64,000 nucleotides of DNA from assembly GCA_964473815.1 (NCBI GenBank), contig CAYYQK010000004.1, positions 68,493 to 132,492 of the forward strand, given 5' to 3'. Below, piece by piece: positions 1 through 64,000 of the stretch. Positions within the stretch are counted from its first letter, which is position 1. Each line of letters opens with the position of its first letter. Both the position numbers and the translations under genes were made by a program. Below the pieces are notes generated by a model. That model had not been told where the DNA came from and did not search any database. It saw only the letters and a list, made by a program, of their open reading frames with translations. This stretch comes from an uncultured Candidatus Saccharibacteria bacterium (GTDB taxonomy: Bacteria > Patescibacteriota > Doudnabacteria > UBA920).

Positions 1-195
1 ACCGACATTCCTATCCCCCAAGATTTTTTGACCAACATCAAAATGGCAGCGCCGCAGCCGCCGCCTGAAACTCCCAAAATCAAAAACGATGCAGGAAAAT
101 CATACAAAGATCCAATCCCCACACCCGCAATGAAGCAACACAAAAAAACCGCAATGATTTTCGGCCCATTAATATTCATGGTGCCTACATCATAA
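1..195 (+). CDS. 3' end of a gene continuing from upstream of the window (Pro-rich region plus C-terminal hydrophobic segment); partial
   Basis: Frame 1 is open from position 1 to TAA at 193-195 (…MAAPQPPPETPKIKND…AMIFGPLIFMVPTS*). No start codon in window. Convergent with hisS. Confidence 0.3.
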   Translation, partial: TDIPIPQDFLTNIKMAAPQPPPETPKIKNDAGKSYKDPIPTPAMKQHKKTAMIFGPLIFMVPTS

Positions 196-227
196 CGGTT
201 CCTAGTTCAATTCTACGTAAAGTTTTT

Positions 228-1466
228 CTAAAGTTTTGATAAAGATTCCGCCACTTCTTTTAAACTCAACTCATTCTGCTCCCGAGTTTCCAAATTCTTC
301 AGTTGTGCCTTGCCAGATTTCGCTTCTTCCTCACCAATAATCACCGCAAATGGAATACCTTTGCTCTCAGCATATTTAAATTGCTTATCTAGTTTTGTAG
401 TTTCGTAATAGAACTCAACGTTCACGCCTTGCGCACGTAACTCACTGGCAAACTTTAGATATTCTTTTTGCAAATTTTCATTCTGATTTAAAATCAGAGC
501 CTTAATTGGTTGTACTAAACTCAACGCGCCCATTTCTTCCAAAGCTTGGAGCAAACGATCTACGCCGATACTGCCACCAACTGCTGGTAAAGGTTTATCA
601 CTAAACTGATCCACCAAACCATCATAACGGCCGCCACTACAAACACTGCCAAAATCTTTGGCATCATCTAAGAAAATTTCAAACACGGTGCCCGTGTAAT
701 AATCGAGACCACGCGCGATGCTGGCATCAAATTCAACTTTGCCTTGCAAACCATAATTGCTAAGCAGTTCAATTATTTTTTTCACATTTTCTGGAGCCGC
801 GCCGTTACCACCAACCAATTCTTTTGCACGCGCGATTTCATCATCAGAAATACCTGCATCTTGCATCTCTTTTACAATCCCATCCAAACCAATCTTGTCG
901 ATTTTGTCGATCGCGCGAATTGTATCTACAGAAAAATCTTTAAACACGCTGCGGTCATTCAAACGCACCCGATAATTTTTCACGCCAACTGCTTCCAGCG
1001 CAGAACACAAACATGCGATCACATCAACGTCTGACAAAATTGAATCTGTACCAACAGCATCCACGTCACACTGGTAGAACTCGCGGAGTCTCCCCTTCTG
1101 CGGGTTGTCTGCGCGCCATACTGGCGCAATTTGGTAGCGCTTAAAAGGCAAGGTCAATTGCCCCTGATTCTGCGCAACGTAACGAGCCAAAGGCACAGTT
1201 AAATCGTAACGCATCGCTACCTCACGATCACCTTTATCTTTAAAACTGTAAACTAATTTTTCATCTTCACCGTACTTGCCCATCAAAATATCTTTGTATT
1301 CCAAAACCGGAGTCGACAACGGCAAAAAACCAAACCGTTCAAAAACGCTCTGGATCTTTGTAAACACTTGCTGACGAGTGAGTTGTTCCATCGGACCGTA
1401 GTCACGAAAACCCTTCAACAAGCGCGGTTCAATTTTGTTATTCAGTTTGTCATTATTTTCAGACAT
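228..1466 (-). CDS. hisS: histidyl-tRNA synthetase (class II)
   Basis: Motif 2 FKRYQIAPVWRADNPQKGRLREFYQCDVDAVG, motif 3 GGRYDGL, C-terminal anticodon-binding domain. Start chosen at MSENNDKL (ATG at 1464-1466) rather than the upstream extension in the ORF track. Stop TAG at 228-230. Confidence 0.9.
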   Translation of the reverse strand: MSENNDKLNNKIEPRLLKGFRDYGPMEQLTRQQVFTKIQSVFERFGFLPLSTPVLEYKDILMGKYGEDEKLVYSFKDKGDREVAMRYDLTVPLARYVAQNQGQLTLPFKRYQIAPVWRADNPQKGRLREFYQCDVDAVGTDSILSDVDVIACLCSALEAVGVKNYRVRLNDRSVFKDFSVDTIRAIDKIDKIGLDGIVKEMQDAGISDDEIARAKELVGGNGAAPENVKKIIELLSNYGLQGKVEFDASIARGLDYYTGTVFEIFLDDAKDFGSVCSGGRYDGLVDQFSDKPLPAVGGSIGVDRLLQALEEMGALSLVQPIKALILNQNENLQKEYLKFASELRAQGVNVEFYYETTKLDKQFKYAESKGIPFAVIIGEEEAKSGKAQLKNLETREQNELSLKEVAESLSKL

Positions 1467-1527
1467 GGCTAAATTATACCGTTTTTTGGGCAAAAAGAAA
1501 AGGAGCCTGCGGGCGCTCCGAGTTTGC

Positions 1528-2283
1528 CTAATTGATGAATAAGCCATCATCGGTTTTATTTCTCCATGGGACATCACAGAAAGGATAAACCAAATGACTA
1601 AGACATATATCGTATCGTAGTACCCGATTAAAAAACCATGCCGCGGCACCGCTCAGGCTCACAGGTTCCACCACACTCTCTTCGGCCAAATACGACTGCT
1701 CAACTTCGCGTCGTATATCTGAAACCTCCTCTCGCCGGAGTCCGTGACCTGGAGTAGATAAATACATTTCCCATTGAACCCGCGAATGGAGTACGTGGAA
1801 ATCCACCTCGTTAGAACTTCGAGGGTATGTGAGAATTCCATTGAGGACTTCGCTTATTTCGTGCCTTGGTTCCGAAAACATATATGGCTGAGGCATATAG
1901 GTGATGAAAGGATACTTTGGAATCTTTCCGGTCTCGGGCCAAGATTTAAATGGCTTATAGCGTTCAGCGAAGGCATATAAATACCGGTCTATCGCATAGG
2001 CCAAACAACGACCCGCATAGAATGGTATTACGATCTGCTCATAACCGAAATTGTCGACTTCGGGTAGTTGAGATTGTTGCAAATGACCTGAAATTTTCTT
2101 CAAAAAATGTTCACCCAAATTTTCTTTCATGGAATCTGCCGCTGTCCAGAGTGTTTGTTTGTCGTAAGCAAGCACAACAAACCACGCTGAAGGATTTGCT
2201 ACTGCCATGACTCCGATCCTCACTCCGTCTTCACCGACAGTCGTAAGAATCCGATTTACAATCGGATCGGGAATGTCCAACAT
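1528..2283 (-). CDS. hypothetical protein
   Basis: ORF 1528..2343. Internal start MLDIPDPIV at 2283 is preceded by GGAGGAACATTT-ATG (strong SD), so the shorter CDS is preferred. No recognisable family. Confidence 0.5.
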   Translation of the reverse strand: MLDIPDPIVNRILTTVGEDGVRIGVMAVANPSAWFVVLAYDKQTLWTAADSMKENLGEHFLKKISGHLQQSQLPEVDNFGYEQIVIPFYAGRCLAYAIDRYLYAFAERYKPFKSWPETGKIPKYPFITYMPQPYMFSEPRHEISEVLNGILTYPRSSNEVDFHVLHSRVQWEMYLSTPGHGLRREEVSDIRREVEQSYLAEESVVEPVSLSGAAAWFFNRVLRYDICLSHLVYPFCDVPWRNKTDDGLFIN

Positions 2284-2356
2284 AAATGTTCCTCCGTGGT
2301 TTATTTCTGAGCAGATTGTACCTATTCTAAAATTTTGAGTCAAACAAAAAACAGGC

Positions 2357-2728
2357 TTATGCCTGTTTGCGTCCTAGAATGAAGCGTAATGTAGCGCCAA
2401 TCTTGGATTTTTTTAGTTTTTTAGCGCGATGCATAGTTTCGCCTTTTACTCGATGCAAAATTTCTTCAGTCTGCTTGAAACGCATGTAGCCATGCAAAGC
2501 AAGCCAGCCGCCTATCAAAATGAACGCACCACCCAAAACCATCATCCCTAAACCAGTTCCGAAAAATTTAATTATAGTCGCGCCTGCAGCAATTAGAGTT
2601 AATGAGGTTCGAATGTATGACATGAACGAAGTTTCGTTAGTCATAATAGTGCGATCAACCGCCAGATAATCACGCAGGATCATTTGCTCGTGATCTTTTT
2701 CATAGGGAATGTAAGGGTCGCCAGACAT
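2357..2728 (-). CDS. DUF202/YidH-like small membrane protein
   Basis: LRDYLAVDRTIMTNETSFMSYIRTSLTLIAAG resembles the DUF202 signature (ER..LAxERT.LAWxRT.L) followed by TM helices. Confidence 0.45.
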   Translation of the reverse strand: MSGDPYIPYEKDHEQMILRDYLAVDRTIMTNETSFMSYIRTSLTLIAAGATIIKFFGTGLGMMVLGGAFILIGGWLALHGYMRFKQTEEILHRVKGETMHRAKKLKKSKIGATLRFILGRKQA

Positions 2729-2833
2729 AGTTTCCGGGAATTGTTATTTTGTTTCAAGTTTCGTAACCGTTAAATGTATTATATCATAAATTTTTCGGTT
2801 TTGCAAATTGATTTTAGTTGATACAATTTAAAG

Positions 2834-4615
2834 ATGGCGAAAAGATACTTAGCTCCTAACGAGAAAATTGAAAATTACTCCACACTGGCTCTGTTAAGAG
2901 ATATTTTGCGTTGCATAAAACCTTATAAGGGTAAATTTGCGTTCGGAACTATTCTTAGACTAAGTGGTGATGTGATTGCTCTCTACTCTTATATTGCTTT
3001 AGCCAATTTGGTTAACATTTTTAGTAGTGGGCATGCCCAATCCCAGATAAACAGAATATGGCAGATTATAATTTTCTACGGCCTGTCTGTTATGACTAAT
3101 CACCTATTCCGTTATTTTGCAAAAATAAAGATAGGGATGGTTGCCGAGCAAGTTTACAATGACGTAGAAAGGCAATCTATGAATCATTTGTTTCAACTCG
3201 ATATCGCCTGGCATGAAAAAGAGAATAGTGGGAACAAATTGAAGCGGATTCAAACCGCTGCCAATGGGTTTTCCAAAATTATTTATATTTGGGTTAATAA
3301 TATTATTGAAATCATTGTCAATTTAATTGGCGTGGTTTTTATAGTTGCTCATTTTGATAGTTCGATTACCTTTTTAATCATTGGGTTCTTGTCTATTTAC
3401 TTCTTAATTTCCAAAGTCATGCTCAAAAAAGTGGCTGTTGCTAACTACAACTATAATGTCTCTACAGAAGAATTGACTGGGCTAGAATTTGAGTCAATAA
3501 ACAATATACGCACGGTTAAAGTCATGTCCATGGTTGAAAGTTTAACTAAACGGCTAAAACAACGTTTTGATAACGTATTTTTCCGAGCGGGTCATAAAGT
3601 TACAAAAGGGCAGAACCGAAATCTAGCTACTAACACCTTTGGCCATGCATCAAGAGTAATTGCGATGATATTAATAATTCAAAAAATTCTAGCTGGTAAA
3701 TTAGAATTGGGCTTTTTGGTTTTGTTTAATAGTTATTTTGGAAAAATTTGGGAATCCATCGATGAACTATCCACTGTCAGTGAGGATATTTTAGTAGCTC
3801 GCTACTCCATTTCGCGTCTTAATCTGATACTCGCTGAACCGATTACCATTGATAGCGAAAAGGGTAAGAAAAAAATCCCTGAGAATTGGCAGCGAATCGA
3901 GTTTAAAAATGTGTCATTTGCATATGGGGAAAATGAAGTCTTGAATGATTTATCTTTTACAATAAACCGTGGTGAAAAAATTGGTGTAGTAGGTTTGTCG
4001 GGTGCAGGTAAATCAACTTTATTTAAATTACTATTAAAAGAATATGAAAACTTCTCAGGACAAATTTTAATCAATGACGTTCCTATTGAAAAAATTAGCA
4101 AGAAAGATTATTTCCGGCATACAGCTGTTGTTTTGCAGGATACGGAAGTTTTTAATTTATCTTTAAAAGAAAATATATATTTATCTGGTGGTGAGAATAA
4201 AACCTCCGAGCAACAATTAAAAAAATCTATTGCCATAGCTCACGTAAACGACTTCCTCCCTAAACTCCCGCAAGGAATTGATACCGAAATCGGCGAAAAA
4301 GGTGTGCGCCTAAGTGGTGGCGAGCGCCAGCGCTTAGGCCTAGCTCGTGCGGTTTACAAAAATCCTGAAATCCTCCTCTTAGACGAAGCCACCTCACACC
4401 TCGACCTCGAGTCGGAAGAAAAAATTCAGGACTCACTCCATAAATTCTTCCGCAATGTCACTGCAGTGGTTATTGCTCACCGCCTCACCACCATTAAAGA
4501 AATGGATAAAATTCTTGTGCTCGAAAACGGACGCATCTTAGAGTCAGGCAACTTCGCCGAACTCTACGCTCAAAAAGGCCGCTTCTACGAACTCTGGGAA
4601 AAGCAGAGACTCTAG
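2834..4615 (+). CDS. ABC transporter, fused permease/ATP-binding protein (MsbA/MdlB-like exporter)
   Basis: N-terminal 6-TM domain. Walker A GLSGAGKST, signature LSGGERQRLGLARAV, Walker B ILLLDEATSHLD. TACAAT lies 6 nt before the ATG. Confidence 0.85.
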   Translation: MAKRYLAPNEKIENYSTLALLRDILRCIKPYKGKFAFGTILRLSGDVIALYSYIALANLVNIFSSGHAQSQINRIWQIIIFYGLSVMTNHLFRYFAKIKIGMVAEQVYNDVERQSMNHLFQLDIAWHEKENSGNKLKRIQTAANGFSKIIYIWVNNIIEIIVNLIGVVFIVAHFDSSITFLIIGFLSIYFLISKVMLKKVAVANYNYNVSTEELTGLEFESINNIRTVKVMSMVESLTKRLKQRFDNVFFRAGHKVTKGQNRNLATNTFGHASRVIAMILIIQKILAGKLELGFLVLFNSYFGKIWESIDELSTVSEDILVARYSISRLNLILAEPITIDSEKGKKKIPENWQRIEFKNVSFAYGENEVLNDLSFTINRGEKIGVVGLSGAGKSTLFKLLLKEYENFSGQILINDVPIEKISKKDYFRHTAVVLQDTEVFNLSLKENIYLSGGENKTSEQQLKKSIAIAHVNDFLPKLPQGIDTEIGEKGVRLSGGERQRLGLARAVYKNPEILLLDEATSHLDLESEEKIQDSLHKFFRNVTAVVIAHRLTTIKEMDKILVLENGRILESGNFAELYAQKGRFYELWEKQRL

Positions 4616-4616
4616 G

Positions 4617-4730
4617 TAAAACAAAATAGGTATTCTCTAAGAACTCTCCTGAGCACAGTGTGCCGATCCTGGAAAGGATCGGAGCACACGTAGCGAAGCT
4701 GAGTTTGTGAGAATACCTATTTTTGTTTTA
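4617..4730. terminator. Long compound inverted repeat between convergent genes; likely bidirectional intrinsic terminator
   Basis: Outer ~19-bp stem aaacaaaataggtattctc / gagaatacctatttttgttt, inner hairpin ccgatcc-tggaaa-ggatcgg. A-tract 5' and T-tract 3', giving U-tracts in both orientations. Confidence 0.55.
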
Positions 4731-4732
4731 TG

Positions 4733-5950
4733 CTATTTCATCTTCTTCCGGATGAACGCTGGGATGTCGAGTTCATCTTCTTCTTCCTCTGCTTGCTGCA
4801 TTGGCACTGGTTCAACTGGTTTTGGACTAAAGATTGGTTTGCGAATTTCTGGACGGGCTGGCTCAATATCATCCATTGAAGGGTTTACAGGGGCTACAGG
4901 AGCAGAAACTGGTCGAGGTATCATGTCGTCATTCCCAATCGGCGCAAAATTAATGCTGCTGGGACGACGATTGTGTTCATCAAATCCAGTAGCAATAACG
5001 GTGATGCGAATTTCATCACCCATGCTTTCGTCAATAACTGTACCGAACTTCACGCGAGCATCTGGATCAACATTCTTGGTAATAACCTTAGCGGCTTCGT
5101 CGATTTCAAACATACCCAAGTCAGTACCACCAGTGATGTTGAACAACACGCCCTGCGCACCGTCGATAGTCATGTCGAGCAATGGCGAATTAACCGCAGC
5201 CTTAGCAGCAAGTTCAGCGCGGTTTTCACCAGCAGCCTTACCAATACCCATCATCGCGGTACCAGCGTCTTGCATAATTGTGCGGATGTCAGCAAAGTCA
5301 GCGTTAACTACACCGTGAGTAGTAATCAAATCAGAAATGCCGGCAATCCCCTGACGCAACACTTCATCAACAGTTGTGAACGCTTCAATTAATGAAGTCT
5401 TCTTGTCGATGATTTGCAAAATGCGATCGTTCTGAATAGAAATAATTGCATCAACTTTGTCTTTCAAATTTTCGTATCCAGCTTCGGCAATTTCTTTACG
5501 CTTGCTGCCTTCAAAAGTGAACGGCTTGGTTACAACTGCAATGGTTAAAATGTCGCGGTTCTTGGCAAGCTCTGCCACAATCGGCGCTGCACCAGTTCCA
5601 GTTCCCCCGCCAAGACCACAAGTGATGAATACCATGTCAGCATTAGAAATAACTTCTTCGATTTCTTCTTGTGATTCTTCAGCGGCCTGACGACCAAGCT
5701 CCGGATTCATTCCACTACCAAGACCTTTGGTAATAGATTTACCAATGTGGACTTTTTTATCAGCTTGATTGTTGTGCAAAGCCTGAGCATCGGTGTTCAC
5801 AGAAATAAATTCCACACCTTTAATGCCAAGCTGAGCCATCCGGCTTACTGCAGTGGTTCCGGAGCCACCAATACCCATAACTTTAATGCGGGCAAATGTT
5901 TCGATTTTAGGTTTCACTTCCATAGGTTTTTTCATGCTTTTGCTTTTCAC
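4733..5950 (-). CDS. ftsZ: cell division protein FtsZ
   Basis: GIGGSGTTAVSRM and GGGTGTGAAPIVAE tubulin signatures. The ORF-track start at 5950 is GTG; in-frame ATGs at 5935 and 5923 are alternatives. Confidence 0.9.
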   Translation of the reverse strand: MKSKSMKKPMEVKPKIETFARIKVMGIGGSGTTAVSRMAQLGIKGVEFISVNTDAQALHNNQADKKVHIGKSITKGLGSGMNPELGRQAAEESQEEIEEVISNADMVFITCGLGGGTGTGAAPIVAELAKNRDILTIAVVTKPFTFEGSKRKEIAEAGYENLKDKVDAIISIQNDRILQIIDKKTSLIEAFTTVDEVLRQGIAGISDLITTHGVVNADFADIRTIMQDAGTAMMGIGKAAGENRAELAAKAAVNSPLLDMTIDGAQGVLFNITGGTDLGMFEIDEAAKVITKNVDPDARVKFGTVIDESMGDEIRITVIATGFDEHNRRPSSINFAPIGNDDMIPRPVSAPVAPVNPSMDDIEPARPEIRKPIFSPKPVEPVPMQQAEEEEDELDIPAFIRKKMK

Positions 5951-6054
5951 TTACTAAGATTAAAGAAAAAAACGCAAAATAACAACTCAAATTTGAGGGG
6001 GTTTAAATTGTTGTTTTGCGTTTTTTGTTTGATTTTTCAGCCGCTAAGTAGCTT

Positions 6055-7302
6055 TTAGGGCATAATGGCCTTGAACCATTTCTTTAATTTTACCACATTC
6101 TGATTTTCCAACAACCCTTTAATCGGACTGGTAAAATTAAACCCGCCAAAGCCACTTGTGAAGTTTCCACCCCACAAAGCCAACCCCACTACGGTTGCGA
6201 ACGATGGGTCTACCACTTGGTCAATAATGGTATCAGTTTCAGTAGGTACTCCAATTGATACAGGCAAGCGCAAGTAGTGTTTTGCGAATTCAACTATTCC
6301 TGGGAGCGCTGCTCCCCCACCGGTGATAACAATTCCAGCCGGGAGCTTGCCGTCGCGGTCGATGCGTTTTAATTCTGCAGTGATGCGATCAAAAATTTCT
6401 TCTAAACGTGCTTCGATAATTTCTGCAACAAGTTGTTGTGGAATGCGAGATTCTTCTTGCGGATCAATTCTCGACATATCAATTTCTGCAAGCTTGTCGA
6501 CAAGTGCTGGTGCTGCCTGACCATATTGCAACTTCACTTTTTCTGCAGTGTCGATTGTACAACGAAGCCCGATGGCAATGTCATTAGTCATGTGCATGCT
6601 ACCGATTGGAATAATTGCTGTATGTAATAAATTATTTTCTTCGTAAACAGCCAAACTTGTTGTTCCAGCACCAAGGTCAATTAACGCAACGCCCAATTCT
6701 TTTTGGCGCTTGTTCAAAACGGACTGACCAGCAGCCAACGGTGACAATACCAACTGATCAACTTCCAAACCTGCCTGAGTAATAGCTTTGTTCAAGTTCT
6801 TCAAGAACGGCAACGCGCCATGAATAATAATCGTTTCAACCTCAAGACGAATACCAGTCATGCCGATCGGGTCTTTAATCCCGGCCTGGCCATCCAAAGT
6901 AAATGTTTTTGGAATAACGTGAATGACTTCGCGGTTCGGCGGAATGGACACAGCTTGTGAAGCATCAATAACGCGAATAACATCATTTTCAGAAATTTCG
7001 CCATCCGCACGCGACACAGCAATCACGCCCTTACTGTCCATGCAAGCGATGTGATTACCACCAACCGAAACATTGGCATGTGTAACCGGTACGCCGGTCA
7101 TGCGCTCAACTTTTTCCAACACTGCTGAAATAGAAGATACTGCTTCATCAATATCAACTATAACTCCTTTACGAAGTCCGTTAGCAGGAACACTCGCCGC
7201 ACCAATAATATTGATGCGCCCAGTTTCTTCGAGCTTCCCCTGGACTACGCGAATTGTGTGAGTGCCGACATCGAGGCCAACAATGTATTGTTCTTTTGCC
7301 AT
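6055..7302 (-). CDS. ftsA: cell division protein FtsA
   Basis: Actin-like ATPase fold (DVGTHTIRVV…, DLGAGTTSLAVY). Located immediately upstream of ftsZ. Confidence 0.85.
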   Translation of the reverse strand: MAKEQYIVGLDVGTHTIRVVQGKLEETGRINIIGAASVPANGLRKGVIVDIDEAVSSISAVLEKVERMTGVPVTHANVSVGGNHIACMDSKGVIAVSRADGEISENDVIRVIDASQAVSIPPNREVIHVIPKTFTLDGQAGIKDPIGMTGIRLEVETIIIHGALPFLKNLNKAITQAGLEVDQLVLSPLAAGQSVLNKRQKELGVALIDLGAGTTSLAVYEENNLLHTAIIPIGSMHMTNDIAIGLRCTIDTAEKVKLQYGQAAPALVDKLAEIDMSRIDPQEESRIPQQLVAEIIEARLEEIFDRITAELKRIDRDGKLPAGIVITGGGAALPGIVEFAKHYLRLPVSIGVPTETDTIIDQVVDPSFATVVGLALWGGNFTSGFGGFNFTSPIKGLLENQNVVKLKKWFKAIMP

Positions 7303-7335
7303 GCTTTTGTTTTCTGTTCTTAACTTTGTCTGATG

Positions 7336-7776
7336 CTAGTTCAATTTTTCTTTTAAGATTTTCGCAATTAAGGCACCGTCTGCAGTGTTACCAAAGTGCC
7401 CTTTTAACTGACCCATGGCTGCACCAAAATCTGCTTTACCCCAAGAATTGGCAGCAATTTTTTCGTCTATAACTTTTGTAATTTCTTCTTCACTAACCTG
7501 CTCTGGTAAAAACTGTTCTAAAATTTTCAATTCTGCTTCTTCTTTGTCGGCTTGCTCTTGGCGGCCACCGTCACGGAATGCTGTAGCGGCTTCTTTGCGG
7601 CGTTTAGCCTCAGACTGGACCAATAACAAAACATCAGCCTCAGTTAATTCTGAGCCCTTTGCAATTTGATCATTTTGAATTCGAGTTTTTAAGGCCCTGA
7701 GTGTATCCGCTGCGATTTGATCACGAGCTTTTACAGCTGTTTGCAATGCAGTTTCCACTGCAGTGAGATTGACCAT
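7336..7776 (-). CDS. yqeY: GatB/YqeY domain protein
   Basis: Sequence typical of the YqeY family (…LLVQSEAKRRKEAATAFRDGGRQE…ALIAKILKEKL). Adjacent to rpsU, as is common. Confidence 0.7.
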   Translation of the reverse strand: MVNLTAVETALQTAVKARDQIAADTLRALKTRIQNDQIAKGSELTEADVLLLVQSEAKRRKEAATAFRDGGRQEQADKEEAELKILEQFLPEQVSEEEITKVIDEKIAANSWGKADFGAAMGQLKGHFGNTADGALIAKILKEKLN

Positions 7777-7817
7777 GAGTTTTGTTTAAGGATGAGGTGG
7801 CTTCGCTAATTTAGAAT

Positions 7818-8051
7818 TTAGCGACCGCGGCCAGTTTTGAGAGGTTTGCCAAGGCGTTTGGCTTCTTCACGGACGACGCGCATTTCAGAGCGACGTTGCG
7901 CTGCACTGCGCTGCAAGTTGCGGGACTTGGTTGGAGCGAAAAAACGAGTCTTGCGGGCACGCACTAAAACACCGCTTTGTTGAATTTTGCGGTTAAAACG
8001 GCGCAATAAACTATCAAAATTTTCGTTATCTTTACGTTTTACTTCTACCAA
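7818..8051 (-). CDS. rpsU: 30S ribosomal protein S21
   Basis: MVEVKRKDNENFDSLLRRFNRK… matches the S21 N-terminus. TTG start at 8049-8051 preceded by GAGGTGA. Confidence 0.8.
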   Translation of the reverse strand: MVEVKRKDNENFDSLLRRFNRKIQQSGVLVRARKTRFFAPTKSRNLQRSAAQRRSEMRVVREEAKRLGKPLKTGRGR

Positions 8052-8167
8052 TTATGTTCACCTCACTTCAAATGTTTAAGCCAGCGCTCTGTTTCGCCTA
8101 TTGCGAAAAGCCGGCGCTGCGCTTTAGTCATTTACTATTATACAATTTTTCTTAATAAATAGTCAAA

Positions 8168-8201
8168 TAACAAAAAAAATCACCCTCATAAGTAAGGGTG
8201 A
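8168..8201 (-). terminator. intrinsic terminator after the HIT gene
   Basis: tcaccct…agggtga hairpin, followed on the minus strand by U8. Confidence 0.6.
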
Positions 8202-8215
8202 TTCAATTCTGCTTT

Positions 8216-8560
8216 TTAAACTTCTAATTGCTTCCCGCCAAGTAAGTGCAAATGCAAATGCGGGATAATCTGACCACCTTCTTTTCCATTATTGAAGATG
8301 AGTTTGTAACCAGACTCAGAGACCCCGGCCTCAGCCGCGTAATTTTTAGCAGCGAAGATTATCTCGGCGATTAAATTTTTATCAGACTCAGCAAGCCCAT
8401 TTACCGAAACAATGTGACGCTTTGGCATCACCAAAACATGCACAGGTGCTTTAGGCATAATGTCCTTAATGATAATCACATCATCATTTTCAAACAAAAT
8501 ATTCGAAGGTGTTTGCTTGTTAACAATACTGCAAAACAAACAATCGTGGTTTGATTCCAT
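8216..8560 (-). CDS. HIT-family (histidine triad) nucleotide hydrolase
   Basis: C-terminal HLHLHLLGG triad. Start placed at MESNHDCLFCSIV (ATG 8558-8560), which matches HIT N-termini. The ORF track extends to a TTG at 8602, which would overlap the upstream gene by 32 nt. Confidence 0.75.
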   Translation of the reverse strand: MESNHDCLFCSIVNKQTPSNILFENDDVIIIKDIMPKAPVHVLVMPKRHIVSVNGLAESDKNLIAEIIFAAKNYAAEAGVSESGYKLIFNNGKEGGQIIPHLHLHLLGGKQLEV

Positions 8561-8570
8561 ATCTTTATAT

Positions 8571-9875
8571 TTAGCGTTCAAGTCGTTTTCGGACTTCTGC
8601 AATTATCTTATCATATGAAAAGACTTCTTGCATGCCACTTTTTACGTCTCGTAAAATAACCATATCATCCATGGCTTCCTTTTGCCCCATAATCAGGGCA
8701 ATTGGAGCCTTGCTTTCCTCGGCTTGTTTAAGCTGATTTTTTACACCAACAGTTCCAAAGTGGTCGTGGACGCGAATATTCTCCCCTATTAGGTCGCGGA
8801 ACAATCGCAAAGAACGCTTCGCCGCCAATTCTCCCAGAGGAACTAAAAATACTTCGCTATGATTTTCAATCTTCGTATCGATTTCAGAAAGTTCCATGGC
8901 GCGAGCAAGCGCTGCAAGATTGCCATTGAATCCAAAAGCAGGACTTGACTTGCCATCAATATTTTTTAAAAGCATATCGTGATGCGCAGCTTCACCTAAC
9001 ACAACCGAATTGTTACCCTTCTTGTACTTTACACTCAAGTTTGTGCCAGTGCTGCCTTCGGGGCCAATATATAATTGATTCAGCTGGTAAGGCAGTCCGA
9101 GTTCGTCGAGAGCTTCTAAAATATCTGTAAATTGTTTGCGGGCTTCATTGTCTAAAAAGTCGACTATAGCTGGCGCCTCAGCTGCAATTAACTGACAATC
9201 TAAATTTTCGCAGCGCAAAATATTTAACACGCGGCCACGCATGTGCGCATTACAGTTATCACACAATTCAAACTCTTTACCTTTCAAATAATCTTTCAGT
9301 ACATTTTGGTAAGCATTCTGTACTTGCATATCGCCGGCGGTATTTATTTCCAACTGCAAATCTTCTGCTGCCAAACCAAGTCGCTGAGTTAAATCCCACA
9401 CCGCACTAACAACCTGCGCTTCAGTTAAGTGATTAAAGCTCCCGAACACTTCAAATCCAAATTGGTAATTAAAATGCAAAGCCTGCTTGGCATCAGTTTC
9501 AACAACGTTCCCTAAATATAACCACTTCGAAAGTGGTTGGACTTCAGCAACTTTATTCTGTACATAGTGACGCAACACCGAAGGTAACAAAGCTGCGCGA
9601 ACGCCCATTGGTTTACCGCTTTGCTGGGCGAAAACTATTTTTTCTAAAACTTCTGGCTGATTTTTATAGTAATCAGCGTAAACCCTTTGCTCTTCTAAAA
9701 TGGCGGTTTCCACTGTTAAAAAGCCGTAAAGTTGGGCTACAGTGCGAACCTGTTCCATTATTAAGTTCCATTGCGGCGAAGTTTGGGTAGTAATATCCCG
9801 CAAACCGCTGATTGTTCCAGCTTTAGGTACTCGAACAGGAGCCGCAATAACGGTTTTTTTGGCAGTCTTTTGCAT
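8571..9875 (-). CDS. HisRS-like paralog with degenerate catalytic motifs (HisZ-like / pseudo-synthetase) retaining the anticodon-binding domain
   Basis: Aligns block by block with hisS in this window. N-terminus PKAGTISGLRD vs GFRDYGP. Motif 2 [25 protein letters not shown] corresponds to SKWLYLGNVVETDAKQALHFNYQ. Motif 3 GGRYDGL corresponds to GEAAHHDML. Extra CxxC…C…C insertion (LCDNCNAHMRGRVLNILRCENLDC). Class-II anticodon-binding-domain-like C-terminus. Confidence 0.6.
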   Translation of the reverse strand: MQKTAKKTVIAAPVRVPKAGTISGLRDITTQTSPQWNLIMEQVRTVAQLYGFLTVETAILEEQRVYADYYKNQPEVLEKIVFAQQSGKPMGVRAALLPSVLRHYVQNKVAEVQPLSKWLYLGNVVETDAKQALHFNYQFGFEVFGSFNHLTEAQVVSAVWDLTQRLGLAAEDLQLEINTAGDMQVQNAYQNVLKDYLKGKEFELCDNCNAHMRGRVLNILRCENLDCQLIAAEAPAIVDFLDNEARKQFTDILEALDELGLPYQLNQLYIGPEGSTGTNLSVKYKKGNNSVVLGEAAHHDMLLKNIDGKSSPAFGFNGNLAALARAMELSEIDTKIENHSEVFLVPLGELAAKRSLRLFRDLIGENIRVHDHFGTVGVKNQLKQAEESKAPIALIMGQKEAMDDMVILRDVKSGMQEVFSYDKIIAEVRKRLER

Positions 9876-9899
9876 TTATTAAATTAATTTAATCTAGAG

Positions 9900-10490
9900 T
9901 TAATTAAAAATCGCTGCTGGGAAATGAGGGAATCCAAGAGTACTTAAAGGGAAAACGCGTAGCCAAGCTGTTCCGACAATATCATGCTTTGGCAGTATCC
10001 CCCACACCCGAGAATCACTGGAGGCAAGACGGTTATCACCCAAAACAAAATATTCATCACTGCCAAGTTCTACAACTTGATCGCTACCAAACGTAATATC
10101 CTGATTAGAAAGATAGTTTTCGGTCAAAGCAGAACCATCCGGATGCTCTTTATTGTAAATATAAACTTTGCCATTCGCCACTTTTACTTTTTCACCTGGC
10201 AAACCAACTACACGCTTGATGAAATACTGCGATGTATCTTTTGGATAATGGAAAACAATCACATCACCACGTTGCGGATCATGCAAACGATAAGAAATTT
10301 TGTTTACAACTAAGTATTCCCGGTTATGAAAATTCGGCACCATCGAATTTCCCGAGACAATGAAAGGTTCGGCAATAAAAAAACGAAACACCAACATCAC
10401 AATGAAGGCGACTATAATAATTCGGGCGACTTCCCACAGAAATGATCCGACGGTCGGGGTTTTTTCAGTTAAAATTTCTTCGTCAGACAT
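9900..10490 (-). CDS. lepB: signal peptidase I
   Basis: S26 boxes SGNSMVPNF and GDNRLASSDSR, N-terminal TM anchor. Confidence 0.85.
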   Translation of the reverse strand: MSDEEILTEKTPTVGSFLWEVARIIIVAFIVMLVFRFFIAEPFIVSGNSMVPNFHNREYLVVNKISYRLHDPQRGDVIVFHYPKDTSQYFIKRVVGLPGEKVKVANGKVYIYNKEHPDGSALTENYLSNQDITFGSDQVVELGSDEYFVLGDNRLASSDSRVWGILPKHDIVGTAWLRVFPLSTLGFPHFPAAIFN

Positions 10491-10580
10491 GTTTTATTTC
10501 ACTAAATGATTTTGATAGATAACATTGAAACTATACCACTGGCGTAAAGGCAATGCAAGAGGTATAATATTGTGGTATTT

Positions 10581-12017
10581 ATGCCTCAACCAATCTTTTC
10601 TACAAAAAACATCGGTGACAATCAGATTGTCCTGCCGGACAATGAACCAACCCCTCCGCGTAAGCCTAAAGGCAAGCGGATTTTAAAGTGGATTTTGGCC
10701 ATTGTGATTTTCTTGGCGCTCGCCCTGGGTATTTTTATCGCGGTTAGGGCTACTGGTTTGGCTAATAAAATTTTCGTTGGTAAAAACACTAGTGTGTTTG
10801 GCCGAATCAGCGATTTAATTTCCTCGCAAACTGGTGGCAGCAAACTTAAGGGTGAAAGCGATGGTCAGGTGAATGTATTGCTGCTTGGAATTGGCGGGCC
10901 TGGTCACGATGGGCCATATTTGTCCGACACTATTATTCTGGCTGAGCTTCGTCCGGGTGAGAAAAAAGCTACATTAATTTCAATTCCACGTGACTATTTA
11001 GTGAATACTAAAGAGCTGGGGCAAAGAAAAATTAATGCGGTGTTTTCTGAAAGTTATACCAAGAAACAAAATTGGGATGATGCAGGCGCCAGCATCCGCG
11101 ACGTGGTTTCAAAAATGTCTGGTCTGGATATTCCCTACTTTGCAGTCTTAGACTTTAAGGGTTTTGAAAAAACTATCGATTTGCTTGGGGGTGTTGATGT
11201 TACCATCGACCGCACTTTTACAGATTATACTTTCCCAGACAGTGGTGTGGGCTTTTTGCCACCAGTCACTTTCAAGGAAGGCCCTGAGCATATGGATGGC
11301 GAACGCGCATTGATTTTCGCACGTTCTCGTCATGCTCCTGGTGAAGAAGGTACGGACTTTGCGCGCAGTGTGCGCCAACAAAAAATCATTACCGCCGCTA
11401 AACAAAAGGTTGAATCTCTAAATCTGGTTGCTGATGCGGGCAAGATTAATCAGTTATTTACAATTATAGGTGATCATTTCCATACTAATATGTCACCAGG
11501 TCAAATGATTCGGGTGTATCAGTTGGGACACGAGCTTGGACCGGACAATATTGCCAACTTGAGCATGGATGAAAAGAGCGGCTTAGTTTGTCCGCAGACT
11601 TTGCAAGGTAGCGGTGCATTTGTGTTAACTGTTTGTCCTGGCAAAAATAGTGAAGACATTCGTAACTTCTTTAATAACAGTTTTAGTGTTAGCAAAGTGC
11701 AGTCCGAAAAAGCAGTTGTGTGGCTTGCAGACAGCAGCACGACTGGCCAGCTCTATAAAAAGGCTGAGAGCGAACTGACCAACGCGGGCCTCACGGTTTA
11801 CAAAGTTGTTTATAGCGGCAAGCCGCTGCCACAGAGTGTTGTATACAGTGTTAATCACAAACAAGCTTCCGTTGATTTTGTAAAATCGAGTTTAAATGCT
11901 TCGCCAGTTTCATTGCCACCACCAGGGATCAAAATAGACCAAAGCAAAGTAGATATTATTGTCATTCTGGGAAGCCCGCAAGCCAGTGACTCAACTAGCG
12001 GCAACTCAAATCAATAA
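10581..12017 (+). CDS. LCP-family (LytR-CpsA-Psr) cell-envelope polymer transferase
   Basis: VLLLGIGGPGHDGPYLSDTIILAELRP…ISIPRDYLV LCP core. The ORF-track start at 10572 is GTG. ATG at 10581 is preferred. TATAAT at 10562-10567. Confidence 0.75.
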   Translation: MPQPIFSTKNIGDNQIVLPDNEPTPPRKPKGKRILKWILAIVIFLALALGIFIAVRATGLANKIFVGKNTSVFGRISDLISSQTGGSKLKGESDGQVNVLLLGIGGPGHDGPYLSDTIILAELRPGEKKATLISIPRDYLVNTKELGQRKINAVFSESYTKKQNWDDAGASIRDVVSKMSGLDIPYFAVLDFKGFEKTIDLLGGVDVTIDRTFTDYTFPDSGVGFLPPVTFKEGPEHMDGERALIFARSRHAPGEEGTDFARSVRQQKIITAAKQKVESLNLVADAGKINQLFTIIGDHFHTNMSPGQMIRVYQLGHELGPDNIANLSMDEKSGLVCPQTLQGSGAFVLTVCPGKNSEDIRNFFNNSFSVSKVQSEKAVVWLADSSTTGQLYKKAESELTNAGLTVYKVVYSGKPLPQSVVYSVNHKQASVDFVKSSLNASPVSLPPPGIKIDQSKVDIIVILGSPQASDSTSGNSNQ

Positions 12018-12018
12018 A

Positions 12019-12052
12019 AAAGGCATGCCGGGTTAAAGCATGTCTTTTTTGT
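12019..12052 (+). terminator. intrinsic terminator after the LCP gene
   Basis: aggcatgc…gcatgtct hairpin + T6. Confidence 0.5.
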
Positions 12053-12066
12053 GCAGAAGTTTGAAT

Positions 12067-12474
12067 TTAATTTGGTAGTTGCCAAAAGCGCAGGTAAGGC
12101 TTTAATAAATACCGCGCCGATAACGGCATGGTGATGAGGGAAAACACCAAGATCACCACAAGCCAATTGGTAGAAAGGTTGTGGATGCGCAACAACTGAT
12201 TGGTTGCTAGCATCAAACCAAAACTCATACCAACACTCAGTTGTCGGTATTCTTTCGCGCAAGCTTCTTGGAAATGCATTCGCGAAAACGCATCGTGTAA
12301 ATAAGCGATCGTAAACGATCCGTACACGGCAAAACCTGCTAAAGCAAGATATGGTCCAGTACTTGCTAAGACTGCGAGTGATTCTCGGTGTGTGTAGGTA
12401 ATGAAAACCAAGCTCACACCACAGACCAAAAGAGGCATCACAAAACCAAACGTTATCCTAATAAACTTTTTCAT
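12067..12474 (-). CDS. hypothetical polytopic membrane protein
   Basis: Four predicted TM helices; no recognisable family. Confidence 0.45.
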   Translation of the reverse strand: MKKFIRITFGFVMPLLVCGVSLVFITYTHRESLAVLASTGPYLALAGFAVYGSFTIAYLHDAFSRMHFQEACAKEYRQLSVGMSFGLMLATNQLLRIHNLSTNWLVVILVFSLITMPLSARYLLKPYLRFWQLPN

Positions 12475-12542
12475 CTGACCTCCTTCTGAGCAATTTTCTT
12501 GTATAGTGGCATAAAATCGCCAGAAAGTCTATAATATAGGCT

Positions 12543-13904
12543 ATGAATCAGCTTCCATTACTTGCCATTGTTGGGGAACCAAATGTTGGCAAGTCTACAT
12601 TGATGAATAAGATTGCTGGTCGTCGGATTGCCGTAACCTCTGTGGTTGCCGGCACCACCCGCGATCGCCAGTACGTAGACACCGTTTGGAACGGTGTTGA
12701 TTTTACTATGATCGATACGGCCGGAGTGACTTTTGGCGGATTAGGAAATACAGAGCAAGAACTTGAAGCGGCTTTGAATGAACAAGTTGATGTTGCAGCC
12801 GAAGAAGCAAATATGTTGATGCTAGTTGTCGACGGGAAAAACGCCGTAGAAACAATTGACCGCAAGGCTTTGCTGAAATTCCGGAAAATGAAGAAGCCAA
12901 TTGTGGTTGCTGTAAATAAACTTGATTCACCAAAAAACCTGGAAGCCTTTACTGCGCCGTTTTTGAAATTGGGAATAAAAAATATTTTTCCTGTTTCGAG
13001 TTTAACTGGGCGCGGAATTGGTGATTTGCTCGACTGCATTGCGACCGAACTAGGCAAAGTTAAAGTTGAAAAAGAAGAAGTACCTGTAGGTATTGCCGTG
13101 AGTATTGTGGGCAAACCAAATGTTGGCAAGTCGAGTTTACTGAATGCAATTCTGGGACAGAAGCGCGTGGTAGTATCTTCTATTCCCGGCACAACCCGCA
13201 CTTCTATCGATACTCATACTGTTATAGACGGGCAAGATTACACTTTCATCGACACCGCCGGGCTAAAACGCAAAGACCATAGACAAAAACAGCCAGATAT
13301 TTATTCAGGCTTTCAAACTTTCAAATCTATTCGCCGTAGCGACATTGTAATTTTGGTAATTGACTCGATTGAACGAATTACTAAACAAGATCAAGTCATT
13401 GCAGGTGAAATTTTAGACTTTGCAAAGGGTGCAATTATTGTAGCTAACAAGATGGACTTATTTGACGGCAGTGAACAGGAGCTACAAGATTATATTTCTT
13501 TGCACTTCCCTTTCCTGTGGTTCTCGCCTGTGTTCTTGGTGTCTGCGGAAACTGGTGAAGGTGTGAACGAAGCATTGGCTGCGATCAAACCAATTTACGA
13601 AAATCGTCTTAAAGAAATTGCGCAAGAAGATTTGGATAAAGTTTTACAGCAGACTATTAAGACAAATCCACCCAAGCGTTTGCGCGACCAACGCGATCCA
13701 AAAATTTACGCAATTTCCCAAACCGAAACCAATCCGCCGATTTTCTCTTTGCTCGTAAACAAGTCTGGTGCAATTTCTACGCAATATCGCCGCTTCCTTT
13801 TGAAGCACTTAATCAAACGCCTCGACTTGTGGGGCACGCCAATTAAATTGCAGTTGCGCGAAAAATCGCAAATCTCAGGCAAAGTCGAAAAATCTTTAAA
13901 TTAA
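12543..13904 (+). CDS. der: ribosome-biogenesis GTPase Der (EngA)
   Basis: Two tandem G-domains (GEPNVGKSTL and GKPNVGKSSL) plus KH-like C-terminus. TATAAT lies 7 nt before the ATG. Confidence 0.9.
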   Translation: MNQLPLLAIVGEPNVGKSTLMNKIAGRRIAVTSVVAGTTRDRQYVDTVWNGVDFTMIDTAGVTFGGLGNTEQELEAALNEQVDVAAEEANMLMLVVDGKNAVETIDRKALLKFRKMKKPIVVAVNKLDSPKNLEAFTAPFLKLGIKNIFPVSSLTGRGIGDLLDCIATELGKVKVEKEEVPVGIAVSIVGKPNVGKSSLLNAILGQKRVVVSSIPGTTRTSIDTHTVIDGQDYTFIDTAGLKRKDHRQKQPDIYSGFQTFKSIRRSDIVILVIDSIERITKQDQVIAGEILDFAKGAIIVANKMDLFDGSEQELQDYISLHFPFLWFSPVFLVSAETGEGVNEALAAIKPIYENRLKEIAQEDLDKVLQQTIKTNPPKRLRDQRDPKIYAISQTETNPPIFSLLVNKSGAISTQYRRFLLKHLIKRLDLWGTPIKLQLREKSQISGKVEKSLN

Positions 13905-13923
13905 ATTTGTTATAATAACCCAG

Positions 13924-14463
13924 ATGAAACTAATAGCCGGACTAGGAAATCCAGGAAAGCAATACGAACACACCCGACATAATGCCGGGTTTTTAGCTAT
14001 CGATCATTTTTTAAAGACTCATGATGCAATTACTTGCGCGAGTAAATTTAATGCGCAGATTTGTGAGTATCATGAAGGTGGTGAGAAGGTATTTTTGGTA
14101 AAGCCGCAGTCTTTTATGAATTTGTCCGGTGAAGTAATTCGTGATTTAGTAAATTTTTACAAACTTGATGCAAAAAAAGATTTACTGGTTTTACACGATG
14201 AAGTTGATTTACCTCTTGGCACTGTGCGCGATGGCTTGGGCTCGGGCCATGCGGGTCACAACGGCGTACGCAATATAATAGATGAACTTGGTACCAAAGA
14301 TTTTGCACGCGTGCGGATTGGGGTAGAAACACGCGTTGAAGGCGACGACCTCCCTACCGACGCATTCGTTCTCCAAAAATTTACAGACGAAGAATTGAAA
14401 GGATTAGAAATGGTTTTCCCTGGTGTGAACGAAGCAGTTGAAAAGTTTATAGCAGCAAAATAA
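13924..14463 (+). CDS. pth: peptidyl-tRNA hydrolase
   Basis: MKLIAGLGNPGKQYEHTRHNAGF… Pth signature. TATAAT lies 7 nt before the ATG. Confidence 0.9.
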   Translation: MKLIAGLGNPGKQYEHTRHNAGFLAIDHFLKTHDAITCASKFNAQICEYHEGGEKVFLVKPQSFMNLSGEVIRDLVNFYKLDAKKDLLVLHDEVDLPLGTVRDGLGSGHAGHNGVRNIIDELGTKDFARVRIGVETRVEGDDLPTDAFVLQKFTDEELKGLEMVFPGVNEAVEKFIAAK

Positions 14464-14492
14464 ACTGCAAAGTAAATATAGAAAAAAAAGAA

Positions 14493-14526
14493 AGGCCGCT
14501 CTGCGATATACAGGGCGGTCTTTTTA
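14493..14526. terminator. bidirectional intrinsic terminator
   Basis: ggccgctctg…cagggcggtc hairpin (two G·U pairs) flanked by an A-tract and a T-tract. Confidence 0.6.
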
Positions 14527-14549
14527 AAAAAGCGTGACACAAACTGTGC

Positions 14550-14837
14550 CTATGAGAGCCGTAAGTCTTTGAGCTTCATCATACAAAGGCCGCCACGGCG
14601 ACCGAAGTCGACATCAACGATATCTGAGGTACGGCCGTTTGTAGACGGAGCGTGAATTTCAACTATTTTGCCGGCGACCCCCTCAGAAGCACCGAAGCGT
14701 CCGTTGCTGATAACGGTCTGGCCTACTTCAAGCCAATTTTTTGGCTCAGATATATCCTGGGTGATTTTGACTATCTTGTCACTTTGATCATATCCCAAGG
14801 TTAGGCCACCAACTTCTACTTCTCGAATTTCTGACAT
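14550..14837 (-). CDS. hypothetical small protein (SH3-like/DUF1918-like pattern)
   Basis: Start MSEIREV preceded by CAGGAGGAGTGT-ATG. Pattern G-x-x-V-x-x-G…GKIVEIH…D-x-DFG loosely recalls DUF1918. The ORF-track N-terminal extension is rejected. Confidence 0.5.
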   Translation of the reverse strand: MSEIREVEVGGLTLGYDQSDKIVKITQDISEPKNWLEVGQTVISNGRFGASEGVAGKIVEIHAPSTNGRTSDIVDVDFGRRGGLCMMKLKDLRLS

Positions 14838-14867
14838 ACACTCCTCCTGATCTTTCAATACGTATGC

Positions 14868-14905
14868 AAAATAAAACCGCCACAACTTTTGTTTTGGCGG
14901 TGCTT
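14868..14905 (-). terminator. intrinsic terminator / attenuator hairpin immediately upstream of the 14550..14837 gene
   Basis: On the minus strand, accgccaaaacaaaagttgtggcggt followed by UUUUAUUUUG, about 30 nt before the SD of the downstream gene. Confidence 0.55.
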
Positions 14906-15046
14906 ATCTGCACCACCCCACCTACAAGTGAGAACCACCAGACAAACGCCTAGAAAGCTCTGCTTAACCGCTAGAAACATTGAATAGGAGGGATGATCAA
15001 TGTCTTCGCGACTTGCAAGTAGGATACTGCAGACAATCGTGAAGGC

Positions 15047-15075
15047 AGTATACACTAATTTGGAGGTTTTGTCAA
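15047..15075 (-). promoter_or_regulatory. sigma70-like promoter on the minus strand (TTGACA-17-TATACT)
   Basis: Reverse complement reads cTTGACAaaacctccaaattagtgTATACT. It drives a ~170-nt transcript ending at the 14868..14905 hairpin. Confidence 0.6.
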
Positions 15076-15101
15076 GGTAGGCTGAAAAACAAAATTCAGT
15101 A

Positions 15102-15158
15102 AAATTTGAGTAAATCTTTATCTAAACTTGAGAAAAACTTTATGTGTTCTTGAGGATG
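15102..15158 (+). repeat. copy 1 of a ~45-55 bp A-tract-phased repeat element upstream of dprA
   Basis: aaatttgagtaaatctttatctaaacttgagaaaaactttatgtgttcttgagg. Related copies at 21385..21430 (+), 56913..56967 (+), 196..250 (-) and a partial copy at 49205..49245 (-). Confidence 0.7.
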
Positions 15159-15177
15159 GCTTTGCTAGTCTGAAAGT

Positions 15178-16278
15178 ATGTATTTAAATAATCCTGACCT
15201 AGAGCCTTTCTATCTATATATACTCTCTCGCCTGCCGGTTCGGCGATTAGATATTTTTGAACATTGGCGCGCCCAGGCCGGAACATTTGAAGCCGTTTAT
15301 CTATCTAGCGAGAGACAACTTAAGGAATTAGGTTGGGGCTATGAACTAGTCTTAAAATTTCGGGAAATAAAAAATGAGTGGTCTGTGGAAAAATTGGTAA
15401 ATGTCGTAGAGAAAACCAATGTGAGCATGGTGACATATTTAGATACGGACTATCCTGCAATGCTTCGAGAAATTACTGACCCGCCGCCCGTGCTATTTTT
15501 TCGGGGGCAGTTAAATAAAAGTGAGGCATGCATTGCGATTGTTGGATCCAGAAAAATGTCTAATTATGGCTTAGGCATGATCCCAAAAATTGCTGGCCCT
15601 TTGGTCAATGCTGGAGTGACAATTGTATCAGGTCTTGCTTATGGCATTGATAGCGCAGCACATACAGAAAGCGTTAATCGACAAGCGCGAACAATAGCAG
15701 TGCTTGGAACAGGGGTAGACGAAAAAAGTATCTATCCGCGTGGGCATTTAAAACTGGCTCATCAAATTTTAGAAACAGGCGGATTACTAATTTCCGAGCA
15801 ACCACCCGGGACACCTGGGCTACCGCATCATTTTGTAGCGCGCAACCGAATTATTGCCGGTCTTTCACTGGGCGTAATTATAGTAGAATGCAAAGTCAAA
15901 AGCGGCGCGTTAATTACTGCGGACTACGCAGCGGATTTTAACAGAAATTTGTACGCTGTACCTGGCCCAGCGTATTCAGCACTCAGCGCTGGTCCTCATG
16001 AATTAATTCGTAACGGCGCAATGTTAATCACTTGCGGTGAAGATGTGTTGCAAGATATCAAACTTGATCTGGCGCAGCTTCCGGAAACTGCAAAGCCAAA
16101 ACCAAAATTCTCGGAATTAGAACAACGTGTGTTAGAATGTATGCAAGACGAGCCTCAAAGTGCTACGGAAATCATTGTTGCAACAAACGCATCAACAGAA
16201 ATTGTGATGCAAACAATTACATTGCTTGAACTACGCGGCGCGATCAAAGAAATAAATAATAAATATTATAAGACGTGA
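15178..16278 (+). CDS. dprA: DNA-processing protein DprA (Smf)
   Basis: Rossmann-like DprA core LGMIPKIAGPLVNAGVTIVSGLAYGIDSAAHTESV. Confidence 0.85.
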   Translation: MYLNNPDLEPFYLYILSRLPVRRLDIFEHWRAQAGTFEAVYLSSERQLKELGWGYELVLKFREIKNEWSVEKLVNVVEKTNVSMVTYLDTDYPAMLREITDPPPVLFFRGQLNKSEACIAIVGSRKMSNYGLGMIPKIAGPLVNAGVTIVSGLAYGIDSAAHTESVNRQARTIAVLGTGVDEKSIYPRGHLKLAHQILETGGLLISEQPPGTPGLPHHFVARNRIIAGLSLGVIIVECKVKSGALITADYAADFNRNLYAVPGPAYSALSAGPHELIRNGAMLITCGEDVLQDIKLDLAQLPETAKPKPKFSELEQRVLECMQDEPQSATEIIVATNASTEIVMQTITLLELRGAIKEINNKYYKT

Positions 16279-16613
16279 ACTATCCTTTATCTTTCCGCGA
16301 AGTCGATAAGCCTACCTTTGATCGAATAGAACGCGGCGAAAAAACTATAGAAACCCGGGCTGGAATGCCAGAATACCTAAAGTTTAAAGTCGGTGATGTT
16401 CTAGACATAAGCTGTGGGGAAAATCACATTAGCAAAACAATTGAAGAAGTCTTACGTTTTGATTCACCTGAACAACTTTTAGAAAAATTTTCTCCCGACG
16501 AAATCATGCCTGAAGGTACTACTAAGGAAGAGGCAATCGCCAAATGGAATAGCTTTCCAAATTATCCGGAACGGATTAAACATTATGGGATAATTGCGTG
16601 GCGTTTAAAGTAA
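16275..16613 (+). CDS. ASCH/PUA-like domain protein
   Basis: Small β-barrel pattern (ERGEKTIETRAG…KVGDVLDI). 4-nt overlap with dprA. Confidence 0.45.
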   Translation: MNYPLSFREVDKPTFDRIERGEKTIETRAGMPEYLKFKVGDVLDISCGENHISKTIEEVLRFDSPEQLLEKFSPDEIMPEGTTKEEAIAKWNSFPNYPERIKHYGIIAWRLK

Positions 16614-16684
16614 CGCAATTTGACAAGGCTGTGAATATTCAGCTAAACTCCATTTTGTACTCATTCAAACTTTTATAATTTTTC

Positions 16685-19012
16685 ATGCCCAAGCAACTTA
16701 TTATAGTAGAGTCGCCGACTAAGGCGAAAACAATTTCCAGATTTTTAGGGCCTGACTATGAAGTCGAGGCCAGTTTTGGTCATGTCCGCGATTTACCAAA
16801 AAGTAAGTTGTCGATCGATGTGGATCATAATTTTGAACCAGTTTACACGATCCCCCCAAAAGCTAAAGAGGTCATAACTAAGCTCAAAAAAATGGCTAAG
16901 TCAGCCTCCTCTATTATATTAGCAACTGATGAGGACCGCGAAGGTGAAGCTATCTCCTGGCACTTAGTGCAGGCTTTGGGTTTGGGTAAAGAAGCCGACA
17001 TTGCTAAAGGCAATGAAGATAAACGCATCAAGCGCATTGTTTTCCACGAAATTACTAAGGGTGCGATTGAGCATGCGTTAGAAAACCCTCGCGATATTGA
17101 TTTAAATTTAGTGGATGCTCAGCAAGCCCGCCGTGTTTTGGATCGCTTAGTTGGTTATGAACTCTCCCCTTTCCTTTGGCGCAAGATTCGCTATGGCCTA
17201 AGTGCTGGTCGCGTGCAATCTGTTGCTGTGCGTTTGGTTGTTGAACGCGAACGTGAAATTCAAAAATTCAAAGCTGAAGAATATTGGACAATCGAATCGC
17301 AACTTTCCAAAAAAGACAATGGAAAAGTTATCTTCACTGCGAAGCTTGCCAAAGTTGATGACAAGGCCGTTGGCAAAATGGGTATTTCTTCTGAGAAGCA
17401 GGCCAAAGAAATTACTACAGACCTTGAAGGTAGTGATTACAAAGTTATCGACATTACAAAAAAAGAAGTTAAGCGTAATCCATCCCCTCCATTTACAACT
17501 TCGACCTTGCAACAAGAAGCAGCACGCAAGCTTGGTTTTAGTGCGAAACAAACAATGGCCGTGGCGCAGAATTTGTATGAAAACGGTTTTATCACTTACA
17601 TGCGTACTGATAGTTTAAACTTGGCAAAGTCGGCTTTGGAGCAGGCTCAAGAAATTATTGCTCAGGAATTTGGGAAGCAATATGGTTTAAGTCAGCCGCG
17701 TTTTTATGCGAACAAGAGCAAAGGCGCGCAAGAAGCGCACGAAGCCATTCGTCCAACTGACCTTTCGCTGCTGCCGCAGAACATGAAATCTAAAACAGAA
17801 CCACGCGCCATTAAACTTTACGATCTCATTTGGAAGCGTACTTTGGCTAGTCAAATGCAACAAGCTGTGTTCGACCAAACCGCAGTTGATATTGCTGCTG
17901 GTCCAAGCAATGCGCCAACAAAATACACTTTCCGAGCAAACGGACAAGTTGTTAAATTTGATGGATTCATCCGCGCTTACACCGAAGGTACGGACGAAGT
18001 TAGCGAAGACGAAATTGAAGGCGCGTTGCCAGAGTTAAACAACGACGAACTTTTGAGGCTGCATGAGCTTTCACCATTACAACACTTCACCGAACCGCCA
18101 GCTCGCTACACTGACGCGACACTGGTAAAAGCACTCGAAGCGCACGGGGTGGGTCGTCCTTCTACATACGCACCAACCTTAACGACAATTCAGGAACGTG
18201 GTTATGTTACCAAAGAAGACAAAAAGTACGCCCCAACCGACGAAGGTTTCTTGACCACAGACATGTTGGTTGAACATTTCCCAGAGATTGTGGACATTAA
18301 CTTCACTTCGAAAATTGAAGAAAACTTTGACGACATCGCAGACGGAAAATTAAAATGGGTGCCGGTTATTGCTGACTTCTATGGTCCGTTCAAAACTCAC
18401 TTAAAAGAGAAAGAAAAGGAAGTTGAAAAGCAAATCGAAGTTTCCGACACACCTTGCCCACACTGCGGCAAACCAATGCTAATTAAGTACGGCCGCATGG
18501 GTAAATTCTTAGCCTGCCCTGAAGAAGGCAGCAAAGTCACTCAACCAATGCCAGAAGAGGCCGCGCAAATCCGCGCGTTGGAAGAAAAAACTAAGGGCGA
18601 AATGTGCCCGATTTGCGGGAAGCAAATGAATGTGCGGCGCGGCCGCTTTGGATTCTTCCTTGGCTGTGCAGACTATCCAAAGTGCAAAGGCATTTCCAAA
18701 ATTTGGAACAAAACTGGATTTAAATGTCCACTATGTTTGGAAAGTGAAGACCGCCGCGAAAAACCAGGCGATGTTGTCGAAAAGAAAGGCCGTGGCCGTG
18801 GCAAACCATTTTACGCTTGTACTCGTTGGCCAGACTGTACTTTAATCTTAAATGTTAAACCAGAAAGCGAAGCGCAGCTCGCTGAACTGTTCTTAGAATT
18901 CAAAACTAAACCTAAAGACGGCAAGAAAAAATCTGCCGGCCGAGGCGCGCGCAAAGTTGCCCGCAAAACAGCACGCAAAGCTACGAAGAAATCAACCGCA
19001 ACAGAAGAATAA
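16685..19012 (+). CDS. topA: DNA topoisomerase I with C-terminal zinc-ribbon repeats and a Lys-rich tail
   Basis: TOPRIM (IIVESPTKAKTIS), active-site region, multiple C4 zinc ribbons (CPHCGKPM…CPICGK…CPLC…), KKSAGRGARKVARK tail. TATAAT lies 5 nt before the ATG. Confidence 0.9.
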   Translation: MPKQLIIVESPTKAKTISRFLGPDYEVEASFGHVRDLPKSKLSIDVDHNFEPVYTIPPKAKEVITKLKKMAKSASSIILATDEDREGEAISWHLVQALGLGKEADIAKGNEDKRIKRIVFHEITKGAIEHALENPRDIDLNLVDAQQARRVLDRLVGYELSPFLWRKIRYGLSAGRVQSVAVRLVVEREREIQKFKAEEYWTIESQLSKKDNGKVIFTAKLAKVDDKAVGKMGISSEKQAKEITTDLEGSDYKVIDITKKEVKRNPSPPFTTSTLQQEAARKLGFSAKQTMAVAQNLYENGFITYMRTDSLNLAKSALEQAQEIIAQEFGKQYGLSQPRFYANKSKGAQEAHEAIRPTDLSLLPQNMKSKTEPRAIKLYDLIWKRTLASQMQQAVFDQTAVDIAAGPSNAPTKYTFRANGQVVKFDGFIRAYTEGTDEVSEDEIEGALPELNNDELLRLHELSPLQHFTEPPARYTDATLVKALEAHGVGRPSTYAPTLTTIQERGYVTKEDKKYAPTDEGFLTTDMLVEHFPEIVDINFTSKIEENFDDIADGKLKWVPVIADFYGPFKTHLKEKEKEVEKQIEVSDTPCPHCGKPMLIKYGRMGKFLACPEEGSKVTQPMPEEAAQIRALEEKTKGEMCPICGKQMNVRRGRFGFFLGCADYPKCKGISKIWNKTGFKCPLCLESEDRREKPGDVVEKKGRGRGKPFYACTRWPDCTLILNVKPESEAQLAELFLEFKTKPKDGKKKSAGRGARKVARKTARKATKKSTATEE

Positions 19013-19953
19013 TGAACCAAATACAGAAATATTATTTTCTTGGATTAGCAGCAATTGTCATAGCTCTTACTGCTGGTTTTGGTTTGAATCACTTTCTTAA
19101 GAAAAACCAGATTGAAATCCATTCCAACCGCAAAAGCGCTGAAGCAAAAACTCCTGACAATAACAACATCAAACAACAGGAACAAACTCCCCCGGCCAAC
19201 GAAGTCACTGAAGTAGTGCCAAAAGAAACTGTTCAAAGCTTAATCGCGAGCGGCAAAGCGCTACATATTCCAATTTTGATGTATCATCATGTTGGAGTCG
19301 CCCCTGAAAATGCAGACGCCACACACAAAGGCCTCACAGTTAGCCCAGAAGAATTTACGGCGCAAGTGCAGTGGTTAAAAAATAACGGTTACACAGCAAT
19401 TAGTTTTGAAGATCTCTACAAACATCTCACTAAGCAGTCGCTTGCCTGGCCAAGCAAGCCTGTAATCTTTACCTTTGACGATGGTTACGCCGACGTATTT
19501 CAAAACGCCATTCCAATTTTAGATAAATATGGGTACAAGGGCACATTCGCAATCATCACTTCTTTTCCTGGTCAAACCCAGGGTGATAATGTATATGCAA
19601 CCAGGGAAGACATTATGGCTGCCAGTAAAAATAGAGAAGAAATTGTTTGTCATTCTCGGAATCATTTTGATGCATTCAGTCCCAAATTTGACGACGCATA
19701 TATGTTGCAAAACTTTTCCGGTTGCCAGCAAGATATCCATGCGTTTATCGGCACCTCACTTCCCTACTTAGTCTACCCATATGGACATTTTACAGATGTC
19801 GAAGTGGAGCAAGCCAAAAAAGCCGGCTTTGTGATGGCCTTTACGACGCGCGAGAGCAGCTACTTAAACACAGAAGACCTGATGCACGTGCCGCGCGTAC
19901 GCGTAAACCCAAATGAAAGCATTGAAAAATTTGCTGAGAAGCTCAAGGAATAA
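19012..19953 (+). CDS. polysaccharide deacetylase (NodB homology) family protein, secreted/membrane-anchored
   Basis: N-terminal TM, then FTFDDGYADVFQNAIPILDKYGYKGTFAI NodB motif. Its start overlaps the topA stop. Confidence 0.7.
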   Translation: MNQIQKYYFLGLAAIVIALTAGFGLNHFLKKNQIEIHSNRKSAEAKTPDNNNIKQQEQTPPANEVTEVVPKETVQSLIASGKALHIPILMYHHVGVAPENADATHKGLTVSPEEFTAQVQWLKNNGYTAISFEDLYKHLTKQSLAWPSKPVIFTFDDGYADVFQNAIPILDKYGYKGTFAIITSFPGQTQGDNVYATREDIMAASKNREEIVCHSRNHFDAFSPKFDDAYMLQNFSGCQQDIHAFIGTSLPYLVYPYGHFTDVEVEQAKKAGFVMAFTTRESSYLNTEDLMHVPRVRVNPNESIEKFAEKLKE

Positions 19954-20028
19954 TTTCATAACTCTAGTGTATAATATATCTGAAAGGTCGAGTTAAATCC
20001 GGAATTATCTAATTTTCAAAAATTTACT

Positions 20029-20466
20029 ATGACTCAAAAAATTATCACTTTTTTGGTATCTGCTGTCATGATTGGATCTATTGCGACACCAGCTCTAGCG
20101 ACTACCCAAACTTCACACGTAACCAATCCTAATCTAAACACAGCTTGTATCGGTACAGCGGTTACTGCAAGAGAAACTGCTATCAGCGCGGCTTATACCA
20201 CTTACAGCAAAGCCATTGCTGATGCTTACAAGGCTCGCGGTACTGCCCTTACCAGTGCTTGGTCATTGACCAACTGGCAGGAAATTAACAATGCAGTGAA
20301 AGCAGCATGGAAAGCTTTCAAAACCAGCAGTAAGACTGCCACAAAAAACTGGCAAACTGGCCGCCGCACAGCTTGGACGCAATTCAATAAAGACCTTCAA
20401 GGCTGCCATGCCTCATCAAGTGTACAAAACTCCGAATCTGTTAATGATGAGCCGGTCGGGCAATAA
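20029..20466 (+). CDS. hypothetical secreted protein
   Basis: Signal peptide MTQKIITFLVSAVMIGSIATPALA. Extended -10 TGTATAAT at 19968-19975. Confidence 0.5.
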   Translation: MTQKIITFLVSAVMIGSIATPALATTQTSHVTNPNLNTACIGTAVTARETAISAAYTTYSKAIADAYKARGTALTSAWSLTNWQEINNAVKAAWKAFKTSSKTATKNWQTGRRTAWTQFNKDLQGCHASSSVQNSESVNDEPVGQ

Positions 20467-20473
20467 CCTATAT

Positions 20474-20516
20474 TCAAAAAAAATCGCCACTCTTCACTGA
20501 GCGGCGATTTTTTATT
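20474..20516. terminator. bidirectional intrinsic terminator
   Basis: aaatcgccactc…gagcggcgattt hairpin between A8 and T6 tracts; convergent genes on both sides. Confidence 0.6.
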
Positions 20517-20518
20517 TT

Positions 20519-21133
20519 TTATAAAGGACAAACTTCTGTGCAAGGCGTTGGTGAGAATAAAGTTCCCAAATCCCCTTCCAACCTGTATCCAGAATTTAAT
20601 AACGTTTGCATTTCATAAGTACTAGTAGTGTAGAAGTGTTTATTTTGCGAAAAATTATACAGTCTATACAAAGTGTATTCTGGTCTCACTCTTAAAGCAG
20701 GATTAGCAGCGTCACCATTTGTTGTTGTTGAAGGTGGCGTATCCACCTGTATGTATCCCATGATTCCTTCCAACACAAAACCAGCATGTTGTTGTACATA
20801 CTGTGCTTCGGAATTATCAGTAGTGTAGAAATGTTTTTGGCCTTTTGGATCCCACATTCGAATTACACTTTTAGTTCCGTTTTGTTGTGATGATTCTAAA
20901 TACCCTAAAACTCCCTCTAAGATGTAACCGGACTTTTCCGCGCTTACAGTCTCTGCATAACTAGTAGTATAAAAATGATCATTAATTTTCTGATTATACA
21001 TTCGGTAAAAAACTAACTGCGAAGGGCTTGAAGGATCAGCTACAACAACAGCCTGGGCAGTTGAGGCAAAAGTTGGTGTCATTAAAGTGACTAGTGAGGC
21101 AATAGTAATTAATATCGATTTTATATTTCGCAT
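20519..21133 (-). CDS. secreted protein with three ~40-aa HFYTT repeats (DUF5648-like)
   Basis: Signal peptide, then three repeats: YRMYNQKINDHFYTTSYAE…GYILEGVLGY, IRMWDPKGQKHFYTTDNSE…GFVLEGIMGY, YRLYNFSQNKHFYTTSTYE…GYRLEGDLG. Confidence 0.55.
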   Translation of the reverse strand: MRNIKSILITIASLVTLMTPTFASTAQAVVVADPSSPSQLVFYRMYNQKINDHFYTTSYAETVSAEKSGYILEGVLGYLESSQQNGTKSVIRMWDPKGQKHFYTTDNSEAQYVQQHAGFVLEGIMGYIQVDTPPSTTTNGDAANPALRVRPEYTLYRLYNFSQNKHFYTTSTYEMQTLLNSGYRLEGDLGTLFSPTPCTEVCPL

Positions 21134-21206
21134 AGTTGTGGCTTAATGGTTAGTAATTAAGACGCCATTTAGTGATGGTTGTTACATTAATCCTACCACG
21201 CAGGAC

Positions 21207-21235
21207 TTGAAAAAATCTACCAAATACGCTAGAAT
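21207..21235 (+). promoter_or_regulatory. sigma70-like promoter for tRNA-Lys (TTGAAA-17-TAGAAT)
   Basis: cTTGAAAaaatctaccaaatacgcTAGAAT, about 40 nt upstream of the tRNA 5' end. Confidence 0.55.
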
Positions 21236-21276
21236 GCCATAGTATTTACCACTGATTCAGTTTTGAATTACCGTTT

Positions 21277-21352
21277 GGGTCGGTAGCTCAGTTGGTAGAG
21301 CAGTGGCCTTTTAAGCCATTTGTCGCGGGTTCGAGCCCCGCCCGACCCACCA
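21277..21352 (+). tRNA. tRNA-Lys (anticodon UUU), CCA encoded
   Basis: gggtcgg acceptor stem, D-loop agctcagttggtagagc, anticodon loop cuUUUaa, T-arm ggttcgagccc, 3' end …ccgaccc-a-cca (76 nt). Confidence 0.9.
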
Positions 21353-21365
21353 TTAGCGAATCGTT

Positions 21366-21391
21366 TAAACCGCCGCGTGGCGGTTTTTTTA
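21366..21391 (+). terminator. intrinsic terminator after tRNA-Lys
   Basis: accgccgcgtggcggt + T7. Confidence 0.8.
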
Positions 21392-21430
21392 TCTAAACTT
21401 TAGAAAAACTTTATGTGGAATTGAGGTAGT
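21385..21430 (+). repeat. copy 2 of the A-tract-phased repeat element
   Basis: cggtttttttatctaaactttagaaaaactttatgtggaattgagg; 44/50 identical to the minus-strand copy at 196..250. Confidence 0.7.
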
Positions 21431-21440
21431 GTATGTTATG

Positions 21441-21470
21441 TTGACAAAGCGTCCTAGTGAGCGTTAAAAT
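21441..21470 (+). promoter_or_regulatory. sigma70-like promoter (TTGACA-18-TAAAAT) for the 21492 gene
   Basis: TTGACAaagcgtcctagtgagcgtTAAAAT. Confidence 0.5.
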
Positions 21471-21491
21471 AATTAAACGAAAGGCAAAAGT

Positions 21492-21734
21492 ATGGACAAA
21501 GACCTCAAACAACATCTTGAAAAGATGGAAAAATCAATTGTGAACAAAGTCGAAATAAAAATCGACAGTGCAGTAGATCAACTTGCCCAAATAATTGCCG
21601 AAACAGTCGCCAATCCTCTTCAAAAACACATGGAAGAAACCCGCGATCATGCCAGCATTAGGCAAGATGTCGCATTATTGAAGCACGACATGAGCATCGT
21701 CAAGAAAAAGCTCAATATTCCTGCAACAACATAA
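21492..21734 (+). CDS. hypothetical small coiled-coil protein
   Basis: MDKDLKQHLEKMEK…; N- and C-terminal resemblance to the 48837..49178 protein; followed by a terminator. Confidence 0.45.
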   Translation: MDKDLKQHLEKMEKSIVNKVEIKIDSAVDQLAQIIAETVANPLQKHMEETRDHASIRQDVALLKHDMSIVKKKLNIPATT

Positions 21735-21744
21735 TTTAAAATTT

Positions 21745-21770
21745 AAACCGCGCATCAGTGCGGTTTTGTG
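21745..21770 (+). terminator. intrinsic terminator
   Basis: accgcgcatcagtgcggt + TTTTGTG. Confidence 0.55.
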
Positions 21771-21783
21771 ATAATATAAACTT

Positions 21784-22707
21784 ATGATTTTAGAAACTTT
21801 TGATCAATTTCTAGATTACGAATTACTCGACACTGGTGATGGTGCGCGTTTGGAGCAATGGGGTTCGGTTCGATTAAAGCGACCTGATCCACAAATAATT
21901 TGGCAGCAAAGTTTATCTGGCCGCGAATGGTCTTTGGCGAACGCAGAGTTTATTGGTAGCAGTGAGCGCGGTAAATGGTCACGGAAGTCTTCGGTCCCAG
22001 AAAAATGGGATGTTTATTTTCGACCAGATATAAAACTCGTTGCAAAATTAACGCCGTTCAAACACACTGGAATTTTTGCAGAACAAGCAGCCAATTGGGA
22101 ATGGATGATGAATTTAGTCGGTCAGGCTAATGCTTCCGCTTCAGGGCCGCTGAAAATTTTAAATTTGTTTGCTTACACGGGCGGCGCAACTATGGTGCTT
22201 ACCCGCCTTGGACATTTTGTTACTCATGTTGATGCCAGCAAGCCTGCTATAGCATGGGCAAAAGAAAATCAGGCAGCGAACAAGTTTGAGCCTGATTCTA
22301 TCCGCTGGATTTTAGATGATGCTGCAAAATTTGTAACACGCGAACTTAACCGCGGGGAAACTTACGATGGCATAATCATGGATCCACCAGCATTCGGCCA
22401 CTCCCCTTCTGGCAAGACTTGGAAATTCAACCGCGACCTGCCTGAACTTTTGAAACAAAGTGTAGCGCTACTTTCTGAAAATGCAAAATTTTTACTGATT
22501 AATGGCTACGCAACCAATTCTTCCTCCCTCGCACTTGGTAATGTTTTAGAAGATGCCATGACAACGCGCACAGATTTAAAAGGCCAGATCGAATTTGGCG
22601 AACTGTGCTTAAAACATAAATTTGGACAAAAAAAATTGCCCGTTTCTGAAGAACCGGGCAGTCGAAAGATATCGACAGGGATTTTCGCACGTTGGAAAGC
22701 AGAGTGA
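21784..22707 (+). CDS. class I SAM-dependent (likely rRNA) methyltransferase, RlmI/YccW-like
   Basis: LNLFAYTGGATMVL (SAM-binding motif I), DVDASKPAIAWAKEN, IIMDPPAFGHS (motif IV DPP). Confidence 0.6.
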   Translation: MILETFDQFLDYELLDTGDGARLEQWGSVRLKRPDPQIIWQQSLSGREWSLANAEFIGSSERGKWSRKSSVPEKWDVYFRPDIKLVAKLTPFKHTGIFAEQAANWEWMMNLVGQANASASGPLKILNLFAYTGGATMVLTRLGHFVTHVDASKPAIAWAKENQAANKFEPDSIRWILDDAAKFVTRELNRGETYDGIIMDPPAFGHSPSGKTWKFNRDLPELLKQSVALLSENAKFLLINGYATNSSSLALGNVLEDAMTTRTDLKGQIEFGELCLKHKFGQKKLPVSEEPGSRKISTGIFARWKAE

Positions 22708-22708
22708 A

Positions 22709-23209
22709 CTACAACTGTTCCTCAGCCTTTTCATCCAACATCAATGCTTGAGGCGGCTTGACGAAGTTCTTGACCTTTTTCAACAATTCTTCGGGTACGG
22801 GTTCTCCGGGCATGAATGAAAAGAGATCCTTATAGCCGCTAGCGTGTATTGTTATTACAACAGGAGTGCTAGTTAAATTGACGAGCAATTTACAAGCTAA
22901 GTTAGGGTCGCCGCCGATCGTTTGATCCAATAAAGATATGTTGTATACCTGGTTCTGAGCCTCAACTCCTACAAAGGAAAGATAAGGAGACCAGCTGGTA
23001 AAACCTTCTTCATTGGTATTGACGTCGATGGTCTTAACCTTAAACGTGCAGTATAGACAAACTGCTTGTAGAATCTCATCAAATATTACTTTTGATTGAA
23101 GAGATTTAATTCTCTGCTGATATGTCGCAATCTTAGAATTGCGAACTAAATACATTGAACCAGCGCCGATCACCAGCCCTACCAACCAAACTACCACATA
23201 ACCAACCAT
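22709..23209 (-). CDS. hypothetical membrane-anchored protein
   Basis: N-terminal TM (VVVWLVGLVIGAGSMYLV). SD GGAGGAAAAACT-ATG. Confidence 0.45.
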   Translation of the reverse strand: MVGYVVVWLVGLVIGAGSMYLVRNSKIATYQQRIKSLQSKVIFDEILQAVCLYCTFKVKTIDVNTNEEGFTSWSPYLSFVGVEAQNQVYNISLLDQTIGGDPNLACKLLVNLTSTPVVITIHASGYKDLFSFMPGEPVPEELLKKVKNFVKPPQALMLDEKAEEQL

Positions 23210-23290
23210 AGTTTTTCCTCCAATTTAATATCGAGATTTTGGCACACAAGCTGTAAAAAGCTTGCGCGCTTTTATCTAGATACTAAAATT

Positions 23291-26200
23291 TTATATCGAC
23301 AATTCCTGTTGTGGGTTTCGAACTTTCTTACGACGAGTTAACCAACTATACAAAACCGGTGTGGTGAACAAAGACAAAATACCTGAACTTAAAATACCGA
23401 AGATTACTACCAAAGACAAGCCACGCCAGAAAGGTGAGAATACAGCCAATGGCAACAACCCAGCCAAGGCTGTAACCTTGGTCAAAATAATTGGACGGAA
23501 CCGAATACCAGACGCAATGGCAATGGCTTCTTTTTTATCCATGCCTTGTTTTACTTTGCGGTTCGCATAGTCAATTAAGAAGATACCCACATTTTCAGCA
23601 ATACCGATTACCATCAAAATACCGATTGTTTCCAAGAAACCAAACTGGCCGCCAGCAAAGAACGCTAATGCAGGAAATACGCCAATCAAAATTAACGGAA
23701 CTGCGAATAAAATAATTAACGGTTGCACAAACGACTTAAAGAAGATTACAAACACAACGTAAGTCGCAATCAAGGATAGCAAAATCGCAAGGAACAATTC
23801 TTGGAATGATTTTTCAAATTCATTTACACCAACACGGTCATCAAAAGCGTGGTCAGATACACCCAAATCGCCAGTATGTGATTTAGCCCAATCAGTAATT
23901 TTACGTTGTACATTAATCGCATCGCGGCTGTCTTTAACGCGCGCGCTCACCTGCTGGTAACGCTCGCCTTCCGCACGACGAATTGATGAAGGCACAATAG
24001 AATCATTTACATCTGCAATATCTCCAAGCTTAACACCGCCACGAGGACCGTAAACTGTCAGAGCGCGCAAAGCATCAACACTGCTTGGTTTTGTATCTGC
24101 AGGCAAACGCACCACGGCATCAAGTTCACCTACACGGAACAAAGTTTTCTCACCAAGCAAACCATTGACCTGACCATAAACTGCTGCCGGGCTTAACCCA
24201 AATTCCGCTAATTTGTCCTGATGCACAGAAACCAGCAATTCGTTATTACTAATATCGTTATCAGTTAGGACACCTGCGACCTCGCTATAAGAACGCAATT
24301 GGTCGGCAATTTTTTGGCTGGCTACTTTTAATTTTTCTGGGTCATTTTCAAAAATTTTAACTATAACTGGATAGGCTTCTTCCGGTGGGCCAGCACCAAA
24401 TTCTGTTGCCAGTGCACGGTCGCCATACTTTGCCTGAATTTCATCTTGTAATTTCTTTGCAATTTCAGAGCTCTTCACATCACGCTGATCAGTTGGCTTC
24501 AAAGAAATGAACACAGTCAAAGAATCTTGACTGCCTTGACCATTCAGATCCTGATAAAAGAAATTCTTTAACTGATCTACATGATTCTTCAAAATATCTT
24601 CAACATCTTTAGTTTGGGCAGCAAGTTGATCAGGAGTTTGGTTAGCAGGGCGCGGTACAGAAATTTGCAAGTACTCTACATCATTAGGTTTGGCAAATTG
24701 TACTTGGCGAACTTTTCCACTTGTAAACAACGAAGCAGAAATGGCAATCGGAACTGCGAGACCCAAAACAATTACCACGACCTGCAACCAAGTGTGTTTT
24801 AAAATATAACGATTAGTGCGAATAAACCAGCGCGCTACTCCCCACAAAGTGTGAATATCATCTTCGTCGTGGAGATGCTCAGTTGGTTTGGCTTTCAACA
24901 ACTTAGCAGCTAGCCACGTCAAAAAGATGAACGGCACAAAGTATGACGCCACTAATGCTGGGAATACGGTGATTGGAATATATTTGATAATTTCGCCAAA
25001 CGTTCCTGAAACAACACTAAAAGGAATGAATACGATTAATGAGGTTAGAACAGCGACAAATAAACCTAAGCCGATTACATCTATGGAACGAAGTACAGCG
25101 TTTTGGCCTTTGAAGCCAATTTCCATATAACGCTTAATCGACTCAAGCACAACGATGGCTGGATCCACAATCAATCCCAAAACTAAAATGAATGAGAATA
25201 ACACCAATGTGTTCAGTTGTACCCCGGCAATCTTTAAGTAGATAAATGTGAATAGCAATGACAACGGAATAGACACGGCGGAAATTAAAGCGCTGCGCCA
25301 GTCTAAGAATAGCAACATTCCAATAATCAACAGCCAAATACTGCCGAAAACAAAGCCTAATACGCCAATTGGATTATCTCCCCATTTTTCACCTACGGCG
25401 GCGCCAATAATTTCATCTACTTGTCGCTGTGACTCCTTTGCCTGGTCAAACACAAGTGCGTAACTAACATTGCTATTTTCTGCCTTTGTATCATTAACAA
25501 CTTTTTCTACATCTTTTCCAACTTTTAAGATGTCAGCATTGCTATCAACTTTAATTTGATACAACACTGCTGGTTGAATTTTAAATTTGTTTTGCGATTC
25601 GTCTAAGTATCCAACGCGGTTTACTTTTCCTGCGTCGTCATAGCCTAAATAGACATTTGCAATAGTTGAAAGTTTTACAGTTTGACCTCCATTTGGCGCA
25701 GTCAAAGGCAAGACAATATTAATATTACGGATGTCTTCCAACGACTTTACTGGTGCTTCTCCGGAGATAGGAATTTTTTTGCCATCAATAACACTGTCAC
25801 CTAAAGGAAAGCCAACATCGGCAGCGGTAATCTGCGCGATAATTTCCGGATACTGATACTGTGGCGGTAAATCAATGTACAATTTATTCTTAATACCACT
25901 GATATCTTCGAAACTTTTTACACCTTTCACTTCTAAAACTTTGTCATGCAAAGTCTGAGCCTGTTCTTTTAAATCTAAAACAGAAAGTGGTCCGGTCACA
26001 GCTACGAAAAATGGTGCACCGCCAGTTTCCGGAACAATAACATCGGGTTCTTTAACTCCTTCCGGTAAAGTTACTGAGGCAAGTTTAGTTCGCGCATCTT
26101 GTACTGCTGTGTTTGTATCAACTCCTTCATTAAAAGTCAGTAGCACAACAGAAACATTAGCTTGCGAAGTAGAGGTAATTTCTTTAATGCCTTTTAAATC

Positions 26201-26449
26201 ACGCAGGGCATTTTCTTCTGGAACGGTCACGGTATCATTTACAGTTTCTGGTCCTGCTCCAGGAACTACAGTGGTAACAATAGCGATAGGAACTTTAACT
26301 TCGGGAAAACCTTCCACATGTAAATACCAGAAACTACCGGCTCCCACGACAACAATAATTGCCAACAGAAGTGCTGTAAGCTGTTTTTGTTCTAAGAAGA
26401 ACTTTACAATACGTGCATTTAAGCCAAATTTCGGTTGATTGGAATCCAT
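23291..26449 (-). CDS. RND-superfamily efflux permease (AcrB/MMPL-like)
   Basis: 1052 aa with 12-TM topology and two large loops. LVLGLIVDPAIVVLESIKR matches the AcrB TM4 region. N-terminus typical of RND pumps. Confidence 0.8.
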   Translation of the reverse strand: MDSNQPKFGLNARIVKFFLEQKQLTALLLAIIVVVGAGSFWYLHVEGFPEVKVPIAIVTTVVPGAGPETVNDTVTVPEENALRDLKGIKEITSTSQANVSVVLLTFNEGVDTNTAVQDARTKLASVTLPEGVKEPDVIVPETGGAPFFVAVTGPLSVLDLKEQAQTLHDKVLEVKGVKSFEDISGIKNKLYIDLPPQYQYPEIIAQITAADVGFPLGDSVIDGKKIPISGEAPVKSLEDIRNINIVLPLTAPNGGQTVKLSTIANVYLGYDDAGKVNRVGYLDESQNKFKIQPAVLYQIKVDSNADILKVGKDVEKVVNDTKAENSNVSYALVFDQAKESQRQVDEIIGAAVGEKWGDNPIGVLGFVFGSIWLLIIGMLLFLDWRSALISAVSIPLSLLFTFIYLKIAGVQLNTLVLFSFILVLGLIVDPAIVVLESIKRYMEIGFKGQNAVLRSIDVIGLGLFVAVLTSLIVFIPFSVVSGTFGEIIKYIPITVFPALVASYFVPFIFLTWLAAKLLKAKPTEHLHDEDDIHTLWGVARWFIRTNRYILKHTWLQVVVIVLGLAVPIAISASLFTSGKVRQVQFAKPNDVEYLQISVPRPANQTPDQLAAQTKDVEDILKNHVDQLKNFFYQDLNGQGSQDSLTVFISLKPTDQRDVKSSEIAKKLQDEIQAKYGDRALATEFGAGPPEEAYPVIVKIFENDPEKLKVASQKIADQLRSYSEVAGVLTDNDISNNELLVSVHQDKLAEFGLSPAAVYGQVNGLLGEKTLFRVGELDAVVRLPADTKPSSVDALRALTVYGPRGGVKLGDIADVNDSIVPSSIRRAEGERYQQVSARVKDSRDAINVQRKITDWAKSHTGDLGVSDHAFDDRVGVNEFEKSFQELFLAILLSLIATYVVFVIFFKSFVQPLIILFAVPLILIGVFPALAFFAGGQFGFLETIGILMVIGIAENVGIFLIDYANRKVKQGMDKKEAIAIASGIRFRPIILTKVTALAGLLPLAVFSPFWRGLSLVVIFGILSSGILSLFTTPVLYSWLTRRKKVRNPQQELSI

Positions 26450-26464
26450 AAAAACTTAAGATAG

Positions 26465-26505
26465 ATAATTAAAAAGACCCTTAAATATACCGAATTTAAG
26501 GGTCT
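26465..26505 (-). terminator. intrinsic terminator (perfect 12-bp stem) after the 26518 gene
   Basis: agacccttaaat-ataccga-atttaagggtct, followed on the minus strand by UUUUAAUU. Confidence 0.6.
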
Positions 26506-26517
26506 TTGTCAAGAAAT

Positions 26518-26820
26518 TTAAGCAGTCATTTTCCAACTATTAAACTCGCTCTGGCAGCTATCACGGATTTCAATTAAATCCAAAAAGGTATTCATTTGCC
26601 GCTGGGAAATAGTCCCACCACCTCTAATAATGCCAATGAGATGATCTCTATAAGCATTCACATCATTATTTTCATTCATGCAGCCGCCAAACGCGCTGGA
26701 TTTGAGAGAATAGATTTTATGACCATAAGTTCCTGCTAACGCTCCGATGATCAAAATTATAAAGCCGCCTATCACTAATTTGTTTAATGATAAATTAAAT
26801 TGCGTTGGTGAGCTTTTCAT
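26518..26820 (-). CDS. hypothetical membrane-anchored small protein
   Basis: Start placed at MKSSPTQF to avoid overlap with the upstream gene; single TM; the ORF track gives 26518..26883. Confidence 0.35.
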   Translation of the reverse strand: MKSSPTQFNLSLNKLVIGGFIILIIGALAGTYGHKIYSLKSSAFGGCMNENNDVNAYRDHLIGIIRGGGTISQRQMNTFLDLIEIRDSCQSEFNSWKMTA

Positions 26821-26848
26821 ATCCCGGTTTAAATTAATTGTTAAATTT

Positions 26849-27388
26849 TTATTCAGCGGTGCGATCCGAAACGAACCGACCAATTAGAATCAAAAAGATG
26901 ACGGGTAGCACCAACCAAACAAATCCCGCGTTGGGATGCAAGAACAGAAACTGAATTAAAGGAGTAAAAGTATTTTTGATCTGGTCAGGTAAATAATTCA
27001 AGACGATGTTAATAAGCAAACCAACTTGCATTATGGTAAAAATTAAGACAAAGGGTAATGACAAAAGCTGTCTTCCATCAATTGAACTTTTGAATGCATA
27101 ACGACCTAGGAAAACAAAAAATATTAAAAACAAAATAACGAACGCTGCCAAGTCAGCCAAAGTAGCAGTGCCAAAATTTACACGCTCCGAAATTAGTTTT
27201 GTAAAAAATGGAGCCTGGATAACGAGTAACTGCGCCATATATGTGCTAACCAAAATTGTTAGCATGCGCCCGCGTCCGGCCGCAAAAGCAAACAATACGC
27301 TGGCCACGAGCCAGAATCCCAAAATAAAAATATCCCAAGATGGAGAGTGCCAGTTAAAAGTCTTTATTAAAAATTCAATTTGTGCCAT
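26849..27388 (-). CDS. hypothetical polytopic membrane protein
   Basis: Five or six hydrophobic helices. TATAAT promoter directly downstream of the preceding terminator. Confidence 0.45.
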   Translation of the reverse strand: MAQIEFLIKTFNWHSPSWDIFILGFWLVASVLFAFAAGRGRMLTILVSTYMAQLLVIQAPFFTKLISERVNFGTATLADLAAFVILFLIFFVFLGRYAFKSSIDGRQLLSLPFVLIFTIMQVGLLINIVLNYLPDQIKNTFTPLIQFLFLHPNAGFVWLVLPVIFLILIGRFVSDRTAE

Positions 27389-27505
27389 TTTGTTTCAATA
27401 CGTATCGATTTTCTATATTATACCACAAAAAAGAGGCTGTCACGATTGAGGTCGTGCACAGCCTGCTAGTTGTTCAGTTGCTTGTTCTATTTTTTGGTCA
27501 TCGGC

Positions 27506-27730
27506 TCAGCTTAGCCGGTTTTGGTGACGGGCTACATACTTTTTGAGCATGGCCCTTGAGATCTTCGATTTGGCATTATTTCGCTCGTTATCCCCTCCTT
27601 TTAGCCGTTGAGAATTTTCCATAGCGAGATCTATAACCTCGTTGATCAGTGATCGAATAACTTCGACACCATGATCATACAACACTATACGAGTGGGCGG
27701 GTTTTTGAACGCGCCGTTTATTTTTTTCAT
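27506..27730 (-). CDS. small protein with MerR-like HTH resemblance (possible HspR/CbpM-like), last gene of the dnaK-dnaJ unit
   Basis: GTGGAGGAAAC-ATG SD. KINGAFKNPPTRIVLYDHGVEV loosely matches the MerR HTH core (…RTLRYYE..GL). Weak call. Confidence 0.3.
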   Translation of the reverse strand: MKKINGAFKNPPTRIVLYDHGVEVIRSLINEVIDLAMENSQRLKGGDNERNNAKSKISRAMLKKYVARHQNRLS

Positions 27731-27752
27731 GTTTCCTCCACATGTTACAAAA

Positions 27753-28916
27753 CTAGAAATTATCTTTTATGGAATCCCAAAAAGTTTTATTTACCTCGAC
27801 GGTTTCACCTTTTATGTCTGCGAGCTCTTTCAAAAGTTCGGCTTCTTTCTTGGTGAGCTTGTTTGGGATAACCACGCGCGCAGTGATTAATAAATCTCCA
27901 CGCCGTCCCCCGCGGCCGGCGCCCACTTCTGGAACGCCTTTACCGCCAACCTTAAAAACTTTTCCCGGCTGAGTACCGGCAGGAATTTTTAATTCAATGT
28001 CGCCATCCAAGGTTGCGACTTTAACTTTTGTTCCCAGCGCAGCCTGCGTAAAGCTCACCGGAATTTCTTTTAACAAAGTTTGCCCATCCCGCACGAATTC
28101 TTTTGACGGGCGAACTCGAATCAATAAATATAAATCACCAGGGTCGGAATTACGATACCCCAATTCTCCTTCGCCATTAATGCGAATGCGTTGGTTACTA
28201 TCTATGCCGGCAGGAATTGAAACTTCCAAAGTTTTTTCCTGACGCAGAATGCCCTCGCCCTTACAAGTTTTACAAGGAACTTCCGGAACTTTGCCATCAC
28301 CGCCGCAGCGATCACAAGTTTTACTAGAAGCAACTGCGCCAAAAATTGTATTACGCTGAGTCCGGATTTGCCCTTGTCCATGACAAACTGGACACGTATC
28401 AATTTTAGTGCCTGGTTCGCCACCACTACCATTACAAGTTTTACACTTATCTTTTTTCTCAAGTGTGATGGTTTTCTTCACGCCAAAAACAGCCTCTTCA
28501 AATTCAATTGTGAGAGGCATTTCTAAATCGATACCACGGCGGTTAGCTTGGCGCGAATCCCGCGAGCCAAACAAATCACCAAAGATATCCCCAAGATCAA
28601 ATTCAACACCACCCTGGCCAAAGCCACCAAAGCCGCCGCCAAAAGGGTTGCCGCCAGCACCGCCAAAACCACCAAAACCAGGACCACCGCCCTGGCGTTG
28701 TGCTTGCTCAAAAGTTTGGCCGTATTGGTCGTACTGACCGCGCTTTTCAGCATCTGATAAGACCTGATAAGCTTCGTTTACTTCCTTGAATTTAGCGTCA
28801 TTTCCCTCGCCTTTATCGGGATGGTACTTATGAGCCAATTTACGGTAAGCTTTTTTGATGTCATCTGCAGAAGCCGATTTTTCGACTCCTAAAATTTTAT
28901 AATAATCGTCTGCCAT
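27753..28916 (-). CDS. dnaJ: molecular chaperone DnaJ
   Basis: J-domain (YYKILGV…HPDK), G/F-rich linker, four CxxCxGxG zinc-finger repeats, C-terminal domains. Confidence 0.95.
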
Positions 28917-28927
28917 TGACTGAAATT

Positions 28928-29168
28928 TTGAATTTTGAACTTAAGGGTTTATAATTTTAATGGGTCTAATAGTTGAGGGCTCGCAACCAAATTTGGTCAT
29001 TCGGCTAACGCACTATCAGGAGGACACCTATGAAACCACCCAAGCGTCGATAGACGCACGAGTGCCAAAAATTGATACGATCATCAATCAAAGGTAGAAT
29101 TTGTTTTTTCCACTGAACTACCCTCCTCCTACGGCGACCAGCCCCCGACTGGCCGCCCCTCTTTTTTT
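28928..29168 (+). ncRNA. candidate small RNA / regulatory unit antisense within the dnaK-dnaJ spacer (promoter to terminator)
   Basis: TTGAAT-16-TATAAT promoter (28928-28955). 8-codon ORF MKPPKRR* at 29030..29053 behind a perfect AGGAGG SD. ccctcctcct anti-SD-like tract at 29121-29130. GC-rich hairpin + T7 at 29133..29168. Confidence 0.35.
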
Positions 29169-29176
29169 ATAATTTG

Positions 29177-31084
29177 TTATTTAGTTTCGTCTTTACCGTC
29201 TTCGTCTTTAGGAACTTCTGTGTATTCTGCATCTACGGGTTTTTCGTCACCTGGAATTTCTTTTTCTTGTGGATCTACTGTACCAGCATCGCCTGGTTGC
29301 TGGCCGCCTGCTTCGTACATAGCTGCACCAACTTTTTGGATTGCATCTGAGAGTGCTTGCAACTTAGTTTGAATTGCTTCCACATCTTCCTTGTCTTTAA
29401 CTTCTTTCAATTCTGTGATCGCAGTTTCAACTGCGGTTTTATCTTCTGCTTTTACTTTATCGCCGGCATCTTTAAGAGTTTTCTCTGATACAGCAATGAG
29501 TGTGTCAGCTTCGTTGCGCTTGTCTACCAATTCACGACGCTTACGGTCGTCAGAAGCGTGCGCTTCCGCTTCCTGCTTCATGCGTTCAACATCTTCTTTT
29601 GAAAGAGAAGATGAACCCTGAATAGTAATGTGCGCATCTTTGCCTGAAGCTTTGTCCTTGGCAGTAACTTTTAGAATACCGTTGGCGTCAATGTCGAAAG
29701 TAACTTCCACTTGCGGAACACCACGAGGCGCTGGTGGAATACCGTCCAAGTTAAATGTCCCGAGCGATTTGTTGTCAGCAGCAAATTCGCGTTCCCCTTG
29801 CAAGACATGTACTTGCACAGATGGTTGATTGTCAGCAGCTGTGGAGAAAACCTGCGACTTTGAAGTTGGGATAGTTGTATTGCGGTCGATCAATGGAGTA
29901 CGAACACCACCCAAAGTTTCAATACCGAGAGTAAGAGGAGTTACATCGAGCAACAAAATTTCTTTGCCTTGTACTTCCCCGCCGAGTACGCCGGCTTGTA
30001 CAGCTGCGCCCTTAGCTACTGCTTCCATTGGATCGACACCGCGTTCCACTTGCTTGCCAATGTAGTCTTCTACGAATTTTTGAACAGCAGGCATGCGGGT
30101 TGGACCACCGATCAAAATAATTTTATCGATAGCTTGTGGAGTTAAGCCAGCGTCTTTAATTGCTTGTTCAACAGGAGCGCGCATCTTAGAAATAATTGGT
30201 TTTACCAAATCTTCTAATTTTGCACGAGTAATCTTCATTTCTAAGTTTTGAGAACCAGATTCATTTTGTGCAATAAAAGGCAGAATAATATCAGTTTCCA
30301 AAGTTGTGGAAAGTTCAATCTTCGCTTTTTCAGCTGCTTCGCGGACACGATTCATAGCCATTTTGTCTGCGGTCACATCAATTCCAGATTGATTTTTAAA
30401 TTCACCGGTAATGTAATCAATCAAAGCAGCGTCCATGTCTTTACCACCGAGAGCAGTATCACCAGACGTAGACTTTACTTCAAAAGTAGCCTGAGTCTTA
30501 CCGTCTTCTTCCATTTCGGAAAATTCCATGATAGTCACATCCAAAGTTCCGCCACCAAGGTCGAACACTAAAATCTTTTGGTCAGCCTGGCCAGTTTTGT
30601 CGATACCATACGCAAACGCAGCCGCGGTTGGTTCGTTAATTACACGAACGACCTCAAGACCTGCGATTTCACCGGCTTGCTTAGTTGCCTGACGTTGAGC
30701 GTCGTCGAAATAGGCCGGTACAGTAATAACGGCTTTCTCTACTTTATCGCCCAGGTAGGCTTCTGCGTCACGCTTAATTTTTTGCAAAATGAACGCGCTG
30801 ATTTGTTCAGGACTGTATTCCTTACCAGCAATGTTGTATCGAAAATTCGTACCCATTTTGCGCTTGGCTTCGAATACTGTCCCTTCCGGGTTAGTTACGG
30901 CCTGACGGCGTGCTGGTTCACCAACAAGGAGTTGGCCATCTTTTGTGAATGCAACGTACGATGGGAAGGCTTTACCGCCTATGCTATTCCCTTCTGCTGC
31001 AGGGATGATCACTGGCTTGCCGCCTTCAATTGCAGCTGCAGCCGAGTTGCTAGTCCCTAAGTCTATTCCTATAATTTTTGGCAT
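29177..31084 (-). CDS. dnaK: molecular chaperone DnaK (Hsp70)
   Basis: [29 protein letters not shown]-type motifs, full Hsp70 architecture, acidic C-terminal tail. Confidence 0.95.
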
Positions 31085-31111
31085 ATGTTTAGTTCTGATT
31101 AATTATCTTGA

Positions 31112-31396
31112 TTATTCTTCTGTTTGGAAACCCATTGGTTTCTGTTGAGTTTGATTCGGTTGTGCTTTTGGTAATTCGGTTTTTAATTCACCATACTGCT
31201 TTTCGTAAGCTTCGATGGCGTTGTTGAGCACCATAGCGAATCGCTTGGCATGTTTCGGCGCGAGTGAATACTGACGCGCGTTGTTGCCGGACATCAGCAG
31301 CATTATGAATTCTTCTTCACCGGCATTTAAATTGATGTTGCTGATTGTAAATACATTTGGCTCCAAATTAATTTGGATTTGTTGTTGTTCTGGCAT
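31112..31396 (-). CDS. DUF3467-like small protein
   Basis: INLEPNVFTISNINLNAGEEEFIMLLM pattern resembles DUF3467. Embedded in the dnaK operon. Confidence 0.35.
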   Translation of the reverse strand: MPEQQQIQINLEPNVFTISNINLNAGEEEFIMLLMSGNNARQYSLAPKHAKRFAMVLNNAIEAYEKQYGELKTELPKAQPNQTQQKPMGFQTEE

Positions 31397-31406
31397 TGTT
31401 TTAAAG

Positions 31407-31619
31407 TTATTTTGTTACTAAGACTGCGAGGATGATTAGCAAGACAATTGCTACCGCTCCAAAAATTAATCTTAGCTTGATACCTTTGAGGCCTGCATGT
31501 TTAAATTCGAATGGTAATTTACTTCCTACAAATTTATATGGTGCATATTGATTCCGCTGCCAATCTTCCAAGTCGCCCATATATTCTTTTGCTTCTTTAG
31601 CTTTTTGATCTTTTGCCAT
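31407..31619 (-). CDS. hypothetical small membrane protein
   Basis: Start at MAKDQKAK (GGGAAGGA SD), C-terminal TM helix. Confidence 0.4.
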   Translation of the reverse strand: MAKDQKAKEAKEYMGDLEDWQRNQYAPYKFVGSKLPFEFKHAGLKGIKLRLIFGAVAIVLLIILAVLVTK

Positions 31620-31621
31620 TT

Positions 31622-31846
31622 TTATCCTTCCCACCCATAAGTTTTTCCGTTGAGTTCACACTCTCCCACCAGTGGATTTGTGGAGACTGACTTACCACCT
31701 TTAGCGAAACAGTCTTGGTATTGCTGACGCATTTCGTCAATTGTTTTCGGTGGATTTGGATTGACATAAGTCATGTAGCCAACAAATATTCCGTATATAC
31801 TTAGTGCGATGGCAATGGTAACTAGAGAAATTCTTAAAAGTCTCAT
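31622..31846 (-). CDS. hypothetical small secreted/membrane protein
   Basis: N-terminal TM/signal (LVTIAIALSIYGIFVGY), two Cys. Confidence 0.4.
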   Translation of the reverse strand: MRLLRISLVTIAIALSIYGIFVGYMTYVNPNPPKTIDEMRQQYQDCFAKGGKSVSTNPLVGECELNGKTYGWEG

Positions 31847-31847
31847 A

Positions 31848-32357
31848 TTATTGCTGTTTACTAATTACCACTTGGCTCGGTCGGATGACTTTGCCATTTA
31901 TCTCATATCCTGTAAGTAAAACCTCAGTAATTAGACCATCTTCCTCCCCTACAACCTCACGAATAGCTTCATGAAGATGAGGATCAAATTTTTGTCCCAC
32001 ATCAGCTTGCACCGGTTTTATACCCATCTCTCCTAAAGTTTGTCCCAATTGATTCATTGTATGTTGGATTCCTTTTAACCAATTTGGATCAACGTCTTGT
32101 GGAACATGTTTAAGACCTTGCAATAAAGTATCTAGCGTTGGTAATAGTTTTACAATCGTTACTTCTTTTGCAAAATCGAGAATGTCTTTCTGCTTTTCTT
32201 CTTCGCGCTTCTGATAGTTTGCAAAGTCAGCTTGCGCACGCTGCCATCCGGCTAAGTTCGTCGCGGCTTCTTCCTGTGCTTCCGCAAGTTGGCGTTCGAG
32301 ATCACTCGACTGAACATCATCTTGCAATTCTTGTTCGTCTAAATTATTTTCGTCCAT
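31848..32357 (-). CDS. grpE: nucleotide exchange factor GrpE
   Basis: Coiled-coil N-terminus and GrpE C-terminal β-domain (…LTGYEINGKVIRPSQVVISK). Confidence 0.85.
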   Translation of the reverse strand: MDENNLDEQELQDDVQSSDLERQLAEAQEEAATNLAGWQRAQADFANYQKREEEKQKDILDFAKEVTIVKLLPTLDTLLQGLKHVPQDVDPNWLKGIQHTMNQLGQTLGEMGIKPVQADVGQKFDPHLHEAIREVVGEEDGLITEVLLTGYEINGKVIRPSQVVISKQQ

Positions 32358-33104
32358 CTATTTCAAAATTAAGAATAAGAGAAATACGGCGGCGCCTCCA
32401 CCAATTAACTTAGTAATGTATTCCATCAACGAAATATTTTTCTGGTACTGCATAGCCTTCGGACCGATCAAACCAATCACACCTTTCTTACCAGATGGCA
32501 ATTGCAATCCAGAAACAATCATGGTGTAGTCAGAATTTTTGGAAAGCGTTAATTCTTTCCCGATAAATGTCGTAGGCTGTTCGTCACGGTAGTTAGTTAG
32601 CATTTCGTCTGCGTATTCATCGATGTTGTCAAAAAACTCTGCGATCTCACGGGCATCTTCGGGAAGCAACGAGTGATTGTCCATTATATTAGACAAACCA
32701 ACTGTAGAAATTTCTTCCGGGAAAACTGCAAAGCTGGCTTGCGCTGTATGCGCGGATAAAACTTTCGCAATGCGGCGACCGATTTCAGCATTTGCTGCTT
32801 GGAGTTTTAGAATCTCAGTGCGTAATGTTTCCTGCTCGCGCATCGAAAGTTTTACCCGGTCCATCAGTTGGTTAACAAAATAGCGGAAACCTTCATCAGT
32901 TGGCACGCGTCCAGCGCTAGTATGCGGCTGACGGATGTAGCCCATCGACTCGAGGGCGGCCATTTCGTTACGGATCGTTGCTGAGCTAAGACCGAAGTCA
33001 AATTTTTCCACTAAGTCCCGACTAGCTACTGGCTGGCCTTCTTCACAGTTTAGTTTTACGATTGCAGCCAAAATTTTGGCTTGTCTTTGCGATAATTCGT
33101 CCAT
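32358..33104 (-). CDS. hrcA: heat-inducible transcription repressor HrcA (short, 248 aa)
   Basis: N-terminal winged helix (RQAKILAAIV…GQPVASRDL…SSATIRNEMAALESMGYIRQPHTSAGRVPTDEGFRYFV). CIRCE operator directly upstream. Confidence 0.8.
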   Translation of the reverse strand: MDELSQRQAKILAAIVKLNCEEGQPVASRDLVEKFDFGLSSATIRNEMAALESMGYIRQPHTSAGRVPTDEGFRYFVNQLMDRVKLSMREQETLRTEILKLQAANAEIGRRIAKVLSAHTAQASFAVFPEEISTVGLSNIMDNHSLLPEDAREIAEFFDNIDEYADEMLTNYRDEQPTTFIGKELTLSKNSDYTMIVSGLQLPSGKKGVIGLIGPKAMQYQKNISLMEYITKLIGGGAAVFLLFLILK

Positions 33105-33143
33105 TTGTAAGAAGCGAATTTAATAATTTTTGACACTAAAATC

Positions 33144-33173
33144 AGTATAAAACTGAATTAGCACTCTGTCAAG
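33144..33173 (-). promoter_or_regulatory. hrcA-operon promoter (TTGACA-17-TATACT) whose -35 lies in the CIRCE spacer
   Basis: Reverse complement: TTGACAgagtgctaattcagtttTATACT. The -35 equals the complement of the CIRCE spacer tgtcaa. Confidence 0.6.
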
Positions 33174-33184
33174 TAGAGTGCTAA
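33158..33184. promoter_or_regulatory. CIRCE element (HrcA operator)
   Basis: TTAGCACTC-tgtcaagta-GAGTGCTAA, a perfect match to the consensus TTAGCACTC-N9-GAGTGCTAA. It sits 54-80 nt upstream of the hrcA start. Confidence 0.9.
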
Positions 33185-33223
33185 CTTTCCTGCTAATTTT
33201 GCCAGGCGTGCTAAAATGATTCT

Positions 33224-34291
33224 ATGACTAAATCGAGGCAGCTATGGCGCTGGGCTCTAATTATCCTGCTAATGGTACTAATTTTGGCAGGTGGTGGAGT
33301 CTGGTACGCTAAAGCTGGCAACAAATCTGTCCCGGTTATTTCCCAAGCACTGGATCGCCTCTCGGATAACAAAGACGAACCTGCGCAACCGCAGCAGCAA
33401 ATAGAATTTAAAAACTATGGCCCGGCGCCAGAGTTTCCCAAAAACACCAAGTGGCTTTCGGGCGATGCCCAAAGTATGGCCAGCCTGAAAGGCAAAGTTG
33501 TAATGGTGAGTTTTTGGACTTACGCGTCTATGAATAGTTCGAGCACTAATCCGACTTTGAACAATTGGCAAAATAAATACCGTGACAACGGTTTACAAAT
33601 TATTGGTGTGCATACGCCGCAGTACGCGTTTGAAAAAATTAGTGACAACGTAACTAATGCTATCAAAACTCAGGGCATTAATTTTCCAGTTGTCCAAGAC
33701 AACGACTACAAAATTTGGTCAGCGTATCATAATCAGTTTTGGCCAGCGATTTACTTAGTAGATCCGAACGGGAATATTGTTTATACTCATTACGGTGAAA
33801 GTGATTATGACACAATTGAAAAAGCCACTCGTAAAGTGTTAGGGTTGGATGGAAATTACACTCCCCCACCAGCAGCAGCACAGGACCAATCGCACACTCC
33901 GCAAATATATTTAGGTCTCGCCAAGTTAACACAATTTGGCAACAGTGAAAAAGCTGCGACCACTGAACAAATTTTTTCTTATCCCAAAAAACTTGGTGAC
34001 AGTAAATTTGCCCTAGAAGGACAATGGGTATTCAACCAAGAAGCCGCTATCCATACCAATGGCTTTGCCCGCTTAAAATTAAATTTTGATGCCGCCAAAG
34101 TTTTCATGGTAGCCCAATCTGCAGAGCCAACTACAATCAGAGTATATGTAGATGGTGTTTTAGTTAAAGGAGTTGTGGTTTCAGATTCGCAGTTGTATCA
34201 ACTATATGATTCATTGGCAGGAGGCAAACATACTCTTGAATTAGAAATTCCCGATAAAGGTTTTCAGGTTACCACATTTACTTTTAGCTAA
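33224..34291 (+). CDS. membrane-anchored thioredoxin-fold (TlpA/redoxin-like) protein lacking the CxxC motif, with a C-terminal β-rich domain
   Basis: KGKVVMVSFWTYASMNSSS aligns with the redoxin pattern VNFWASWCxPC, but both Cys are replaced (ASMN). N-terminal TM. TAAAAT lies 6 nt before the ATG. Confidence 0.5.
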   Translation: MTKSRQLWRWALIILLMVLILAGGGVWYAKAGNKSVPVISQALDRLSDNKDEPAQPQQQIEFKNYGPAPEFPKNTKWLSGDAQSMASLKGKVVMVSFWTYASMNSSSTNPTLNNWQNKYRDNGLQIIGVHTPQYAFEKISDNVTNAIKTQGINFPVVQDNDYKIWSAYHNQFWPAIYLVDPNGNIVYTHYGESDYDTIEKATRKVLGLDGNYTPPPAAAQDQSHTPQIYLGLAKLTQFGNSEKAATTEQIFSYPKKLGDSKFALEGQWVFNQEAAIHTNGFARLKLNFDAAKVFMVAQSAEPTTIRVYVDGVLVKGVVVSDSQLYQLYDSLAGGKHTLELEIPDKGFQVTTFTFS

Positions 34292-34351
34292 GAGGAAAAC
34301 TTTAGTCTATTCATATTTTTTTAAGATCTTACAATTAGACTTTAAATGTAA

Positions 34352-34390
34352 AAACTCGAGTAGGTATTGCCGTGGCTCGAGTTTTTGTGT
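34352..34390 (+). terminator. intrinsic terminator
   Basis: actcgag…ctcgagt hairpin + TTTTTGTGTG. Confidence 0.55.
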
Positions 34391-34425
34391 GTAATTTTAT
34401 CTTTTCAAAAATCAAGGGGGTTTAA

Positions 34426-35607
34426 ATGACAAAACCAAGAACATGGTATTTAACTGCATCATTCGATACGGCGTTTGCTTATCGCAAGGATGGCAGTATC
34501 TTGGATGAAAGTGTATTTGCTAAACATCATTTACATCGGGCGCAACACTATCACATTGCGCGTGAGGAATTTGGCTTTCAGCAATTTCGTGATGGCATTA
34601 TTTGGTCACAGTTTATAACTGGGTCATGTCAGGCAGATTGGAGCAAGTTTGAACATCATTTGGAAGAACTTGCGAAGCTGAGCTGTCTGAATGGTCAACC
34701 AGAAATCGATTTGGTGTTGTTACACTATGGCATGCCGCATTTGCAAGCTACGGATATGCTCAACGGGCGCTTCGCAGACTTCCTGGAACTAATCGCTTAT
34801 TTAGTTACGACTAAATGGCGGGAATGTTTCAGTAGTTATGTGGTGTCCGTAGAAAACGGCTATGCGACTGCCATGCAAACCGATTTGCAACAATGGCGCT
34901 ATAGCGAAACGGTTGCAGAGAAAAAACTATCCTGGTGGGAATTATTTGAGATGCGCATGAAGGCGGTCATCCGCATGGCAAAAGCTCTCAAGCAATTCGA
35001 TCCGAAAACACCCAGGCTGGCATGTGAGCCGTTTTACAAAAGCGATGTCAGTTTTCGTGACCAGGTTCGGTCTTTGCGCACCATGCTCGGATATCCGGAC
35101 AAGGTTGCTCAAAAATTTTCTCCCAGCCAGGCAACAACTTTTGGAGGTGAACCTGATTTGCTGACCGACATCGGAGTAAATTACTACGGCAATCAGGCGG
35201 ATGATTTTGATAATCCGCAATGGCCACTCTCGAAGTTGTTGCTGCGGGCATGGAAACGATTTCCAAATTACAATCTGCGCATTGCCGAAACCGGTAATTG
35301 CCAGGTTGAAAACCTGGGGATCAGCACTGAACGTTGGCTGGAAATGCTCGATCACGAACTTAACCTGGCTAACAGCCAAGGTGCGAACGTGCAAAACGTT
35401 ACCTGGGCACCGTTTCTTACCATCGAAGACTTTACCGAACCGGGGATACTATCACCGGGATCGTTAATGGATTCGCAAACATTACGCCCAGATCCACAAC
35501 TCGTAAAAGTGGTAAGGCAATACACAGACAAAGCAGCTGCTCTCCTACAACAGGGCAGCTTTTTTTATCTAGAGTTTATTTTAATTCAATTAAATCTGCT
35601 AAATTAG
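34426..35607 (+). CDS. TIM-barrel glycoside-hydrolase-like protein (GH1-like, divergent)
   Basis: LRIAETGN resembles the GH1 nucleophile motif I-T-E-N-G. SD AAGGGGG. Weak. Confidence 0.3.
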   Translation: MTKPRTWYLTASFDTAFAYRKDGSILDESVFAKHHLHRAQHYHIAREEFGFQQFRDGIIWSQFITGSCQADWSKFEHHLEELAKLSCLNGQPEIDLVLLHYGMPHLQATDMLNGRFADFLELIAYLVTTKWRECFSSYVVSVENGYATAMQTDLQQWRYSETVAEKKLSWWELFEMRMKAVIRMAKALKQFDPKTPRLACEPFYKSDVSFRDQVRSLRTMLGYPDKVAQKFSPSQATTFGGEPDLLTDIGVNYYGNQADDFDNPQWPLSKLLLRAWKRFPNYNLRIAETGNCQVENLGISTERWLEMLDHELNLANSQGANVQNVTWAPFLTIEDFTEPGILSPGSLMDSQTLRPDPQLVKVVRQYTDKAAALLQQGSFFYLEFILIQLNLLN

Positions 35608-36868
35608 CGATTCCGAAAGGTACAATCATTTCTTCCTGGGAAAGCCCACCATGCAAACCGCGTTGCTTATATTCTCGCTTCCCTTCCGGGGCAAACCACA
35701 CCTGATAGTGCGGGAATGGCAAAATTAAAACATTGCCGGCCCGATTCCAAAAGCGTCTGGTGGGATGATATAATCCAAACAATCCCCGCTTCACCGCTTC
35801 TTCCGTTGTTAACACTTCAGCAATATCAGCTAACTCTTCCTGTAAATAATCAATTACTTTATGAATACGGTCAGGACGAATGTAAAGCAACACATCGTTG
35901 GGACTGCCGGTAGGAACAATTAGTTCGCCATCCTGATTGCGTTGCAAGTTATCCCAAACAATTGGAAAGTCATCCAGATAAATAAGATTGTCATGAGTCA
36001 CTGAAATCTGGCCGTGGTCTGCGCTGAGAATTACTGTGATGTCGCGCGCGGCTTCTTTATCAAAATCTTGAAGTAAACCGTTGTACATCAGTTGAGAAAA
36101 AGATTGAATAGCCTGACGATGCTCTAAACTGTTCGGCCCGTACATATGAGCTGGTTTATCAATTTCGTCAGTATAGACATGATAAAAACCCCGCCCTTGT
36201 TCAGATAACAAAGATTGTTTCAGAAGTGCAACCAACTCACGACCGTCATCATAACCAATCATTCTGCTACCGCGCTGCACAGCATCGCGATAGACAGAAG
36301 GTAAATAACCTTTAAACAAAAAAGCGTACGGGGTAATACCGTTCTCACCCAAGATCTCATATAAACTTTCGCGTTCATACAACATTTGCGGAGTGCCGCC
36401 AAGAGTGCTGAGGTGATTTATCTCTTCGAATTTGTTCGATCGGAACTGCATTGGCATAATTACTTTTTGAAATTCTTCGAAGTATGTAAACCACTCAACC
36501 AAACCATGCTCCTGAGGGGTATAGCCTGTATGAATTGTTGTCAGTGCAGCAGGTGTAGTCGACGGGAAAACAGAAGTAATTGGATAGACATCACCTCGCT
36601 TCATGAAGGCATCAAAAAAAGGCGTGCCGGTTCCATGTTCCAGCAAGTGACTAAACCCGAGACCATCAATAATTAATAATATAGTTTGTCGGCGCTCTTT
36701 GCCGTGAAAAAAATCCGTTGGGAAAGTGTGGCGCGCTGTTGGTATGTTGTAGATCGTACGAATTGTGGGTTCAATTTCTGCGATAGAATACCTGCCGTAA
36801 TATGGATATACAAATGGGCCGTGTTTTTTCTCTTCTAAAATTTGATGCAATAAATCATGATGTACCAT
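35576..36868 (-). CDS. alkaline-phosphatase-superfamily phosphodiesterase / nucleotide pyrophosphatase-like protein
   Basis: LLIIDGLGFS… and ITSVFPSTTPAALTTIHTGYTPQEHGLVEW match the NPP/AlkP core (PSxTxPNH…TG..P..HG). Confidence 0.55.
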   Translation of the reverse strand: MVHHDLLHQILEEKKHGPFVYPYYGRYSIAEIEPTIRTIYNIPTARHTFPTDFFHGKERRQTILLIIDGLGFSHLLEHGTGTPFFDAFMKRGDVYPITSVFPSTTPAALTTIHTGYTPQEHGLVEWFTYFEEFQKVIMPMQFRSNKFEEINHLSTLGGTPQMLYERESLYEILGENGITPYAFLFKGYLPSVYRDAVQRGSRMIGYDDGRELVALLKQSLLSEQGRGFYHVYTDEIDKPAHMYGPNSLEHRQAIQSFSQLMYNGLLQDFDKEAARDITVILSADHGQISVTHDNLIYLDDFPIVWDNLQRNQDGELIVPTGSPNDVLLYIRPDRIHKVIDYLQEELADIAEVLTTEEAVKRGLFGLYHPTRRFWNRAGNVLILPFPHYQVWFAPEGKREYKQRGLHGGLSQEEMIVPFGIANLADLIELK

Positions 36869-36935
36869 TACGAATCAATGGTACTGCTGATAGATAAATA
36901 TAAAATGAATATGGGGTTTAGCTGTTGTGGAGCCG

Positions 36936-38324
36936 CTATAGCGGGCGTTTTTTGCTCACTTGGAGACCCTTGCTAGCCATCTCGTTAAATAACGCAGCCA
37001 CTGGTTGGAGCTCGCCTTTGTAGTAAAGACCCACGGGATATTCGTCGCGACCCGCCTCACCTATTAACACGTTTTGCCAACCAACTTGATATTCATCACC
37101 ATACCAACCCATTCCACAGATGGGATAACCTTCCTCGCGCAACTGCACCAAAACGTCGTAAGTTTTCTGGCAGATTGCTACAGCCAATTCTGGCACGCCA
37201 TTAATTTCGGTATGCAACATGGGCAGTTGATACCGTTGATAATATAATTTGCTTAACTCATAGAGCTGATAGCGCTCTAGAGGGTCGAGTTGCTGGCCAT
37301 TTTCCTCCAAATAAATTACACACCACGGATAATGATCGATCCCTAGAATTGTTTTAGAACTACTCCCCTGTTGCATAAACCATTCGTAGGATTGTTCTGG
37401 TAATCCTTGCTCGATTACAAACTGCTTCATAACTGGATCACGATGGCCAAAAATTAAATCCAGCAAAGCAAAACGGCGCAAATTAAATCGGAAGCTTTCT
37501 GCTTCACGCTGTGAGCCCGGCGTAGCGATTGCTGCTTCGAAACTTTCGTTTTGGACAAAAAGTAATTCTTGAGTTCGATTTTCTTCTTTCCAAACTTGCT
37601 CAATTTTTTGACGGGCTAAAATTGCGGCTTTGGCAATGTTGGTCGCAGCTCTCACAAAACTTTCATCATCACGCCAGTCAGAAGCTGTTTTAGTTTCATT
37701 CCACAAACCCATTTTCGCAGAGATGTTTGCGGTTACATAGGGTTCGTTGATGATGGTGTAAAAAGTAATTTCTGGAAAACGCTTTGCGAATGCTGCCGCG
37801 TACTGTGAAAATGCATCAGGAAAAAACTGATTTTGAAAATAAGGCTCATCACTATTTTGTTCATGGATCCAATCCGGCAAACCAAAATGGAGAAGATCGG
37901 CAATGATTGTGATTCCTAATTGGTTGCATTTGTGCAGAACTTTATCAAAAAATTCAAAATCATATTGGTTGTGTGCCAAGTACGCAGTAGAATACGGAAT
38001 TCCAAAACGCAGCCATTTAATTCCAAGCGCAGCGATGCGCTCTAAGCGCCGCTCGTAATTTGTGTAAAAGTCGTGCGCTTCTTTTAATTGATTACGTCTA
38101 ACACCGTCAGCAACTGGATCACTACTTTCAATGCCGGTATGGAAAATTCCGTCTTCGGGAAGTAACTTCATGATGCGAACGGTTTCTGGTGTCCATGACA
38201 TTTTCACGCCGCGGTCCAGTAAGTCAGAGATGGCTCCTAACTTTGGTAATTTTATTTCTATAGAAAAAACTTGCGGCAACTTATCTTTTAACTGGCGCAG
38301 CGGGTACAAATAATCTTTAATCAT
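36936..38324 (-). CDS. TIM-barrel glycoside-hydrolase-like protein (GH1-like)
   Basis: TIINEPYV (acid/base NEP-like) and LHTEINGV (nucleophile ENG-like). Confidence 0.35.
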   Translation of the reverse strand: MIKDYLYPLRQLKDKLPQVFSIEIKLPKLGAISDLLDRGVKMSWTPETVRIMKLLPEDGIFHTGIESSDPVADGVRRNQLKEAHDFYTNYERRLERIAALGIKWLRFGIPYSTAYLAHNQYDFEFFDKVLHKCNQLGITIIADLLHFGLPDWIHEQNSDEPYFQNQFFPDAFSQYAAAFAKRFPEITFYTIINEPYVTANISAKMGLWNETKTASDWRDDESFVRAATNIAKAAILARQKIEQVWKEENRTQELLFVQNESFEAAIATPGSQREAESFRFNLRRFALLDLIFGHRDPVMKQFVIEQGLPEQSYEWFMQQGSSSKTILGIDHYPWCVIYLEENGQQLDPLERYQLYELSKLYYQRYQLPMLHTEINGVPELAVAICQKTYDVLVQLREEGYPICGMGWYGDEYQVGWQNVLIGEAGRDEYPVGLYYKGELQPVAALFNEMASKGLQVSKKRPL

Positions 38325-38351
38325 TACTTATTCGTAACTTACCCAGATAAA

Positions 38352-38394
38352 TTTAAAATGAAAAAGGATGCATGCTTGTTAGACACACATCCTC
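38352..38394 (-). terminator. intrinsic terminator after the 481-aa gene
   Basis: aggatg…catcct hairpin, followed on the minus strand by UUUUUCAUUUU. Confidence 0.55.
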
Positions 38395-38431
38395 GTAGAC
38401 GATCAACTGTTCGGACAGAAGATCGTTAAGT

Positions 38432-39877
38432 TCAGAATGAGAAAGTTTCGATGAGCCGGAATCGTAACACTCCTGCCCCTGACTGATTCCACAGATACCC
38501 AATTCCCACGCGCGGCCAGTTTTTACGAGGGAATTTGTATTCGAGCAAAGGACCTGTGGTCCAAGCTAGTGGCTTGGTCGCCGTTTTGCTTAAAACAGTT
38601 TCCCAGCCAGGAAAGAGCCCTCCAAGTCGGTCTTTCAGTTTCGCTTTCGCAAAAGTCTGATTCACGACGGTAATGTTTAAGTGGCGATTTCCCGGACTAC
38701 CTCGAACAGTTCTTTCGAAATTGATAACCGGAGTGTTTGTAGCGATTGCACTAAACCCCGGAAATCGTTTCGGCAAGCTAAACGCATTAAAGACTTGCAG
38801 CCCTCCGACAACTGATGTGCTGTCTGTGCCGCGAACCTTGTCGTGCGTTTGCCGAAAACCAGCCACGCCGATTAAAGTCGTATGCTTAGTTTTCAGGAAC
38901 CGTTTTCCACCCGTGACTAGAGCATTCCACGACAAGTTATTTGAACCGAAGATATTTTCGGACATCCAACCAGTCGGAGATGTAATAGTCACCCGCAACT
39001 GTCGCTGGGGGTTTGGTCCGGCGCCAGCAACGATTTCGCCATACCGAGCATCTGTCTGAATGGTCCAATCAGCAGTTGCCTTACCTTTTCCGTTTTGCTT
39101 GGATCCACTCTGGCCGAATGCTTTCGCACCGCCGGCTGCGCCGACTGACAAAACCAATGCCAAAGTGTAACCTGCAAACTCCAAGGCTTTCTGCAACGAC
39201 CTCACTGGTGTACCAAATGGATACCTCCACGCCGTGAAAAGCCACGTCGGAGTAGCCAATGGCAACCGAGTCAAAGATAAAGCTTCGCCGATCAAGTTGT
39301 AACCTTTCTTCTTTGCCTTGTAACACATCATGAGTAGCATGAGTGCGCAGGAAATGAGATAGGCCACGGCAAGTGATTGCCATATCGGCGTACGATCAAT
39401 CGGGACTTTGGCTGCACTAATCGCTGGAGAAAAAAATTGTTCTTGAGCTAAAGAAGTTGTTTCCATACTGAATCGGGAAATCTCAGCAGCCTTACCACCT
39501 CTTTTCTCAATATCCTGCATGCGCTCTGAAAGGCTGGCAGCTGTTTCGGTCGGCATAAGGCCGTAACGCGAAAAGCTTTCGATGGCATCCTCGGCGATCC
39601 TCATCTGGGCCAACCAAGTGTAGAACTGCTCAGGCTCGGCTTTCACCGGCATTGCCGCTTCGAGTTCCTTGATCTTAAGCACTAGTTGCGAAGTGTCTTT
39701 ATAAGGATACAACGCCAGTTGTTTCTCACCTGTGGGATCGTTTTTGTTCTGCGCCCCAAACCAGAGGCACACGAAAAACACCAACATGATCAGTCCGCCG
39801 AAAACCATATGGAGCGTACTCCATTCTGATTTTTGTTCAGCCTGATCATAACGATAGTCAAAATGATTATTTCTCAC
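38432..39877 (-). CDS. hypothetical membrane protein with a C-terminal β-rich domain ending …LRFRLIETFSF
   Basis: GTG start with AGGAGG SD. TM helices near residues 25-42 and 175-195. C-terminal half Gly/Thr/Asn-rich with alternating hydrophobic residues and a terminal Phe. Confidence 0.45.
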   Translation of the reverse strand: MRNNHFDYRYDQAEQKSEWSTLHMVFGGLIMLVFFVCLWFGAQNKNDPTGEKQLALYPYKDTSQLVLKIKELEAAMPVKAEPEQFYTWLAQMRIAEDAIESFSRYGLMPTETAASLSERMQDIEKRGGKAAEISRFSMETTSLAQEQFFSPAISAAKVPIDRTPIWQSLAVAYLISCALMLLMMCYKAKKKGYNLIGEALSLTRLPLATPTWLFTAWRYPFGTPVRSLQKALEFAGYTLALVLSVGAAGGAKAFGQSGSKQNGKGKATADWTIQTDARYGEIVAGAGPNPQRQLRVTITSPTGWMSENIFGSNNLSWNALVTGGKRFLKTKHTTLIGVAGFRQTHDKVRGTDSTSVVGGLQVFNAFSLPKRFPGFSAIATNTPVINFERTVRGSPGNRHLNITVVNQTFAKAKLKDRLGGLFPGWETVLSKTATKPLAWTTGPLLEYKFPRKNWPRVGIGYLWNQSGAGVLRFRLIETFSF

Positions 39878-40080
39878 TTCGACCTCCTGCTATTTGTGAA
39901 ATTTTAAGCACTAGAATTCACTAACGCCGAGTCAAAAAGACTTATGAAAATAACACATTTTTAGCATTTGGTCAATTCGTTAAACGTTTATAAAATTATA
40001 TCCGGCATGTTTATAAGTTTGCTGGATATCTCATAAATTTTTTTCTTAAGATTTTAGAAAAGTTTTAGTTTTTCTTGATC

Positions 40081-40300
40081 AGGACTTTATCGGGCTTATG
40101 TAATGATGAGGGTCATGGGCGGTTCGTCTAAGTAATTAAGACTCATCTCTACGAAAGGTGGAATTCGGGTGCAAGTCCCGAGCTGTCCACCACCTTGTGT
40201 AGAGTTTCCAAATATGATATCCTATAGCTACTTTCGTAGAGATGTGGGTCTTGCACCCAATTAGACGAGAAAGCCGCGCCAAATGGCGCGGCTTTTAATT
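40081..40300 (+). ncRNA. candidate structured RNA with pseudoknot-type long-range pairings and its own intrinsic terminator
   Basis: Pairing segments: A 40144-40157 with A' 40231-40244 (14 nt perfect); B 40167-40175 with B' 40250-40258 (9 nt); C 40124-40131 with C' 40261-40267. Order C-A-B-A'-B'-C'. Terminator aagccgcgcc-aa-ggcgcggctt + TTTTAATTTT at 40270-40300. Confidence 0.4.
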
Positions 40301-40316
40301 TTGCTTTATAAATCTT

Positions 40317-43193
40317 TTACAAAATCTTTTTTAAATATTGGCCTGTGTAAGAGCCTTTGATTTTGGCCACTTCTTCAGGCGTCCCAGCAGCAATTAGTTT
40401 ACCACCTTTGTCGCCACCTTCTGGACCCAGATCAATAATCCAGTCAGCAGTTTTAATCATATCTAAGTTGTGTTCTATGACTACAACTGTGTTGCCTTTT
40501 TCTACCAATTGATTCAAGACGTAAATTAAACGTTTTACATCGGCAAAGTGCAAACCTGTTGTAGGTTCGTCAAGAATATAGAGAGTGCGGCCAGTTGATG
40601 CACGAGAAAGTTCGGTGGCAAGTTTAATACGCTGCGCTTCCCCACCAGAAAGCGTCGTTGCGTTTTGACCAAGATGCATGTAACCCAAACCAACTTCGGA
40701 AAGCGTGTCGAGTTTGCGCTTTACTGGTGGTACATTGGCGTAGAAAATTTTCGCTTCATCAACAGTCATTTCTAACACGTCCGAAATAGTCTTGCCATTG
40801 TAGTGAATTTCCAAAGCCTCGCGGTTGTAACGCTTACCATGACACTCTTCACAAGTAATATACACATCTGGCAAGAAATTCATTTCCACTTTAATCACAC
40901 CATCGCCCTGACATTTTTCACAACGACCACCTTTAACGTTAAAGCTAAAACGCCCAGCTTTGTAGCCCTTCATTTTGGCTTCGCGGGTATCAGCAAACAA
41001 GTCACGAATATAAGTGAAGATACCAGTGTAAGTTGCTGGGTTGCTGCGCGGCGTGCGACCGATTGGCGACTGGTCGATGTTGATCATTTTGTCGATATGG
41101 TCGATGCCTAACAATTTTTTGTGAGCGCCCGGCTCATCTTTGCTATTCCAAAAATACTTCGACAAAGCTTTAGCCACAATGTCATTCAACAAAGTCGACT
41201 TCCCGCTACCGGACACACCGGTTAAACAAACAAACTTAGCTAAAGGAATATCAACGTTAACATCTTTGAGATTAAATTCTGATGCACCCACGACCGAAAT
41301 CTTTTTGCCATTACCGGCGCGGCGACGTTTTGGAACTTCGATCGTTTCTTTGCCCGATAAAAACTGACCAGTCACCGAATCTTTATTTTTCTCAACTTGT
41401 GCCGGGGTGCCTTCAGCCACCAGCTTGCCGCCGTGCTTACCCGCACCTGGTCCAATGTCTACCACCCAGTCAGACTCCCGAATGGTTTCTTCATCATGTT
41501 CAACAACAATTACGGTATTACCAAGATCGCGCAACTCTTTTAGTGTCTCAAGTAGGCGCGTGTTGTCACGTTGGTGCAAACCAATGGAAGGTTCATCTAA
41601 TATATAGAGTACGCCGGTAAGTCCACTTCCAATTTGAGTAGCCAAACGAATGCGTTGCGCTTCCCCGCCAGACAAAGTGTCAGCACCACGATCCAAAGAC
41701 AAATACGACAAACCCACGTTCAACAAAAACGAAATACGTGCAGTGATTTCTTTCAAAATTAAATTAGCAATCGCCATTTCTTTGGCGTTCAACTTCTTTG
41801 GCAGTTGCTCAAAAAACTTGGCAGCATCCTCTATAGACAAGGTAGACACATCCACAATGCTTTGGTCATCTATAGTAACAGCCAACACTTCTGGCTTCAA
41901 ACGCTTACCATCACAAGTTGGACATTTGCGAATGCGCATGTAGTTTTCAATCTCACTGCGCATGTATTCAGAATCTGTTTCTTTGTACTTGCGTTCCAAA
42001 TTTGGGATCACACCTTCGAAAGGTGCGTCGTATCCATTACCGCCAAAACGCGAGTCGCTAGGCATGCGAATTTTTTTGCCGTCAGTGCCATACAAAATTA
42101 TATCTATATATTTCTTTGGCAAATCCGCCACTTTCGTTGACACAGAAAAACCGAATTCACGACCCAAACTTTCCAAAACTTTTGAGTACCAAGATAAGCG
42201 AGAAGTAGTTTTGCTCCAAGGCCGAATCGCACCTTCAGCCAATGTTAAACGAGGGTTTGGAATTACCAAATCTGGTTCAATTGTTAGCTTTGTACCAAGC
42301 CCTTTACATTCCGGACAAGCTCCGTGCGGTGAGTTAAAGGAAAATTCGCGCGGATCAAGTTCAGTCAAAGCAACAGCGTGACCATTCGGACATGCAAACT
42401 TTTGGGAAAAAGGAATCTCTTCTTTAATTTTGTCGCCATCCATAACAACAACGGTTGCCGTTTGATCACCATACTCCAAAGCTTTTTCTAAACTTTCGGA
42501 AATGCGGCCGCGGTCTTCATGGGCAATGGCAATACGATCAACAATTACATCTATACTGTGCTTTTTTTGCTTGTCTAAATTCAAACCTTGCGCTTCGTCA
42601 ATGTCCATAATGGTGCCATCAACACGAACGCGGGCAAAACCGCTCTTCTTAACTTGTTCAAAAATTAATTTGTGCTCACCTTTTTGATCTTTGATAAACG
42701 GCGCCAACAACATAACGCGCTGACCTTCCGGCATGGTAAGTAATTGATCAACCATGGCTTGCAAAGTTTGACCAGTTACGCGCGCATTACATGTCGGACA
42801 GTGTGGAATCCCCGCCCGCGCGTAGAGCAAACGCAAATAATCGTAAATTTCAGTGACAGTTCCCACTGTTGAACGCGGGTTATGGCTAGCACTCTTCTGG
42901 TCGATCGAAATTGCCGGGCTTAAACCCTCGATTTTATCAACATCTGGTTTGTCCATTAAACCAATGAACTGTCGCGCGTAAGCCGAAAGTGACTCAACAT
43001 AGCGACGCTGACCTTCGGCGTAAATCGTATCAAAAGCTAAAGATGACTTCCCGCTGCCGGAAAGTCCAGTAATAGTTATAAGTTTGCAACGCGGCAAGTC
43101 TAAATCGACATTTTTTAAATTGTGCTGGCGAGCGCCACGAATCACAATTTTTTCAGAATTGCCGAGTGAGTTAGTTTGTTTTTTAGGCATCAA
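40317..43193 (-). CDS. uvrA: excinuclease ABC subunit A
   Basis: Two ABC ATPase modules ([10 protein letters not shown]; [10 protein letters not shown]; LSGGEAQR twice) and zinc fingers. Confidence 0.95.
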
Positions 43194-43246
43194 ATTTAGA
43201 TAAATAAAAGATAAATTTCAACTTTATTAACCCTAGCAGATATTTT

Positions 43247-43287
43247 GACAAAAAACAAGAGCCAAGACCTCAATATGGGTCCTGGCT
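43247..43287 (-). terminator. intrinsic terminator after the 43313 gene
   Basis: gccaagacc…ggtcctggc hairpin, followed on the minus strand by UUGUUUUUUGU. Confidence 0.5.
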
Positions 43288-43312
43288 TGGAATTCCCGGA
43301 AACCAACCTTAG

Positions 43313-43561
43313 CTATTGTGCTTTTTTAAACACGAAATCCAAAACTTCGTTTAAAATCACGAGCAACAATGAGCAGCCTATGGCTGTGGTTAAAAAATCA
43401 TCCGGAAATGAACTGAACAACACCGAATAATGCGGATTGAAACTGATGTACCAATTGACCGCAATATTGACTAACTCGGCGATACTGACACCGGTGAAGA
43501 AAATACAATAGCAACAAACTATCAAGAATAGTATTGCTCTCACTTCGAACCTCCTTACCAC
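43313..43561 (-). CDS. hypothetical small membrane protein
   Basis: Two hydrophobic helices; between uvrA and uvrC. Confidence 0.4.
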   Translation of the reverse strand: MVRRFEVRAILFLIVCCYCIFFTGVSIAELVNIAVNWYISFNPHYSVLFSSFPDDFLTTAIGCSLLLVILNEVLDFVFKKAQ

Positions 43562-43588
43562 AGATTTCTAACTTGCTATAATACGAAT

Positions 43589-45436
43589 ATGACTGAATTG
43601 AAAGACAAAGTCAAAGAAATTCCGCATAAGCCAGGTGTGTACAAGTTCCTCGGCAAAGAGGGAGCTGTTTTGTATGTGGGCAAAGCCAAGGACTTGCGAA
43701 GTCGTGTAGTACAATACTTTGGCAAACACGACAATCGTGCCCAACTTCCATTCCTGATGGCTGAGGCTGTGGACTTAGAATATATAGTGGTGAACTCGGA
43801 GCTGGAAAGTTTGTTTTTGGAAAACACCATCATCAAGCAGTACATGCCGCCGTACAACATCATGCTGCGGGATGATAAAAATTATGCGTTCATTAAAATT
43901 GATTACTCCACTGAGATTCCACAAATAACTTATGCACGTAAAATTTTTACTGACTCGAGCGAAGGTCCAGGCCGCAGCACAAAAAAAGATAAGTACTTTG
44001 GACCATATTCTTCGACTGCAAAAATCCGTAAAACCTTAGATTTCATCCGCAAAGTTTTTCCATATTGTGCTAATAAAGAAATTGGCAAACGGCCATGCTT
44101 CTATTATTACCTGCACCGCTGCCCAGGAATTTGCGTAGGCGCGATTACCATGCAGGAATATGAGCAACAACTCGATCGTATTTGTTTGTTTTTGTCTGGT
44201 CGGAATTCTGAAATAAAAAAACAGTTGATGCGCGACATGAAGGGCGCTTCCAAATGGAAACATTTCGAAACTGCCGCACGTCTGCGCGACCAGCTGCAAG
44301 CCATTGAAGTTCTCGATGAACGCCAAATCGCCTTATTCCCCCAAAAAGTATCCTGGGATTTTGTATCCGTATATATAGATGCGATTTCTGCCTGCGTTAA
44401 CGTGTTCAAGGTACGCGAAGGAAAATTAATCGACAAAGAGAATTTTATTTACGACAACATTTTGGGTGTACAGGAAGATAACCGCGGCCCATTGGTGCAG
44501 CAAGCCTTCCTGGAAATGTACTATTCCCAAACTACCAACCTCCCCCAAGAAATTTATACCCAGTTTAAACTTGATAACGATCCGTTAATTAAAATTTTAC
44601 TTGCTTCGCGTGTTAAAGAAACCAAAGCTAAGCGCAAAATTAAACTTTGCGTGCCGACTCGCAGCCAGAAACTTAAACTGATTAAACTCGGTGTGACTAA
44701 TGCCGAAGAATATTTGCGCAAATGGCAGCGCAGTCAAGCTAGTAATCTCGATCAGATCAAAGAAATTTTAGAAAACCTAAAACAACTTTTGAATTTACCT
44801 CACACACCGCGCCGCATTGAAGGCTATGACATCAGCAACACGCAGGGAACAAATCCGGTTGGTAGCATGGTTGTGGTAAAAGATGGCTTGGCGACAAAAT
44901 CTGAATACCGAAAATTCAAGATTAATGTGAAGTCCACGCCGGACGACTTTATGATGATGCGCGAAATGTTAACGCGCCGCCTTTCTCGCGTGAATCCGGA
45001 AAACGAAAAAGATAAATGGCCACTCCCTGACTTGTTAGTAATCGATGGCGGCAAAGGACAACTTGGCGTTGCAGTGGAAGTGTTAGAAAAATTAAAATTA
45101 AATATTCCTGTCATCGGTCTTGCAAAACGAATTGAAGAAATTTTCTTACCTCACAATCCCGAACCAATTGTGTTGCCACACGAAGATCCAACCTTGCAAC
45201 TATTACAAAGACTCCGCGACGAAGCGCACAGATTTGGAATCACGTTCCATCGCAACCTCCGCAGCAAACAAGCAGTGAAATCCGCCCTCGACACCATTCC
45301 TGGCATTGGACCGAAAACAAAAAAACTGCTCAAACAAAAAATCGGGTCTGTTGATAAAATCAGACAGACACCGATTTCTAAACTCTCCGAGCTGGTGGGT
45401 CCGGCCAAAGCCGAACAGATTTTGAAGCATTTATAG
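43589..45436 (+). CDS. uvrC: excinuclease ABC subunit C
   Basis: GIY-YIG N-terminus (PGVYKFLGKEGAVLYVGKAKDLRSRV), UvrBC-interaction region, RNase H-like endonuclease domain, HhH. TATAAT lies 6 nt before the ATG. Confidence 0.9.
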   Translation: MTELKDKVKEIPHKPGVYKFLGKEGAVLYVGKAKDLRSRVVQYFGKHDNRAQLPFLMAEAVDLEYIVVNSELESLFLENTIIKQYMPPYNIMLRDDKNYAFIKIDYSTEIPQITYARKIFTDSSEGPGRSTKKDKYFGPYSSTAKIRKTLDFIRKVFPYCANKEIGKRPCFYYYLHRCPGICVGAITMQEYEQQLDRICLFLSGRNSEIKKQLMRDMKGASKWKHFETAARLRDQLQAIEVLDERQIALFPQKVSWDFVSVYIDAISACVNVFKVREGKLIDKENFIYDNILGVQEDNRGPLVQQAFLEMYYSQTTNLPQEIYTQFKLDNDPLIKILLASRVKETKAKRKIKLCVPTRSQKLKLIKLGVTNAEEYLRKWQRSQASNLDQIKEILENLKQLLNLPHTPRRIEGYDISNTQGTNPVGSMVVVKDGLATKSEYRKFKINVKSTPDDFMMMREMLTRRLSRVNPENEKDKWPLPDLLVIDGGKGQLGVAVEVLEKLKLNIPVIGLAKRIEEIFLPHNPEPIVLPHEDPTLQLLQRLRDEAHRFGITFHRNLRSKQAVKSALDTIPGIGPKTKKLLKQKIGSVDKIRQTPISKLSELVGPAKAEQILKHL

Positions 45437-45451
45437 GATATTTGAGGGGTA

Positions 45452-45480
45452 TTGACAATACCTCTCCTTTATGGTAAAAT
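45452..45480 (+). promoter_or_regulatory. sigma70-like promoter (TTGACA-17-TAAAAT)
   Basis: TTGACAatacctctcctttatggTAAAAT. Confidence 0.6.
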
Positions 45481-45562
45481 GCTTTCAACAATCGTTTTGG
45501 TCTATTTTAAGACTGATTTATGCGGTTGTGATAATGCAGAAAAAACCAAGGAGACAACGAAA

Positions 45563-45727
45563 ATGAAAAAGAATTTTCTGATCAACTCGCCTCCGGGCAC
45601 TATGACGACGGCATGGCCGCCGGTCCAGAAAACCGGCAAAGCTGAGATAAATTATGGATCGATATTCGGCGACGGCAACGGCAGATCAACGCGCGGCAAT
45701 TTCGGCGGCAAGATCGGCGGACCGTAA
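45563..45727 (+). CDS. small Gly-rich peptide (54 aa) in a GC-rich islet
   Basis: AAGGAG-9-ATG. MKKNFLINSPPGTMTTAWPPVQKTGKAEINYGSIFGDGNGRSTRGNFGGKIGGP. Own promoter and terminator. Local GC well above the window average. Confidence 0.4.
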   Translation: MKKNFLINSPPGTMTTAWPPVQKTGKAEINYGSIFGDGNGRSTRGNFGGKIGGP

Positions 45728-45795
45728 CGCGGGGCCGGCGTAGCGACGTCGTAGTCGCATCGCCAGCAATGGTTAGTCAGATTTTCTCCTTACGG

Positions 45796-45836
45796 GGCCG
45801 AAGAGTAGCAATTTTGCTCTTCGGTCTTTTCTTTTG
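45796..45836 (+). terminator. intrinsic terminator
   Basis: ccgaagag-tagcaattttg-ctcttcgg + TCTTTTCTTTTG. Confidence 0.6.
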
Positions 45837-45963
45837 TCTAAATTTTCTATGAGTAAGCCAAGTCTTTGACTTTCTGGCAAAGATATGATAAAGTTTTATT
45901 TATCAACCTACGTGCGTTCTGAGGTTGAGATTTGTCACAGAAAACTTCAAGGAGAAAAAACGG

Positions 45964-46539
45964 ATGAGAACAATCAAGGCGTTGTTGTTTGTTGTCAGTT
46001 TAGCCATCGCATTGGTCGCCGGCCTGTATGCCAATCCGCCGACCGTTACGAAAAACGAAGTAGGGAATCCTTCCCAAAGCTCACCACCAGCCGCCGTCAC
46101 CGCGACTTTTACAAAGACGGCAGCAGGGGCGATGAATGTTACCGAGATCAATCCAACCGTGGAAGTCAGACAGACATCCCCGCCGGTCGCGAACTCTTTC
46201 GCGAATACGACGATCTCGAGCTTGGTCAATGTCGACTATTCATTAACGGCAACGGCGTTCAATACGGTAAATGCTTCGCCGATCGACCGTACAATTAATG
46301 TACTTGTGGGATTCAGGATACGGCCGCCCATTGTGCTGATCTCGACGACAATGGCAGGCCGATCCGCCGCGACGCCACACTATGCAGGGCACTTCGCTCT
46401 GCCGGCGAATACAGACGTAGGAAAAGGAGAAACGGCTGACGCCAACAAAATTGTGGCGAGCTCGTCATTCAATTCCTTTGCCGAGGACACACCGACCGCC
46501 GTCCGCGTCGATGACGTACGGTTCGTCAAACGTGAATAA
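45964..46539 (+). CDS. hypothetical secreted Ser/Thr/Ala/Pro-rich protein
   Basis: AAGGAG-9-ATG at MRTIKALLFVVSLAIALVAG (signal peptide). TTGACT-17-TAAAGT upstream. GC-rich relative to neighbours. Confidence 0.5.
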   Translation: MRTIKALLFVVSLAIALVAGLYANPPTVTKNEVGNPSQSSPPAAVTATFTKTAAGAMNVTEINPTVEVRQTSPPVANSFANTTISSLVNVDYSLTATAFNTVNASPIDRTINVLVGFRIRPPIVLISTTMAGRSAATPHYAGHFALPANTDVGKGETADANKIVASSSFNSFAEDTPTAVRVDDVRFVKRE

Positions 46540-46637
46540 CACCAATTCGTGTTCCTCCGGAACACAAACCGCTGGATTTCCCTCACAAGAAATTCGGCGG
46601 CTTTTTTTATAAATTTTTATCTCTCCCATTCCGTACC

Positions 46638-46666
46638 TTGACACCAACTGCCTAAATTTCTATAAT
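46638..46666 (+). promoter_or_regulatory. consensus sigma70 promoter TTGACA-17-TATAAT
   Basis: ccTTGACAccaactgcctaaatttcTATAATaaatg, upstream of secG. Confidence 0.7.
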
Positions 46667-46700
46667 AAATGAGCTTTTTGGAGAACCCAAATTTAACTTT

Positions 46701-46937
46701 ATGAAAAATCTTAGCCTTAGTTACATCTTAACAATCGTAGATATGGTGGTAATGGTGGTACTCATTATCGTTATTTCTTTGCAAAATAAATCTTCCGGAC
46801 TATCTAATGTATTCGGTGGTGGTGGCAATGTGGTTGCTACTCGCCGGGGCAGTGACAAGTGGCTATTCTACGCTACAATTGTTTTGGGTGTCTTATTCGC
46901 GGGCCTGAGCCTGACCGTGGTTCTGCTGACCAAATAG
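46701..46937 (+). CDS. secG: preprotein translocase subunit SecG
   Basis: Two TM helices flanking the G-rich loop SGLSNVFGGGGNVVATRRG. Confidence 0.7.
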   Translation: MKNLSLSYILTIVDMVVMVVLIIVISLQNKSSGLSNVFGGGGNVVATRRGSDKWLFYATIVLGVLFAGLSLTVVLLTK

Positions 46938-47008
46938 CAGCCGCGCCTGATCAGTAAATTTTTTCCGTGAACTCAATTTTTTATCATCTTAAATTCGTCC
47001 CTCGCATC

Positions 47009-47037
47009 CGCCTTTCCGTCCTACGGAAGGTTTTTTC
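47009..47037 (+). terminator. intrinsic terminator
   Basis: cctttccgt-cct-acggaagg + T6. Confidence 0.55.
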
Positions 47038-47041
47038 ATTA

Positions 47042-48685
47042 ATGGGCCGACGCGAGAAAATGACGCTATTAGTGTTGTTGATTCTTACTGCAACCAGCGG
47101 TTTATTCACTGGCCGCCAAGTTTTGGCAAAGTATACAACTACAGTCGCTGCTAATGGTGGCACTTACCGCGAAGGATTAATTGGTCAGCCGCGGTTTATC
47201 AATCCCCTCCTCGCGACTACTGATACCGATCAGGCGATTGTAAAACTTGTTTACTCCGGGCTATATCGGTTAGATGCAGGGGGTGACGTAATTCCCGACT
47301 TGGCTGATGGTATGCCGCAAGTTTCGGAAGATGGTCAGGACTACACTGTGAAAATGAAAAGCAATGCCCAATGGCACGATGGCACGCCCGTCACAGCAGA
47401 CGACGTAGTTTTTACAATTCAGACCTTGCAGAATCCAGCTTTTAATAGTCCGCACCGAAGTGAGTGGGAGTCGACTACAGTTGAAAAAATCGACAACAAT
47501 ACGGTGAAGTTTCATTTGAAAGTTTCGTCTGCACCTTTTTTGAATAACCTAACCTTGCCTATTATTAGCAAAAAATATTGGGGCAATGTCTCCCCTGCTG
47601 ATTTTGTGTTGTCACAAGGCAATATTGAAGCAGTTGGCAATGGCCCTTATGTAATTAAAGAAGTGCGCAAGTTGGCGAAAGGAACAATTCAGGCTATAGA
47701 CTTGGAATCATTTCCAAATTGGCATAACCGCCGGGCGTACATCGACACAGTGAAGTTGAATTTTTATGATGACATCGAAGGTGTATTAACGGCCATTCAT
47801 GGTAAGCAAATTGATGGATTTGGTTTTAGTCCGTTCGACCAAAGCGTACGCTTGGATGAGTCAAACAATGAGTTGAATGTGACCCAGTTGCCGTTGCCAC
47901 AGTATCAGGCCGTATTTTTTAATACCAGTAAGCCGATTTTCGCAGATGTGAAAGTGCGTCAGGCTTTGCAAATGGGCACGGATATTAAAACTATTATCGA
48001 TACCGTTTACAACGGCCAGGGCCAACCTTTGAATGGGCCTATTTTGAGACAACATGTTGATGGTTTGCCTGATCCAGTGGTTCTATATAATGTCGATCAA
48101 GCTAAACAGAAACTGGAAGAAGCGGGTTGGAAGTTAGAGAATGGTGCTAGTGTCCGCAAAAAGAATGGAACTGAATTGAGTTTTACATTGTCAACAAATA
48201 ATTTTCCCTTGAACACCAAGACTGCAGAGTTGCTGGCCAACGAATGGTCGCAGCTCGGGGTAAAGGTGTCGTTGAATATTCAGCCAACGCGCGAGCTCAC
48301 CGACGGAGTTATCCGCCCTCGTAATTATGACGCCCTATTGTTCGCGCAAAAACTTGGTGTAGACCCTGATCCATTTTTATTCTGGCATTCTAGCCAGGTT
48401 AAAAATCCAGGATTGAATTTGTCTTTGTATCAAAATACTGCTGCTGACAAATTAATTTCTGAAGCGCGCGCCACAACTGATAAAACTCAACGCGATGAAA
48501 AATATCGCGAGTTTCAAAACTTAATTCAACTCGATGTTCCGGCAATCTTCCTAGTACAAAACGTATTCTCTTATGCGCAAATGGACAACATTAAAGGTTT
48601 GAGCATAAATAATCTGACTGACTCGACTGTGCGTTTCTATGATTTGCCGAATTGGTATTTGGATACGAAGCGCATTTTGAAATAA
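47042..48685 (+). CDS. ABC transporter substrate-binding protein, family 5 (Opp/Dpp-like)
   Basis: Signal peptide MTLLVLLILTATSG. SBP family-5 length and pattern (…LVYSGLYRLDAGGDVIPDLA…). The start between 46967, 47042 and 47060 is uncertain. Confidence 0.65.
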   Translation: MGRREKMTLLVLLILTATSGLFTGRQVLAKYTTTVAANGGTYREGLIGQPRFINPLLATTDTDQAIVKLVYSGLYRLDAGGDVIPDLADGMPQVSEDGQDYTVKMKSNAQWHDGTPVTADDVVFTIQTLQNPAFNSPHRSEWESTTVEKIDNNTVKFHLKVSSAPFLNNLTLPIISKKYWGNVSPADFVLSQGNIEAVGNGPYVIKEVRKLAKGTIQAIDLESFPNWHNRRAYIDTVKLNFYDDIEGVLTAIHGKQIDGFGFSPFDQSVRLDESNNELNVTQLPLPQYQAVFFNTSKPIFADVKVRQALQMGTDIKTIIDTVYNGQGQPLNGPILRQHVDGLPDPVVLYNVDQAKQKLEEAGWKLENGASVRKKNGTELSFTLSTNNFPLNTKTAELLANEWSQLGVKVSLNIQPTRELTDGVIRPRNYDALLFAQKLGVDPDPFLFWHSSQVKNPGLNLSLYQNTAADKLISEARATTDKTQRDEKYREFQNLIQLDVPAIFLVQNVFSYAQMDNIKGLSINNLTDSTVRFYDLPNWYLDTKRILK

Positions 48686-48715
48686 TTGCGGCCGGCTATT
48701 GGCCGTGCACAACTT

Positions 48716-48802
48716 GCCGCGGTGGTGAAATTGGCATACACGTACGCTTCAGGTGCGTATGACCGCAAGGTCGTGAGGGTTCAAGTCCCTCCCGCGGCAC
48801 CA
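48716..48802 (+). tRNA. tRNA-Leu (anticodon CAG), long variable arm, CCA encoded
   Basis: Acceptor gccgcgg/ccgcggc, anticodon stem tacgc/gcgta with loop uuCAGgu, variable arm atgaccgcaaggtcgtg, T-arm agggttcaagtccct, then a-cca. Confidence 0.85.
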
Positions 48803-48814
48803 TCTAAATAAATC

Positions 48815-48848
48815 AAAAACCGCCGGTGTGGCGGTTTTATATTTTTAC
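48815..48848. terminator. bidirectional intrinsic terminator
   Basis: accgccggtgtggcggt + TTTTATATTTTT; A-tract upstream serves the convergent minus-strand gene. Confidence 0.7.
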
Positions 48849-49178
48849 TCCCTGACTTTTCAGATGTAGCTTTATTTTTTCTACGTCTTTCATGGTTGCT
48901 CGGATATCTTCGTCTGATCGTTTATCTAATTTAGTGACCTTATCTTTCACATCTTTCAAATCGATTTTGATTTCAGCTATCTCACCATCAACACGTGCGA
49001 ACCTAAAGTTCATTTCACTGCGCAATTCCGCAAGTTCTGCCTTGGTAGCGAGACCCTTCAAGTCGTCCTTTGTGGCCAGGCCCTTCAAGTCTTTTTTAGT
49101 GGCAAGACTTTTGAGTTCATCTTTGGTCGCGAGGGTCGCGAATTGCTCTATTAAAAATTCGGTAAGTTCTTTGTCCAT
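48837..49178 (-). CDS. coiled-coil protein with tandem 9-aa (27-bp) repeats LATK(D/K)(D/E)LKG
   Basis: …LATKDELKSLATKKDLKGLATKDDLKGLATKAELAEL… Extended -10 TGaTATAAT lies 6 nt before the ATG. Confidence 0.5.
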   Translation of the reverse strand: MDKELTEFLIEQFATLATKDELKSLATKKDLKGLATKDDLKGLATKAELAELRSEMNFRFARVDGEIAEIKIDLKDVKDKVTKLDKRSDEDIRATMKDVEKIKLHLKSQGVKI

Positions 49179-49281
49179 AAATTAATTATATCATGGTGTC
49201 TAGTGAGGTCTGAGATAAAGTTTTACTGAATTTTTAAAGTCGAATTTATGGCTTATTTATAAGAGATTTGGTAATTTTTAT

Positions 49282-49311
49282 TTGACAAACTTCCCTGCCT
49301 CGTGCTATAAT
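49282..49311 (+). promoter_or_regulatory. consensus sigma70 promoter TTGACA-18-TATAAT upstream of rnj
   Basis: TTGACAaacttccctgcctcgtgcTATAAT. About 170-nt leader before the annotated rnj start. Confidence 0.65.
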
Positions 49312-49482
49312 CAATTTACAGTTTTCAAATGGCTGTTTATGTGCCGACAACAAGTCGGTTCAAACGTAAGCTCACATTTGGCAATTGTGACCAGAAAGGC
49401 GGCCCCGGAAGCCACTTTCCTCACAGAAATAAATATCAATTAAATAGGTTTTTGTATTGCCGCAAATTCCTGAACAAGAAAT

Positions 49483-51303
49483 ATGATAAGAAAACCTCTC
49501 GGGTCGAGTACCCGACCGGCGCGCCGAGTACCAACTTCAGGCTCTCGCCCCGCGCCCCGCTCAGTTGCTGACCGCGGCACAGATCGCGCTAATAGCCGTA
49601 TCACCGCTCCAACTGGCAACTCCAAAGCGACTTTGTCGCGCAACGTTCTTCGCGTAATCCCGCTCGGCGGTCTTGAAGAAGTCGGTGCCAACATGATGGC
49701 TTATGAATACGGCGATGACATTATCATCGTTGATGCTGGTTTTGCGTTTCCAGACGAAACCACTCCTGGTATTGACTACATCATCCCGGAAACAAAATAT
49801 TTGGAAGATCGCAAGAAAAATATTCGCGCGATGTTCATCACTCATGGACACATGGACCACATTGGTGCTATTCCCTACTTGCTTGCTAAGCTAGGTGATC
49901 CTCCAATTTACACCATGACTTTGTCTGCGGGTATGATCAAAAAGCGTTTGGAAGAATTTAACTTGCAAGGCCGCGTAAAGTTAAACGCGTTAAGCGTTGA
50001 TGACATGGTTCCTGCTGGAAATTTCCAAGTACGATTTTTCTCTGTGAACCACAACATTCCAGATTCTGTAGGTCTATCTATTAATACACCGATTGGTCAG
50101 ATCATTCACACTGGTGACTGGAAATTTGACCACACTCCAATTAACGAACGCGTCACCGACTTCCACCGCATTGCTACTTTTGGTAGCCAAGGTGTGCTGG
50201 CTTTGATGTCAGACTCTACCAACGCAACCAAACCTGGTTACTGTTTGTCTGAGCGTGAAATTGGAACTAGCATCGAACGAATTTTCTCCGAAAGCAAAGG
50301 CCGCATTATTTTTGCGAGCTTCTCTTCGTTGATTTCACGTATGCAACAAGTTATGGACTTTGCTGCCCAGCACAATCGTAAAGTGATTGTTACTGGTCGC
50401 TCTATGGTTAATACTCTAGAAACTGCGCTATCACTTGGATACCTCAAAATTCAGCCAAAAATTATTATCAAATCTGAACAAGCGAGTAAATATCCTGATA
50501 ACCAAATTCTGGTGTTAACCACAGGTGCGCAAGGTGAAGAAGCCTCACAGCTGGCCCGCATGTCGCGTGGCGAACATCGCTCTATTAAAATCAAAAAGGG
50601 TGATACAGTAGTGATTTCTTCATCCCCTATTCCTGGTAATGAACGCTCGATTGTGGCGGTTTTAGACAACTTAACTCGCCAAGGCGCAACTGTTATTTAC
50701 AACAAAGTTTTGGACATTCACACCTCTGGGCACGCTCAGCAGGAAGAATTAAAGATGATGATGCAGTTAACCAAGCCAAAATATTTTGTTCCGATTCATG
50801 GTGAGCACCACATGTTGGCTGCGCACTCGAAGTTGGCGCAAAGCATTGGTCTTGCCGAAAATAACTGTTTTGTTTTGGAAAATGGCTCGGTATTAGAATT
50901 TAATGCTAATGGCGAAGCTAAAGTCTTAAATGAAAAAGTTGAATCCGGTTACGTCTTCGTTGACGGTTTGGGTGTTGGTGATGTTGGTGAAGTTGTAATT
51001 CGCGATCGTCAGGTAATGGCACAAGATGGAATGTTTGTAATTATTTCTACGGTTGATCGTAGCAATGGTAAGCTAACTTCCCCACCAGAAATTCTGTCGC
51101 GTGGATTCGTGTATATGAAAAACAATGATGATCTCATTCGTGAAGTTAAACACGAAATTCGCAAGATGATCGAAAATACTGGGGGCAAAGGTGAAGCGAA
51201 CTATGCGGACATTCGTCAGCAGATTCGCGACAGCGTTGGCGAATATCTTTTCCAAAAGACTCAGCGTCGTCCAATGATCCTGCCAGTTATTATTGAAGTT
51301 TAA
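49483..51303 (+). CDS. rnj: ribonuclease J (metallo-β-lactamase / β-CASP) with an Arg/Pro/Ser-rich N-terminal extension
   Basis: IPLGGLEEVGANMMAYEYGDD N-terminus, HGHMDHIGAIPYL zinc motif, β-CASP and C-terminal domains. About 60-aa low-complexity GC-rich N-terminal region; true start uncertain. Confidence 0.8.
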   Translation: MIRKPLGSSTRPARRVPTSGSRPAPRSVADRGTDRANSRITAPTGNSKATLSRNVLRVIPLGGLEEVGANMMAYEYGDDIIIVDAGFAFPDETTPGIDYIIPETKYLEDRKKNIRAMFITHGHMDHIGAIPYLLAKLGDPPIYTMTLSAGMIKKRLEEFNLQGRVKLNALSVDDMVPAGNFQVRFFSVNHNIPDSVGLSINTPIGQIIHTGDWKFDHTPINERVTDFHRIATFGSQGVLALMSDSTNATKPGYCLSEREIGTSIERIFSESKGRIIFASFSSLISRMQQVMDFAAQHNRKVIVTGRSMVNTLETALSLGYLKIQPKIIIKSEQASKYPDNQILVLTTGAQGEEASQLARMSRGEHRSIKIKKGDTVVISSSPIPGNERSIVAVLDNLTRQGATVIYNKVLDIHTSGHAQQEELKMMMQLTKPKYFVPIHGEHHMLAAHSKLAQSIGLAENNCFVLENGSVLEFNANGEAKVLNEKVESGYVFVDGLGVGDVGEVVIRDRQVMAQDGMFVIISTVDRSNGKLTSPPEILSRGFVYMKNNDDLIREVKHEIRKMIENTGGKGEANYADIRQQIRDSVGEYLFQKTQRRPMILPVIIEV

Positions 51304-51419
51304 TTGATAGGCGGAAAAGTTTTCCGCCCTTCAAGTGCACATCAAGAAAGTTTATTGTACTTACTAGTTCGCAAAATTATTGATAGAGACTGAAGTAAAA
51401 CAAAGGCTTTCACAAAAAG

Positions 51420-51470
51420 AAGAGCGGCGGACAACATTTGCAAATTGCAATTGTTGCCGCCGCTTTTTTG
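51420..51470. terminator. bidirectional intrinsic terminator (long GC-clamped hairpin)
   Basis: gcggcggacaacatttgcaaattgcaattgttgccgccgc flanked by an A-tract and a T-tract, giving U-tracts in both orientations. Confidence 0.7.
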
Positions 51471-51473
51471 TTA

Positions 51474-51671
51474 TTAGCGATCGAAGCCATGACGGTGTTC
51501 GAATCCGTAACTATCCTCCTGAAGATCCGGGACAGAACCTGCGCCGGCGTATGCATTCCCAGACATGGGGCAAACCTCAGACGAGGTGGAACTGACATCG
51601 TGGTTCTCGACTGTGTCGTCCGGTCTCAAGGAAGTTCGATTACCGCATTGCGGACATGTAACATTTCTCAT
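51474..51671 (-). CDS. small Cys-motif protein, paralog C (65 aa)
   Basis: ACGGAG-5-ATG. MRNVTCPQCGNRTSLRPDDTVENH… shares the CxxCG-x5/6-RPDxTVExH block with paralog A; the codon differences are synonymous (AGG/AGA, CCT/CCG, GAT/GAC, ACC/ACA, GTG/GTC, GAA/GAG, CAT/CAC). 14 nt after the stop of paralog B. Confidence 0.6.
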   Translation of the reverse strand: MRNVTCPQCGNRTSLRPDDTVENHDVSSTSSEVCPMSGNAYAGAGSVPDLQEDSYGFEHRHGFDR

Positions 51672-51685
51672 ATGCACTCCGTTGT

Positions 51686-51868
51686 TTAATGGTTTTCATC
51701 AAGGATGCGCAAGGCGAAAAAATCTTCGCCACCCAAGCAACACGGTTTGTTATCACTTGGTTGCGGATGCGGTGGAATGGTTGCGGATTTTTTATCATCC
51801 TCAACGTGAATATCGAGATTCAAGATCTCGGTACAAAACAGGCTCGGACAATCTCTTTGTTCAATCAT
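51686..51868 (-). CDS. small Cys-motif protein, paralog B (60 aa)
   Basis: GAGAGGGGAT-aaat-ATG. MIEQRDCPSLFCTEILNLDIHVEDD…NKPCCLGGE… shares NKPC with paralog A. Internal start chosen (the ORF track extends to 51931). Confidence 0.5.
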   Translation of the reverse strand: MIEQRDCPSLFCTEILNLDIHVEDDKKSATIPPHPQPSDNKPCCLGGEDFFALRILDENH

Positions 51869-51893
51869 ATTTATCCCCTCTCTAAATGTAGAA

Positions 51894-52106
51894 CTAGAAT
51901 GGCTCGCCACCAGGTGACGGCTGTGCGTCACACGGAGGCATTGAATTGACCCCTTGTATTGCTAACTCGGCTGAGTTCGCCGGATTTTTCTTTCGACCAT
52001 CACACGGTTTGTTGTTACGCTGATCGAGATGCTCTTCCACGGTTTGATCAGGCCTAACACTCAACCCGTTCTTACCGCACACTGCACAGACTCCTAAATA
52101 GGCCAT
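51894..52106 (-). CDS. small Cys-motif protein, paralog A (70 aa)
   Basis: AAGGGGGT-7-ATG. MAYLGVCAVCGKNGLSVRPDQTVEEHLDQRNNKPCDGRKK…PPCDAQP. First gene of a three-gene operon. Confidence 0.6.
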   Translation of the reverse strand: MAYLGVCAVCGKNGLSVRPDQTVEEHLDQRNNKPCDGRKKNPANSAELAIQGVNSMPPCDAQPSPGGEPF

Positions 52107-52121
52107 GGTGTCTACCCCCTT

Positions 52122-52139
52122 TGGTGAATTTATTCACCA
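52122..52139. promoter_or_regulatory. 18-bp perfect palindrome TGGTGAAT-TT-ATTCACCA (candidate operator) at the TSS of the small-protein operon and over the -35 of trpS
   Basis: Minus-strand promoter: TTGACA is the reverse complement of 52163-52168, then an 18-nt spacer, then TAAACT as the reverse complement of 52139-52144. The palindrome starts at the -10 and covers the predicted TSS. Confidence 0.5.
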
Positions 52140-52169
52140 GTTTAGCTGATTTTATGCTAAAATGTCAAC

Positions 52170-53123
52170 ATGGAAACAATACTTTCAGGCGTTCAGGCCA
52201 CAGGCCGAATGCATATCGGTAACTATTTGGGGGCGCTGAAGCAATTCGTAGACATTCAAAATGAAGGCAAATTGCAATGCTATTTTTTCGTCGCTGATTT
52301 ACACGCCTTAACTGTGCCGCGCGAACCAAAAAAACTTCGCCAGGATACTTTAGAAGTGGTGGCAGAATATATTGCTGCTGGTCTCGACCCAAAAAAGTCA
52401 GTAATTTTTATCCAAAATCATGTTTTAGAACATGCTGAACTGGCTTGGATTTTTGATTGTCTCATTTCGGTTGGGGAACTCGAACGAATGACTCAGTTTA
52501 AAGACAAGGGCGGCGGCAATGCTGGCTTACTCACCTATCCGGTTCTTATGGCAGCTGACATTTTATTATACAAACCAAACTTTGTGCCAGTTGGTGAAGA
52601 CCAGGTGCAACATATTGAACTCACTCGCATCATTGCGCGTAAGTTTAACAATCAATTTGGAAAAGTTTTCCCAGAACCAAAACCTTTTGTCCGCAAACCT
52701 CTGCGCTTAATGAGCCTGAAAAATCCATCAAAGAAGATGAGCAAGACTGGCGATGATCCCATTTACATGGACGACACGCCAAGCGATGTTGAAGCAAAGT
52801 TAAAAAAAGCCGTGACTGCAAGCGGCGGTGAAGGTGGCGCAGGTGTAGAAAATTTGATGTTCCTTCTCGAACAATTCGGCAGCAAAGAAAATGTTGGCCA
52901 ATTCCGCGGAGCAATTAAGGACGGTTCAATTCGCTATAGCGATTTAAAGATGGAACTCGCCCACTCAATTGCTGATTACTTTGCAGACTTCCGTAAGCGC
53001 AAAAAAGAATTGCTCAATGATAAAGCTGGGTTGGCAGAAATTCTGGCAGATGGCGCAGAGCGAGCCCGGGAGATCGCCCACGAAACAATGCTTGAAGTCA
53101 AACAAAAAACCGGCCTGCTATAA
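52170..53123 (+). CDS. trpS: tryptophanyl-tRNA synthetase
   Basis: TGRMHIGNYLGAL (HIGH-type) and KMSKTGDD (KMSKS). TGcTAAAAT lies 6 nt before the ATG. Confidence 0.9.
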   Translation: METILSGVQATGRMHIGNYLGALKQFVDIQNEGKLQCYFFVADLHALTVPREPKKLRQDTLEVVAEYIAAGLDPKKSVIFIQNHVLEHAELAWIFDCLISVGELERMTQFKDKGGGNAGLLTYPVLMAADILLYKPNFVPVGEDQVQHIELTRIIARKFNNQFGKVFPEPKPFVRKPLRLMSLKNPSKKMSKTGDDPIYMDDTPSDVEAKLKKAVTASGGEGGAGVENLMFLLEQFGSKENVGQFRGAIKDGSIRYSDLKMELAHSIADYFADFRKRKKELLNDKAGLAEILADGAERAREIAHETMLEVKQKTGLL

Positions 53124-53149
53124 GCAAGTCGGTTTTTCAATATCTATAA

Positions 53150-53608
53150 TTAAATTGCTGTTGCCGGAGGAGTCGGAGTGCTGATTGGAGCTACTGGTGT
53201 TCCCACTTCTTTAAATGCCAGGAAGTAAAGCATTATCAAATTGATCGGACTGATCAGCATGAGAAGTGCCCACCACCATGGACGATTGCGAACTTCAGCA
53301 ATTTTCATCCAGATCCAGAAAATTACACCAATATTAACCAGTGGCACGAACATGGCTAGGATCCACCAGTACGACTGACGGATAATGTTTAGCATTAAGA
53401 AAATATTAGCAATCGGAATCCAAGCGAGCCAAGGGTTTGGTGTATTGGTTTTCTTGGCGATTTCTTGCAGGCAGTAAGCCGAGTATAAATAAATGGCTAA
53501 AATTATTACTACAAATACTAGTACCGCTACAGGGCTCATGGGTGTAGAAGTAGTTGTTGATACATTTGGACTAACTACACTAGAATAGTCGATTGAATTA
53601 TCCGGCAT
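53150..53608 (-). CDS. hypothetical membrane protein (DUF5684-like pattern)
   Basis: Ser/Thr/Pro-rich N-terminus, then helices with NPWLAWIPIANIF…WWIL…NRPWWWALL. Confidence 0.4.
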   Translation of the reverse strand: MPDNSIDYSSVVSPNVSTTTSTPMSPVAVLVFVVIILAIYLYSAYCLQEIAKKTNTPNPWLAWIPIANIFLMLNIIRQSYWWILAMFVPLVNIGVIFWIWMKIAEVRNRPWWWALLMLISPINLIMLYFLAFKEVGTPVAPISTPTPPATAI

Positions 53609-53660
53609 GATTTTTTATTGATTTAATTAATTACCTCTTAATTATAGCAGATTTTAAATA

Positions 53661-55031
53661 TTAGTTGCGAATGATTGCCAAAATTTCATCACGCTTGGAT
53701 TCCATAATAGAAGGATCTTTGGCTTCCACAATCAGACGAATCAACGGCTCAGTGTTTGAGGCTCGGACTGAAAACCAATAATCTGGATATGAAACCTTAA
53801 CGCCATCGATAGTGACCTGATGACCATCGCTATATTTCTCTTTGATCTCTTCAACTTTTGCATCAACTTCTTCACAACTAGCGACTTTAGTATTCACTTC
53901 CCCGCTCGATACATAACGTTTGTAGTGTGCGACTATTTCTGAAAGCGGTTTATCTTGCTGTGACAACCAGGCCAACAATTTGATTACCAATAAAGTAGGA
54001 GCTTCGTAAGTTCCCCATGGCAAACGGAAAAAATAATGGCCGGAAATTTCGCCACCAAATACAGCATTGTGCTTTACCATGTAACTTTTGATAATCGAGT
54101 GGCCAACCGGTGTTTCTACAAGAGTTGAATTTGGAAATTCTTCGGGAATTAAATTGCCCAAACGGATTTCGTACGCCAACGGGTCGCTTGGATTTTCTTC
54201 TGCTTCAATATGTGCAATGATTGTATACAAAATTGGTGAAGGAACTGTTTCCCCTTTTTCATCAATGACGAATACACGATCACTGTCGCCATCGCTGGCA
54301 ATACCTAGGTTCGCCTGTTCGACGACTACACGCTTACGGAGGTCTTCGGTATTTTCAGGCTTGAGCGGGTCAGCTTCATGAGCAGGAAAAGTACCATCAA
54401 GTTCAAAATTCATTTTTATAAACTCGCCAGGAATATGATTAAATAATGCGCCGTAGTCAGTCACGCCCATCGCGTTAGCAGTGTCGATGACAATCTTGAA
54501 CGGTTTAATTTCCGGATTCTTGGCAAACTTCAAAAATTCTGGGATAGCAATTTCTTCCACTTGGTTTTTAACTTCCAAAGTCCCTTGGGTTTCTGCGAGA
54601 GGTTCAAAATCTTCTTCTAAAATTTGTCGGCGCATCTCATAAATACCGCTATCCCCGCCTACGGCAATTCCTTTTTGCCGAACCATTTTAAAACCATTGT
54701 ATTCAGCCGGGTTGTGCGATGCAGAAACTTGCACACCGCCATCTAAATTAAAATAACCAATTGCAAAATAGTAAGTCGGCGTAGAAATTGTGCCAACATC
54801 AACAACATTAATACCACTATCACGCAAACCTTTAATAATTTGCTCCTTGAGCGCTGGAGTGGAAATGCGCATATCCCCACCAACACCAATGGTTAGTTGG
54901 CGACCGGGATTTTCGCGGATCATTAAAGTGGCGAAAGAGCGGCCAATTGCGTAAGCGCCGGTTTCATCAATTTGAGTCGGATAAACAGCGCGAATATCGT
55001 AAGCTTTGAAAATACTTGGTTCTATCTGCAT
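53661..55031 (-). CDS. phosphohexomutase (phosphoglucomutase/phosphomannomutase)
   Basis: Active-site SASHNPAEYNGFK, metal loop ASDGDSDR, sugar-binding GGEISGH. Confidence 0.85.
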   Translation of the reverse strand: MQIEPSIFKAYDIRAVYPTQIDETGAYAIGRSFATLMIRENPGRQLTIGVGGDMRISTPALKEQIIKGLRDSGINVVDVGTISTPTYYFAIGYFNLDGGVQVSASHNPAEYNGFKMVRQKGIAVGGDSGIYEMRRQILEEDFEPLAETQGTLEVKNQVEEIAIPEFLKFAKNPEIKPFKIVIDTANAMGVTDYGALFNHIPGEFIKMNFELDGTFPAHEADPLKPENTEDLRKRVVVEQANLGIASDGDSDRVFVIDEKGETVPSPILYTIIAHIEAEENPSDPLAYEIRLGNLIPEEFPNSTLVETPVGHSIIKSYMVKHNAVFGGEISGHYFFRLPWGTYEAPTLLVIKLLAWLSQQDKPLSEIVAHYKRYVSSGEVNTKVASCEEVDAKVEEIKEKYSDGHQVTIDGVKVSYPDYWFSVRASNTEPLIRLIVEAKDPSIMESKRDEILAIIRN

Positions 55032-55055
55032 AAATTCCTTTCTGTAAAAAGTATA

Positions 55056-55095
55056 GCAAAAATAAAATCGGCTGGCACAAGGGCGGCCAGCCGAT
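55056..55095 (-). terminator. intrinsic terminator after the 55119 gene
   Basis: atcggctggc…gccagccgat 10-bp stem, followed on the minus strand by UUUAUUUUUG. A TATACT -10 for pgm follows. Confidence 0.55.
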
Positions 55096-55118
55096 CGGAA
55101 AAACTTTGAAACTTTGTA

Positions 55119-55346
55119 TTACTGCGCGACGAGCGCACGGACCTCAGGCACTGTGAAGGCCTGACTAAAGCCGGTGTCGGTTTTGAGCACAATGCTCTCC
55201 CGATCGGCGCCCAGATGCGATGCCCGGAAAAATCGGGACGCTCGTATATTTGGGAGGAGTTGCTTTGCTGATACTTCCCCGTCGGGAATTTGCCGACCGA
55301 GATCTATCATGTGGAGGTTAGTTAACTGCGCGAGATTTGATCCCAT
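55119..55346 (-). CDS. hypothetical protein (GC-rich islet)
   Basis: AGAGGAAAA SD region, own terminator, GC above local background; no family recognised. Confidence 0.35.
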   Translation of the reverse strand: MGSNLAQLTNLHMIDLGRQIPDGEVSAKQLLPNIRASRFFRASHLGADRESIVLKTDTGFSQAFTVPEVRALVAQ

Positions 55347-55479
55347 ACAAAAGTTTTCCTCTTTATTTATATAGATTCAGCTCCAAAATTGAGCTGCAGA
55401 TCTCACTATACAATAAATTTGGATAAATGTAAAGGCCCTCCACGTAAATCATGTGGAAGGCCTTCCTGCTAAACGCGTC

Positions 55480-55644
55480 TCAACGACGCTTATTAAAACC
55501 TGCTGTTGGGGTAGAATGAATGTCTCGTTCGGCCATGAACCTTAGCTGTCGCTGCTTCCATTTATTGCGTGGTTTTTGCGGCATGTTTGTATAGGGCTGT
55601 TTTGGTTCGCGTTCATCCTTTTCTACCACAGGTCTCTTTGGCAT
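55480..55644 (-). CDS. small basic protein (54 aa)
   Basis: AAGGAG-7-ATG at MPKRPVVEKDEREPKQ…; Lys/Arg/Pro-rich. The ORF-track N-terminal extension is rejected. Confidence 0.45.
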   Translation of the reverse strand: MPKRPVVEKDEREPKQPYTNMPQKPRNKWKQRQLRFMAERDIHSTPTAGFNKRR

Positions 55645-55760
55645 ATACTTCTCCTTCAGTTTGGGTTGGGATTCAATCAGTGTCTGATTGCCAGGGCGAC
55701 AATCAGAACCAAATATATCAAATCTAGCCAAAAACGTCCAGTTCGGCTACAATAAAGGCT

Positions 55761-56876
55761 ATGTCATTTCAAATTGGGATTGTGGGTTTGCCGAATGTAG
55801 GTAAATCAACACTATTTAACGCTATTACTAAGTCGTCTGTGGAGGCGGCCAATTATCCGTTTGCGACCATTGATCCGAACGTGGGGGTGGTTGCTGTACC
55901 AGATGAACGTCTGGCAAAGTTGGCTATACAAGAAAAGTCAGCTAAGATTGTGCCGACAACTATTGAGTTTGTAGATATAGCTGGGTTGGTTAGTGGCGCG
56001 CATAAGGGCGAAGGTTTGGGAAATCAGTTTTTGTCGCACATCCGAGAGGTTGATGCGATTTTAGAAGTCGCTCGCCTATTTACCGATGATGATATTATTC
56101 ACGTTAATGGCAGTGTTGATGCGCGCCGCGACATCGACACAATTGGCATTGAACTGCAGTTGGCCGATTTGCAGAATGTTGAAAAACGGTTGCAATCTAA
56201 CGAAAAGTTGATGAAGTCCGGTGACCGCGATGCAAAAATCCGCCAAGGTGTTTTGGAAAAATATAAAGTTGCTCTTGAGGCTGGTAATATGGCAAATTCA
56301 GTTGAGTTAAGTGATGAAGAGCGCGCGGCGAGCAAAGACGTACAGTTGCTCACAACCAAGCCGTTCATCTTGGCTGCGAATTCGACTTACAATATTTCCA
56401 CCAAAAAATATGAGGATGCGAATGGTAAAGATATTGATACATCAAATTTGAAAGCCAATGCTGGTAGCAATTTTGGTGATGTAATTTTAGTTGATGCAAA
56501 ATTGGAAACTGAATTGGCGCAGTTGGACGACGCTGATCGTGATGAATATTTAAAAGATTTAGGATTGAGCGAAAGCGGTTTGGATCGAATTATTACTGCG
56601 GCATACAAAACTTTGGGATTAGTGACTTTTATCACTGCTGGTGAAATGGAGAGTAAAGCTTGGACATGTCCGGCCGGTACTAAGGCTCCGCAAGCCGCCG
56701 GCGTGATACACACAGACTTTGAACAAGGCTTTATTCGCGCGGAAGTAATTCAGTGGGACAAGCTCCTCGAAGCCGGCGGCTACGTTGCAGCCAAAGAAAA
56801 GGGCTGGCTTCGAGTGGAAGGTAAAGAGTACGTCGTTCAAGACGGCGACGTGGTGCACTTTCGATTCGCGAACTAA
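55761..56876 (+). CDS. ychF: redox-regulated ATPase YchF (Obg-family GTPase/ATPase)
   Basis: GIVGLPNVGKSTLFNAIT P-loop; C-terminal TGS domain (VIHTDFEQGFIRAEVI). TACAAT lies 7 nt before the ATG. Confidence 0.9.
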   Translation: MSFQIGIVGLPNVGKSTLFNAITKSSVEAANYPFATIDPNVGVVAVPDERLAKLAIQEKSAKIVPTTIEFVDIAGLVSGAHKGEGLGNQFLSHIREVDAILEVARLFTDDDIIHVNGSVDARRDIDTIGIELQLADLQNVEKRLQSNEKLMKSGDRDAKIRQGVLEKYKVALEAGNMANSVELSDEERAASKDVQLLTTKPFILAANSTYNISTKKYEDANGKDIDTSNLKANAGSNFGDVILVDAKLETELAQLDDADRDEYLKDLGLSESGLDRIITAAYKTLGLVTFITAGEMESKAWTCPAGTKAPQAAGVIHTDFEQGFIRAEVIQWDKLLEAGGYVAAKEKGWLRVEGKEYVVQDGDVVHFRFAN

Positions 56877-56912
56877 CACTGGACAAAATCCCCTATATTT
56901 GCTAGAATTTAG

Positions 56913-56967
56913 GAAATTTGGAGAAATCTTTAGCGAAACTTGAGAAAAACTTTAAGTTTTCTTGAGT
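56913..56967 (+). repeat. copy 3 of the A-tract-phased repeat element upstream of the rpsF operon
   Basis: ggaaatttggagaaatctttagcgaaacttgagaaaaactttaagttttcttgagtacc; the terminal TTGAGT may act as a -35 (then a 15-16 nt spacer and TATAGT). Confidence 0.7.
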
Positions 56968-57113
56968 ACCATTCAGGCACAATATAGTTAAGGCCTTTAT
57001 CAAGACTATTAACTAAACTGCCTATGGAGCACCTCAGCTAAGAGTTTCTGCAAACATCAAATAATTAATATTCTCTGCAACAATTGGGTTGTAGAGATAA
57101 GGAGCAATTCCTT

Positions 57114-57647
57114 ATGCCGAGATATGAATTGATGTACATTCTCGCATCGAGTGTATCTGATGATCAGGTACCTCAAACCGCTCAAAATATTGAGCAGTTC
57201 GTCAGTGACAATGGCGGCACTGACATTTCCCACGAACAGTTGGGAAAAAAGAAACTCGCCTACCCTATCAAAAAAACTCGTAACGGTCACTACGGCGTGA
57301 TTAATTTCACCGCCGAAGGCAATGCTGCGAACGCTCTTGATGCAAAGTTGCGCACCCAAAAGGCAACGGTTATTCGTCATATCATTGTGAACATGGACGA
57401 ACACTTGGAACGCTTAGAAAAAGATAAAGAAGCTCAAGCCAAGATGAATCGTAATCGCCCACCAGAACGCATCGCTCAAGACAAACTTGAAGCTGAAGGC
57501 AAACTCGCACCACAAACTCCTGCAGTACCGGAACGCAAAGTTGCCCCAGCTAAAGAAGCTCGTGAAGCTAAACCAAAAACTGTAGTAACTGAAGAAGTGC
57601 TTGATGAAGAAATCGAAAAAGCACTCAACGAGGATATTACAAAATAA
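57114..57647 (+). CDS. rpsF: 30S ribosomal protein S6 with a C-terminal Lys/Glu-rich extension
   Basis: AAGGAG-9-ATG at MPRYELMYIL (S6 N-terminus). The ORF track starts 30 nt upstream. Confidence 0.85.
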   Translation: MPRYELMYILASSVSDDQVPQTAQNIEQFVSDNGGTDISHEQLGKKKLAYPIKKTRNGHYGVINFTAEGNAANALDAKLRTQKATVIRHIIVNMDEHLERLEKDKEAQAKMNRNRPPERIAQDKLEAEGKLAPQTPAVPERKVAPAKEAREAKPKTVVTEEVLDEEIEKALNEDITK

Positions 57648-57668
57648 TCAATCCTTAAACTTACAACC

Positions 57669-58151
57669 ATGGATTTAAACAAAGTGATGATCATCGGCCG
57701 CTTAACTCGCGACCCAGAACTGCGCCAAACACCAAACGGTGCCAGCGTTTGCCAAATCGGCCTTGCTACGAACTATGTTTACACCAATCAGCAGACTGGC
57801 CAAAAAGTTGAGCAAGTCGAATACCACAATGTTGTGTTGTGGCGCAAGCTCGCTGAAATTGCTAATCAGTATTTGAAGAAAGGCCGTCGCGTTTACGTTG
57901 AAGGTCGCTTGGCAACCCGCTCTTGGGATGGCCAAGATGGCAAGAAAAACTACAAAACCGAAATCGTTGTCGATAACATGATCATGTTGGATGGCGGTCA
58001 AGGCGGACCTGGCGCTGGCAACGGCGGCTCTCCTGCGAGTAACAACTCGTTCGACAATAACAACTCTAATCAATCTTTCCCTGACGAAGAACTGCCAACC
58101 ATTCAACAAGGCGGCGGCGAAGACATCAGTGTAGAAGATATCCCATTTTAA
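57669..58151 (+). CDS. ssb: single-stranded DNA-binding protein
   Basis: OB-fold (MIIGRLTRDPELRQTPNG…), Gly-rich tail ending DIPF. Confidence 0.9.
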   Translation: MDLNKVMIIGRLTRDPELRQTPNGASVCQIGLATNYVYTNQQTGQKVEQVEYHNVVLWRKLAEIANQYLKKGRRVYVEGRLATRSWDGQDGKKNYKTEIVVDNMIMLDGGQGGPGAGNGGSPASNNSFDNNNSNQSFPDEELPTIQQGGGEDISVEDIPF

Positions 58152-58165
58152 TCTCTTAAATAATT

Positions 58166-58408
58166 ATGGCTTACAACAAGAACAATAATAATAACCAACC
58201 AGTGGTGAAGAAAGTTTGCTACTTCTGCAGCAACAAGATCTCCACTGTAGACTACAAAGATACGCAGACTTTGCGCCGCTTTATGTCACCCCACGCCAAG
58301 ATCCTTGGCCATGCACGTACTGGCACCTGCCCAAAGCACCAGCGTATGGTGACATCTGCTCTCAAACGTGCGCGCCACATGGCTTTATTGCCTTTCGTGG
58401 CTCCTTAA
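58166..58408 (+). CDS. rpsR: 30S ribosomal protein S18
   Basis: …[48 protein letters not shown]. Confidence 0.9.
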
Positions 58409-58431
58409 ACTTCCCTTAACGAAAACCAAAC

Positions 58432-58992
58432 ATGGATTTAAACGATGTAAAACTCGGCGCGATCGTGCTGATGAACGGCGAGCCTTTTCAGGTGATCTGG
58501 TCAAACCGAATGCGCACAGCTCAGCGCAAACCAGTAATGCAAGCCAAATTGCGCAATGTAATCACTGGAAAAGTGTTGGAATACAGCTTCAAGTTCGGTG
58601 AAAAAGTGGAAGGTGCGAACGTAACTCGTGAAAACGCTAATTTCCTTTACGCTGATGAAGGCGGTACGCACTTTATGAACAACGAAACTTTTGAAACCAT
58701 CGACTTTCCAAAAGAAGTCACTGCGGAACAGGAACCTTTTTTGAAAGAAGAGACTAAGGTTCAAGTATTACGATTTAACGGCAAGCCTGTTTCGATTGAA
58801 CTGCCGATTAAAGTAGATTTAAAAGTTGTCGAGGCACCTCCGGGGATCACTGGCAACAGCGGTGGTAACGTTACCAAGCCTGTGAAATTAGAAACTGGGT
58901 TGGTAGTGAACGCACCAATGTTCATCAAAGAAGGTGAAGTTGTACGCATCGACACCCGCGACGGAGTTTACGTCGAACGCGTAAATAACTAA
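58432..58992 (+). CDS. efp: elongation factor P
   Basis: …GEPFQVIWSNRMRTAQRKPVMQAKLRNVITGKVLEYSFKFGEKVE, three OB/KOW-like domains. Confidence 0.9.
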   Translation: MDLNDVKLGAIVLMNGEPFQVIWSNRMRTAQRKPVMQAKLRNVITGKVLEYSFKFGEKVEGANVTRENANFLYADEGGTHFMNNETFETIDFPKEVTAEQEPFLKEETKVQVLRFNGKPVSIELPIKVDLKVVEAPPGITGNSGGNVTKPVKLETGLVVNAPMFIKEGEVVRIDTRDGVYVERVNN

Positions 58993-59012
58993 AGCTGACA
59001 GTCATTTAAATT

Positions 59013-59040
59013 AAAAAGACCCGCGACGGGTCTTTTTTTA
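59013..59040. terminator. bidirectional intrinsic terminator
   Basis: aaagacccgcgacgggtcttttttta. Confidence 0.8.
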
Positions 59041-59045
59041 AATTG

Positions 59046-59438
59046 CTAGGCGGCTTTTTTCATACCTTTACCCAGAGTGCTTCTTACGGAACCTAATTTT
59101 CTATTAAGTTCATTGTATTGTTTTTCAAGCTCTGTATATTTTTGGGAGGAGTCGCCCCCCTTTAACCAACGCCCTAAGAAATTCTGGCTTTTAAATTCCT
59201 CCAAAGCCTGATTCTTCTGTGCTCCTAAATCGATTAAGGCTTGTTCAGCATCTTCGAGGGTATCAAAGCCTAAATCTTCAGTTAAAATTTTGACGGCTTG
59301 CTCTTTAGCATCGTATCTTTTCTCTGGAAATTCAACTACGTTATTGCTGAATTTTTCTTTTAATTCATTATATAAAGCTGGGTTATGTTCGGGCTGGTTT
59401 AGTTCTGGCTGAAATGCCGGCATTTCTCCGTGAGGCAT
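59046..59438 (-). CDS. hypothetical protein
   Basis: 130 aa, acidic, helical; no family recognised. Confidence 0.4.
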   Translation of the reverse strand: MPHGEMPAFQPELNQPEHNPALYNELKEKFSNNVVEFPEKRYDAKEQAVKILTEDLGFDTLEDAEQALIDLGAQKNQALEEFKSQNFLGRWLKGGDSSQKYTELEKQYNELNRKLGSVRSTLGKGMKKAA

Positions 59439-59442
59439 AAAA

Positions 59443-60357
59443 TTATTTTAATTTTGTTAAATAGTTTGCAGCGGCCATGGCAGCTTTAGCGCCTTCGCCT
59501 GCGCCAATAATAATTTGATCGCCCCAGGCATCATTAATGTCACCGGCTGCAAAAATCCCCGGGACTGAGGTTTGCAAATTGTTATCTACCATAATTTCTC
59601 CGAGATGATTCTTCTCAACCAAATTGGCGAAGTCCGCGCTTGGCACATAACCGATTTCCACAAACACACCCTGAACCGCTAAATCTTCGGCGGCTTTACC
59701 CAGCGGTTGAATCGAAATTCCTTCCACACTATCTTTGCCAGAAATTTTCGTCACCCTGGTCTGTGAATAGATTTTGATGTTTGACAAATGCATAATTTTA
59801 TCTTTCACGACTGCCTCACCATTAAAATCTGTTCCTATGTTAATCACATAAACCTGCTTGGCAACTTTGGACAGCGAACAAATGGCGTCCATGGCGCTGT
59901 TCCCTGCGCCAACCACGGCAACTGTTTTGTTTTTATATAGTGGAGCGTCACAGGTTGGACAAACCGCAACTCCGCGACCAAACAATTCTTTTTCGCCAGG
60001 TACACCGAGGTGTCGCGGCACTTTCCCTGACGCTATGATAACCGTTTTCGAATAATACACATTCCCCGTGCTATCCTCCACTGCCAAACTGGTAATATTT
60101 TTTTCTATCTTAGAAACAGTCACATCGAGTTTAACCTGCAAATCTTCTTTTAAAGAAGTCATATGCTCCTGAAATTTAAGTGCTAAATCTGCGCCGGAAA
60201 TCATTGAATAACCCGTGTAGTTTTCCACGTCTGCGCTCCAGATCATTTGGCCACCCAATTCTTTAGCCAACACTAGGGTATTCATTTTGCGACGAGCCGC
60301 GTAAATTGCGGCGGTCATGCCAGCTGGTCCTGCTCCAACAATTATGCAATCGTACAT
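59443..60357 (-). CDS. thioredoxin-reductase-like flavoprotein (CPTC active site, no HRRxxxR NADPH motif)
   Basis: FAD motif IIVGAGPAGMTAAIYAAR; redox dithiol AVCPTCDAPLY; second dinucleotide site VVGAGNSAMD…VYVINIGTDF instead of the canonical …HRRDxFRA. Confidence 0.7.
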   Translation of the reverse strand: MYDCIIVGAGPAGMTAAIYAARRKMNTLVLAKELGGQMIWSADVENYTGYSMISGADLALKFQEHMTSLKEDLQVKLDVTVSKIEKNITSLAVEDSTGNVYYSKTVIIASGKVPRHLGVPGEKELFGRGVAVCPTCDAPLYKNKTVAVVGAGNSAMDAICSLSKVAKQVYVINIGTDFNGEAVVKDKIMHLSNIKIYSQTRVTKISGKDSVEGISIQPLGKAAEDLAVQGVFVEIGYVPSADFANLVEKNHLGEIMVDNNLQTSVPGIFAAGDINDAWGDQIIIGAGEGAKAAMAAANYLTKLK

Positions 60358-60364
60358 GCACTAA

Positions 60365-61588
60365 TTATACCATCTTCTCGCTGATTCTTTGCAGTGCCAC
60401 GATGTACGCTGCGGTACGAAGTGTTGTGTTGTATTTCTTTGCAGCGTCGTGCACTGCAGCAAAGGCGGCAACCATGTGTTCATCAAGTTTTTTAAGCACA
60501 TCTTCCTTGCTCCACTTTTCATTATTCTGATTCTGATACCATTCAAAATAACTCACACACACTCCTCCGCTGTTTGCCAAAATGTCTGGCACAACTGTGA
60601 CGCTATTTTGGGCGAAAATGGCATCAGCTTCTGGAGTAGTCGGCCCATTGGCCATTTCTAAAATAAATTTGGCTTTGATTTTGCTAGCATTGTCGCCAGT
60701 CAAAACATTCTCTAACGCTGCCGGCACTAACACATCAACATCGAGTTCCAGTAATGCTTCATTGGTAATTTCTGTTGTTCCTTCCAGTCCTTTAAGTGCC
60801 CCAGTTTCTTTTTTATGCGCTTCAGCCGCAGCAACATCAATTCCATTTTCGTTAAATACACCGCCCTTACTGTCGGACAAAGCAACAATTTTAAAACCCT
60901 TTTCTTTAACATGTTCGGCTAAATATGTGGCAACATTTCCAAAGCCCTGAATGGCAATAGTTTTGCGATCACCTGAAACAAGGCCAGCGTTAATAGCTTC
61001 TCTCAAAACATAAGCCCCACCAAAACCAGTCGCCTCAGTACGGCCTTCGCTGCCGCCGTCATCGAGTGACTTACCGGTAATCACACCCGGCGCAGTAGTG
61101 CCGGAAAGTTTTTCGTATTCTTGGCGCATCCAACCCATGATTTGCCCATTAGTGTTTACATCTGGCGCTGGTACATCAATTTCAGGACCAAAGTTCCGCC
61201 ACATTTGCCGCATGTATCCACGACTAAGTCGTTCAAGTTCGCCTTCTGAAAGTTCTTTTGGATTAACGATGATCCCACCCTTACCGCCGCCAAAAGGAAC
61301 ATCAACCACTGCATTTTTAAAAGTCATCCAAAAACTTAATGCTCGCACTTCGTCCAAATTTACATCCTGATGATAACGAATTCCGCCTTTGTAAGGCCCA
61401 CGCGCGTTATTGTGTTGCGACCGAAATCCAGTGAAAATCTTTTGCTGGCCATTATCCAACAACACCGGTATAGAAACTTCGATATAGCGATCAGGATTCT
61501 TGAGTCGTTCTACTATATTAGCGTCCGCGCCCATTACTTTCGCGGCTGCGTCGAGCTGCGACTTCGCTGATTCAAATGGATTATTCAT
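60365..61588 (-). CDS. Glu/Leu/Phe/Val-family dehydrogenase (glutamate dehydrogenase-like)
   Basis: Substrate-site VPFGGGKGGI, Rossmann GFGNVATYLA. Confidence 0.85.
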   Translation of the reverse strand: MNNPFESAKSQLDAAAKVMGADANIVERLKNPDRYIEVSIPVLLDNGQQKIFTGFRSQHNNARGPYKGGIRYHQDVNLDEVRALSFWMTFKNAVVDVPFGGGKGGIIVNPKELSEGELERLSRGYMRQMWRNFGPEIDVPAPDVNTNGQIMGWMRQEYEKLSGTTAPGVITGKSLDDGGSEGRTEATGFGGAYVLREAINAGLVSGDRKTIAIQGFGNVATYLAEHVKEKGFKIVALSDSKGGVFNENGIDVAAAEAHKKETGALKGLEGTTEITNEALLELDVDVLVPAALENVLTGDNASKIKAKFILEMANGPTTPEADAIFAQNSVTVVPDILANSGGVCVSYFEWYQNQNNEKWSKEDVLKKLDEHMVAAFAAVHDAAKKYNTTLRTAAYIVALQRISEKMV

Positions 61589-61610
61589 AAATTTATATTA
61601 AATTTATTTC

Positions 61611-62540
61611 TTAAATCTTTGCCTGTTCGGATAAATATTTTTCCGCATCAAGTGCGGCCTTGCATCCTTCGCCCGCAGAAGTTACAGCCTGTCGATAGCG
61701 GTGGTCATGCACATCCCCTGCTACAAACACCCCTTCAATGTTGGTTTGGGTAAATTCTTTGCTCAAAATATAGCCCATCGAGTCGACTTCCACGCCAGCT
61801 TCTTGGAAAATCTTTGATGCCGGTGAATGACCAATGGCCACGAAGTATCCTTGCGCTGCAATCTCTCGCTCTTCACCAGTTTCGTTGTCACGCACGCGCA
61901 AACCGCTAAACGAGTCTTCTCCTAATATGTCTACTACTGTAACATTAGTCACAAATGAAATCTTTGGATTGTCCTGTGCCCGCTTCAACATAATTTTCGA
62001 TGCCTTAAAATTGTTGCTGCGATTTACAATCGTTACTGTCTTGCCAAACTTTGTTAAGAAAGTAGCTTCTTCCATGGCACTATCACCACCACCAATTACC
62101 ACAATATCTAAATCTTTAAAAAAGAAGCCATCACATGTTGCGCAAGCAGTCACGCCACGGCCTCGCAAACGAGTTTCGTTTTCTAAGCCCAACCATTTAA
62201 CCTCGGCACCAGTCGCAATAATTACAGATTCGGCTTGGTATTCGTTGCTATCTGTTTTTACTTTGAATGGCTTGCTAGAAAAATCCGCACTAACCACACT
62301 TTCCTGCACAATTTTTGCGCCAAAACGTTCAGCCTGCTTAGTCATGTTCTGCATCAATTCCGGGCCTTGAATGGCTTCAGGGAATCCAGGAAAATTTTCT
62401 ACGTCAGTGGTAATTGTTAACTGGCCGCCGGGTTGTATTCCGGAAATTACTAATGGCTCCATTTCCGCGCGTGCGGCATATAACGCGGCAGTTAGTCCTG
62501 CTGGTCCACTCCCAATTATTAATACTTTATTTGTGTCCAT
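61611..62540 (-). CDS. trxB: thioredoxin-reductase-like flavoprotein (CATC active site)
   Basis: IIGSGPAGLTAALYAAR, CATCDGFF, GGGDSAMEEATFLTKFG…NRSNNF (HRR replaced by NRS). Start at MDTNKV (62540), 13 nt after the regulator stop. The ORF track extends to 62642. Confidence 0.75.
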   Translation of the reverse strand: MDTNKVLIIGSGPAGLTAALYAARAEMEPLVISGIQPGGQLTITTDVENFPGFPEAIQGPELMQNMTKQAERFGAKIVQESVVSADFSSKPFKVKTDSNEYQAESVIIATGAEVKWLGLENETRLRGRGVTACATCDGFFFKDLDIVVIGGGDSAMEEATFLTKFGKTVTIVNRSNNFKASKIMLKRAQDNPKISFVTNVTVVDILGEDSFSGLRVRDNETGEEREIAAQGYFVAIGHSPASKIFQEAGVEVDSMGYILSKEFTQTNIEGVFVAGDVHDHRYRQAVTSAGEGCKAALDAEKYLSEQAKI

Positions 62541-62553
62541 ATATTTCGTCTTT

Positions 62554-62823
62554 CTATTTCTTTGAATAAATCTTGATAATTTCCTGAACTGCTTCTTTGC
62601 GTTTACTTGGGCTTGAGCTTTTTGCATCGAGTACACATTCACCCAGATATCCTTCCAGAACCAGAGTGTTAACTTTCTTCATCGCCTCTATTACCGCGTG
62701 TCCCTGGTTTAGGATATCCATGCAGTAAGCGCCCTTGTCGACCATGTCGGCCACGGCTCGTACATGCCCTTCAATGTAGCGTAACCGCTTCACTAAATCG
62801 GCTTTATTTTCTATTTTCGACAT
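62554..62823 (-). CDS. CsoR/RcnR/FrmR-family repressor with a CstR-like Cys-Tyr-Cys fingerprint
   Basis: LRYIEGHVRAVADMV…AYCMDILNQ…LEGYLGECVLD aligns with CsoR RxEGQ…YCxDxL…H-x-x-x-C. The His ligand is replaced by Tyr; two Cys are retained (C34, C63). Confidence 0.65.
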   Translation of the reverse strand: MSKIENKADLVKRLRYIEGHVRAVADMVDKGAYCMDILNQGHAVIEAMKKVNTLVLEGYLGECVLDAKSSSPSKRKEAVQEIIKIYSKK

Positions 62824-62863
62824 AAATTATTGATAAATTCTTAAAATTTCAATTTCTCTTCGT

Positions 62864-62880
62864 ACCCCCCACAGGGGGGT
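62864..62880. promoter_or_regulatory. G/C-tract palindrome ACCCCCC-ACA-GGGGGGT (CsoR/RcnR-type operator)
   Basis: Located 41-57 nt upstream of the regulator gene, in the divergent intergenic region. Confidence 0.55.
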
Positions 62881-62905
62881 CTATATTTGTATATTACTCT
62901 CCCCT

Positions 62906-62934
62906 CTTGACTTCTGTCAAATTAAGGAGTATAC
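62906..62934 (+). promoter_or_regulatory. sigma70-like promoter TTGACT-17-TATACT
   Basis: TTGACTtctgtcaaattaaggagTATACT, facing the 62991 gene. Confidence 0.55.
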
Positions 62935-62990
62935 TCTAGCGTCCGGTGCGTTTCCAGTGCCGGAAATTAACGGAGGGCGGAAAGGACTCT

Positions 62991-63200
62991 ATGACAGTTC
63001 ACAAAGCTATGCGGACTGTAGCCGCAGCCACCAAAGCTGCGCACGTCCATCAGATGCTGGGCGTAGTAATTATAGTGGCGCACGCATCTGAAATCGCCCG
63101 AGTGGTGATGGAAATCAACATCTGGCATCTGGCCACAGCGCTGACACTATTCAGCATCTGGATGGCCACCACCAAAGGAGGATTGTCCGAACTGGCATAG
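62991..63200 (+). CDS. hypothetical small hydrophobic His-containing protein
   Basis: GGAAAGGA SD then ATG at MTVHKAMR…; divergent from the CsoR-like regulator. The ORF track starts at 62946. Confidence 0.35.
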   Translation: MTVHKAMRTVAAATKAAHVHQMLGVVIIVAHASEIARVVMEINIWHLATALTLFSIWMATTKGGLSELA

Positions 63201-63207
63201 AGCCAAG

Positions 63208-63245
63208 CTAAGCCGCTACATTTTGTAGCCGGCTTTTCTTTTTAT
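63208..63245 (+). terminator. intrinsic terminator
   Basis: aagccgctaca-tttt-gtagccggctt + TTTCTTTTT. Confidence 0.6.
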
Positions 63246-63279
63246 CGTGATATAATAAACACATCATTAATTTTTACAA

Positions 63280-63762
63280 ATGGAACAAACACCTCCTGCT
63301 GGGCAAACCAGCAATTTGCCAGGACTCGAAGGAATCTTTGATACTTACCTGCGCATCAAATCGCCAGTCCAACTGCCTGAAAAAGCTCGGGAATGGATCG
63401 TGAAATACGGTCCGTGGATTAGTTTAGTTTTGTTAATTATTAGCGGATTAGTACTTATACCTCTTCTGATAATCGCCTTGGGTATGACTGCGGTCACGTT
63501 ACCTTTTGCTGCCCTAGCCGGTGCCACAGCAACAACGATGTGGGGTTGGGTTCATATCGCACTCTCACTTGTTGTGATTGTGATGGAAGCCATTGCCATC
63601 CCTGCATTACTAAAACGCAAGCTATCTGGTTGGAAAATGATTTACTACGCTTCCCTACTTTCGTTTGTTTCTTCAGTTTTGGGAATGGCTTGGGTTAGCG
63701 CGATCGTTGGTTTAATAATCGGCATGTTCATCTTGTTCCAAATCCGTTCGAAATATCAATAA
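63280..63762 (+). CDS. hypothetical polytopic membrane protein
   Basis: Four hydrophobic helices; followed by a gccggc…gccggt + T6 terminator (63776..63803). Confidence 0.45.
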   Translation: MEQTPPAGQTSNLPGLEGIFDTYLRIKSPVQLPEKAREWIVKYGPWISLVLLIISGLVLIPLLIIALGMTAVTLPFAALAGATATTMWGWVHIALSLVVIVMEAIAIPALLKRKLSGWKMIYYASLLSFVSSVLGMAWVSAIVGLIIGMFILFQIRSKYQ

Positions 63763-63846
63763 CTCAAATTTTTAAAAAGCCGGCTAACCATGCCGGTTTT
63801 TTGTTAAAAGTAGTATAATATAGACAAGAATCAATAATACAAAAAC

Positions 63847-64000
63847 AATGAAAAAAGTTTCTATAGTTTGGATTATTTTAATCCAATGGGTATTGGCTTT
63901 CGAATGGCTTCACTCGGGGTGGGGCAAATGGATCAAGCCTGATTTTATGGCAGGGATCTCCGGGACTCTGAGTACCTTTGCTTCTAAAACTCCCCACTTG
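63847..64000 (+). CDS. membrane protein, 5' partial (possibly DoxX-like)
   Basis: MKKVSIVWIILIQWVLAFEWLHSGWGKW… runs off the window end. Confidence 0.3.

Follow-up and report, generated by a model that had tools for sequence, protein, structure and literature searches.

SLIMP and the Pol gamma accessory subunit are non-charging derivatives of aminoacyl-tRNA synthetases, and HisZ, which works with the short-form HisG in histidine biosynthesis, is the catalytically dead relative of histidyl-tRNA synthetase (HisRS) known from bacteria. In the former two, class-II synthetase scaffolds have outlived their catalytic activity and serve to bind nucleic acids or partners (PMC9437257). The HisRS-like domain of eukaryotic GCN2 (8t7t) keeps a catalytic-like domain and an anticodon-binding domain (ABD), has no adenylate-forming elements and is considered to bind uncharged tRNA, and its ABD is described as having no anticodon-decoding side chains (PMC11363354). 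A 2022 review lists HisZ as the only HisRS-like protein, and in the literature we found no published description of a HisRS pseudoenzyme from Patescibacteria. Such a protein, hereafter pseudo-HisRS, is predicted in the window, a 64,000-nucleotide stretch of a Patescibacteria contig, and belongs to a family with an intact open reading frame in at least 121 species.

First-pass annotation of the window had placed a HisRS-like gene between lepB and a HIT hydrolase gene, at distances of 10-24 nt or overlapping, and the open reading frame coordinates agree with this arrangement (Table 1). The gap between lepB and pseudo-HisRS is 24 nt. The longest HIT frame (8602..8216) has a TTG start and overlaps pseudo-HisRS by 32 nt; its likely start is the ATG at 8560, 10 nt past the pseudo-HisRS stop. 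The following gene, rpsU, is set apart from the operon by its own predicted promoter.

Table 1. Features of the pseudo-HisRS locus and of the working hisS (positions in the window)
Feature	Position	Strand	Remarks
hisS, eukaryote/archaea/Bacteroidota-like HisRS	228..1466	-	all catalytic motifs intact
Sigma-70-like promoter, near-consensus	8137..8166	-	TTGACT, 18-nt spacer, TATAAT; precedes rpsU
Intrinsic-terminator-like hairpin	8177..8204	-	12-bp stem, then T run; closes the lepB/pseudo-HisRS/HIT unit
HinT-type HIT hydrolase	8216..8560	-	last gene of the operon; Pfam HIT 9.1e-23
Pseudo-HisRS, 434 aa	8571..9875	-	stand-alone ORF; bacterial-type HisRS fold, 10/12 catalytic residues replaced
Anticodon-binding domain (ABD), aa 336-434	8574..8870	-	most constrained part of pseudo-HisRS
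Cys4 zinc-ribbon-like element (C205, C208, C222, C227)	9195..9263	-	insertion domain; invariant in family alignment
Disordered Lys/Arg-rich N-terminal tail (aa 1-31)	9783..9875	-	pLDDT <50 for residues 1-31
lepB (signal peptidase I)	9900..10490	-	first gene of the operon; Peptidase_S26 3.5e-48

Pseudo-HisRS has the domain order of HisRS, namely a catalytic-like domain (tRNA-synt_His, PF13393, 2e-15), an insertion and a C-terminal HGTP anticodon-binding domain (PF03129, 5e-9), and it scored 181.4 bits against the hisS equivalog model TIGR00442, under the cutoff of 286.75. Its best PDB sequence matches were the S. aureus and E. coli enzymes. In a Foldseek search with the AlphaFold model (pLDDT 83), bacterial HisRS came out on top (best matches 1qe0, 1adj, 4e51 and 4rdx; TM-scores of 0.67-0.76 against bacterial HisRS structures), and no HisZ structure was present among the top 50 matches. 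The canonical catalytic positions are kept at 2 of 12 sites, with E83, T85, R113, R121, R123, R259, Y263, Y264, R311 and Y312 (E. coli numbering) replaced. The histidine-binding motifs RPEGT, RGLDYY and GGRYD read RAALLPS, GPEGST and GEAAHHD, respectively, and the ATP-binding arginines of motifs 2 and 3 together with the catalytic R259 of the HisA motif are replaced or deleted, both in the window protein and family-wide. The degeneracy first noticed at the arginines of motifs 2 and 3 extends to these 10 positions, and since the loss is common to the whole family, it is not due to chance or to a sequencing artefact. Pseudo-HisRS is best read as a putative non-charging protein with a HisRS fold.

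Charging of tRNA-His in its place is predicted to be done by the other hisS of the window. This protein scored 414 bits against TIGR00442 (cutoff 287) and keeps 11 of 12 catalytic positions, the twelfth being an Asp typical of its type; its best PDB matches were 6nhi (8e-85) and human HisRS 4phc (3.5e-74). A eukaryote-like hisS lies inside the same 13-17 kb locus as pseudo-HisRS in 20 family loci, and the two genes share a contig in 25 cases, including the 135,145-bp contig of the window, where contigs carrying either gene were equated by identical length. Co-occurrence on one contig was seen wherever contigs are long, and a metagenome scan for the eukaryote-like hisS yielded only two new ftsZ-hisS adjacencies among the 80 loci listed, a set that did not include the two long JGI contigs with L001 and L089. 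The dead gene had initially been called a paralog of the canonical hisS. The HisRS homology holds, but the framing is inverted: the best PDB matches of the two proteins differ, the active hisS is eukaryote/archaea-like, and the dead gene would be the ancestral bacterial-type hisS in situ.

Gene order points the same way. The order lepB-X-[HIT]-rpsU/yqeY-ftsA-ftsZ, where X is the HisRS slot, is conserved within a syntenic block of about 10 genes. The distribution of the lepB-HisRS-like-HIT arrangement, a check proposed at first pass, was looked at: lepB precedes the slot at every locus with upstream sequence, and HIT follows pseudo-HisRS in 78 of the 83 family loci. A canonical HisRS with 12/12 catalytic positions occupies the slot (lepB-X-HIT-yqeY-ftsA-ftsZ) in a distant Patescibacterium (L087/L088) whose FtsZ is 44% identical to that of the window. 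Forms with 9/12 positions follow lepB at two further loci, one on a short contig that shows lepB-X only (L086) and one (L090) continuing into pilin-like genes with no HIT or rpsU. The slot holds a fully degenerate HisRS in the sister-subfamily loci L084 and L089 and in all 83 family loci, in a representative set that was drawn with a profile of degenerate sequences and is enriched for degenerate matches. Judging from gene order, pseudo-HisRS corresponds by position to the bacterial-type hisS that was ancestral in Patescibacteria and is its ortholog. The neighbour-joining tree of the HisRS sequences is a rough one, and decay with retention appears to be recurrent across lineages.

We propose that a second, eukaryote/archaea-like HisRS very probably took over aminoacylation, after which the resident hisS decayed in situ and was retained. 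The resident gene would have shed its histidine-binding, ATP-binding and catalytic residues, escaped deletion and persisted as a non-catalytic protein under strong purifying selection. The protein still has the motif-1 region (in HisRS, the dimer interface), the scaffold of beta-sheets, the insertion domain with its Cys4 element, the basic tail at the N-terminus and, most notably, the ABD with its anticodon readers. Co-transcription with lepB and HIT would reflect an old Patescibacteria gene order that predates the loss of HisRS activity.

Selective constraint on pseudo-HisRS is, by alignment, inverted from the catalytic core to the ABD. Mean identity across the 83 loci is 79% for the ABD, 62% for the insertion domain and 46-50% for the catalytic-like core, whereas active hisS displays the opposite pattern (64% for the catalytic core and 50% for the ABD). 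E400, R409 and Q416 of the ABD are invariant in the family alignment and have the same ungapped spacing as E388, K397 and Q404 of T. thermophilus HisRS, which read G34, G36 and U35 of the GUG anticodon, respectively (PMC4357726). The ABD signature is common to catalytically intact and degenerate members, and the class-II (IIa) anticodon-binding domain recognized at first pass is indeed kept. Across seven comparisons, dN was 0.15-0.20 with dS saturated in all of them, which leaves dN and an upper-bound argument, and the whole-protein identity of pseudo-HisRS tracks that of active hisS. These estimates indicate that pseudo-HisRS is under strong purifying selection.

Two further elements were inherited with the fold. 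The Cys4 element had been taken for an extra insertion, but it is extra only in comparison with the other hisS of the window. In alignments it matches the insertion domain of S. aureus HisRS with its C-x2-C...C pattern (CSDC...ILDCK), and it occurs in catalytically intact Patescibacteria HisRS; a novel insertion is ruled out by both observations, and the element is, as far as alignment tells, ancestral. In real HisRS the insertion domain clamps the acceptor stem. The 23 residues ahead of the first conserved motif include 5 K/R and zero D/E, and this basic tail is found in canonical and degenerate Patescibacteria HisRS but not in HisRS of non-CPR bacteria.

With the ABD and its anticodon-reading residues, the zinc ribbon and the basic N-terminal tail all kept, the tRNA-binding role suggested by the first-pass annotation looks plausible. 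Pseudo-HisRS may still bind tRNA, in particular tRNA-His via its GUG anticodon, and not charge it, a possibility that we hold tentatively though seriously, and its role might then be to bind, sequester or sense tRNA. Evolutionary displacement and a putative tRNA-binding role, taken jointly as one statement, are in our judgement somewhat probable. Motif-2 loop residues hold the acceptor end in real HisRS and are gone from pseudo-HisRS, so any tRNA binding would be partial. A nearby tRNA-His gene was ruled out in the window and 58 related loci, where tRNA-Val(CAC) was the only tRNA found. A more specific version, which we consider rather doubtful, sees in pseudo-HisRS an essential, stand-alone relic of HisRS without catalysis, produced by repeated in-situ decay after displacement by the eukaryote/archaea-like enzyme and turned into a dedicated tRNA-His (GUG) binder. 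It would then be the bacterial equivalent of the HisRS-like sensor in GCN2 and would, for example, sense or sequester uncharged tRNA-His or hand it to the foreign-type synthetase.

Hyper-conservation of the ABD could equally be compatible with a protein partner or another RNA. One rival explanation is moonlighting unrelated to tRNA. Here the target of the ABD and zinc ribbon would be an mRNA operator, rRNA or the ribosome, or a protein of the envelope/division cluster, and the gene would have been kept for this role, which the ancestral enzyme would already have had. The apparently recurrent decay with retention suggests that the ancestral protein did have a second function and that it was essential, and the ABD of pseudo-HisRS shows higher conservation than the ABD of active hisS. 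Yeast HisRS is reported to bind the mRNA that encodes it by way of an anticodon mimic (PMC6542539). However, the RNA fold of the lepB leader (10481..10580) was no better than that of shuffled sequences (z = -0.23), and an anticodon-mimic or operator RNA in this leader was dropped; exactly the anticodon-reading residues are kept, and the gene context offers no candidate partner beyond inherited synteny. We regard moonlighting of this kind as unlikely, if conceivable.

A specific pairing with the HIT protein, as first proposed, fared less well. The dead HisRS and the HinT-type hydrolase would form a functional pair, in which pseudo-HisRS might, for example, offer HIT a tRNA or nucleotide-linked substrate. 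The two genes are separated by 10 nt or overlap, belong to a single transcription unit that a terminator closes, and are adjacent in most family loci, as noted above, and HinT proteins hydrolyse aminoacyl-adenylates made by the class-II LysRS. The HIT protein of the window has an intact H-x-H-x-H-x-x motif (HLHLHLL) and scored 86 bits against the E. coli HinT equivalog, under the cutoff of 206. Against a pairing, HIT already lies beside the canonical HisRS of L087/L088, so the adjacency predates catalytic loss, and since the whole block is syntenic, it carries little specific information. HIT is missing from the slot in five family loci (L001, L027, L028, L048 and L069), beside the dead HisRS of L084 and L089, and in L090, while the HisRS-like gene stays. 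Furthermore, pseudo-HisRS is without every residue needed for adenylate synthesis and thus could not supply an aminoacyl-adenylate to HIT. The partnership was therefore downgraded to an improbable one; the adjacency is, by synteny, inherited gene order and not evidence of a new HIT-dependent mechanism.

It is very improbable that the active site of pseudo-HisRS has been rewired and that the protein continues to work as an aminoacyl-tRNA synthetase or forms adenylates as some other enzyme. Its fold is undamaged, the QFGFEV strand keeps Q138 and E142, and the new invariant residues E295, H299 and Y137 lie near the old pocket. Yet the arginines of motifs 2 and 3, R259 and the residues that bind histidine (E83, T85, Y263 and Y264) have all been replaced, and the motif-2 loop differs among family members. 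The two fully degenerate subfamilies also differ in the residues that took over these places (GEAxYHD versus GxGGNY at the former active site), so there is no sign of a new pocket common to both. A role as a HisZ-like subunit that regulates ATP phosphoribosyltransferase is scarcely credible: HisZ is the bacterial precedent of a dead HisRS, and NCBI records name homologs either "histidyl-tRNA synthetase" or, in several cases, "ATP phosphoribosyltransferase regulatory subunit", but the assignment was ruled out by HMM scores (55.9 bits for the hisZ equivalog TIGR00443 with a cutoff of 271.65, and below 40 bits for other HisZ models, versus 181 bits for hisS), by the full, hyper-conserved ABD, by the apparent positional orthology to hisS and by the structural matches, and the 36 window ORFs scanned contained no histidine-biosynthesis domain, as the first-pass annotation had also seen, with none called in the related loci shown and Patescibacteria, to our knowledge, generally lacking amino-acid biosynthesis.

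The preferred reading, displacement of the resident hisS and its retention as a putative tRNA-binding protein, has several consequences. Patescibacteria genomes are extremely reduced, and retention of a 434-aa protein under strong selection after enzymatic loss implies that the tRNA synthetase scaffold may have a second, important role. Pseudo-HisRS would be an example, from a free-living bacterium, of a pseudoenzyme that has the full length of HisRS and a preserved ABD, that differs from HisZ and that arose independently of GCN2 in eukaryotes. It would also be a case of xenologous aminoacyl-tRNA synthetase displacement in which the displaced gene was repurposed and not lost, apparently more than once. 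Both database names would mislead metabolic reconstructions of CPR genomes.

Compared with known systems, pseudo-HisRS shares with bacterial HisRS (S. aureus 1qe0, T. thermophilus 1adj/4rdx, E. coli 1kmm) the fold, domain order, motif-1 region, Cys-containing insertion domain and HGTP ABD with E, K/R and Q as anticodon readers, and with the canonical HisRS of related Patescibacteria the genomic slot. It differs from them in the replaced catalytic, ATP- and histidine-binding residues and the sub-cutoff hisS score, in the constraint resting on the ABD, and in having beside it a second HisRS, which is active and belongs to another type. Like HisZ, it is a bacterial, catalytically inactive HisRS relative, but it has a full conserved ABD, no his genes accompany it among the window ORFs scanned, and its descent would be in situ from hisS and not from the HisZ lineage. 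SLIMP and the Pol gamma accessory subunit derive from other parent synthetases, in a eukaryotic or organellar setting and with known partners. GCN2 (8t7t) ranked 47 among the structural matches of the model (E = 5.7e-20). Its domain is likewise HisRS-derived, with a catalytic-like domain and ABD and no adenylate-forming elements, but it is fused to a kinase, a pseudokinase and a C-terminal domain; pseudo-HisRS stands alone, is probably of independent, bacterial origin and, unlike the GCN2 ABD as described (PMC11363354), keeps its anticodon readers E400, R409 and Q416.

Pseudo-HisRS, the HisRS-like gene between lepB and the HIT gene, is a conserved, selected and catalytically dead descendant, in situ, of an ancestral hisS. 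Pfam detected tRNA-synt_His (2e-15) and HGTP_anticodon (5e-9) in its product, and the hisS equivalog model gave 181 bits, under the cutoff of 287. Catalytic positions were scored by alignment to E. coli HisRS, S. aureus HisRS and 140 representatives, and 2 of 12 were left: RPEGT is replaced by RAALLPS (E83 and T85 lost), FRxERPQxGRxRQF by VVETDAKQALHFNYQF (R113, R121 and R123 lost), RGLDYY by GPEGST (R259 deleted; Y263 and Y264 lost) and GGRYD by GEAAHHD (R311 lost). These results bear out the loss of the motif 2 and motif 3 arginines reported in the first-pass annotation. Identical losses were present in all 18 aligned family members (53-80% identity to the window protein). The AlphaFold model (pLDDT 83, pTM 0.71) showed a HisRS fold over the full length, and its top structural matches were the bacterial HisRS 1qe0, 1adj, 4e51 and 4rdx (TM-score 0.67-0.76), the last of which is a HisRS tRNA complex.

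Compared with seven relatives, pseudo-HisRS showed a dN of 0.15-0.20, and of 0.06-0.12 in the anticodon-binding domain (ABD), with saturated synonymous sites. The ABD, whose retention had been noted at first pass, was the best conserved region, with loci averaging 79% identity to the window protein (minimum 71%), followed by the insertion domain (62%) and the catalytic-like core (46-50%). In the active hisS, by contrast, the catalytic core (64%) exceeded the ABD (50%), so that constraint is inverted between the two proteins. In the T. thermophilus HisRS-tRNA-His structure, the reported anticodon readers are E386-E388 for G34, K397 and K399 for G36, and Q404 for U35 (PMC4357726); mapped through the E. 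coli alignment with the same ungapped spacing, the corresponding residues are Q398-K399-E400, R409/V411 and Q416, among which E400, R409 and Q416 do not vary across the family. An ABD signature (LI-GQKE...VI-RD..SG-QE...E-KKRL) is common to catalytically intact and dead members, as is a Lys/Arg-rich disordered N-terminal tail that HisRS outside the CPR lack. From these sequence features we infer that pseudo-HisRS still binds tRNA without charging it, most likely tRNA-His through the anticodon, and sequestration, sensing or hand-over would be its candidate roles. That the ABD instead binds a partner other than tRNA is a rather unlikely alternative, and the lepB leader showed no significant RNA structure.

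Features of the window and of related loci (coordinates with a locus prefix refer to that locus; Pfam-less, no match at E <= 1e-4)
Feature	Coordinates	Strand	Remarks
lepB	10490..9900	-	signal peptidase I
pseudo-HisRS	9875..8571	-	434 aa; 24 nt downstream of lepB
HIT gene, HinT-type	ends 8216; longest ORF from TTG 8602	-	HLHLHLL motif intact; likely start ATG 8560, 10 nt past pseudo-HisRS stop
Terminator-like hairpin	8204..8177	-	12-bp stem and T run; 3' of HIT
Near-consensus promoter upstream of rpsU	8166..8137	-	TTGACT, 18-nt spacer, TATAAT; directly after hairpin
Active hisS, mechanical ORF	228-1649	-	runs to GTG 1649, 473 aa
Sizeable ORF	1528-2343	-	partly overlaps over-extended hisS ORF
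Short class-I Trp/Tyr-type tRNA synthetase	52170-53123	+	317 aa (PF00579, 2e-64)
Pfam-less ORF	16275-16613	+	
Pfam-less ORF	20029-20466	+	
Pfam-less ORF	34426-35607	+	
Pfam-less ORF	38432-39877	-	
Pfam-less ORF	45925-46539	+	
tRNA-Val(CAC)	L003:5270-5346		
tRNA-Val(CAC)	L029:6648-6724		
tRNA-Val(CAC)	L089:9063-9139		sister subfamily
1308-aa AAA_5/MoxR-like protein	L001:7319-11245		in HIT position
852-aa and 2264-aa pilin-like surface proteins	L090:11736-21127		in HIT position

The tight packing of the gene between lepB and HIT described at first pass was confirmed. These three genes look like a single transcription unit, because they run head to tail, a strong terminator-like hairpin follows HIT and a near-consensus promoter precedes rpsU. 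Together the hairpin and promoter at 8137-8204 (-) divide the conserved block into two or more transcription units.

A protein search gave 526 homologs, of which the top 120 were all full-length with 53-100% identity, and a scan with one genome per GTDB species placed the family in at least 121 species, whose informatively labelled records were Candidatus Doudnabacteria or Patescibacteria group. Synteny, determined by tblastn of window proteins across 83 loci, revealed a conserved block in which pth, der and LCP face lepB/pseudo-HisRS/HIT/rpsU/yqeY/ftsA/ftsZ on the opposite strand. In this old operon context, lepB lay upstream wherever upstream sequence exists, and HIT followed in 78 of the 83 loci. 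Large unrelated genes replace HIT in L001 and L090, which suggests an insertion hot spot just past the HisRS gene. In addition, a tRNA-Val(CAC) gene lies just upstream of lepB, on the operon strand, in 31 of the 58 related loci examined; it is absent from window positions 10491-10571 and from the window's closest relatives. That CAC is the reverse complement of GUG, the His anticodon, is probably coincidental.

A profile search over 1.84 billion representatives gave 896 matches below 1e-30, and the best 150 of these formed a continuum of fully degenerate, partly degenerate (GGRYD or GGRHD kept; RGLDYY and motif 2 lost) and fully canonical HisRS. P0161, with 12/12 catalytic residues, is encoded at L087/L088 in the order pth, then lepB-HisRS-HIT-yqeY-ybeY-ftsA-ftsZ, where FtsZ is only 44% identical to that of the window. 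Two proteins with 9/12 residues follow lepB, namely P0136 (L090, before pilin-like genes) and P0141 (L086, on a short contig), and the fully degenerate P0143 (L084) and P0151 (L089) lie between lepB and rpsU. Since the same slot holds canonical, partly and fully degenerate forms, pseudo-HisRS is, by position, the ortholog of the ancestral hisS of Patescibacteria and has decayed in situ, and the hisS-HIT adjacency is older than the decay. A genuine functional partnership with HIT, although favored by the likely common transcription unit and by the frequency of the neighborhood, is thus improbable; HIT is missing in L001, L027, L028, L048 and L069, where pseudo-HisRS is kept, as well as in L084 and L089, and the same adjacency around the canonical P0161 speaks against the earlier proposal of a special pairing. 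In a rough neighbor-joining tree, the Doudnabacteria-type family and the P0143/P0151 subfamily formed one fully degenerate clade (0-5/12 residues), and outside it degenerate sequences (3-9/12) were scattered among canonical ones, suggesting recurrent decay. The Cys4 cluster (C205, C208, C222, C227), formerly regarded as an extra insertion, is not one: it aligns with 'CSDC...ILDCK' of the S. aureus HisRS insertion domain and also occurs in catalytically intact relatives, being present in nearly all of the best 150 of the 896 matches, in every class. Some Patescibacteria HisRS in this lineage, namely P0134, P0138, P0155 and P0188, have N-terminal extensions that are very long (42-72 residues) and extremely basic (up to 27 K/R) and resemble the RNA-binding tails appended to eukaryotic synthetases.

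Pseudo-HisRS coexists with an active HisRS of another type. The active hisS, canonical as first described, keeps every catalytic motif, and its best PDB matches were 6nhi (8e-85) and human cytoplasmic HisRS (3.5e-74), with S. aureus HisRS merely at 2.7e-42; judged by these matches, it belongs to a eukaryote/archaea/Bacteroidota-like type. Because their best PDB matches differ and they share only 20% identity, the two genes represent the two deep HisRS types and are not recent paralogs, so that the earlier paralog framing did not hold. Twenty family loci included the eukaryote-like hisS within the fetched sequence, and 25 contig sizes were common to both homolog lists (for example, 135,145, the window's own, 244,466, 242,297, 323,147, 216,756, 204,301 and 111,891 bp), placing both genes on the same contigs. 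A public protein 100% identical to the active hisS has 440 aa; HisRS homology begins at ATG 1466 (412 aa), so the annotated start is probably too far upstream. As for other window ORFs, archaeal-type TrpRS and TyrRS have been reported in CPR bacteria (PMC5370408), and the Pfam-less ORFs, all sizeable, are like ORF 1528-2343 typical unannotated CPR proteins.

HisZ-like regulation by pseudo-HisRS is very improbable: the hisZ model scored 56 bits where the cutoff is 272, no HisZ structure was among the top 50 structural matches, and a scan of 36 window ORFs revealed no domain of histidine biosynthesis. Residual or rewired catalysis is hardly credible either, as the active-site replacements differ between the two degenerate subfamilies (GEAxYHD vs GxGGNY), which speaks against a new catalytic pocket common to both.

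No account of a pseudo-HisRS in Patescibacteria turned up in literature searches, and a 2022 review of aaRS duplications listed HisZ alone under HisRS (PMC9437257). The database names 'histidyl-tRNA synthetase' and 'ATP phosphoribosyltransferase regulatory subunit' are misleading for these proteins. Pseudo-HisRS falls among the aaRS-derived pseudoenzymes, a known kind, and its closest functional analogue is the HisRS-like domain of GCN2 (rank 47 among the structural matches), which differs in being fused to a kinase and, according to the same source, in an ABD devoid of anticodon-decoding side chains (PMC11363354).

Follow-up and report, generated by a model that had tools for sequence, protein, structure and literature searches.

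A probable stand-alone structured small RNA with an invariant anti-Shine-Dalgarno-like loop in Saccharibacteria

Base-pairing small RNAs (sRNAs) that act through C-rich loops include RsaE/RoxS of Firmicutes and the cia-dependent csRNAs of Streptococcus. Further examples are 6C/B11 of Actinobacteria (PMC6486639) and sX13 of Xanthomonas (PMC3771888); the C-rich loops of 6C and sX13 bind G-rich ribosome-binding site (RBS) regions without a chaperone (PMC6486639, PMC3771888). For Saccharibacteria, our literature searches turned up no sRNA and, with Patescibacteria included, nothing relevant on sRNAs or structured RNAs, and a preprint on the TM7x transcriptome reports no small RNAs validated in TM7x (10.1101/2022.03.25.485537). 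Here, analysis of a 64,000-nucleotide stretch from an uncultured Candidatus Saccharibacteria bacterium (hereafter, the window) demonstrated that the minus-strand segment 15075-14868 is very probably a complete and independent gene for a structured sRNA of about 170 nt. Similar to 6C, RsaE/RoxS, sX13, and the csRNAs, this RNA is encoded by a free-standing gene that has both a promoter and an intrinsic terminator of its own, is highly conserved within its phylum, and displays a C/U-rich hairpin-loop motif complementary to G-rich Shine-Dalgarno (SD) regions. It differs from all of them in showing no sequence or covariance-model similarity and no Rfam match. Moreover, the known C-rich-loop sRNAs present two or three short C-rich loops, whereas the Saccharibacteria RNA has one invariant 13-15-nt loop, carried by a 138-nt three-way junction with a 25-pair closing stem and invariant junction nucleotides, and is much larger and more constrained.

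The initial annotation of the segment had placed a promoter, a leader of about 170 nt, a terminator hairpin, and an SD sequence in front of a small gene, which was read as transcription-attenuation control with an independent sRNA as the alternative. The elements of the locus are as follows:

15047..15075, minus strand: sigma-70-type promoter (-35 box TTGACA at 15075-15070, 17-nt spacer, -10 box TATACT at 15052-15047)
14902..15039, minus strand: conserved 138-nt sRNA core, a three-way junction (covariance model R1, 151 bits, E = 1e-36)
15011..15036, minus strand: 5' strand of the closing stem P1 (inverted repeat; helix 1)
14969..15010, minus strand: P2 arm (3-bp helix CGC/GCG, internal loop with an invariant GAA, 7-9-bp helix, apical loop)
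14984..14996, minus strand: apical 13-nt loop of P2, UCAUCCCUCCUAU, containing the anti-Shine-Dalgarno-like CCCUCCU
14931..14961, minus strand: variable hairpin P3, with a 4-nt apical loop that is mostly GNNU
14904..14929, minus strand: 3' strand of P1, G-rich ACUUGUAGGUGGGGUGGUGCAGAUAA, with many G-U pairs
14868..14901, minus strand: intrinsic terminator taken as the sRNA 3' end (ACCGCCA...UGGCGGU followed by UUUUAUUUU)
14550..14837, minus strand: small open reading frame (ORF) of 95 aa with ATG at 14837 and SD AGGAGGAG at 14848-14841, outside the conserved RNA element

Both ends of the proposed transcript were recovered. The TTGACA-17-TATACT promoter matches the consensus at 11 of 12 positions and is the top promoter-like site within 13500-16500; as judged from its position, transcription would start at about 15040. 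The terminator consists of a hairpin and U-run at 14901-14868 with a folding energy of -13.4 kcal/mol, and was missed by a simple terminator scanner, most likely because that scanner accepts loops of up to 8 nt and this one has 12. Promoters of the form TTGACA-17-(TATACT/TATAGT/TACAAT/TATAAT/CAAAAT), scoring 10-12 of 12, lie 5' of the core at each of the 12 loci examined, and an intrinsic terminator or U-run follows the core in 11 of these 12. Terminator sequences are different in every locus: non-homologous terminators stand directly 3' of the core in L003, L004, L005, L006, L011, L012, L013, L014, and L015, a U-run comes immediately after P1 in L024 and L018, and L016 has a terminator-like hairpin and U-run about 70 nt downstream (judged by eye, unfolded). 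The terminators of the window and of L003 (-11.4 kcal/mol) are among the weaker ones. These features suggest an sRNA gene with its own promoter and its own Rho-independent terminator, kept independently of the flanking genes.

As the small downstream gene had no usable orthologs, relatives of the locus were reached through DprA synteny, and the covariance model R1 was built on the 138-nt core (14902-15039), which remains the only strong R1 copy in the window when the filters are switched off. R1 matched 12 further distinct Saccharibacteria/Patescibacteria sequences (L003-L006, L010-L016, and L024; 94-160 bits). Identity among the 13 core sequences ranges from 59 to 99%, and the neighboring DprA falls to 41% identity among RNA-bearing lineages. 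In the window and these 12 sequences, the sRNA gene always lies 3' of pth (itself a translation-quality gene) on the opposite strand and diverges from dprA or mfd, a chromosomal position that is fixed across the lineages sampled. Two possible distant homologs, each a single sequence with a weak score, are L018 (27 bits, E = 3e-5, full architecture) and L017 (15.6 bits), both with a fold z of -8.1. No RNA with the sRNA loop was found in L021-L023, a lineage with a short DprA and overlapping pth and mfd. A scan of metagenomes with a 19-mer of the loop returned six loci, L007 and L009 among them being chance matches, and the same scan of viral contigs returned 0 matches. BLAST searches against phage and plasmid sequences gave no match at the locus, and thus no pointer to a mobile-element origin.

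At gathering thresholds, Rfam 15 detected only tRNAs in the window and no match for the sRNA; at E <= 10, the locus showed only irrelevant sub-threshold matches on terminator hairpins, and scans of the relatives likewise gave only tRNAs or meaningless sub-threshold terminator matches. SRP RNA, tmRNA, RNase P RNA, and 5S rRNA had no model match at E <= 10, and neither an SRP helix-8 motif nor a tRNA-like domain nor RNase P conserved-region sequence was seen by inspection. This RNA family of Saccharibacteria is previously uncatalogued.

The consensus fold is a three-way junction composed of the 25-pair closing stem, the arm with the 13-nt loop, and the variable hairpin. Across the 13 sequences, 97% of cells are paired and compensatory (double) changes occur at 22 of the 47 pairs, while none of 500 shuffles reached any of these measures and slid controls were 35-43% paired. 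An independent MAFFT + RNAalifold run recovered the same fold with 23 compensatory pairs. In helix 1 (P1; 25 pairs, 96.6% paired), six double changes and 11 one-sided G-U/G-C changes were counted. Helices 2 and 3 of P2 are both 100% paired, with compensatory changes in 2/3 and 6/7 pairs, respectively, and 8 of the 12 pairs of helix 4 (P3) show such changes. The 5' strand of P1 includes a 10-nt palindrome, ACUUGCAAGU, which is invariant only in part across the 13 homologs. The many G-U pairs of the 3' strand of P1 fix the transcribed strand, and the R1 score is about 150 bits for the minus strand versus about 20 bits for the plus strand. The junction nucleotides GAA, AAG, and UCACUU are invariant. 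A further small hairpin that the initial annotation had placed just before the terminator (GGUGC-AGAUAA-GCACC) does exist in the sequence, but in the conserved fold its GGUGCAGAUAA belongs to the 3' strand of P1, and GCACC is not conserved in relatives. A K-turn in the P2 internal loop was rejected by inspection (the G-A positions are unconserved), as was a pseudoknot between the loop and the G-rich strand of P1 (GGUGGG has no complementarity to CCCUCC). The overall constraint (15 loop nucleotides, the junction, and a sequence-conserved 25-pair stem) is greater than is usual for a simple seed-pairing sRNA, and recognition by a protein or RNP would account for it equally well or better.

An open frame of 66 codons (14855-15055) runs through this part of the window, and the probability that the region codes for its product, or is a chance mixture of promoter-like and hairpin sequences, is negligible. 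Its GTG start falls inside the -10 region, ahead of the position at which transcription would begin, and the 66-aa product has no Pfam match. The initial annotation had already considered this frame unlikely to be coding, a view strengthened by the stop codons that interrupt it in 10 of the 13 homologous sequences; in addition, the stem substitutions are compensatory rather than synonymous. The combination of promoter, core, and terminator recurs at other loci, and the 183-nt transcript folds at -74.7 kcal/mol versus -47.0 +/- 3.8 kcal/mol for shuffled sequences (z = -7.3; 0 of 200 shuffles equal it). Given this conservation and z value, chance is excluded as the source of the arrangement.

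The most conserved element is the loop of P2. The 15-mer AUCAUCCCUCCUAUU (14997-14983) is invariant in all 13 sequences although identity drops to 59% and the stems covary, and UCAUCCCUCCUAU within it is unpaired in every individual fold. Its core, UCCCUCCU, also survives in L017 and L018, the candidate distant homologs, where it again occupies the apical loop of this arm. Both GGAGGG and strong SD sequences of the genomes analysed (e.g., AGGAGGAG and GGAGGAGC) are complementary to the loop; the loop is hence an unpaired C-rich hairpin-loop motif complementary to an SD-like G-rich sequence. The anti-Shine-Dalgarno sequence at the 3' tail of 16S rRNA is GAUCACCUCCUUU (the general sequence, not read from this genome). 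The loop, as GAUCAUCCCUCCUAU, shares with it a CCUCCU core of identical polarity, to which the main clade adds the preceding (G)AUCA; the loop could therefore bind partners of the 16S tail, i.e., SD sequences or tail-binding proteins. Unlike the 16S tail, which is a free 3' end, the motif is held in a closed hairpin loop, with two extra nucleotides (UC) and an extra C, and AUCA is not kept in L017 and L018.

It is therefore tempting to view the RNA as a trans-acting regulator, and our leading, still tentative reading, to which we give somewhat less than even weight as a whole, combines the stand-alone sRNA with such a pairing mechanism. The sRNA would be made from its near-consensus sigma-70 promoter and ended by its own intrinsic terminator. 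Its exposed CCCUCCU loop, which has the polarity and core sequence of the anti-Shine-Dalgarno tail of 16S rRNA, would pair in trans with the purine-rich GGAGG(G) RBS of at least one mRNA and thereby block or modulate translation initiation, in the manner of the C-rich-loop sRNAs of Gram-positive bacteria. The 25-pair stem and conserved junction would hold up the loop arm, a scaffold that would present the loop and provide stability, and which might also bind protein. Targets were sought in the window by a pattern with three mismatches and by contiguous complementarity, and duplex energies at GGAGG sites were computed both there and across some 145 kb of loci. The 64-kb window has no site with at least 10 contiguous complementary bases besides the antisense strand of the RNA itself, and no convincing conserved target came out of these searches; the single 11-nt RBS match in the approximately 145 kb of loci, which are partial genomes, lies in L003 in front of a gene without a homologue at the other loci.

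The main rival is that the loop and junction are recognised by a protein and not by mRNA, the RNA serving as a protein-binding or RNP scaffold, which we consider possible but rather unlikely. It may imitate the 16S 3' tail GAUCACCUCCU and thereby decoy a tail-binding factor (such as Era, rRNA-maturation enzymes, or hibernation factors), or act as the RNA subunit of an unknown housekeeping particle. The invariant 15-nt loop, the invariant junction, and the sequence-conserved P1 exceed what seed pairing needs, the strong constitutive-type promoter and the fixed position in the sampled lineages resemble those of housekeeping RNAs, and the searches of the window and loci yielded no mRNA target. 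GAUCAUCCCUCCU also resembles the 16S 3' end in its general bacterial form; the window does not include the organism's own 16S rRNA. However, AUCA is lost in L017 (AAUCCCUCCUUA) and L018 (UGCCUCCCUCCUUGC), leaving the SD-complementary UCCCUCCU as the only common part, no candidate partner protein is linked to the RNA (the neighbors are pth, dprA, mfd, and variable orphans), and no known RNP RNA in Rfam is similar to it. A functional analogue of 6S RNA or Ms1, that is, an abundant RNA adjusting transcription globally through binding to RNA polymerase, deserves little credence. The RNA does share with 6S RNA a size of about 170-250 nt, a strong promoter, a long 5'/3' closing stem, and a single copy, and no 6S RNA was detected in the sequence searched, which comprises partial genomes; but it folds as a three-way junction with two hairpins instead of a rod with a large central bubble between two long helices, it has no 6S-type match in Rfam at E <= 10, and nothing in 6S RNA corresponds to its most conserved element, the C/U-rich hairpin loop.

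A role as cis-acting 5' leader (riboswitch, T-box, or attenuator) controlling the downstream 95-aa gene is very improbable and has already been largely refuted by comparative sequence data. In its order of promoter, structured RNA, terminator, SD, and gene, the window does resemble attenuation leaders, and its junction equals an aptamer in complexity and conservation. The strong SD and small gene of the initial annotation (there counted as 96 aa) are present after the terminator, and in both the window and L003 a strong SD and homologous small ORF follow about 20-45 nt beyond a comparatively weak terminator, and no separate promoter is apparent; the related RNA of L017 continues into a 122-aa ORF with no terminator between. 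Nevertheless, a distant homologue of the small ORF is located 3' of the RNA only in L003 (30% identity over 59 aa). The gene behind the RNA is unrelated in L004, L010 (both with a PemK toxin gene), L015, and L017, and there is none in four lineages (L005, L006/L008, L012, and L013), in which the convergent pth has its 3' end right next to the terminator; L012 and L014 have a variable small ORF upstream of the RNA instead. The attenuation claim thus fails, as the RNA is conserved while the downstream gene is varied or absent in most loci, and the independent sRNA that had been offered as the alternative gains strong support from the separate promoters and terminators and the changing neighbors. 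Because the flanking small genes are mutually unrelated or absent, the sRNA is independent of them. Unlike in attenuation leaders, no conserved antiterminator/terminator alternative was seen by eye: the terminators are non-homologous, lie apart from P1, and have no alternative way of pairing with the core that recurs between loci; in each homolog, P1 forms a very stable stem of 25 pairs; and the window's small antiterminator-like hairpin (GGUGC/GCACC) is unconserved. Consistent with the initial view that the leader belonged to no known riboswitch class, no riboswitch matched at E <= 10, and the weak T-box resemblance suggested at that time was not borne out, as no T-box model matched even at this threshold. 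A search of 5.8 billion proteins with the 95-aa product returned only the protein itself, and it falls into no family of Pfam or PHROG. Considering the weaker terminators and the lack of a separate promoter in the window and L003, this ORF may be expressed by terminator read-through, as an incidental feature of the window lineage.

Saccharibacteria and other Patescibacteria represent a large share of bacterial diversity with tiny genomes, and a single-copy, strongly promoted, and covariation-supported RNA offers a concrete handle on post-transcriptional control in Saccharibacteria. The invariant anti-SD-like loop leads to a hypothesis that can be tested directly and, as genetic manipulation is now possible in some Saccharibacteria, deletion and loop-mutant work is feasible. 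In addition, covariance model R1 could improve the annotation of thousands of metagenome-assembled genomes. A broader, quite unlikely possibility is that the RNA is a housekeeping RNA widespread in Saccharibacteria that mimics the anti-SD tail of 16S rRNA. It would either buffer or sponge mRNAs with SD sequences globally, or serve a factor of ribosome biogenesis or translation as decoy or cofactor. GGAGG is rare in the window (55 occurrences on both strands, few at real start codons), which makes a global anti-SD role doubtful. If true, such a housekeeping mimic would account for the unchanging loop, the large conserved scaffold, the promoter strength, and the constant place beside pth, and would represent a new translation-linked RNA class in ultrasmall, genome-reduced bacteria.

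On the minus strand, all the sequence elements that the initial annotation had named within 14868-15075 were confirmed to be present, and the transcription unit comprises the following features:

15075-15047, minus: promoter TTGACA-17-TATACT (11 of 12 positions matched; best such site within 13500-16500)
15036-15011 and 14929-14904, minus: arms of the closing stem, from the fold, which also form inverted repeat I1
14901-14868, minus: terminator hairpin ACCGCCA...UGGCGGU followed by UUUUAUUUU, folding at -13.4 kcal/mol
14848-14841, minus: Shine-Dalgarno (SD) sequence AGGAGGAG of the 95-aa ORF
14550-14837, minus: 95-aa ORF with its ATG at 14837, 3' of the terminator

A simple scanner did not list the terminator, most likely on account of its 12-nt loop, which is longer than that scanner allows. 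Folding of 183 nt (~15042 to 14860) gave -74.7 kcal/mol versus -47.0 +/- 3.8 in dinucleotide shuffles (z = -7.3; 0 of 200 shuffles as stable), and the fold is a single long closing stem around two hairpins, followed by a separate terminator, rather than a row of small leader hairpins. The small GGUGC-AGAUAA-GCACC hairpin that had been proposed directly ahead of the terminator is present as sequence, but in both the minimum-energy and the consensus folds GGUGCAGAUAA serves as the closing stem's 3' strand. The 5' strand of this stem contains a perfect 10-nt palindrome, ACUUGCAAGU (15019-15028, minus strand), which is only partly invariant over 13 homologs and could in principle allow RNA self-pairing or dimerisation.

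Related loci were collected in several ways. A genome scan with DprA yielded L003 and L004 (DprA ~60% identical in each), in which the same promoter and a near-identical RNA core lie upstream of dprA and divergent from it. Scanning metagenomes for the 19-nt loop sequence brought in L005, L010, and L006, to which L008 is identical, together with two chance matches. The latter (L007 5086-5104 and L009 2196-2214) match the loop-stem sequence exactly in an unrelated, GC-richer context, and were rejected as homologs: the rest of the RNA is absent, and the covariance model R1 gives 13.6 bits for the loop alone. R1, which describes a 138-nt core (14902-15039, minus strand), was built from six sequences, and further loci were taken via more distant DprA homologues (identity 61% down to 41%). 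Over the full core, R1 scored 151 bits in the window and 94-160 bits in L003-L006, L008, L010-L016, and L024. Because many pairs are G-U, the score is far higher on the minus strand (~150 bits) than on the plus strand (~20 bits), which settles the strand that is transcribed. Searched with filters off, the window has a single strong copy; the remaining matches were the antisense strand of that copy and three marginal hits. Phage and plasmid collections held nothing similar to the RNA, and the nearest relatives that the genome collection yielded carry the labels of a Patescibacteria MAG and of an uncultured Candidatus Saccharibacteria.

The final alignment of 13 distinct sequences, the window's included (pairwise identity 59%-99%), describes a three-way junction of 47 pairs. 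Paired cells amounted to 97.0% versus 86.8 +/- 0.8% in shuffles and pairs changed on both sides to 22 versus 9.7 +/- 1.9, none of 500 shuffles reached any of five measures, and pairing fell to 35-43% when partners were slid by 1-3 columns. MAFFT plus RNAalifold, independent of R1, gave the same structure with 23 compensatory pairs.

Stems of the three-way junction
P1, closing stem: 25 pairs, 6 with double changes and 11 more with one-sided G-U/G-C/A-U changes
P2a (CGC/GCG): 3 pairs, 2 with double changes, 100% paired
P2b: 7 pairs, 6 with double changes, 100% paired
P3, variable hairpin: 12 pairs, 8 with double changes

In all 13 sequences, AUCAUCCCUCCUAUU (14997-14983), which consists of the P2 apical loop (13 nt) and the A-U pair closing it, is invariant, as are the junction nucleotides GAA, AAG, and UCACUU. 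An overlapping 66-aa ORF was rejected as coding, since it starts inside the -10 region and is interrupted by in-frame stop codons in 10 of the 13 homologs; the RNA region is thus non-coding.

The initial annotation had favored a transcription-attenuation leader for the small gene, with an independent sRNA as the alternative. Every locus has the RNA downstream of pth and on the other strand, and its own TTGACA-17-(-10) promoter was found in all 12 loci examined (10-12 of 12 positions). Between promoter and core there is a variable 5' extension, giving 7-74 nt from -10 to core, the window's being the shortest. An additional 5' segment that the window lacks is present in most homologs, L003, L004 (2810-2855, minus strand), L006, L012, and L013 among them, so that the window has the shortest RNA seen; the extension contains (A/G)AUCGAAUCU in L003, L004, and L006, a partial UUGAAUCU in L013, and a small hairpin in L014, L015, and L018. 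An intrinsic terminator directly follows P1 in 9 of 12 loci, window included, with sequences unrelated between loci; L024 and L018 have a U-run directly after P1, and L016 has, by eye, a terminator-like hairpin and U-run ~70 nt downstream. The window and L003 have distantly related small ORFs behind the RNA (30% identity over 59 aa), L004 and L010 a PemK/MazF-type toxin (Pfam E = 1.5e-12), and L015 unrelated orphan ORFs. In L005, L006/L008, L012, and L013 no gene follows, the terminator directly adjoining the 3' end of pth, which is convergent. L012 and L014 have a variable small ORF upstream of the RNA instead. Inspection of the sequences by eye revealed no conserved alternative terminator-core pairing, and riboswitch and T-box models gave no match even at E <= 10. 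Given these varying or absent downstream genes, unrelated terminators, and lack of a shared pairing or model match, attenuation is unsupported, whereas the promoters and variable neighbors support the sRNA alternative, and the locus is very probably a bona fide stand-alone structured sRNA gene.

The window comes from a metagenomic scaffold of 135 kb, in which the RNA is flanked by der, pth, dprA, an ASCH-domain gene, and topA. The 95-aa protein belongs to no Pfam or PHROG family and was its own sole match among 5.8 billion proteins; since it has no relatives, leaders of orthologs could not be collected and synteny through DprA was used instead. For the small ORF of the window and of L003 no separate promoter is evident, and the terminators of these two loci rank among the weaker; terminator read-through may account for expression of the ORF, which would be a lineage-specific side effect. 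The sRNA's gap between pth and dprA (or mfd) is also a hot spot of unrelated lineage-specific small genes on either side of the RNA (window 14550-14837 and equivalent gaps in L003, L004/L010, L012, L014, L015, and L017), among them orphans of 95-190 aa; no obvious antitoxin gene was seen adjacent to the toxin of L004/L010. In L024 (1-1273), genes for a reverse transcriptase (RVT_1) and a bAvd-family protein, located a few kb upstream of pth, look like a diversity-generating-retroelement arrangement.

In two lineages, L017 and L018 (L019 and L020 being identical to the latter), DprA is of a short form and the genes are ordered pth-(RNA)-mfd-dprA-topA. L018 has a TTGACA-17-TATAAT promoter, followed by a 5' hairpin and a three-way junction with a 21-bp closing stem, a P2 arm with loop UGCCUCCCUCCUUGC, a P3 hairpin, and a U-run (fold z = -8.1; R1 end-to-end with filters off, 27.1 bits, E = 3e-5). 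At the same position, L017 has a promoter and a long closing stem, together with a hairpin whose loop is AAUCCCUCCUUA and an extra hairpin, and its next ORF has no preceding terminator (fold z = -8.1; R1 15.6 bits, E = 0.03). Since each is a single sequence that the model scores weakly, their homology to the main family is probable rather than established. In L021-L023, a third lineage with a short DprA, pth overlaps mfd, and the DNA examined showed no such RNA. In L021 and L022, the dprA-topA intergenic region contains near-identical tandem copies of a ~115-nt unit beginning AACTAAGAGAATGTTATCGTTGTCAAAAAGG (three in L021, 5885-6239; two in L022, 3397-3637).

With regard to function, the loop core CCCUCCU is complementary to GGAGGG and matches the anti-Shine-Dalgarno element of 16S rRNA in both polarity and sequence; in the folds it is unpaired and caps a covarying stem. 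Where SDs are strong in these genomes, they read AGGAGGAG or GGAGGAGC. The RNA might act in trans, its loop pairing with purine-rich ribosome-binding sites and so interfering with initiation. RsaE/RoxS and the streptococcal csRNAs likewise pair with ribosome-binding sites and interfere with initiation. Such loop pairing is also how the 6C sRNA (PMC6486639) and sX13 (PMC3771888) work. SD pairing is the best-supported mechanism, held tentatively and at somewhat less than even chances. A search for targets confirmed none: apart from the RNA's own antisense strand, the window contains no site with at least 10 contiguous bases complementary to the loop, and in 145 kb of loci only one ribosome-binding site had an 11-nt match, in L003, at a gene without a homologue in the other loci. 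GGAGG is rare in the window (55 sites on both strands of 64 kb), with a handful at plausible start codons (e.g., 12483, 14847, 39887, and 2295), and many genes, including dprA, lack a strong SD; this scarcity would favor a small target set over global action.

The main rival, which we regard as somewhat less likely than SD pairing, is that the RNA works through a protein, in a protein-binding or RNP role, one version being mimicry of the 16S 3' tail (GAUCAUCCCUCCU versus the bacterial 16S 3' end GAUCACCUCCU). The extent of invariance in loop, junction, and P1 favors this rival, whereas the absence of the AUCA part from L017 and L018 weakens it. Since the topology disagrees, a 6S-like role is unlikely.

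None of the three RNA variants has a match among the families of Rfam 15, full-text literature searches found no report of a Saccharibacteria/Patescibacteria sRNA, and a transcriptome preprint describes TM7x as having no validated small RNAs (10.1101/2022.03.25.485537). Judged from computational evidence throughout, the RNA is in kind a new family of bacterial sRNA, whose transcript ends, abundance, targets, and partners are inferred, and it is unusual in its predicted large, strongly constrained three-way-junction scaffold, its 15-nt invariant segment, and its fixed chromosomal position. If the homology of the L017 and L018 RNAs is true, the family would span a wider part of Saccharibacteria, its members having in common their architecture, their place next to pth, and the loop core UCCCUCCU.

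Follow-up and report, generated by a model that had tools for sequence, protein, structure and literature searches.

A putative direct-repeat, -35-replacing promoter module upstream of comEC, dprA and the ssb operon in a Saccharibacteria lineage

Introduction

Why should elements of similar sequence, roughly 45 to 55 bp long and built around phased A-tracts, recur in front of genes as unlike as dprA, a ribosomal-protein operon and a tRNA within one stretch of bacterial DNA? The question is raised by a 64-kb stretch of the genome of an uncultured Candidatus Saccharibacteria bacterium, to which we refer as the window. A first-pass annotation had described the repeat as a five-copy element, had predicted intrinsically bent DNA from the spacing of its A-tracts, and had read it as an upstream activating or UP-like element, a nucleoid-protein site or, because one copy overlaps the hisS stop codon, a dispersed and possibly once-mobile repeat. 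Here we compare these readings with the architecture of the repeat, its position relative to the downstream genes and its conservation in relatives.

Like other bacteria of the candidate phyla radiation (CPR), Saccharibacteria are naturally transformable; they require comEC for transformation, and ComEC-dependent transformation has opened the group to genetics (PMC10633639). Our literature search returned nothing on the regulation of competence genes, or on any promoters, in Saccharibacteria or the CPR, and no described Saccharibacteria promoter or regulon motif. In Firmicutes and Gammaproteobacteria, comEC, dprA and ssb constitute the core competence regulon.

Results

The repeat is an array of 11-bp units

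The core of the repeat, AAACTTKAGAAAAACTTTA, is found as a 19-mer, AAACTT(G/T)AGAAAAACTTTA, in four exact copies in the window, at 15124, 21395 and 56936 on the plus strand and at 236 on the minus strand. With up to three mismatches allowed there are seven matches, against 0.14 expected by chance, and none of 100 shuffles reached seven. The earlier division of the copies into two pairs of about 88% identity could be confirmed for the copies at 15102 and 56914 (87% over 53 nt in a repeat search) but not for the other pair, 188–254 and 21377–21443, which share 79% over 67 nt. The copies resolve into units of 11 bp, each consisting of an A-rich spacer and a -35-like hexamer TTKAnn, that is, TT(T/G)Ann. 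We scanned the window with a position weight matrix (PWM) of the unit, summed across four consecutive units, and took the top score among 30 shuffles (16.1) as the null. Five arrays exceeded it, starting at 15101 on the plus strand (45.4), 56924 on the plus strand (42.1), 248 on the minus strand (40.2), 21383 on the plus strand (34.8) and 40048 on the plus strand (27.7), and each is co-oriented with the gene downstream. The promoter-proximal placement and the phasing of the A-tracts, both noted previously, hold for the window copies, with 11 bp as the period, and the annotation of dprA, hisS, rpsF-ssb-rpsR-efp and tRNA-Lys was upheld, for the proteins by NCBIfam and Pfam.

The dprA array (15101..15155, plus strand) has five units with the hexamers TTGAGT (15106), TTTATC (15117), TTGAGA (15128), TTTATG (15139) and TTGAGG (15150). 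Ten base pairs past the last unit lies the -10-like box TAGTCT (15166–15171), and the ATG at 15178 comes after another 6 nt. The array at 205..248 on the minus strand overlaps the end of the hisS reading frame, final codons and stop codon included, as had been described, with the TAG at 230–228 falling within the core; its hexamers are TTTATC (243–238), TTTAGA (232–227), TTTACG (221–216) and TTGAAC (210–205). The -10-like box TATGAT (194–189) and a further 9 nt separate it from an ATG at 179–177, which starts comEC. This gene extends beyond the start of the window; on the same 135-kb metagenomic scaffold (L135) it encodes 481 amino acids with PF13567 (DUF4131) and PF03772 (Competence) and begins 48 nt past the hisS stop.

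The array at 21383..21426 (plus strand; hexamers at 21388, 21399, 21410 and 21421) follows the tRNA-Lys terminator and precedes an 80-aa coiled-coil ORF (21492) and a SAM methyltransferase gene (21784). Its -10-like box, TATGTT (21437–21442), overlaps the canonical promoter TTGACA (21441)-N18-TAAAAT (21465–21470), and the array has an orthologue at position 12806 of the related locus L138. In front of rpsF-ssb-rpsR-efp, a canonical promoter P1 (56880..56908, plus strand; TGGACA-N17-TAGAAT with a TG) is followed by the array at 56914..56967 (plus strand), a candidate second promoter P2 with the hexamers TTGGAG (56918), TTTAGC (56929), TTGAGA (56940), TTTAAG (56951) and TTGAGT (56962); the candidate -10 that lies 10 bp past the last unit is CACAAT (56978..56983), which is not a TAnnnT box. 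The fifth array, at 40048..40091 on the plus strand, lies upstream of tRNA-Arg(ACG) and has the hexamers TTTAGA (40053), TTTAGT (40064), TTGATC (40075) and TTTATC (40086), with the -10-like box AATGAT (40102–40107) 10 bp past the last unit and 9 nt before the tRNA at 40117. Four of the five copies originally listed thus correspond to similar elements, whereas the tRNA-Arg locus had been overlooked and the supposed partial copy at 49205..49245 (minus strand) is not significant: it comprises about two units (AAAATTCAGTAAAACTTTATC) with three mismatches, scores below the PWM threshold and is out of phase with the TATAAT-N6-ATG at the start of the 113-aa coiled-coil gene.

Taken by locus, the arrays precede comEC; dprA with a 112-aa ORF; rpsF-ssb-rpsR-efp; the 80-aa ORF and methyltransferase gene; and tRNA-Arg(ACG). 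Of the window's approximately 38 transcription units, 4–5 carry an array. Over the roughly 74 kb of this genome's sequence that we examined, the proposed promoter class comprises comEC, dprA, the second promoter of rpsF-ssb-rpsR(-efp), the ORF-methyltransferase pair and tRNA-Arg.

The last unit keeps a rigid distance to a -10-like box

A gap of exactly 10 bp separates the last hexamer from a -10-like box in all five arrays of the window as well as at 10 orthologous promoters of relatives. These boxes conform to TAnnnT nearly throughout, with CACAAT at rpsF and AATGAT at tRNA-Arg as the exceptions. The composite pattern TT[TG]A-N7-TT[TG]A-N12-TAnnnT has six matches in the window against 0.36 expected. 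When 25 instances are aligned on the -10 box, units 2–4 stay in 11-bp phase and the N10 gap is invariant; as direct repeats, the hexamers stand in tandem in a strict 11-bp register in all 25. The array spans -72 to -23, and its best conserved part, the two-unit core AAACTTTAGAAAAACTTTA, is centred near -45.

Neither dprA nor comEC was found to have, on the gene strand, a sigma-70-type -35/-10 pair with a spacing of 16–18 bp. If the last unit were a -35, a 17-bp spacer would lead to hexamers (TAGGCA, AAAGTA, GGAGCA and others) that are not -10-like, and we rejected this reading; taking unit 2 as a -35 would require a 21-bp spacer. The terminal TTGAG of the copy at 56913 had also been suggested to serve as a -35, which the geometry does not bear out: it stands 15 bp from TATAGT, and what is conserved is the N10 distance to CACAAT, TACGCT or TAGTAT in this genome and its relatives.

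Canonical promoters do occur elsewhere in the window, at tRNA-Lys (21207–21235), at 21441–21470, at P1 (56880–56908) and on the minus strand at 15075–15047. Two of the five arrays adjoin such a promoter, which could be sufficient alone. Cultivated Saccharibacteria likewise have canonical promoters at tuf and rpsJ (TTTACA or TTGATA-N17-TATAAT, with Shine-Dalgarno leaders; PMC10633639 Table S4), and the published fragments, in which just about 13 bp precede the -35, are active in the absence of arrays (PMC10633639). Because canonical promoters exist at these sites and none was found on the gene strand at dprA or comEC, we regard the arrays as marking a separate promoter class.

The -10-like boxes lie only 6 nt from the start codon of dprA and 9 nt from that of comEC, which implies that both mRNAs would be leaderless or nearly so. 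At the dprA orthologues of relatives, the conserved motif DLEPLYLYIL begins within about 10 residues of the ATGs, which are therefore the true start codons, and a -10 placed 6 nt ahead of them again implies leaderless mRNAs.

Hexamers and phase are conserved in relatives, A-tracts are not

The closest matches of HisS, DprA and Ssb of the window are labelled Patescibacteria, and we gathered orthologous loci through homologues of these three proteins. In 158 kb of DNA from relatives, the strict composite of two units, N10 and TAnnnT has 10 matches against 0.55 expected, and all 10 are at orthologues of comEC, dprA, rpsF-ssb-rpsR or the ORF-methyltransferase pair. At comEC in three relatives (L131, L132 and L134) the proximal elements are TTGAAG-N10-TACAAT, TTGAAC-N10-TATGAT and TTGAGC-N10-TATCAT, each followed by N6-ATG, and in one relative that has an extra gene and a terminator between hisS and comEC the array remains at comEC. 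At dprA in four relatives (L137–L140; 55–63% DprA identity) we find TTGAGG or TTTATG-N10-TAnnnT-N6-ATG with 2–4 more in-phase units upstream. At both genes this layout is kept in spite of sequence divergence. At rpsF in L141 and L142, TTTAAG-N5-TTGAGG-N10 precedes TACGCT and TAGTAT, respectively, downstream of a conserved P1. Units 3 and 4, on which the search pattern makes no demands, fit TT[TG]A in six of the ten matches each, compared with about 1% by a rough estimate from base composition.

The A-tracts are not conserved. In L138 and L139 there are spacers such as GGGAT and AGGGGT, but the TTKA hexamers remain and stay in phase. The window copies do contain A-tracts, but in the orthologous spacers the fraction of A is 0.38–0.58; for the spacer preceding unit 2, A+T amounts to 84% among unbiased orthologues. 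Particular C and G positions of the array are conserved (CTTGAG, CTTTAyGT). What distant orthologues retain is hexamers and phase rather than the A-tracts from which bent DNA had been predicted.

In the metagenome-assembled genome (MAG) CAZLAR, a close relative labelled Candidatus Saccharibacteria, one of whose proteins is 75% identical in amino acids to its counterpart in the window, the tRNA-Arg arrangement is orthologous (L020). Arrays in CAZLAR also precede two RHH/RelE-like modules, a BrnT-like toxin gene, genes for membrane and secreted proteins, and a stretch of DNA upstream of smpB. A scan with the 19-mer over one genome per species gave, for about 85% of the hits, single chance matches in unrelated taxa; the extended array appeared in that scan in Saccharibacteria or Patescibacteria MAGs only, with multiple matches in Candidatus Saccharibacteria MAGs. 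Two Clostridia MAGs (L024 and L104) contain similar phased arrays, but there a 17-bp spacing makes the last unit a genuine -35. A metagenome scan with a longer pattern yielded 14 loci, several of them duplicating known ones. In viral contigs the 19-mer has 24 matches, none with the array architecture; most of these come from a single conserved site whose flanks are nearly identical and which appears to be coding sequence.

Discussion

A proposed head-to-tail binding protein in place of the -35

The architecture suggests that the array is a direct-repeat, -35-replacing promoter module read by a putative binding protein. The fixed helical phase, the rigid 10-bp gap, the missing -35 and the conservation of hexamers rather than A-tracts together point to a protein that binds head-to-tail. 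In such a model, two to five direct repeats with a period of 11 bp, one helical turn, each made of an A/T-rich spacer and TTKAnn, would be occupied along one face of the helix; the bound protein would take over recognition of the -35 region and, like PhoB at the pho box, bring in the housekeeping RNA polymerase. We favour, with some reserve, the view that this lineage has a distinct promoter class, activator-dependent and pho-box-like, whose upstream half is the repeat.

The closest parallels are indeed the pho box of PhoB and the sites of other OmpR/PhoB-family regulators (PhoP, PmrA, KdpE and CpxR boxes), which like the arrays are tandem direct repeats of hexamers or heptamers with an 11-bp period. 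In this family the proximal unit stands about 10 bp upstream of the -10. At the pho box, too, it ends about 10 bp before the -10 and replaces the -35, and its units are T/A-rich (TTTAC, CTTAAT). Unlike pho boxes, the arrays have up to five units of a new sequence, have a putative regulator, and mark genes for DNA uptake and single-stranded DNA handling, a ribosomal-protein operon and a tRNA rather than phosphate genes. The middle promoters of phage T4 offer a second comparison, as they too lack a -35 and have an activator-read box upstream of a TAnnnT -10. The MotA box, TTTGCTTTA, which resembles the array unit aaaCTTTAt, is centred at -30 and ends 11–13 bp before the -10, and the activator replaces sigma region 4 on the DNA. 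The arrays differ in being cellular and in having multiple phased units instead of one box; none like them was seen in the viral contigs, and we know of no AsiA or MotA homologues in this lineage.

Other known sites were compared and set aside. CtsR heptad repeats, which have a period of 10 and control clp genes, as well as MraZ and ComK sites, were rejected on sequence or period. DnaA boxes share only TTATC with the arrays, and the LexA box, which is expected to be palindromic, was rejected on that ground.

RNA polymerase, repressor, mobile repeat and uptake sequence

The most serious competitor would dispense with a dedicated factor: the alpha C-terminal domains of RNA polymerase, or wrapping of curved DNA around the enzyme, could boost promoters that have only a -10. 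The arrays share with UP elements and phased A-tract elements helically phased A-rich tracts, placed at about -45, -56 and -67, as well as a promoter-proximal position and a dependence on orientation. The A-tracts of the window copies are in 11-bp phase, and the invariant AAAAA run at about -45 to -41 occupies the position of the UP proximal subsite; together with the A/T-rich spacer of unit 2, this run leaves room for direct contact by the alpha subunit. The similar arrays of the two Clostridia MAGs and the mixed gene set in CAZLAR would also suit a general module for strong promoters. UP elements, however, are A/T-rich regions at -59 to -38 that lack a conserved G or C and are followed by a functional -35, whereas the arrays replace the -35, conserve TTKA rather than the A-tract, and keep specific C and G positions even where G-rich spacers have displaced the A-tracts. 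The original notion of an UP-like addition to a promoter does not fit an element that enters the core promoter to about -23, inside the region usually covered by sigma region 4, at a rigid 10 bp from the -10 and, at dprA and comEC, without a -35; among the features of an UP element only the A-run at -45 to -41 is found. Furthermore, strong promoters such as those of tuf and rpsJ are canonical and active without arrays (PMC10633639), and within the window the array is confined to a small minority of transcription units. We therefore regard recognition by RNA polymerase alone as a credible reading, although an appreciably less probable one than a head-to-tail activator.

The position of the array over the core promoter, where repressors act, would equally suit an oligomerising repressor or nucleoid-associated protein that coats the array and silences the -10-only promoters until a signal arrives. 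Adjacent units even fit the loose consensus of IHF, WATCAANNNNTTR (TATCAAAACTTTA in the copy upstream of comEC), but fortuitously, and this match is missing from most orthologues. The rigid 10-bp gap and the phase kept over 25 instances are typical of activators that touch the polymerase, whereas operators tolerate variable positions, and we consider a repressor improbable.

Neither a wandering repeat nor a sequence tag accounts for the arrangement. A dispersed, once-mobile short repeat of the MITE or REP type, landing near promoters by chance, would explain why the dprA and rpsF copies of this genome are more alike than orthologous copies between species, a likeness that could reflect copying or gene conversion. 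Yet the orientation is fixed to the downstream gene and the register to the -10, the same orthologous promoters are occupied in relatives despite their divergence in DprA, array-type copies are absent from the viral contigs that we scanned, and neither terminal inverted repeats nor target duplications were seen on reading the copies by eye; the repeat search, for its part, returned copy-to-copy matches only. The copy across the hisS stop codon, formerly the main argument for mobility, is better read as the putative comEC promoter: its geometry is kept in three relatives, so that the overlap gives no evidence of mobility, and the HisS C-terminus (…AESLSKL-stop) is intact and aligns with homologues (…ELAxKLx-stop), which together with the comEC orthologues rules out an insertion at this site. 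Mobility thus appears very unlikely.

Still harder to sustain is the idea that the repeat tags self-DNA for uptake or acts as a structured or regulatory RNA leader. Known uptake sequences number hundreds to thousands per genome, roughly one to the kb, irrespective of orientation and position, and those of Haemophilus carry helically phased AT tracts, as the arrays do. Natural competence in the phylum (PMC10633639) would make such a tag conceivable, and the array at rpsF, being downstream of the canonical P1, would be transcribed. Against this, there are just five arrays in 64 kb, all promoter-proximal and oriented, and direct repeats are unable to form hairpins. Rfam at the gathering threshold gave only two tRNAs for the whole window and nothing over the arrays; at an E-value threshold, 14800–15200 gave one spurious weak match and nothing over the array. 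Folding of four copies gave no stable structure (z-scores of -1.06 to +0.22).

A possible link to DNA uptake

If the array is indeed read by an activator, what would it control? All three transcription units of the window that contain classical competence genes (comEC, dprA and ssb) carry arrays, and the chance that five arrays among approximately 38 transcription units would cover all three is about 0.001, a rough and post-hoc figure. One could thus imagine the array as the operator of a DNA-uptake regulon in Saccharibacteria, in which a putative activator turns on leaderless comEC and dprA together with a second promoter of the ssb operon. The candidates for this activator would be one of two OmpR-type regulators or a protein with sigma region-4 and HARE-HTH domains. 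A cultivated Saccharibacterium encodes two regulators of the OmpR/PhoB type (PF00072 and PF00486) and an essential protein with only the sigma region-4 and HARE-HTH domains, annotated as 'RpoS' in Southlakia; we take all of them as leads rather than evidence. In the window, NCBIfam and Pfam identified no gene for a winged-helix response regulator.

The known cis elements of competence, namely the com-box of ComX, the CRP-S site of Sxy/TfoX and CRP, and the K-box of ComK, resemble the arrays in their gene set only. The com-box TACGAATA, the CRP-S palindrome and the paired AAAA-N5-TTTT of the K-box are unrelated to them in sequence and architecture; on reading the arrays we saw neither TACGAATA nor a TGCGA-N6-TCGCA palindrome nor AAAA-N5-TTTT pairs. 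The array is further set apart from competence boxes by its place in front of a tRNA and, in CAZLAR, of toxin-antitoxin genes. The tRNA-Arg array, present both here and in CAZLAR, and the toxin-antitoxin and membrane-protein arrays of CAZLAR mean that the gene set is not purely one of competence, and because of this mixture we hold the competence-regulon reading to be possible but doubtful.

The array may nevertheless be a first handle on the control of competence genes in this group. The architecture common to comEC, dprA and the ssb operon supplies a DNA bait, either the 19-mer or the whole array, for a search for the regulator, together with a testable prediction of leaderless mRNAs and a motif for predicting regulons in thousands of MAGs. 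Should the protein with sigma region 4 prove to be the reader, it would represent a new way of reading -35-like DNA, and should RNA polymerase alone read the array, these organisms would gain a useful portable promoter part. If the link to DNA uptake is true, natural transformation in the CPR would have its first defined regulatory circuit.

Structured and non-coding RNA candidates near the arrays

Divergent from dprA, the minus strand of the window at 14862–15075 holds a candidate for a conserved, structured non-coding RNA of ~175 nt. The promoter scan placed a canonical promoter, TTGACA-N17-TATACT, at 15075–15047 (11 of 12 matches), and a terminator-like hairpin followed by a T-run can be read by eye at ~14867–14895, which is absent from the terminator-scan output. 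The candidate is kept at the dprA loci of relatives (L137–L140). RNAalifold gave 49 pairs, six of them with compensatory changes. One hairpin loop of 13 nt, UCAUCCCUCCUAU, is invariant and resembles the anti-Shine-Dalgarno sequence, and no Rfam match was found for the candidate.

ARAGORN identified the array-associated tRNA-Arg(ACG) at window positions 40117–40192 and at 3550–3625 of L020, a Saccharibacteria locus with the same array type; the Rfam tRNA model at its gathering threshold misses it in both. The mature 5′ end of this tRNA lies just 0–3 nt past the predicted transcription start. In five loci from Saccharibacteria MAGs and metagenome contigs (L027, L066, L067, L124 and L128), the array is directly followed on its 3′ side by a stretch of ~80 nt, TGCTTTACAAGGCT...TATCCTACTTAGCTATAAG..., beyond which a gene encodes a 190-aa secreted protein. 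This stretch may be a leader or a small RNA; an Rfam scan of three of the loci (L027, L067 and L128) returned no match. At L053 (~6541–6770, minus-strand orientation), a G+C-rich stretch, GGGCCGAGCCGATGGTCGGCAGAAG..., located ~230 nt upstream of smpB, comes after an array that belongs to the tRNA-Arg subtype. Our guess was that it might be an RNA gene such as ssrA; neither ARAGORN nor Rfam recognised a tmRNA there.

Protein genes in the window

Two small coiled-coil proteins, encoded at 21492–21734(+) and 48837–49178(−), have similar N-termini (MDKDLKQHLEK... versus MDKELTEFLIEQ...) and no Pfam or NCBIfam matches. A full array lies upstream of one of the genes and a degenerate array upstream of the other. 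The window also contains two HisRS-type genes within 10 kb, at 228–1649(−) and 8571–9875(−), one being a bona fide hisS and the other encoding a divergent tRNA-synt_His/HGTP_anticodon protein, which might be a paralogue or a HisZ-like protein. Relatives have kept both genes as a pair.

Similar arrays in Clostridia and a possible reader

We noticed very similar phased AAAACTTTAGA arrays 3′ of a terminator in two Marinisporobacter MAGs of the Clostridia (L024, 4446; L104, 5345). Their last unit, TTGTTA, is placed 17 bp from a −10-like AGCAAT and therefore acts as a normal −35, whereas the Saccharibacteria arrays have N10 before the −10-like box. Upstream promoter elements built from similar repeat arrays may have evolved independently. 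Speculatively, the −35-like repeats could be read by SEML1_0294 of Southlakia epibionticum, which is essential and annotated as 'RpoS' (PMC10633639, Table S2). It contains only sigma-70 region-4 and HARE-HTH domains, so that it falls short of a complete sigma factor.

Possible leaderless mRNAs

The arrangement TAnnnT-N6-ATG without a Shine-Dalgarno sequence recurs in the window at 15166–15180 and 177–194(−), in relatives at three comEC loci (L131, L132 and L134) and the dprA loci L137–L140, and at L053 (~7269, minus-strand orientation) and L066 (1256); the coiled-coil gene starting at 49178(−) likewise has TATAAT-N6-ATG. This recurrence suggests that leaderless mRNAs are in use in this Saccharibacteria lineage.

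Follow-up and report, generated by a model that had tools for sequence, protein, structure and literature searches.

Three small genes between RNase J and trpS

The window analysed here is a 64-kb stretch of DNA that its TrpRS relatives assign to Candidatus Doudnabacteria (CPR/Patescibacteria), with the best loci encoding TrpRS proteins of 58-82% identity. Within it, three small open reading frames lie in tandem on the minus strand: gene A (51894..52106, 70 aa), gene B (51686..51868, 60 aa) and gene C (51474..51671, 65 aa), separated by gaps of 25 nt (A to B) and 14 nt (B to C). The array is convergent with the gene for RNase J (49483..51303, plus strand) and divergent from trpS (52170..53123, plus strand). 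Each ATG is preceded on the minus strand by a Shine-Dalgarno sequence (SD): AAGGGGG 8 nt upstream of gene A (52115..52121), GAGAGGGG 6 nt upstream of gene B (51875..51882) and GGAG 5 nt upstream of gene C (51677..51680). An earlier, sequence-only reading of this DNA had described three minus-strand frames 14-25 nt apart, each with a purine-rich SD, and the coordinates, spacing and SDs were all found as described. The neighbours called over ~6 kb in each direction have housekeeping functions or are small ORFs that lack a Pfam match; they encode RNase J, TrpRS, DUF5684, PMM, YchF, S6, SBP and SecG. An Rfam scan of the interval from 47 to 56 kb returned one tRNA and nothing else.

Gene A is a called gene in public assemblies. 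For gene B, one gene caller reported an 86-aa ORF on the antisense strand in its place. The codon-position composition of gene B (GC1/GC2/GC3 0.53/0.35/0.43) agrees with the coding pattern of the genome (0.54/0.38/0.41), whereas that of the antisense ORF is unlike it. The region is richer in GC than its surroundings, as had been remarked (48.7% compared with 42.9% in the window, at the 98th percentile of equal-sized windows), and both the GC and the GC3 of genes A and C lie ~2-3 standard deviations above the genome norm, the excess of their GC3 over that of the long genes being ~2.5-3 standard deviations. All three proteins are acidic, with net charges of -1, -7 and -5 for A, B and C respectively, and none of them contains a signal or leader-like segment.

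A promoter for the array was identified on the minus strand at 52139..52168, consisting of TTGACA (52168..52163), an 18-nt spacer and TAAACT (52144..52139), with a score of 10/12. Three promoter-like sites were found in the region where 2.5 were expected, indicating that by its sequence alone the element is no better than chance. The position of the element was then compared in six sister loci anchored on TTGACA. TTGACA-18-TAATAT occurs at the same place in four of them (L002, L003, L005 and L011) and variants of it in the other two (L004 and L013), and in each of the six the TTGACA is followed downstream by a GGAGG site and then by the first minus-strand gene. The promoter that the sequence-only reading had assigned to the unit is thus present and kept in six sister genomes, although it stands at chance level in the window alone.

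Read in the other direction, this stretch gives TGnTAAAAT-GTCAA, which is an extended -10 element. For trpS this places TGCTAAAAT (52155..52163) 6 nt before the ATG at 52170, so that the extended -10 and start together span 52155..52172 on the plus strand. A -10-like hexamer 6-7 nt upstream of the trpS ATG, with no SD, was observed in most of 14 related loci, and the trpS mRNA is apparently leaderless. Control of trpS by a T-box or an attenuator was rejected because of this apparent lack of a leader. The promoters of the array and of trpS, reading outward, share the same ~40 bp, such that the -35 of the array falls between the -10 and the ATG of trpS while the -35 position of trpS falls over the start of the array. 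With an overlap this complete, polymerase would probably be able to occupy only one promoter at a time, and mutually exclusive occupancy would couple expression of the small genes inversely to that of trpS.

Downstream of gene C, a bidirectional intrinsic terminator (51415..51472, both strands) is common to the array and the convergent RNase J gene. It consists of an inverted repeat with T-runs after the stem on both strands, and its hairpin has a predicted energy of -35.9 kcal/mol (z -6.9), in agreement with the proposal that a hairpin with U-tracts on both strands ends the unit. Taken together, these elements show that the stretch from promoter to terminator constitutes a predicted, transcribable three-gene operon.

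A Cys2-His-Cys module shared with sister genomes

Proteins A and C have in common the block C-x-x-C-G...R-P-D-x-T-V-E-x-H (BLASTP E 2e-5). Within it they agree at 12 of 20 aligned residues, and the codons differ for 9 of these 12. Over the same 20 codons, identity at the first, second and third positions was 11, 16 and 3, indicating that conservation acts at the level of protein and that the block is not a DNA repeat. Judged by this pattern, A and C are old duplicates kept by protein-level selection, much as had been argued from the predominance of synonymous differences between them. The motif NKPC, which had been cited as common to A and B, is indeed found in both, but it carries less weight as evidence because the underlying DNA is identical over 12 nt.

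The repeated unit is a module of ~40 residues in which a CxxC knuckle is followed by a short beta-hairpin, an invariant His, a variable loop and then Cys-x-x-Gly, and it can be written as C-x2(4)-C, 13-16 residues, H, 9-25 residues, C-x-x-G. In protein A the ligands are C7-x2-C10, H26 and C35-x-G; in protein C they are C6-x2-C9, H24 and C34, followed by a YGFEHRHGFDR tail; and protein B contains a divergent candidate module with C7-x4-C12, H34 and C43-C44-x-G-G. Alignments of 12 and 15 sequences, in which A, B and C were included with proteins from sister genomes, contained four invariant columns only: Cys, Cys, His and Cys (C6, C9, H24 and C34). The CxxC motif by which these proteins had initially been characterized is therefore present as the knuckle, but the full motif is Cys2-His-Cys (C2HC).

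To recover the module from the window, a hidden Markov model (HMM) seeded exclusively with modules from other genomes was searched against all 1113 six-frame ORFs. Protein C ranked first (E 3e-7) and protein A second (E 9e-5), while B was not recovered among these ORFs (E 16). Protein B fits the C/C/H/C pattern, with all four ligand types present at irregular spacing, and its membership of the family and its paralogy are proposed on pattern only. Of the three paralogs that the sequence-only reading had put forward, A and C are thus borne out by the HMM, and B is a candidate by its pattern. A and C belong to a real, fast-diverging and uncatalogued protein family, and no further copies of it were detected in the window or in any of the loci searched.

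The tail of protein C (YGFEHRHGFDR) matches YGFPARHGFDR of an ortholog in L008 (P0012) and resembles the ..NYG..H...FHWEPGHH.. tail of fused proteins described below, indicating that C is equivalent to the C-terminal module that is conserved there. The module of A arose from that of C by duplication within the genome.

Small proteins with the same ligand pattern are encoded in the same slot and on the same strand in seven related loci. Single proteins were found in L002 (71 aa), L005 (86 aa) and L011 (46 aa), two proteins encoded by separate genes in L008 (55 aa and 71 aa), and proteins carrying two modules in L003 (119 aa), L009 (123 aa) and L010 (141 aa). An exception is L007, where the family protein (88 aa) is encoded ~2 kb upstream of trpS and other genes intervene. 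Five further contigs reached via protein matches (L085-L089) have the order trpS, family gene, RNase J, as far as each contig extends. The module therefore occurs in this slot singly, in separate adjacent genes or as two copies fused in one protein. The content of the slot otherwise differs between relatives and consists of various orphan genes, for which a Pfam scan gave no match; in the deeper relatives L014 and L016 the slot is empty. These comparisons show that the family is limited to a single chromosomal slot within a subclade of Doudnabacteria.

Between orthologs of the fused form, dN/dS was 0.10 in one pair and 0.07 in another, and by this measure strong purifying selection acts on the fused proteins. 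A, B and C themselves are all singletons without a close ortholog, and the values apply to the fused form. The sequence-only reading had raised the prospect that homologs might always prove to be fragments of a longer, disrupted gene. Many homologs are indeed longer, two-module fusions, but these are intact and under selection, and stand-alone single-module genes exist (L002, L008 and L011), which argues for fission or duplication and not for decay. The data show that the operon is a fission and duplication variant of the two-module protein kept in sister genomes. The core of the original description, a compact operon of paralogous small Cys-motif proteins under protein-level selection, is genuine.

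Wider relatives and known zinc-binding folds

Scans of A, B, C and their relatives with Pfam, NCBIfam and PADLOC returned nothing above noise, and the PADLOC anti-phage defence models gave no match at E<=0.1, consistent with the earlier statement that the proteins fall in no recognised family. Each of A, B and C forms a singleton cluster among ~15 billion proteins, the only match to C among 5.8 billion word-indexed proteins was C itself, and none of the three has a close ortholog.

More distant relatives were detected with profiles. Against the PHROG families of phage proteins, C gave a weak match to phrog_5559 (E 0.0012) and A and B gave none, and the modules match only PHROGs without an assigned function (5559, 6601, 9420 and 2433). 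When 1.84 billion representatives were searched exhaustively with HMMER and the family profile, 29 proteins reached E<1e-3, among them further two-module Doudnabacteria proteins as well as remote multi-module proteins from phages or cells. The remote modules follow the consensus C-x2-C-x3-V-x-L-x3-G-x4-H-x(n)-C-x-G-S-G. They include a 457-aa protein from a phage-like contig, a three-module protein in a cellular context, and two fusions of N-terminal modules to a Cas4-like phage exonuclease (phrog_1674), the best phage match of these fusions being Streptomyces phage Dagobah. When the Doudnabacteria modules and the remote ones were compared profile to profile, the probability of a match was 97.7% (E 1.8e-12), a value that is partly circular and is supportive rather than independent because the remote set had been chosen by profile and regular expression. 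A tblastn search of 50,697 phage records with C gave no match, scans of IMG/VR with C and the fused ortholog P0007 gave no relatives, the alignments were too divergent for pattern scanning, and no close relatives of the family were found in IMG/VR or INPHARED.

The proteins of PHROGs 5559, 6601 and 9420 and the N-terminal modules of the Dagobah-type Cas4-like exonucleases have the same module consensus, often in tandem arrays. In contrast, the Doudnabacteria proteins are chromosomal and syntenic, mostly lack the GSG, and have an aromatic/His tail of their own. By sequence, the nearest relatives of the family appear to be these phage PHROG families, and the relationship is remote.

AlphaFold2 models consist of short beta-hairpin modules with disordered tails. 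Model confidence was pLDDT ~76-88 for the modules, with ~76-81 for the module of C and ~85 for the N-terminal module of a fused ortholog. A Foldseek search of the PDB with the model of C gave no match at E<=0.001, and the best hit of a sequence profile search of the PDB was a consensus C2H2 finger (1mey), which is weak (E 0.006). C2H2 zinc fingers resemble the module in having C-x2-C followed by ~12-15 residues and a His; the module differs in that there is no second His 3-5 residues further on, no predicted helix, and a spacing of 14-15 instead of 12.

A zinc ribbon is built from two CxxC-type knuckles, each on a beta-hairpin, that together supply four ligands. The module has the first knuckle and hairpin, modelled as beta strands, and its second ligand pair consists of the His and the distant Cys, without a knuckle. 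Classical zinc ribbons and rubredoxin-like knuckle proteins (LysW, YacG, ribosomal proteins and RNA polymerase subunit P) are likewise small and share the N-terminal CxxC and the beta-hairpin, and LysW-type, YacG-type and similar chains were among those matches of the fold and sequence searches that fell short of significance. A LysW-type carrier was rejected on account of those non-significant matches and the lack of a lysine-biosynthesis context, and paralogs of ribosomal zinc proteins were rejected in view of the lack of an NCBIfam match. Rubredoxin has two CxxCG knuckles ~30 residues apart, and the C4 zinc finger of DksA/TraR has the form C-x2-C-x17-C-x2-C together with a coiled coil. Both assignments had been set aside in the sequence-only reading, and rightly so: the second knuckle of rubredoxin and the spacing of DksA/TraR are absent, there is no Pfam match to either, and for DksA/TraR there is no NCBIfam match.

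A literature search on small zinc-ribbon proteins of CPR bacteria returned nothing specific. In haloarchaea, one-domain zinc-finger micro-proteins of <70 aa (C(P)XCG proteins from Haloferax volcanii; Brz of Halobacterium) have diverse regulatory or adaptor roles (PMC6562870, PMC11241148, PMC2253796), and the zinc sites predicted in C(P)XCG micro-proteins in some cases carry no metal or a metal other than zinc (PMC11241148). The proteins described here are similar in being encoded by small stand-alone genes and in having a single small domain that opens with such a knuckle, as seen in CPQCG of C and CAVCG of A. However, the archaeal proteins contain two C(P)XCG motifs (Cys4), whereas here one knuckle is followed by a His and a distant Cys; with one CxxCG in A, one in C and none in B, the three proteins fall outside the haloarchaeal C(P)XCG definition. 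Moreover, the host of A, B and C is a bacterium (CPR), its genes are in tandem or fused, and no sequence homology to the archaeal proteins was detected. The archaeal one-domain zinc-finger micro-proteins offer the nearest functional analogy. Taken together, these comparisons indicate that the family is new and uncatalogued while its kind, small zinc-ribbon-type micro-proteins, is familiar.

A proposed adaptor function and its alternatives

By analogy, A, B and C are most likely structural-zinc adaptor micro-proteins that act together. Each module would fold around one structural Zn2+, and since equivalent modules are fused in sister genomes the three proteins are likely to co-operate, so that three acidic micro-proteins may work as one multi-module unit. 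Their partner would be a macromolecule, more likely a protein or a single-stranded nucleic acid than an operator duplex, and it may be contacted both by the variable loops between His and Cys and by the YGF..RHGFDR tail at the C-terminus. As a whole, the account that we regard as more likely than not is that of a three-gene C2HC operon whose putative zinc modules form a joint partner-binding unit and whose promoter would compete with that of trpS.

An alternative is that the operon is an accessory cassette derived from a phage or mobile element, with a function such as anti-defence, defence or host takeover, which occupies a hypervariable slot behind a conserved promoter. The remote homologs in phage-like contigs and phage proteins (PHROGs 5559, 6601 and 9420), the fusion of the module to the phrog_1674 exonuclease with its match to phage Dagobah, the elevated GC and GC3 of A and C, and a slot whose genes vary among relatives and which is empty in deeper ones are all consistent with such an origin. 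On the other hand, the slot lacks a flanking integrase, repeats or tRNA, PADLOC and the two viral databases gave neither a defence match nor a close relative, and synteny across many genomes combined with purifying selection has the appearance of vertical inheritance. We therefore consider a cassette of this type unlikely, with some of the evidence continuing to speak for it.

The sequence-only reading had instead envisaged autoregulation by zinc-ribbon DNA binders acting on a palindromic operator. In this case A, B and/or C would be repressors that bind an inverted repeat at 52122..52139, TGGTGAAT-NN-ATTCACCA, and silence the operon together with trpS. The repeat had been described as a perfect palindrome of 18 bp; it exists, but perfection fails at its centre, as two 8-nt arms flank 2 non-symmetric nucleotides. 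It lies exactly over the predicted start of transcription and 5′ end of the operon and over the -35 position of trpS, as had been claimed, and it is the sole copy in the 64-kb window, both of which would suit an operator. When matches were allowed up to 3 mismatches, 29 of 100 shuffles contained at least one, and inverted repeats with comparable 8-bp arms are common in the window (18 compared with ~8 expected). The co-occurrence of the palindrome with small CxxC genes in relatives, which had been suggested as a check, was not observed: the repeat was sought in 80 other loci and found in none, the sequence at that position being unrelated, even though the promoter is kept at related family loci. 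As RNA, the repeat would form a 7-bp 5′ hairpin, and the 46-nt leader shows no unusual stability (z -0.9). Furthermore, the net charges of the three proteins are unusual for binders of duplex DNA. The operator model is disfavoured because of this acidity, the lack of operator conservation and the lack of a match to any DNA-binding family, and we judge it to have little chance of being correct.

It could also be argued that the ORFs, or at least B, are the decaying remains of a gene that once encoded two fused modules, or are spacer DNA without coding function. Consistent with this, many homologs are longer two-module proteins, B was missed by the independent HMM, its ligands are irregularly spaced, the ORF antisense to B was the choice of one gene caller, and A, B and C are all singletons. 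Yet every ORF has its own ATG with an SD at canonical spacing, all three proteins retain the complete C/C/H/C ligand set, stand-alone single-module genes occur in three sister loci, and the codon-position GC of B fits that of coding DNA. The divergence of A and C at third positions and their conservation at second positions likewise indicate long-term selection. Pseudogene decay is unlikely for A and C, and the reading in which at least B is a remnant or spacer is very improbable.

Finally, the notion that three small tandem Cys-containing ORFs might encode precursors of Cys-rich ribosomally made peptides (RiPPs) or an unmodified secreted peptide set, the latter having been a candidate of the sequence-only reading, can be practically dismissed, as A, B and C have no signal sequence or leader-like segment, their conserved knuckle, hairpin, His and Cys form the pattern of a folded domain and not of leader and core, and the genes called within ~6 kb on either side include no radical-SAM enzyme or other maturase, as originally noted, and no cyclase, protease or transporter.

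Returning to adaptor micro-proteins that act jointly, a bolder extension combines them with the phage connection, and we regard it as a long shot. Here the gap between RNase J and trpS in this subclade would be a dedicated cassette slot for quickly reshuffled, modular C2HC micro-proteins of phage ancestry, expressed from a conserved promoter that is mutually exclusive with the leaderless one of trpS and acting on a core RNA- or DNA-processing enzyme or on a host or phage. Possible targets would be RNase J or a nuclease (compare the Cas4-like exonuclease fusions of phages), or the host or phage of the episymbiont. If this were true, the proteins would represent a new class of bacterial micro-protein regulator.

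Neither the operon nor the family overturns current understanding. The Cys2-His-Cys module lies outside Pfam and NCBIfam, and its definition would annotate many hypothetical proteins; it also appears to link chromosomal genes of CPR bacteria to widespread phage proteins. The divergent promoters, which overlap fully and one of which is apparently leaderless, provide a neat case for the study of promoter competition in CPR bacteria. These bacteria have tiny genomes, and an orphan micro-protein family kept under purifying selection in one of their subclades offers a concrete case of functional 'dark' micro-proteins.

Surroundings of RNase J

The conserved TTGACA-18-TATAAT promoter at 49282..49311 lies upstream of the plus-strand RNase J gene (49483..51303), and the upstream region as a whole (49282..49482, plus strand) consists of this promoter followed by a leader of approximately 165 nt. 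Within the leader, the 18-nt motif GGCGGCCCCGGAAGCCAC (49398..49415) is invariant across five genomes, and a long hairpin is predicted, supported by a small number of compensatory changes. Comparison of the leader with Rfam returned no match. The region may encode a small RNA or act as a leader through which rnj regulates itself. At the other end of the gene, directly 3′ of the RNase J stop, a second inverted repeat (51290..51348, core GCGGAAAAGTTTTCCGC at 51311..51327) is distinct from the bidirectional terminator at 51415..51472. Farther upstream, a plus-strand tRNA gene (48716..48799; Rfam, 51.7 bits) is adjoined by a minus-strand ORF of 113 amino acids (48837..49178), which contains coiled-coil-like repeats of the KDLKGLATK type and falls into no assigned family.

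The trpS start

Reading of the start region of trpS (52155..52172, plus strand) and comparison with related loci (L002-L014) showed that the extended -10 element TGCTAAAAT ends 6 nt 5′ of the trpS ATG in the window, where no Shine-Dalgarno sequence precedes this ATG. Of 14 related loci from Doudnabacteria, most have a -10-like hexamer 6-7 nt ahead of this start codon. From this arrangement, the trpS mRNA appears to be leaderless and translated as such.

Relatives of the zinc-ribbon genes and turnover at the RNase J-trpS slot

Remote proteins matched by the family profile (P0021 and P0034) and a locus of Streptomyces phage Dagobah (MT711977.1, 28815..30419) carry at least three C2HC (Cys2-His-Cys) modules fused N-terminally to a phage exonuclease of the Cas4-like/phrog_1674 type; the majority of related exonucleases from actinophages are without C2HC modules. 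Several sister genomes encode a protein of 119-124 amino acids ahead of the zinc-ribbon gene or genes (L008, 5530..5895, minus strand; L010, 5493..5867, minus strand; L086, 2797..3156), and by eye the N-terminus of the L008 protein resembles that of its L010 counterpart, as if the two were related. The gene for this protein is absent from the window.

The RNase J-trpS slot, beneath the same divergent promoter, carries unrelated orphan genes in some of the sister genomes, encoding 113-178 amino acids (L004, 5564..5905; L005, 4882..5940; L006, 5474..5893; L013, 5400..5936); a Pfam scan of these genes returned no match. In two deeper relatives (L014 and L016) trpS directly follows RNase J and the slot is empty. 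Because orphan genes occupy some sister slots and these deeper relatives have none, the RNase J-trpS slot has the look of a cassette site that is specific to the lineage and turns over fast.
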